A DNA stretch of 12,705 bases, taken from assembly GCA_046758705.1 (NCBI GenBank), contig JBHIAT010000106.1, forward strand, positions 1 through 12,705, in the 5' to 3' direction. Each line of letters opens with the position of its first letter. Positions within the stretch are counted from its first letter, which is position 1. This DNA is from Candidatus Bipolaricaulia bacterium. GTDB lineage: Bacteria > Bipolaricaulota > Bipolaricaulia > JBHIAT01. Positions 1-12,705 of this stretch are shown piece by piece. The notes below the pieces were generated by a model. It saw only the letters and a program-made list of their open reading frames with translations. It searched no databases and was not told the origin of the DNA. The position numbers and the translations under genes are program-made.

Positions 1-188
1 GAGATCGGGTATCATGGGAACAGAGGGGGTATGGCTTTTCCTCCTTTGCGGCCCGACTTTCATACTACCAGCTCGGGATAGCGGATGGGAGGCGTGATTT
101 GCATCAGAAGAAGCGTGATCGCCGTAATCTAAGGAGATCAGCACGCTCAAGATCGGCAGAACCTTGGGGAGCTACTAGAACAGGTCTA

Positions 189-422
189 TTACAACTTCTC
201 CAATTCCTTACGGAATTGTTGCGGAGTCAGTTCAATCTCCCGTAAGATCTCTCGGATTAATGGTCGAGCAAGGTCCCTTCCTAGATGGTGCGGCACTGTG
301 GTAGTCCTGCCATCAGGATGTCGATAGAAGACATGGCTCCCCTTCTGGCGGGCGTGCTCAAACCCTAACTGAAACAGTATCTTCTCCATCGTCTTGGCAT
401 CGACGATGGGCAGGCGACTCAT
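189..422 (-). CDS. hicA: HicA-family type II toxin (mRNA interferase), 77 aa
   Basis: MSRLPIVDAKTMEKILFQLGFEHARQKGSHVFYRHPDGRTTTVPHH...ILREIEL carries the HicA signature (GF...RQKGSH, TTVP.H). The likely start is ATG at 422, not 497; it overlaps the hicB stop as ATGA (419-422). Confidence 0.93.
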   Translation of the reverse strand: MSRLPIVDAKTMEKILFQLGFEHARQKGSHVFYRHPDGRTTTVPHHLGRDLARPLIREILREIELTPQQFRKELEKL

Positions 423-637
423 ATGTTTACCTCGATCTGCTGCAGTCCTACAAACTGGGGAAGGTCTTCGATCACCCCGGAGTACTCCTCCAGGCACAAT
501 TCGAGAACTTCCTTCAAGTTCTTGTGAAGCTCATCCAAGCTCGTTCCTTGAGTATGTGCCCCTGGAATGCCAGGCACAATTCCCACGTACAGCTTCGTCT
601 CCGGATCCCACTCCAGATATGCGACGAAGGATCTCAT
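419..637 (-). CDS. hicB: HicB-family antitoxin, short form (72 aa) with no C-terminal DNA-binding domain
   Basis: YVGIVPGIPGAHTQGTSLDELHKNLKEVLELCLEE matches the HicB N-terminal motif. SD GGAGGTGA at 644-651 on the minus strand. Coupled to hicA. Confidence 0.92.
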   Translation of the reverse strand: MRSFVAYLEWDPETKLYVGIVPGIPGAHTQGTSLDELHKNLKEVLELCLEEYSGVIEDLPQFVGLQQIEVNI

Positions 638-745
638 TACACTTCACCTCCATTCCACAGCCAGATGACTTGGGCTTCCAAAGCTGTATTGCCGGAAGTC
701 ATCTAAGGGAGGTACCATTCAGGTTTTAGAACAACTCAATACCCA

Positions 746-767
746 CTTCCAAGCATATGTTTGGAAG
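746..767. promoter_or_regulatory. 22-bp near-perfect palindrome overlapping the -10 box (candidate operator)
   Basis: CTTCCAAGCATATGTTTGGAAG, 10 of 11 pairs complementary. Confidence 0.55.
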
Positions 768-780
768 CACGTCTTGTCAA
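752..780 (-). promoter_or_regulatory. sigma70-type promoter upstream of hicBA
   Basis: Minus strand TTGACA (780-775), 17-nt spacer, TATGCT (757-752), pointing toward hicB. Confidence 0.7.
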
Positions 781-960
781 TGTTCATGGGTGTCTGATGC
801 TCCTCCAGCAAGCTAAGACCCTCTGAAAGCTGATAGCCGATTCCTGGTCAAAAAGTTGCATCAGCCACCTGTTACAGGATATGCTCAGAGCACCTGGAAC
901 GCAACTTTGCGTGGGGAGGCGTCAGGAAAGAACTGCTAACGGTGGGGGAGATGAAATTAT

Positions 961-1303
961 ACCTTCTAGCGGCTAAAACCCCGTGCTTGAGCGCGGGGCC
1001 CAGCCGCCAAGTGCTTCACAAACTCCCAAGTTCATGATATAATTCCGATAGGTCTTTGACAACGTATGGGGTTGTTGCCACAATCCCGCGCAACGTAAAA
1101 CGTTGTGGGTATAGCCAGGTGCATTTTGCCAGCGTTTTGTTGTTCAGCAAAAAAGAAGTTAACAACCACGAAGCCTGGCCTAAAGAAACTAAAATGCTGT
1201 GAGTGTCAGGCCGGGCGTGGCCTGCGTGGAGGTTGGGGCCTCTGTGAGAGCAAGTCCCGCCTGTGAAACGAGAAGCCACGTACTTTAGTGCGTGGAGCGT
1301 CAC
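961..1303 (+). mobile_element. Non-autonomous IS200/IS605-family mini-element (PATE-like), 343 bp, no tnpA or tnpB
   Basis: Left end: target TTAT (957-960), guide AAAA (975-978), hairpin CCCCGTGC-TTGA-GCGCGGGG (979-998). Right end: guide GAAG (1272-1275), hairpin CCACGTAC-TTTA-GTGCGTGG (1276-1295), terminal TCAC (1300-1303). Both pairs follow the IS608 rule (AAAG->TTAC, GAAT->TCAA). No target duplication. Confidence 0.88.
1015..1043 (+). promoter_or_regulatory. Strong sigma70-type promoter inside the mini-element
   Basis: TTCACA (1015-1020), 17-nt spacer, TATAAT (1038-1043), with extended -10 TG at 1035-1036. Confidence 0.8.
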
Positions 1304-1320
1304 ATACGATAGCATCTTCC
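1050..1320 (+). ncRNA. Putative TnpB omegaRNA/reRNA (scaffold to 1303, guide from the flank about 1304-1320)
   Basis: Lies between the internal promoter and the right end. Several stems: CAACG/CGTTG near 1090-1104; GCCTGGCCT 1173-1181 with AGGCCGGGC 1208-1216; CCAC/GTGG. The 3' part GCCTGCGTGGAG...CTGTGAAACGAGAAGCC-hairpin-TCAC resembles tnpB-associated right ends. Boundaries are inferred. Confidence 0.65.
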
Positions 1321-1763
1321 TGCCCTATTCTATCGCTTTCGGTCGAGGAATCCGTGGGAGCCTAAACGATGCTTATCAGGAGGCCAAATCGAGATTTGGC
1401 ATCATTACATCGCTTCCCTTCTCAGCAGAACAGATCGAGCAAAGCGATGCCGACAGATTAAGATTTTACCTGAGGAGCAAACGCAACCGTGACATGTACG
1501 GGGAAGAGATATGGAAGTTGATCGACAAAGATCCAAGCCTGTTGACACTTTACCATCAGGAGATGGGTAAGGTCCACGCTAGAACATATGGAAAACGTCT
1601 GCGCGAAATTGGTTTGACTGATGCCTGGATTGCCATAGTTGAGGGCGTCACCATCGCAAGTGGATCAACGAGAGATGAGGTTGAGCGGATTTTACAACAC
1701 ATCCTTCCGGCCGAAAAGAGGAAGTTTGCTTATATCTTTCACTTAAAGCAGAAAAACCGATGA
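1304..1763 (+). pseudogene. 5'-truncated/interrupted hypothetical protein; C-terminus resembles DUF5678
   Basis: Protein-like sequence starts right after the element's right end (YDSIFLPYSIAFGRGIRGSLNDAYQEAK...). The track's first 14 codons lie inside the IS end. The C-terminal AWIAIVEGVTIASGSTRDEV...YIFHL recalls DUF5678 (from memory, unverified). Confidence 0.65.
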
Positions 1764-1869
1764 ACTTTACGGGCACCTGAGTTGCCAACCAACGGCGGGA
1801 CATACCAGCTCAGCTGTGCTTCCGAGGAGCTGATCACTCTGGAGAGCTTCTCGCTAAGGTCAATATATC

Positions 1870-2808
1870 TTATGATTCCGGCAGATAGCGCTTTGGGATC
1901 GCCGCACCGATCGTGTACAGTGGATCGACCATGTTGGCCAATCGGACCCGGCCCACTTGGGTGAGCAGCATGTACGCGTCCCAGCGCTCGAAGCCGTAGT
2001 CCGCCTCGAGCCAGCCGACCAGCTCCGTATAAGCGATCCGGGCAGCATCCTCCATCGGCCGGGCGCTGCCGATCGCCATGATGAACTCCGGGGATTCGAG
2101 CCGAGGCCAGGTGATCGACTTCCCTTTGATGAGTTCTAAAGTGATCGTCGTCTCCGAGCGATGTTCGATGGCGACACCGCACAGCTCACCGTCACCCTGG
2201 CAGGCGTGGACGTCGCCAAGATGGAGCAATGCTCCGTCGGCCATGACTGGCAGATAGAGCGTTGCCTCTGGCTTGATATCCGGTAGATCCATATTGCCGC
2301 CGTGACGCTCCGGCGTCAGTGAGCTGATCGCTTCGATCTCTGGGGCGGTGCCGATCGACCCGATGAACGGTTCATAAGGGATCTTGATCCGATCGTTCCA
2401 GTGTACCCAGCCGTCCTCGATCCGGACCTTCTTGACGATCTCGGGGAGCGGTTCGTTAAGGGTCGCGGTTCGATCGGTGTTGGTCAGCCCGCCGAAGTAC
2501 GGGATCAAGCAGGTGGTTCCCTCCCCCCGAGGGACGATCTCCTCGATCCGGACCGCGAGCGTGTCCCCCTTCTCGGCACCTTCCATGTAGATCGGACCGA
2601 CAAGCGGGTTCACGTAGGGCATTTCCAACACTTGAGACGGCCGGTCGGCCTCGGTTTTGATCTTCCCCTCGAACGCGTCCTCGGTCTCGACGACGACGGT
2701 CTCGCCAGGCCGGACGGTGAGCCGGGGCTCGTTGTACGGCCCGATCGTATAACAGTATTTCCCCTGAATCTCCTGAGTGATCCGCTTCAAGTTGCTGTTG
2801 GATGGCAT
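1870..2808 (-). CDS. Acetamidase/formamidase (FmdA/AmdA) family protein, 312 aa
   Basis: Motifs NPLVGPIYMEGAEKGDTLAV, HGGNMDLP, GDVHACQGDGELCGVAIE. SD AAGGAGGGA at 2811-2819. Confidence 0.95.
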   Translation of the reverse strand: MPSNSNLKRITQEIQGKYCYTIGPYNEPRLTVRPGETVVVETEDAFEGKIKTEADRPSQVLEMPYVNPLVGPIYMEGAEKGDTLAVRIEEIVPRGEGTTCLIPYFGGLTNTDRTATLNEPLPEIVKKVRIEDGWVHWNDRIKIPYEPFIGSIGTAPEIEAISSLTPERHGGNMDLPDIKPEATLYLPVMADGALLHLGDVHACQGDGELCGVAIEHRSETTITLELIKGKSITWPRLESPEFIMAIGSARPMEDAARIAYTELVGWLEADYGFERWDAYMLLTQVGRVRLANMVDPLYTIGAAIPKRYLPES

Positions 2809-2817
2809 GATCCCTCC

Positions 2818-4031
2818 TTATAGGCGATAGCGGGCGCCGTACTCGTAGGCATACCGGGCTTGCCCGTCGGTGTTCTCCTCAGCCGCTTCGAAATTTTGGG
2901 CCTCATGGAGGGCGAACGACAGGGCTCTGAGCTGCCAGCAGACGAAGATCGCGTCATGATAAACGGGCGAAAAGCCCCGCTCGATATAGCCGCGGGCCAG
3001 CTGATCCACCAGCGGCACCCAACGGCGCGCGTTCAGCTCTGCGCTTCGCTTGTGAAAACCCTCCTCATCCTCATCGCAGAGCGCAAGCACGAGGGCCTGC
3101 TCGGCTTCGGAAACGCCCAGCTCGCCAAGCCGCGCCTCCAGTAGTTCGCCCAGCCCCCGAACGAAGGTGAAGCAATGCTCCAGTTGCTCGTCGAGGTTCA
3201 CATACTGCAGGGTGCGCACGTCCTCACCGATCCGTTCCGGAGCGCGCTCCTTGGATAGCGCGGTGACTAACGTCCCTTTCTCAACCTCAACGGGCATGCG
3301 GCGGTGCCGCCCGTGGAAGGCGATCTGCTTGCACAGCTCATCAAAACACTCTAACACCATGCCGCGCAGCTCGGTGAAGCCCTTCTTGTTGTGCGTCTTC
3401 TGGGTGAGGTAGACCTCGACCACTGGGAAGCCTCCGAGGACGGTATTGACCGTCAGAAACGTATCGATGCCAAAATGGTGTGGCGGGGCGATAGGTTGCC
3501 CAAGCAGGAAGTGGGCCAGTTCCGCCGTCAGCGCCAGTTCCCCGCCCAGAGGCTGCTGGATCGCCTGCCTTCGGGGAAGTAGATGGCGATGAGCGGTCGG
3601 GTGATGTGGCGAGTGATCTGGGCATCGAACGGGCTGCGATCGAAGGAGCCACGGGCCATTGCCGCCCGGTGTTCTTCCAAGCCCTCCAGCAGAAGCGCAC
3701 ACCACGACGACGTCACCGAGCTGATGTCCCCATCCAAGAAGAGTATCCGCCTGAAATCTGTGTCCAGCGCCCGCTTCATACCGGTGACCATCGCTCCACC
3801 CTTGCCGGTCCCGCGCAGCTCGCTTCGCAACAGCTCGACACGCTTGCCGGTGAAACGCTTCCGAAGTTCAGGGAGCGCTTCGCTCAACTGCTCGTAAGTG
3901 CCGTTCGTCGACCAGCCGTCTACGAGATAAACGGCATCGACCCCTTGGGATTGGAGTCCGACCTCCGCAACGAACAACGGGGCGTCCATCTCATTTCGCT
4001 CTGGAATGATGAGCACAGTCGTCATTTTCAC
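2818..4031 (-). pseudogene. Mannosylglycerate synthase-like GT-A glycosyltransferase (GT78-like), about 404 aa, split by a 1-nt frameshift near 3564-3566
   Basis: The N-half (frame of ORF 3528..4205) has GKGGAM, FLDGDI (DxD) and DAQITRHITR. The C-half (frame of ORF 2818..3705) has IQQPLGGEL, FGIDT, KTH and ELRGMVLECF. Likely start is GTG 4031 (GTGA overlap, GGAGG 7 nt upstream) or ATG 4025. May be an intact gene with a sequencing error. Confidence 0.82.
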
Positions 4032-4837
4032 CCACCTGCCTCCTCCCATATGTAAAGTTCCGGTCGGAAATGGCGTAACGCGGGCTCCTGATCCCGTTCC
4101 TGGTTGATGAGGGAGAGGTCGACTTCGGCGCTGATCACGCGTTCGTCTCGCTGAACCTGAGCGAGCACGCGGCCCTTGGGATCGGTGATCTGGCTGAGGC
4201 CGCAATAGACAACATCTCCCTCAGAACCTACGTGATTGGCGGCGGCGATGAAGAGCTGATTGTCCTGGGCGCGGGCCCGGCTGCGCAGTTCCATAAGATA
4301 CTCATAACCCACCGGGACAGCCGTGGGATTGAAGACGATTTTCGCCCCCTGGAGGGCAAGCGCTGCAAAGATCGGGGGGAAGGCGTGCTCGAAGCAGATG
4401 GCGATCCCAATCGGGACCCCACTCACCTCAAAGATTTTAAGGCGATCCCCCGGAGTGAAGTAACGATGCTCCGCCGGATAGAGGTGGGACTTACGATATT
4501 TCCCTAAATAACCGTGCTGCCGGTCGATCACGAACGTGGTATCGTACAACGCCCCTCCGTCCCGTTCCACGATCGTGCCCAGGATGGAGACCTGATGCTG
4601 TCTCGCCGCCTCTACGAACCGCTCAGTCGTCGGGCCGGGAATCGGCTCGGCCAGCTCGTGAAACTGATCCCCCAACCGTTTTAAATGATAGCCACTGGTA
4701 AATAGCTCAGGCAAACAGATGATGTCTATCCCGTCACTCTCCTTTAACAGGTCAAGCGCGCGAGTGACGTTCTCTTCTGGAGCACCGAGCGTGCAGTTCA
4801 TCTGGACTGCGCCGATGTGCAATCGCTTCCCATTCAC
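4028..4837 (-). CDS. Carbon-nitrogen hydrolase (nitrilase superfamily amidohydrolase), 269 aa
   Basis: Glu-Lys-Cys triad motifs CLPELF, YRKSHL, ICFEHAFP; also RARAQDNQ and GLSQITDPKG. GTGA overlap with the upstream gene. Confidence 0.95.
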   Translation of the reverse strand: MNGKRLHIGAVQMNCTLGAPEENVTRALDLLKESDGIDIICLPELFTSGYHLKRLGDQFHELAEPIPGPTTERFVEAARQHQVSILGTIVERDGGALYDTTFVIDRQHGYLGKYRKSHLYPAEHRYFTPGDRLKIFEVSGVPIGIAICFEHAFPPIFAALALQGAKIVFNPTAVPVGYEYLMELRSRARAQDNQLFIAAANHVGSEGDVVYCGLSQITDPKGRVLAQVQRDERVISAEVDLSLINQERDQEPALRHFRPELYIWEEAGG

Positions 4838-5964
4838 CTATCGCCCCTTTCGTTCAGTGAAATCAACCGGATCACCGTGTCGTCGGTGTCTCCATCCCTG
4901 GTTAAATCCTTTCCGATCCGGCGTTCCTCCAGTTGATAGGCGAGAACATTCCCGTCCAGCGAGGGGTACATCCCCACGGTCGAGGTGTTCAGCGAGTCTC
5001 TGGCAATCAGATCATAACTGCGGAGCACGAAGTCTTTCAACACGCCATCGTTGTTGAAGTCCTGGCCGGCCCGCTCCTCATCGGTAGCAAACGCCAGACG
5101 ATTTTCGTAGACGACCGGAAACACCCCCAAGGTGCTCGTGTTGGTCACCCCTTGAGTCCGCAGATCGTAAACCCGGATGACGAAGTCATTAAGATCCCCA
5201 TCGTCGTTCAAATCCTCTACCCCGAACTCCAGCGTGTGAAACGCAACCCGGTCGCCGTAAATGGCGGGAAATGCGCCCACGGCCTTCGTGTTCGTTATCC
5301 TTTCTGAGTCTAAATGGTAGAGACGAATCACCACATCCTCTGCATCGAAATCGTCGTTCAAATCTCGCCCAACGATCGACTCCTCCGTCTGAAACGCGAT
5401 CGTTCGCTCGTAAATGGCAGGAGCGGCCCCCACCACCCCGGTGTTGTGAACGGTCCCTGAGTTCAAGTCGTAATAGCGAATCACTTGAGCAAACAGCACA
5501 CCATCCCCGTCCAGATCCTCCCCAATGCGCTCTTCACTGGTGGAGAAGGCGACGATATCCCCGTAGATGGTCGGGTCCATGCCGACCGCGCCGGTGTTGG
5601 TCACCGTTCTTCGAGGGATGTCATAGACGTGGATGATCCTATCGAACAGGTTCCCATCGCCGTTCAGGTCTTCTCCTAACTGGCGTTCTTGGGTCTCGAA
5701 CGCAATCTTATCCCCCCACAATCGGGGGTTTTCGCCCACGACCTCGGTGTTCGTCAACTGGCCGGAGTCGAGTTCATAGATCCGGATGACCGTAGCAGAA
5801 CCTACTAGGGTGTGGAACACCAACCGTCCGTCGTGGAGCGAGGGGTGCTCGCCGATGAGCATCGGAGCCTCCGATTGTGATGGGTGCCCGGACGAACCCA
5901 ACCAGAATAGATAGATAGCAGTGCCCAGAAGAAACAAGCCGAGGATCAACCGATACAGGTTCAC
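4834..5964 (-). CDS. Exported/membrane-anchored repeat protein, probable beta-propeller with D-x-[ND]-x-D-G Ca-binding-like loops, 376 aa
   Basis: N-terminal hydrophobic segment, then six 50-51-aa repeats (IRxYDL..xTNTGxVG..P.IYGD.IAF.T.E...G.DLNxDG....) plus a partial seventh. GTGA overlaps with both neighbours. Confidence 0.8.
   Translation of the reverse strand: MNLYRLILGLFLLGTAIYLFWLGSSGHPSQSEAPMLIGEHPSLHDGRLVFHTLVGSATVIRIYELDSGQLTNTEVVGENPRLWGDKIAFETQERQLGEDLNGDGNLFDRIIHVYDIPRRTVTNTGAVGMDPTIYGDIVAFSTSEERIGEDLDGDGVLFAQVIRYYDLNSGTVHNTGVVGAAPAIYERTIAFQTEESIVGRDLNDDFDAEDVVIRLYHLDSERITNTKAVGAFPAIYGDRVAFHTLEFGVEDLNDDGDLNDFVIRVYDLRTQGVTNTSTLGVFPVVYENRLAFATDEERAGQDFNNDGVLKDFVLRSYDLIARDSLNTSTVGMYPSLDGNVLAYQLEERRIGKDLTRDGDTDDTVIRLISLNERGDR
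4850..5787 (-). repeat. Six tandem ~51-codon intragenic repeats
   Basis: Loops DLNGDGN, DLDGDGV, DLNDDFD, DLNDDGD, DFNNDGV, DLTRDGD at about 51-aa spacing. Confidence 0.85.
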
Positions 5965-6821
5965 TTAAGCGCCCCCAAAGTCAGCCCTTCGATGAACCGG
6001 CGTTGGAAGATCAAAAACAGGATCACAACCGGGATCATGCCAACAATCACGCCGGCAGTGAGCGCTCCCCAATCGGTGCGGCCCAGCCCCAAGAAGTTGT
6101 AAAGCGCCGCTTGAAACGTCTTCATCTCCGACTGGAAGGTAAAGGTTGCTGCGAAGACGAACTCGTTCCAGGAGAAGCGGAAGGCGAAGATCGAGGCCAC
6201 CGCCACCCCCGGCCAAGTCAGGGGGAAGGTCACCTTCCAAAACGCCCTCATGCGTGACGCGCCATCGATCATCGCTGCCTCCTCCAGATCCACAGGGATG
6301 GTGTCGAAGAAGTTTTTCAGCAGCCAGACGTTGAGCGGCAGAATCAGCGCCTGATAAGGGATGATCAGTCCATGATAGGTGTCAAGCCAGCCGATGCGCT
6401 GGAACATGGTGAACAGGGGAATGATGTTGATCAGCACTGGGATCATGAAGATGCCCAACATGATGCCCATGAGCGCGTTCTTGCCAGGAAAGCGAAACCG
6501 GGAGAAAGCGTAGCCGGCCAGCGCGCTGGTCAACACCGATAACACCGTACTGCCACCGGCGACGATCAGACTGTTTAACAGCCCCCTGCGCATCCGGGGG
6601 TCCTTCACGATCTTCTCGTAGTTCTTCAAGGTCAACGCTTCGGGAACGAACGATGGCACCCCGCTCGGTTGGAAGGACGCCATCAGTATCAACAGGATCG
6701 GGGCGAGGACGAACGACCCATAGACGATCAGAATCGCGTAAAGGGTGAGCGTTCGCCCGATCTGGGCGCGCTTCAACGCCGGCCGTTTGTAGGCTTGGCC
6801 TGCCGTTCCGTCCGGGGGCAT
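5961..6821 (-). CDS. Carbohydrate ABC transporter permease (MalG-like)
   Basis: AGYAFSRFRFPGK, EAA loop LEEAAMIDGAS, SWNEF, C-terminal FQRRFIEGLTLGALK. Confidence 0.95.
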   Translation of the reverse strand: MPPDGTAGQAYKRPALKRAQIGRTLTLYAILIVYGSFVLAPILLILMASFQPSGVPSFVPEALTLKNYEKIVKDPRMRRGLLNSLIVAGGSTVLSVLTSALAGYAFSRFRFPGKNALMGIMLGIFMIPVLINIIPLFTMFQRIGWLDTYHGLIIPYQALILPLNVWLLKNFFDTIPVDLEEAAMIDGASRMRAFWKVTFPLTWPGVAVASIFAFRFSWNEFVFAATFTFQSEMKTFQAALYNFLGLGRTDWGALTAGVIVGMIPVVILFLIFQRRFIEGLTLGALK

Positions 6822-6829
6822 AGGTGAAG

Positions 6830-7708
6830 CTAACCCTCCCTTCTCAGCATTCTAAGGTAAACGGCGGCCGCGGCGATGTTGAAGAGAAACAGCAGCACGC
6901 CGATGCTGGAACCGACTGAGAACTTTCCGAACTCGAACGCGTAGCGATACATGTAAAGCGCGGTGGTGGTGGTGGCGTACAAGGGTCCGCCCCTGGTCAT
7001 CGCCAGCGGCAGAGCGAACAGGTTGGTTGTCCACATGGTGATCAAGATGAGATTGAGTGCGACAAATGGCTTGAGCAACACCCAAGTGATGCGCCGGAAC
7101 GTTTGCCAGGTGTTGGCTCCGTCCACCGCCGCTGCTTCGTAGAGTTCGGGATTGATGGTTTTGAGCGCTGATCCCATCATCAACATCGTAAACGGCGTCC
7201 CAAACCAGATGTTGGTGATCACCAGCGACCAGATGGCCATATTCTGATTTCCCAACCAGTTCACACCAGGCAGACTCAGGGACTGAAGCAGGCCGTTGAT
7301 CGCACCATTCTGCTGATAGAGGAACAGCCAGATGTAGGCCACTACCAGATCGGAGAGAATCCAGGGAATGGTGATCAGCACGCGGAAGGCTCCGGTGCCC
7401 TTGAAGTTACGGTGAAGGATCAACGCGAGCCCCAGGCCGATGAGAAACTGACCCAGCACACTTCCACCCACAAAGGAGGCGCTCACGACCAGCGATTTGT
7501 AAAATTTGCGAGGGAAGATGGCGTCGTTGAACAGGTCACGATAGTTCTCCAACCCGACGAAATTCCATTTCTTCCAGAACGTCTGGAACTCGACGTCGTG
7601 AAATGACAGATAGACGTTCCAACCGATGGGGTAAAGGAACAGGAAGAAGAGCAGCGCCAACGCTGGTAGGATCAACAGATACGGGGTCAACGCCGGTTTG
7701 AGCTTCAT
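6830..7708 (-). CDS. Carbohydrate ABC transporter permease (MalF/UgpA-like)
   Basis: FVGLENY, EAA loop ELYEAAAVDGANTWQTFRRIT, MTRGGP, multiple TM segments. Confidence 0.95.
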   Translation of the reverse strand: MKLKPALTPYLLILPALALLFFLFLYPIGWNVYLSFHDVEFQTFWKKWNFVGLENYRDLFNDAIFPRKFYKSLVVSASFVGGSVLGQFLIGLGLALILHRNFKGTGAFRVLITIPWILSDLVVAYIWLFLYQQNGAINGLLQSLSLPGVNWLGNQNMAIWSLVITNIWFGTPFTMLMMGSALKTINPELYEAAAVDGANTWQTFRRITWVLLKPFVALNLILITMWTTNLFALPLAMTRGGPLYATTTTALYMYRYAFEFGKFSVGSSIGVLLFLFNIAAAAVYLRMLRREG

Positions 7709-7740
7709 CAGGCTCCTCGCTGTTTCGTGGGGATGCCCTC

Positions 7741-7784
7741 AGATAAAGACCCTGGGGGGCCCCTTGTTGAGCCCCCCAGGGTCT
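7741..7784 (-). terminator. Strong intercistronic hairpin (partial terminator or mRNA stabiliser) after the SBP gene
   Basis: Perfect 14-bp stem AGACCCTGGGGGGC (7747-7760) / GCCCCCCAGGGTCT (7771-7784), 10-nt loop, only a short T-rich tail (TTATCT) on the minus strand. Confidence 0.75.
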
Positions 7785-7834
7785 ACCGTTATTTTACCGC
7801 TTCCTAAGCCGAATCATCAACCCCATGACGGAGC

Positions 7835-9352
7835 TTAGGGCAGTTGCAGGTGCGTGCAGACGGTTCCGTCTCCGTTGGTGTCGGTGAGCGTCTGGCCCGG
7901 GGTGACCGCCGCAATCGCCAGATCGACACCTGGGTGCGCACAGCTGCCGTCGGCTTGATCATCGTGAAGGGTTGCTCGGGTTCCAGCTGGCCAGTCTAGC
8001 AAATCCAAGACGGTTCGTTGAGCTTCGGCTGCGGCGTCGGCTGGATTGGTGTTGTCAAACTGCACCTGTTGGATCATGTCGGTGATGGCTGCACCGACTT
8101 GAGGCCAGGTAGGAAAGCTCGGGCGACCGAAGGCGTTGGGTTGAAGTTTTTTGATTTCGGACCATCGATCAACGTTCCCCTCATTCCAGACCGCCCGGAA
8201 TTGGCTTTCGAGATTCTGGGCAAAGTCGGCCCGCGTGGGCAGGAAGCCGAACTGCACCGTCATCTTACCTAGGGTCTCCTCGCGCAACATCACCTTGACG
8301 AACTCCCAAGCGATATCAGGGTTACGAGACGTGGTCGCGATACCCAACGTCCAACCACCGGCCATCGTCGCCGTGGCCACCCCCGGCGCAGGAACCGGGA
8401 ACGCACCCAGCAACCCGACGTTGCTCAGATCTACGCCGGCGTTCTTCAACCGGCCTAACACCCAGGTGCCACCTAACCAGGTCGCCCAGCGACGGCTGAC
8501 GAACGCCGGACCGAACTGGTGCTCGGTAAAGGGGTCGATGCCCGCGTCCACTTGAGCGCGGGTGAATGCCAGCGCCGTCTTCCATTCTACCGTGTCGAAG
8601 GTGGGCACCCAAGCCTCCTCGGCACCGAACCGTCGGGCCACGTCGGCATTCACGTCAACGCCGATGTCCCCGCCCTGCATCCACACGTAGGGCAATGTCC
8701 AGTCGGCGATCCACGGCTGGCCGATGAGCAAGCATCCTTCAATGCGTCGACCTGCCAGCGTTTCGTCGAGTCTCTGACAGCTATCGATGTAATCACCCCA
8801 GGTGAGCATGTCGGTGGCAGGGTTCACCCCAGCCTGTGCCACCAGATCCTTCCAGTACCAGAGCAATCGGGCGTCCGTCCACGCCCAGATCGCATGCCAG
8901 CGGCCACCGACCTGAGTCGCCGCTCCGTTTGGACCAAACCATGCGTTCAGGTTTCTGAGGCCGGGATCGTTCGCATCCCCTTGCGCGATGCGGTCCGTCA
9001 GATCCGCTGCGAAGCCTGCCGCCGCGAACTCGCCCACCTCCGGCTGGTCAAAGGAAACAATATCCACCGGAGTCCTCGCCGCTGCCGCTGCCCGTTGTTT
9101 CGTCAGCCGCTCACCGAACGGCGTAATGTCCGCCTGAATGTCCAGATCAATATCCGGGTTCTCCGCTTCGAACACCTTCTCCGCCTCAGGGAGCAAGAAC
9201 TCCCAGCGTTCTGCGGGCGCAGCCAGGATCAACCTGAGGGTGATCCGCTGTTTCTGCTGGGCTGTGGTGATCGCTGTAACGGCCACCAGTGCGCCGATCA
9301 GCAAAACACCGACCAACACCCATGACGTGTACCAACGCCATCTGTTTTTCAT
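7835..9352 (-). CDS. Extracellular solute-binding protein, family 1 (sugar-type), 505 aa with C-terminal extension
   Basis: Signal peptide; DARLLWYWKDL, ATMAGGWTLGI, AWEFVK and RPSFPTWPQV are typical of CUT1 SBPs. SD AGAAGGAGG at 9361-9369. Adjacent to two permeases. Confidence 0.92.
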   Translation of the reverse strand: MKNRWRWYTSWVLVGVLLIGALVAVTAITTAQQKQRITLRLILAAPAERWEFLLPEAEKVFEAENPDIDLDIQADITPFGERLTKQRAAAAARTPVDIVSFDQPEVGEFAAAGFAADLTDRIAQGDANDPGLRNLNAWFGPNGAATQVGGRWHAIWAWTDARLLWYWKDLVAQAGVNPATDMLTWGDYIDSCQRLDETLAGRRIEGCLLIGQPWIADWTLPYVWMQGGDIGVDVNADVARRFGAEEAWVPTFDTVEWKTALAFTRAQVDAGIDPFTEHQFGPAFVSRRWATWLGGTWVLGRLKNAGVDLSNVGLLGAFPVPAPGVATATMAGGWTLGIATTSRNPDIAWEFVKVMLREETLGKMTVQFGFLPTRADFAQNLESQFRAVWNEGNVDRWSEIKKLQPNAFGRPSFPTWPQVGAAITDMIQQVQFDNTNPADAAAEAQRTVLDLLDWPAGTRATLHDDQADGSCAHPGVDLAIAAVTPGQTLTDTNGDGTVCTHLQLP

Positions 9353-9449
9353 CCTATAGACCTCCTTCTTGTTGCTGAGATCTCAGACGGGATATGCAAG
9401 GCCCGCCTGTGACGAGCTGATAGAACTACTTCACCTCCTTTCCAGAAAA

Positions 9450-9494
9450 GTTATTATTATGATTACAATATTATTAATGCTTTGGCCTTGTCAA
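9450..9494 (-). promoter_or_regulatory. Probable promoter of the SBP operon with an AT-rich operator-like tract
   Basis: Minus strand TTGACA (9494-9489), 18-nt spacer, TATTGT (9470-9465), followed by AATCATAATAATAAC in otherwise GC-rich DNA. Confidence 0.6.
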
Positions 9495-9514
9495 AACTTG
9501 AATCTCACTAAAGG

Positions 9515-10723
9515 TCAGGGCAGGGAAACGTCGCTCAACTGTTCCAGACTCGCTAGGTAATCCATTAGAAACATAAAACCCCTGATGTGATGGGTCGCCT
9601 GATCTCCGGATACGGTGTAATCATAATAGGGCATCCAGGACCAAAAACCCCATCTCACTCTGGGATCGTCACGGTACGGATGATCGCCTTCTGGAGTGAT
9701 TTGCGTTGAGAGCGAGTATTGAAACGCTTTAATCGCCGCATCCAGATAGCGTTTGTCACCGGTGTTCTTGTGGACTCTGAGTAGGGCGATTCCAATGTTA
9801 GGCACATCTCCGGGTCCAACGATCGAACAGACTATGTTTCCATCCTCATCTATATTGATCGGCCATGATCCATCTTCGGATTGCAGCTGGATGTGCCAAT
9901 CGGCAAATCGCCGTGCTGCCCTCAGAAACCGTTCCTCCCCGGTCTCCTCAAAGAGAAAGGCCAGAGCGCGAAGCGGATCGGCAGCCAGATCGCTGTTATA
10001 GTACTCCCCATGGATCAGATAGAAGCAGCCATCCTCCGCTTGTAGATCGAGGGCGTACTCGCCGTAGGCGATGGCGTGGTCCCGCCAGTTAGCCTCGCCC
10101 GTCACTTCATAGAGATCGAGAAACGCTTCGATCGTTCGGCCAAACGCTTGCCAGCCTCGGGTACTCCAGGTTTCACTCAGATGGAGCTTGGTCGCATAAT
10201 CATGGCGGGCCGCTTGGATGAGGAATCGGCCGCTTTGGATGGCGCGGTCCAGAAATCGCCTATCTTCAGGGTACGTGCGTTTGTATAAGCCGAGGTTCAG
10301 TATCACATACTCCGCTGAGTACTTCGTCCAGGCCGCCTGGGACTCCAGCTGCTGCACACCCCCGATACCCAAGCTCATCGGGTGGGTCAGGACCAAGGAA
10401 CTGTGATGAAGCCATTCAGCGGCACGAACGGCTTTGTGCAACAACGGCTCATCCCCGTAGTGATCGTAACCCACCATCAACTGCCAGGGGGCGATGAGAT
10501 TGACCAACTGAGGTGGTTCAAAGCGCTGGTTCCGTGCATCATAGTAACCATAGAAGGCACCATCCTCCTCGGAAAAGTGCTGGGGGAGCCACTCGTAGAC
10601 GTTTCGCTTGCAGCGTAGTTCCAACTCCTCCAGGGATACCCCACAGCGTTGCTGGATGATCTCGAATTTCTCTGGACTCGCCGGTTGAAGGTTCCAATCT
10701 TGAGGTGAGATGGGTGCATACAA
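9515..10723 (-). CDS. Uncharacterised (alpha/alpha)6-barrel (six-hairpin glycosidase-like) protein, 402 aa
   Basis: Repeated helical-hairpin motifs (YGDEPLLHKAVRAAEWL, TGEANWRDHAIAYGEYALDLQAEDGCF, TGEERFLRAARRFADWHIQLQSEDGSW, TGDKRYLDAAIKAFQY). TTG start, no signal peptide. Confidence 0.72.
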   Translation of the reverse strand: MYAPISPQDWNLQPASPEKFEIIQQRCGVSLEELELRCKRNVYEWLPQHFSEEDGAFYGYYDARNQRFEPPQLVNLIAPWQLMVGYDHYGDEPLLHKAVRAAEWLHHSSLVLTHPMSLGIGGVQQLESQAAWTKYSAEYVILNLGLYKRTYPEDRRFLDRAIQSGRFLIQAARHDYATKLHLSETWSTRGWQAFGRTIEAFLDLYEVTGEANWRDHAIAYGEYALDLQAEDGCFYLIHGEYYNSDLAADPLRALAFLFEETGEERFLRAARRFADWHIQLQSEDGSWPINIDEDGNIVCSIVGPGDVPNIGIALLRVHKNTGDKRYLDAAIKAFQYSLSTQITPEGDHPYRDDPRVRWGFWSWMPYYDYTVSGDQATHHIRGFMFLMDYLASLEQLSDVSLP

Positions 10724-10742
10724 TGTGATCTTTTCCCTTCAC

Positions 10743-11738
10743 TTACTTACCATCAGCGGGTGGGTAAAGAAAGCAGGCGACTTCCTGGGCGTTTGTTTTC
10801 TCAAGAGGTGGCGTGTTGTGTTGACATTTATCCATGACGTGGCTGCACCGGTTGTAAAATATGCACCCTCCCTCCGTCCCGGCTTCTCGTAGTTTGTGCA
10901 GGCCGATCTTTTCTGCTACGAGTTGCTCTTCCCACCTTTTGTTGGGATCCGGAGTGGGTATGGAGCTGATCAGATCTTGCGTATAAGGGTGAAGCGGTTT
11001 TCTGATGATGGACTCGGTCGCTCCCTGTTCGACGACCTGTCCAGTGCAAAGAATCACGATGCGATCTGCAATGAAATACGCGATGTTCAAGTCATGGGTT
11101 ACATACAGGCAGCTCATGCCCAACTTTTTGAACTCTTTGAGATGATTTAAAAACATCGCCCGCAACGACGCATCGAGCATCGATACCGGCTCATCGGCGA
11201 CGATGAGGTTGGGTCTGAGCATGTAGATCCTCGCCAACATGAATCTCTGCCGCTCACCACCGCTGAGCTGGTGTGGATACCGGCCCAGGAGTTCCTGATG
11301 TCTGAGCCCCACGGCCTCCAGACTGTCTTCGATCAGATGGTGGGCTTCGTCATCCGTGGAGGCGAGCTTGAATTTTTTGATCACCGACCAGAATACCCGG
11401 TCCACCCGATAAAACGGGTTATAGGTGCCGTAGGGATCTTGAAATATGATTTGAACCTCTTGCTTATACCGCTTCCGATCTTTTTTAAGCCAATGCGCGA
11501 CATCGATCCCTTTGTACAGTATTTGCCCCGAGGTTGGCTCTTCAAGACCCAGGATAATTCGGGCCATGGTGGTTTTCCCGCTGCCGCTTTCACCCACCAG
11601 AGCGACGATTTGAGGTTCTTCAGGCAGGGTGAGAGACACCTCATCAAGTGCCTTGATGGTTTTCTCCTTCACCAGTCCTAAGCCGGCCCGTCTGAAGATC
11701 TTCGTTACTTTTTCGAACTCAAGCAACTGTTCAGCCAT
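10743..11738 (-). CDS. Oligopeptide/dipeptide-type ABC ATPase (OppF/AppF-like)
   Basis: Walker A GESGSGKT, YPHQLSGGERQR, Walker B IVADEP, C-terminal HPYT...C...RC...C...VAC domain. Confidence 0.95.
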   Translation of the reverse strand: MAEQLLEFEKVTKIFRRAGLGLVKEKTIKALDEVSLTLPEEPQIVALVGESGSGKTTMARIILGLEEPTSGQILYKGIDVAHWLKKDRKRYKQEVQIIFQDPYGTYNPFYRVDRVFWSVIKKFKLASTDDEAHHLIEDSLEAVGLRHQELLGRYPHQLSGGERQRFMLARIYMLRPNLIVADEPVSMLDASLRAMFLNHLKEFKKLGMSCLYVTHDLNIAYFIADRIVILCTGQVVEQGATESIIRKPLHPYTQDLISSIPTPDPNKRWEEQLVAEKIGLHKLREAGTEGGCIFYNRCSHVMDKCQHNTPPLEKTNAQEVACFLYPPADGK

Positions 11739-12704
11739 TTAACTTTCGACCACCGTTCTCATATAGGTAGGATGGCATGCGACATGACGTCCCGATTTCA
11801 CTTGTTGTAGAACCGGCACCTCTTCACTGCAGATATCCATTCGATACGGGCATCTGGGGTGAAACCGACAACCTGAAGGCTGATTCAACGGAGACGGGGC
11901 AAGACCGGGGATGCTTTTCGCGTGTCTATCCTCCAGCGATGGGACGGCCTCCAGCAACGCCTGGGTATAGGGATGGAGCGGTTCTTTGAAGATATCATCG
12001 ACCGGGCCGATCTCGATCAGCTTGCCCGCATACATGACGCAGATTCGATCCACGATCTCCGCGTGACAGGCCATATCGTGAGCGACCATGAGAATCGTGA
12101 TGCCAAAATTTTTCCTTAAGTCAGCGATGGTTTGCAGGTTCAACCGTTGCATGATCACGTCCAAAGCGGTGATCGGTTCATCGGCCAGGATCATGGTCGG
12201 TTTTAACGAGGTGCTCATCCCGATGCTGGCCCGTTGTCTCATGCCCCCGCTCAGCTCGTGAGGGTACATCTCAGCCACCTCTACAGGCATGCCGACGGCG
12301 TTGAGCGCGGCTGCAGCCATCTTCTTGGCCTGTTCGCGACTTGCAGCTGAGTGTGTTCTGATGCCGTCCACGATCTGCTCCTCGATTTTCAAAACCGGAT
12401 TTAACGCGTTCATAGAGCCTTGGGGAATGTAAGACAGCTCTTTCCACCTGATTTTACGAAGCTCTTTCTCCTTTAAGCCCAGTAGATCCACACCCTTGAA
12501 CAGAACTTTTCCACTGTTGATGTAGCCGGGGGGTTTGATGAGCCTGAGGATCGCCTCAACCAGCGTCGACTTTCCACATCCGGACTCTCCAGCGATCCCC
12601 AGTATCTCTTTTTCATAGACTTTAAACGATACCCCGTCGACCGATTTGGCGTCTCCGTAGATCGTGTCGAAGTAGACCCTGAGATCCTCAACCTCAAGGA
12701 TCGG
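11739..12704 (-). CDS. Oligopeptide/dipeptide-type ABC ATPase (OppD/AppD-like), 5' end beyond the window
   Basis: The frame stays open upstream of 12491 to the window edge: PILEVEDLRVYF...GIAGESGCGKST (Walker A), then YPHELSGGMRQR, LADEP, GCRFHPRC. Its TAA abuts the next ATG. Confidence 0.95.
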   Translation of the reverse strand, partial: PILEVEDLRVYFDTIYGDAKSVDGVSFKVYEKEILGIAGESGCGKSTLVEAILRLIKPPGYINSGKVLFKGVDLLGLKEKELRKIRWKELSYIPQGSMNALNPVLKIEEQIVDGIRTHSAASREQAKKMAAAALNAVGMPVEVAEMYPHELSGGMRQRASIGMSTSLKPTMILADEPITALDVIMQRLNLQTIADLRKNFGITILMVAHDMACHAEIVDRICVMYAGKLIEIGPVDDIFKEPLHPYTQALLEAVPSLEDRHAKSIPGLAPSPLNQPSGCRFHPRCPYRMDICSEEVPVLQQVKSGRHVACHPTYMRTVVES

Positions 12705-12705
12705 T

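Follow-up and report, generated by a model that had tools for sequence, protein, structure and literature searches.

A protein-free IS200/IS605 mini-element with a conserved 5′ RNA module as a probable mobile guide-RNA gene

Known gene-less elements and the locus under study

Gene-less elements that carry omegaRNAs are, as a kind, already published (PMC10691335, PMC10055086). According to the available part of PMC10691335, the OMEGA systems of Altae-Tran et al. (2021) include stand-alone omegaRNAs, mobilised loci that lack an effector or transposase, in genomes that also contain loci with an effector; given a compatible effector, they are reported to function in trans. In Geobacillus stearothermophilus, the PATE-like minimal IS200/IS605 elements described by Meers et al. 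(preprint PMC10055086) are gene-less and have ends in common with tnpB elements and, according to the accessible text of the preprint, PATEs often encode omegaRNAs that would need TnpB in trans. The archaeal PATEs that Dyall-Smith et al. (2011, PMC3119063) described from Haloquadratum walsbyi and Natronomonas are non-coding, possess near-terminal palindromes and a targeting oligonucleotide in common with IS605-type transposons, and form both homogeneous and heterogeneous families. In the ISDra2 TnpB-omegaRNA complex (Nakagawa et al. 2023, PMC10097598), the final 116 nt of the RNA (-116 to -1), overlapping the disordered C-terminal domain, are the required working scaffold, while the 5′ region, made up of tnpB coding sequence, is dispensable and is removed by cleavage; the TAM is TTGAT. 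IStrons (Zedaveinyte et al., preprint 10.1101/2023.11.20.567912) are IS605-family elements that combine a group I intron with an omegaRNA and have tnpB, and PATEs with IStron ends are noted in the same preprint.

We analysed a window of 12,705 nucleotides from a Candidatus Bipolaricaulia bacterium (source genome G000, whose contigs are denoted by C and a number). Positions 961 to 1303 are a protein-free IS200/IS605 mini-element of the PATE type, which follows TTAT and ends in TCAC. Overall, we consider it likely that this is a non-autonomous element acting as a mobile, self-promoted guide-RNA gene. As such it would resemble the stand-alone omegaRNAs, being a guide-RNA locus without effector or transposase, but its predicted RNA has its own near-consensus promoter and a non-tnpB 5′ module common to elements with cores of different TnpB lineages, and such a module is not mentioned in the available part of PMC10691335. 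Like the archaeal PATEs, the element is non-coding with near-terminal palindromes; those, however, were described before omegaRNAs were known, and the accessible text of PMC3119063 reports no promoter or conserved RNA module. The G. stearothermophilus PATEs in the available part of PMC10055086 belong to another family and host and may prove to have a 5′ domain as well, and the interior of our element is more than the residue of an internal deletion. The part of the mini-element that has been kept corresponds in position to the ISDra2 scaffold (-116 to -1), whereas its site is TTAT and its 5′ region is a dedicated structured module, unlike the ISDra2 arrangement as given in the consulted text of PMC10097598. 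As in the IStrons of preprint 10.1101/2023.11.20.567912, so far as its available text describes them, a separate structured RNA is paired with an omegaRNA-like part, but our element has neither an intron match nor a protein. What is new here is a conserved RNA domain, not described before, with which the predicted guide RNA begins.

Ends, boundaries and copies of the mini-element

The features of the element and its immediate flanks are as follows.

957 to 960, forward strand: TTAT target site and predicted TAM, outside the element; it precedes every full copy in the three subfamilies (A, B and C) and also the tnpB element on C185 and the tnpA-tnpB element on C207
961 to 1303, forward strand: whole mini-element, 343 nt, sole copy of subfamily A; its limits are where homology with other copies stops
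975 to 998, forward strand: left-end guide AAAA (975-978) and imperfect hairpin (979-998), from sequence and DNA fold; homologous to the left end of the C185 element
1015 to 1043, forward strand: promoter TTCACA-17-TATAAT with TG at 1035-1036 and a predicted start near 1050-1052, from a promoter scan
1056 to 1109, forward strand: conserved 5′ RNA module, with P1 (1056-1065 with 1100-1109), P2 (1073-1079 with 1088-1095), loop ACAAUCCC and UAAA (1096-1099)
1114 to 1199, forward strand: middle domain with a pseudoknot, formed by P3 (1114-1120 with 1173-1179), P5 (1130-1138 with 1191-1199) and P4 (1139-1148 with 1158-1166)
1199 to 1303, forward strand: omegaRNA-like 3′ core, which takes in the right end and a hairpin at 1207-1224; the tnpB elements on C274 and C185 have homologous sequence in their final ~105 nt
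1272 to 1303, forward strand: right-end guide GAAG (1272-1275), hairpin (1276-1295) and cleavage site TCAC (1300-1303), from sequence, DNA fold and the homology limit
1304 to 1319, forward strand: predicted 16-nt guide ATACGATAGCATCTTC, taken from the flank by the TnpB rule that the guide adjoins the right end, outside the element (available part of PMC10691335)

The matched ends reported in the preliminary description, with guides AAAA and GAAG and limits TTAT and TCAC, can be read directly from the sequence. The left hairpin is CCCCGTGC-TTGA-GCGCGGGG, with T:G as its sixth pair; the right hairpin is CCACGTAC-TTTA-GTGCGTGG, with T:G at the same position, and is separated from TCAC by AGCG. 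Both hairpins are the minimum-energy DNA folds (z of -2.4 on the left and -2.8 on the right). The two ends thus have the same layout of subterminal imperfect hairpins, without terminal inverted repeats.

For IS608, Barabas et al. (2008) reportedly found that cleavage sites can be predicted from the 4-nt guide lying 5′ of each hairpin. Seven guide/site pairs from four lineages agree with this rule: AAAA/TTAT and GAAG/TCAC in the window element, AAAG/TTAC and GAAT/TCAA in the elements of genome G061, GAAA/TCAT and CAAG/TGAC in those of genome G050, and CAAA/TGAT in the copy on C244; in subfamily C (AATA) and in C159 the left end is ambiguous. The C244 copy has the left-end site TGAT, yet a core of the C274 type, and therefore the TnpA site and the TnpB TAM may mismatch in some copies.

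Copies with the same limits and different flanks had been predicted, and the source genome does contain them. A search of it with the element gave 20 matches, and at least 12 copies, with differing flanks, fall into three main subfamilies; the model of the 5′ module (R1) finds 12 copies of it there. Full copies start after TTAT and stop exactly at TCAC between unrelated flanks, and these limits hold for subfamily A (n=1), subfamily B (C120, C45 and C80, the last with an internal deletion) and subfamily C (n=6), whose element sequences are identical across the compared stretches. The cut in subfamily C can alternatively be read one base earlier. Homology stops at the position equivalent to 1303 in 9 full copies and 5 contig-end fragments, and insertion is 3′ of a fixed tetranucleotide without target duplication. 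It is mainly this repetition of full copies, with the same limits and unrelated flanks, that argues against a chance pattern.

A contig from one DNA run (X4) departs from the window exactly after 960 and continues into sequence unlike the element or its right flank, two pieces of which were not found in G000. The joint of an empty site across 961-1303 was not found in the contigs of four DNA runs, the nearest genomes compared being of the same class. Outside the genome sets, two pattern scans of metagenome contigs and one of viral contigs gave 0 matches to the family.

Promoter, 5′ module and 3′ core

The promoter scan found the internal TTCACA-17-TATAAT promoter that had been noted earlier: it matches the consensus at 11 of 12 positions, has TG ahead of the -10, and is one of 3 promoter-like sites in 850-1450, against 0.4 expected from shuffles. 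A TGnTATAAT-like -10 stands at the equivalent place in all subfamilies and in the other genomes. A second site, TTGACA-17-CACAAT inside the module, was rejected as a promoter, for its -10 is conserved in neither subfamily C nor G050. No terminator-like site was detected in the 850-1450 scan. A strong rightward promoter with no terminator up to 1450, together with a 166-aa open frame (1263-1763) that begins inside the element, could mean that the main effect of the element is that of a mobile outward-reading promoter for the sequence to its right, here that frame. We regard this as highly improbable: the flanks of the other copies are unrelated and their contexts varied, the frame has no Pfam match, and 250 nt of conserved structured RNA would be superfluous if the element were only a promoter.

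We could not detect a coding remnant at the protein level by blastx against 12 TnpB frames (best E 0.04, a match that reflects DNA homology of the left end), and the differences between subfamilies are spread evenly over codon positions (10/13/11). On the minus strand, each of subfamilies A, B and C has an open frame of 95-103 codons, which was rejected as coding because of this even spread, a frame shift in subfamily C, and a start that in the window falls in the flank. The earlier statement that no tnpA or tnpB coding remnant is present thus stands for protein, but not for DNA, where the final ~105 nt show homology to the tnpB 3′ coding tail. The element does therefore keep a remnant derived from tnpB, namely its omegaRNA part.

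About 255 nt of structured RNA would follow the promoter. Stem covariation, which the preliminary description had named as a check, is present both in the module and in the pseudoknot helices. Across 23 distinct sequences of the module, 95.9% of cells are paired and 9 of the 16 pairs show compensatory change, a covariation equalled by 0 of 500 shuffles; UAAA and the loop CAAnCC are invariant. An alternative fold of the module as two local hairpins, the minimum-energy structure of a single sequence, was rejected (82.0% paired, compared with 80.8% in shuffles). In six G000 sequences the helices of the middle domain are 96-100% paired with compensatory changes and, for the whole RNA structure, 10 of 55 pairs are compensatory versus 3.3 in shuffles. 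The promoter and module are the best-conserved part, with a mean column identity of 81% across genomes, while the 3′ parts vary by lineage.

Model R1 was searched over 307 whole genomes; the genome contig scan used an exact pattern. The promoter with the two-helix module of 55-65 nt was found only in such mini-elements, in five genomes from at least two phyla. With filters off, R1 did not find the module at any of 29 tnpB loci (81,471 bases), the sole match below E 0.78 being a neighbouring mini-element; likewise, 1047-1198 has no match at any of these 29 loci. The first ~150 nt of the RNA, comprising the P1-P2 module and the pseudoknot domain, is not TnpB-derived. Behind the module lie the minimal omegaRNA cores of no fewer than five or six TnpB lineages, with identities that go down to 21-31%. 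Rfam gave 0 matches at gathering score in the window and chance-level matches only, at E up to 10, in 900-1400; it also gave 0 matches on 13 tnpB loci and three mini-element loci, and so has no model for these omegaRNAs.

These results bear on whether the element might be simply a miniature transposon, with an interior devoid of RNA function and stems that are DNA structures or leftovers of internal deletion. Internal deletion of IS605-type elements does yield PATEs (as stated in the available part of PMC3119063) and, with transposition as single-stranded DNA, some stems could act as DNA. However, the interior is not a deletion remnant, as the module is in no searched tnpB or tnpA locus, and the promoter kept at the same place in all lineages, the compensatory changes in the module and pseudoknot helices, and conservation across phyla all make this explanation very unlikely.

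The 3′ core shares with the C274 and C185 elements the blocks CGTGGAG, GCAAGTYCCG, TGAARCGAGAAGCC and GGAGYGTCAC, as well as the fold. Identity of the window core to the tnpB-linked cores is 0.62, versus a shuffle maximum of 0.56-0.59, and the sister copy on C244 is 0.81 identical to the C274 core. The homology begins directly after the NILQWG codons, the point at which the required ISDra2 scaffold (-116 to -1) begins and its dispensable 5′ region ends. It exceeds the right-end guide, hairpin and cleavage site (1272-1303) by ~60 nt. The flank at the guide position, beyond 1303, differs in each copy. By eye, GUGA (1199-1202) could pair with UCAC (1300-1303), compare the pseudoknot between scaffold end and start in ISDra2; this pairing is not kept in all subfamilies. 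Of the ~255-nt RNA that had been taken as a whole for an omegaRNA, then, the last ~105 nt are omegaRNA-like, but the first ~150 nt are a different module.

Partner genes and a proposed mechanism

A tnpB with homologous ends, sought since the preliminary description, exists on C185, where both the left and the right end are in common with the mini-element. The C185 element is preceded by TTAT and carries the left-end block GCGGCTAAAAC-hairpin-GGATACAGC; its left end also reads GCGGCTAAAAC-hairpin-GGATACAGCYGCC with a -35 as in subfamilies A and B, and its right end, GGAGTGTCAC, closes in TCAC. Its TnpB (393 aa) is intact, keeps GIDVG, AFESL, HRDHN and two CxxC motifs (RuvC and zinc finger), and in a PDB sequence search matches the ISDra2 TnpB structures 8h1j and 8bf8 with E 1e-58. 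Judged by its sequence, C185 would supply G000 with a compatible, apparently active TnpB with the same predicted TAM. Novelty, which had been expected partly in the cognate nuclease, does not lie there, as this is an ordinary ISDra2-like TnpB. TTAT/AAAA and GAAG/TCAC recur as the sites of the C207 element (tnpA and tnpB), a candidate source of TnpA, and C27 and C257 also have a TnpA; intact TnpB and TnpA are both encoded in G000.

A matching TnpB was not found in the assemblies of three of the five module-bearing genomes (G050, G062 and G063). G050 (85% completeness) has four module copies and no PF07282 or PF01797 match, and G062 and G063 have TnpBs with right ends unlike those of their mini-elements. 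In G061 the main subtype matches the tnpB end weakly (0.59), and in mini-element L120 the same 3′ core is preceded by an unlike 5′ segment, which shows it being retained without the module.

Such distributions invite a second explanation, namely that the true cargo is the 5′ module itself, as a mobile non-coding RNA that has a partner of its own (protein, ligand or self-cleavage) and rides on IS200/IS605 ends, with the tnpB-derived 3′ stretch kept as right end or vestige. The strong conservation of promoter and module next to lineage-specific 3′ parts, the invariant UAAA and loop CAAnCC, the absence of the module from all 29 tnpB loci, the divergence of the TnpB lineages whose cores lie behind it, and the four copies in G050 beside no detectable tnpB are all in its favour. 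Nevertheless, we think it rather unlikely, for every inspected subtype has 70-125 nt of tnpB-tail homology, whereas the right-end guide, hairpin and site take up ~30-40 nt; L120 keeps the core without the module; and there is no match to an Rfam family or known ribozyme.

The best supported reading is that the element specifies a trans-acting omegaRNA, because its last ~105 nt resemble tnpB 3′ ends, the C185 element fits, and the ISDra2 equivalent is a working scaffold. Weighing against it are the single copy of subfamily A with its core identity of 0.62, the three-fifths of the RNA that are not omegaRNA-like, the three module-bearing assemblies in which no matching TnpB was found, the weak tnpB match of the main G061 subtype, the possible mismatch of site and TAM in the C244 copy, and the failure to find an empty site in the contigs of the four DNA runs. 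According to the trans-acting omegaRNA model, a Y1 transposase TnpA from elsewhere in the genome would recognise both imperfect hairpins and their guides (AAAA pairing with TTAT, GAAG with TCAC) and move the element as single-stranded DNA to sites 3′ of TTAT. The internal promoter would read rightward through the right end into the flank, giving an RNA whose last ~105 scaffold nt are like those of the ISDra2-like TnpB elements on C185 and C274, and whose 3′ tail ATACGATAGCATCTTC would be the guide. TnpB made in trans may then load this RNA and cut the rejoined empty site (TTAT followed by the guide), after which recombination would restore the element. The module and pseudoknot domain occupy the place of the dispensable, cleaved-off 5′ region of the ISDra2 omegaRNA, and their most likely role is to help a trans-made RNA accumulate, fold or be processed.

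A broader and more tentative proposal, to which we give clearly less weight, is that the promoter and P1-P2 module are a portable RNA cassette and new RNA family, repeatedly joined to minimal omegaRNA scaffolds and ends of unrelated IS200/IS605 lineages to give stand-alone, highly expressed guide-RNA genes. The module would then have an activity of its own, candidates being loading of trans-made RNA into TnpB against the nuclease's own mRNA, 5′ processing or self-cleavage, and binding of another partner; the family would be a parasite of TnpB transposons spreading between phyla in hot, vent-type habitats.

As gene-less omegaRNA elements demonstrate, a guide RNA and its nuclease are able to live apart, the arrangement thought to have given rise to CRISPR arrays with trans-acting effectors. 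Here, one 5′ domain with a promoter precedes the minimal scaffolds of several TnpB lineages, at the place of the dispensable leader of a natural omegaRNA. If the domain leaves an omegaRNA supplied in trans unchanged in its level, folding and loading, we are dealing with an ordinary PATE. If it raises any of these, that would account for the way in which such parasites of TnpB transposons compete with the transcript of the nuclease itself, and the domain could serve as a ready-made leader for the expression of TnpB guide RNAs.

Ends, copies and coding content of the mini-element

The sequence features reported in the preliminary description (hairpins, guides, TTAT, TCAC and promoter) are all present and can be read directly in and beside the 343-nt mini-element at 961-1303:

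957-960, + strand: target site TTAT, read from the sequence
975-978, + strand: left-end guide AAAA, adjoining the left hairpin
979-998, + strand: left-end hairpin CCCCGTGC-TTGA-GCGCGGGG, from the sequence
1015-1043, + strand: promoter TTCACA-17-TATAAT, with TG at 1035-1036; promoter scan score 11/12
1272-1275, + strand: right-end guide GAAG, adjoining the right hairpin
1276-1295, + strand: right-end hairpin CCACGTAC-TTTA-GTGCGTGG, from the sequence
1300-1303, + strand: cleavage site TCAC, from the sequence

Folding returned the left and right hairpins as minimum-energy folds of the DNA strand (z -2.4 and -2.8). Scans of 850-1450 found three promoter-like sites, where 0.4 were expected, and nothing resembling a terminator. 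Reportedly, a 4-nt guide adjoining each hairpin of IS608 specifies the cleavage site. The guide/site pairs read in copies from several lineages are consistent with a rule of this type; the fit is less clear at the left ends of subfamily C and of the copy in contig C159.

Guide/site pairs in the window's genome (G000) and in two other genomes
Window (G000): left AAAA/TTAT; right GAAG/TCAC
G061: left AAAG/TTAC; right GAAT/TCAA
G050: left GAAA/TCAT; right CAAG/TGAC
G000, contig C244 (left end only): CAAA/TGAT

A search of G000 (3.70 Mb, 319 contigs, 93.9% complete) with a 364-base query gave 20 matches, in agreement with BLAST. Read with their flanks, the copies form three main subfamilies: A, the window copy only; B, copies in C120 and C45, an internally deleted copy in C80 and contig-end fragments; and C, six copies (C183, C42, C279, C85, C65 and C63) whose element sequence is identical in the stretches compared, with four additional right ends and three clear left ends at contig ends. 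C244 and C159 hold more distant copies, and C144 a 5'-truncated one. Further copies between TTAT and TCAC in different surroundings, as the preliminary description had envisaged, were thus found: every full copy of A, B or C directly follows TTAT, ends at TCAC and has unrelated flanks.

In the three metagenome runs that contain the flanks (of four coded runs from one study), summed contig depth was 200-520 for 1044-1117 and 1266-1302 versus ~10-13 for the flanks; these sums are not copy numbers, because all contigs at least 90% alike are added together. The contigs of the four runs contained no empty site. A 399-base contig of one run (X4) matches 905-960 with two differences and departs from the window exactly after TTAT (960), into neither the element nor its right flank; a search of G000 did not find two pieces of the departing sequence. 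The contig may represent a different context, or a related strain with a separate insertion at this site.

The element carries no protein. Its longest open frame, on the minus strand, was rejected as coding: the start lies in the flank in the window, differences between A and C are spread evenly over codon positions (10/13/11), and subfamily C has a frame shift within it. Against 12 TnpB frames, the best blastx match of 941-1330 had an E of 0.04, and it reflects left-end DNA homology. The surrounding genes are of ordinary kinds, encoding ABC transporter parts, a nitrilase-type hydrolase, a formamidase-like protein and a glycosyltransferase. Overlapping minus-strand frames at 2818-3705 and 3528-4205 (together 2818-4205) match the mannosylglycerate synthase GT domain at profile positions 158-235 and 26-153, respectively, and look like a single glycosyltransferase gene that a frameshift or an assembly error has divided.

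Candidate TnpB and TnpA partners in the genome

G000 has 23 matches to PF07282 (TnpB zinc-ribbon), 22 of them over the cut-off, and six to PF01797 (Y1 transposase). The DNA downstream of all 23 TnpB matches was read. The mini-elements share the blocks CGTGGAG, GCAAGTTCCG, TGAAGCGAGAAGCC, a hairpin and GGAGTGTCAC with the last ~105 nt of the tnpB elements in C274 and C185. Joint alignment of four mini-element cores (the omegaRNA-like 3' part, 1199-1303 in the window) with the two tnpB-linked cores gave one common fold, with compensatory changes in its first hairpin. Core identity was 0.81 between C244 and C274, and 0.62 between the window copy and either C274 or C185 (shuffle maximum for the window copy, 0.56-0.59). 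The tnpB frames of these elements extend to 15-47 nt before the right end; therefore, the shared stretch is the TnpB coding tail. At its left end, too, the C185 element is built like subfamilies A and B (TTAT, GCGGCTAAAAC, hairpin, GGATACAGCYGCC, -35), and so provides the tnpB with homologous ends that had been predicted.

The C185 TnpB (393 aa) keeps GIDVG, AFESL, HRDHN and two CxxC motifs, and matches the solved ISDra2 TnpB chains 8h1j and 8bf8 (E ~1e-58) in an alignment that ends at ILQWG. The homology between mini-elements and tnpB begins directly after the codons for this motif. In the text of Nakagawa et al. (PMC10097598), the RNA bound to ISDra2 TnpB is a scaffold from -116 to -1, which overlaps the disordered C-terminal domain, while -231 to -117 is cleaved off and unneeded for cleavage. 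Given these limits and the point where the homology starts, the mini-element retains the counterpart of the working scaffold, the rest of tnpB having been lost. Rfam gave no match beyond chance for the window, nor for 900-1400 at E up to 10, and none for the tnpB loci, so it holds no model for these omegaRNAs.

A tnpA-tnpB element in C207 has the sites of the window element (left TTAT and AAAA-hairpin, right GAAG-hairpin and TCAC) and is a candidate transposase source for it. At two other tnpA genes (C27 14650-15000; C257 1580-1950, minus strand) the start codon follows the -10 box by only ~7-9 bases, which raises the possibility of leaderless transposase mRNAs. The promoter region at C27 (CCCTTGACCTTCACCTCC) is similar to that of the mini-elements. 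Long TnpB-like frames in C115 and C90 (L036 and L040; 595 and 439 aa open) have nearly identical 3' regions, and no IS200/IS605 right end could be recognised in the 330 bases past their zinc-ribbon match; these genes may be immobilised or of another TnpB type.

A conserved 5' RNA module

Only the last ~105 nt of the window RNA are tnpB-like. The first ~65 nt past the predicted start form a module (P1-P2, 1056-1109) that also occurs outside G000. Covariation in the stems, which the preliminary description had put forward as a check, was seen in the module and in pseudoknot helices. Across 23 distinct sequences, the nested module fold, in which P2 sits inside P1, shows 95.9% pairing, and 9 of its 16 pairs are compensatory (41 such cells), a level reached by none of 500 shuffles. 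The UAAA linking P2 and P1 never varies, and CAAnCC is retained in the loop. The two-hairpin fold preferred in single-sequence folding was rejected (82.0% paired versus 80.8% in shuffles). A pseudoknot domain (P3, P4, P5) lies 3' of the module in G000; its helices are 96-100% paired and show compensatory change. Counted across the entire RNA, compensatory pairs number 10 of 55, versus 3.3 in shuffles.

A second promoter-like site lies within the module (1056-1084, TTGACA-17-CACAAT preceded by TG); its -10 is absent from subfamily C and G050. The deleted subfamily B copy (L012, C80 9196-9351) joins the left-end hairpin directly to the last ~113 nt, without promoter, module or pseudoknot domain. 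The truncated copy (L013, C144 4464-4620) lacks the left end and promoter, begins within the 5' side of the module and passes from P4 directly into a C207-type right end (GAAGCCCACGCGCTTTAGCCTTGGGTAACTCAC), which hints at an earlier, shorter version of the G000 family that carried a different right end.

The distribution of the module is patchy. Of 61 genomes searched by BLAST, namely G000 and 60 genomes related to it at class level at best, 2 contained it (G000 and G050). When one genome per species was scanned for an exact pattern, 10 loci turned up, spread over four named assemblies (a Candidatus Bipolaricaulota MAG, Candidatus Hakubella thermalkaliphila, an uncultured Actinomycetota MAG and an uncultured bacterium). 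With a covariance model of the module, the copy counts were 12 in G000, 4 in G050, 10 in G061, 13 in G062 and 1 in G063. The model matched 4 of 151 genomes in the phylum of G000 (one of these matches is probably false, and another is a divergent mini-element located at the end of a contig) and, in the phylum of G061, 1 of 151, G061 itself. Of these 40 copies, 33 were read individually. Most of the 33 belong to gene-less elements some 150-345 nt long, with left-end hairpin, promoter, module and right end; exceptions are the truncated C144 copy and two decayed-looking ones (L081, L085). In none of the 33 does a tnpB gene follow the module within its own element. Run without filters on 29 tnpB loci of G000, G061, G062 and G063, the model gave no match belonging to a tnpB element, the sole find being a mini-element beside one locus. 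In G061 (C104 1879-2909; L132/L090), a tnpB gene is followed ~500-600 bases further on by a mini-element in the same orientation; the tnpB element closes with its own right end (GGGTAGTTTAC) before the mini-element begins.

Exchangeable fronts and cores

Comparison of the cores showed that the tail at the end of a mini-element comes from a different tnpB lineage in each subtype.

Mini-element types, matching tnpB lineages and core identity
G000 A, B, C and C244: tnpB C274/C185; 0.62 (A), 0.81 (C244)
G000 C159: tnpB C14/C33; 0.82
G050 copies: tnpB of the C67/C19 type of G000; 0.72
L091 type of G062: tnpB G061 C91; 0.71
L091 type of G062: tnpB G063 C49; 0.62
L096: tnpB G061 C77; 0.60
Main G061 type: tnpB G061 C55; 0.59 (weak)

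The TnpB proteins of the matched lineages are 21-76% identical to each other, those of C67, C19 and C55 only 21-31% to the C185 group. The promoter region is similar across lineages (CTTGAYTTCC.CTCC), and is also like that of tnpA in the C27 element. Furthermore, one G061 element (L120, C101, locus 320-731) pairs the 3' core typical of G061, and ends of TTAC and TCAA, with a different 5' segment in place of P1-P2. The pairings, the alike promoters and L120 suggest that front and back behave as exchangeable parts. Judged from sequence, the mini-element RNA would be chimeric, with a module front and a tnpB-like back.

The window element is real, and the initial reading, an omegaRNA serving TnpB in trans, is the best available and probably correct. 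Our confidence goes no higher because no empty site turned up in the run contigs, G050, with four module copies at 85% completeness, has no TnpB or TnpA match in its assembly, the TnpB right ends of G062 and G063 fail to match their own mini-elements, subfamily A is a single, diverged copy, and C244 couples a left-end site of TGAT to a core of the C274 type. All of this is compatible with copies that are old or orphaned, and with assemblies that are incomplete.

The kind of element is already known: PATEs were described from haloarchaea in 2011 (PMC3119063), stand-alone mobilised omegaRNAs acting in trans are summarised in PMC10691335, and PATEs often encode omegaRNAs requiring TnpB in trans (Meers et al., PMC10055086). 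In a limited search of the literature, covering text passages of the key papers, we found no description of a conserved 5' module common to omegaRNA mini-elements. Within that scope, what is new in this family is the portable front of promoter plus module.
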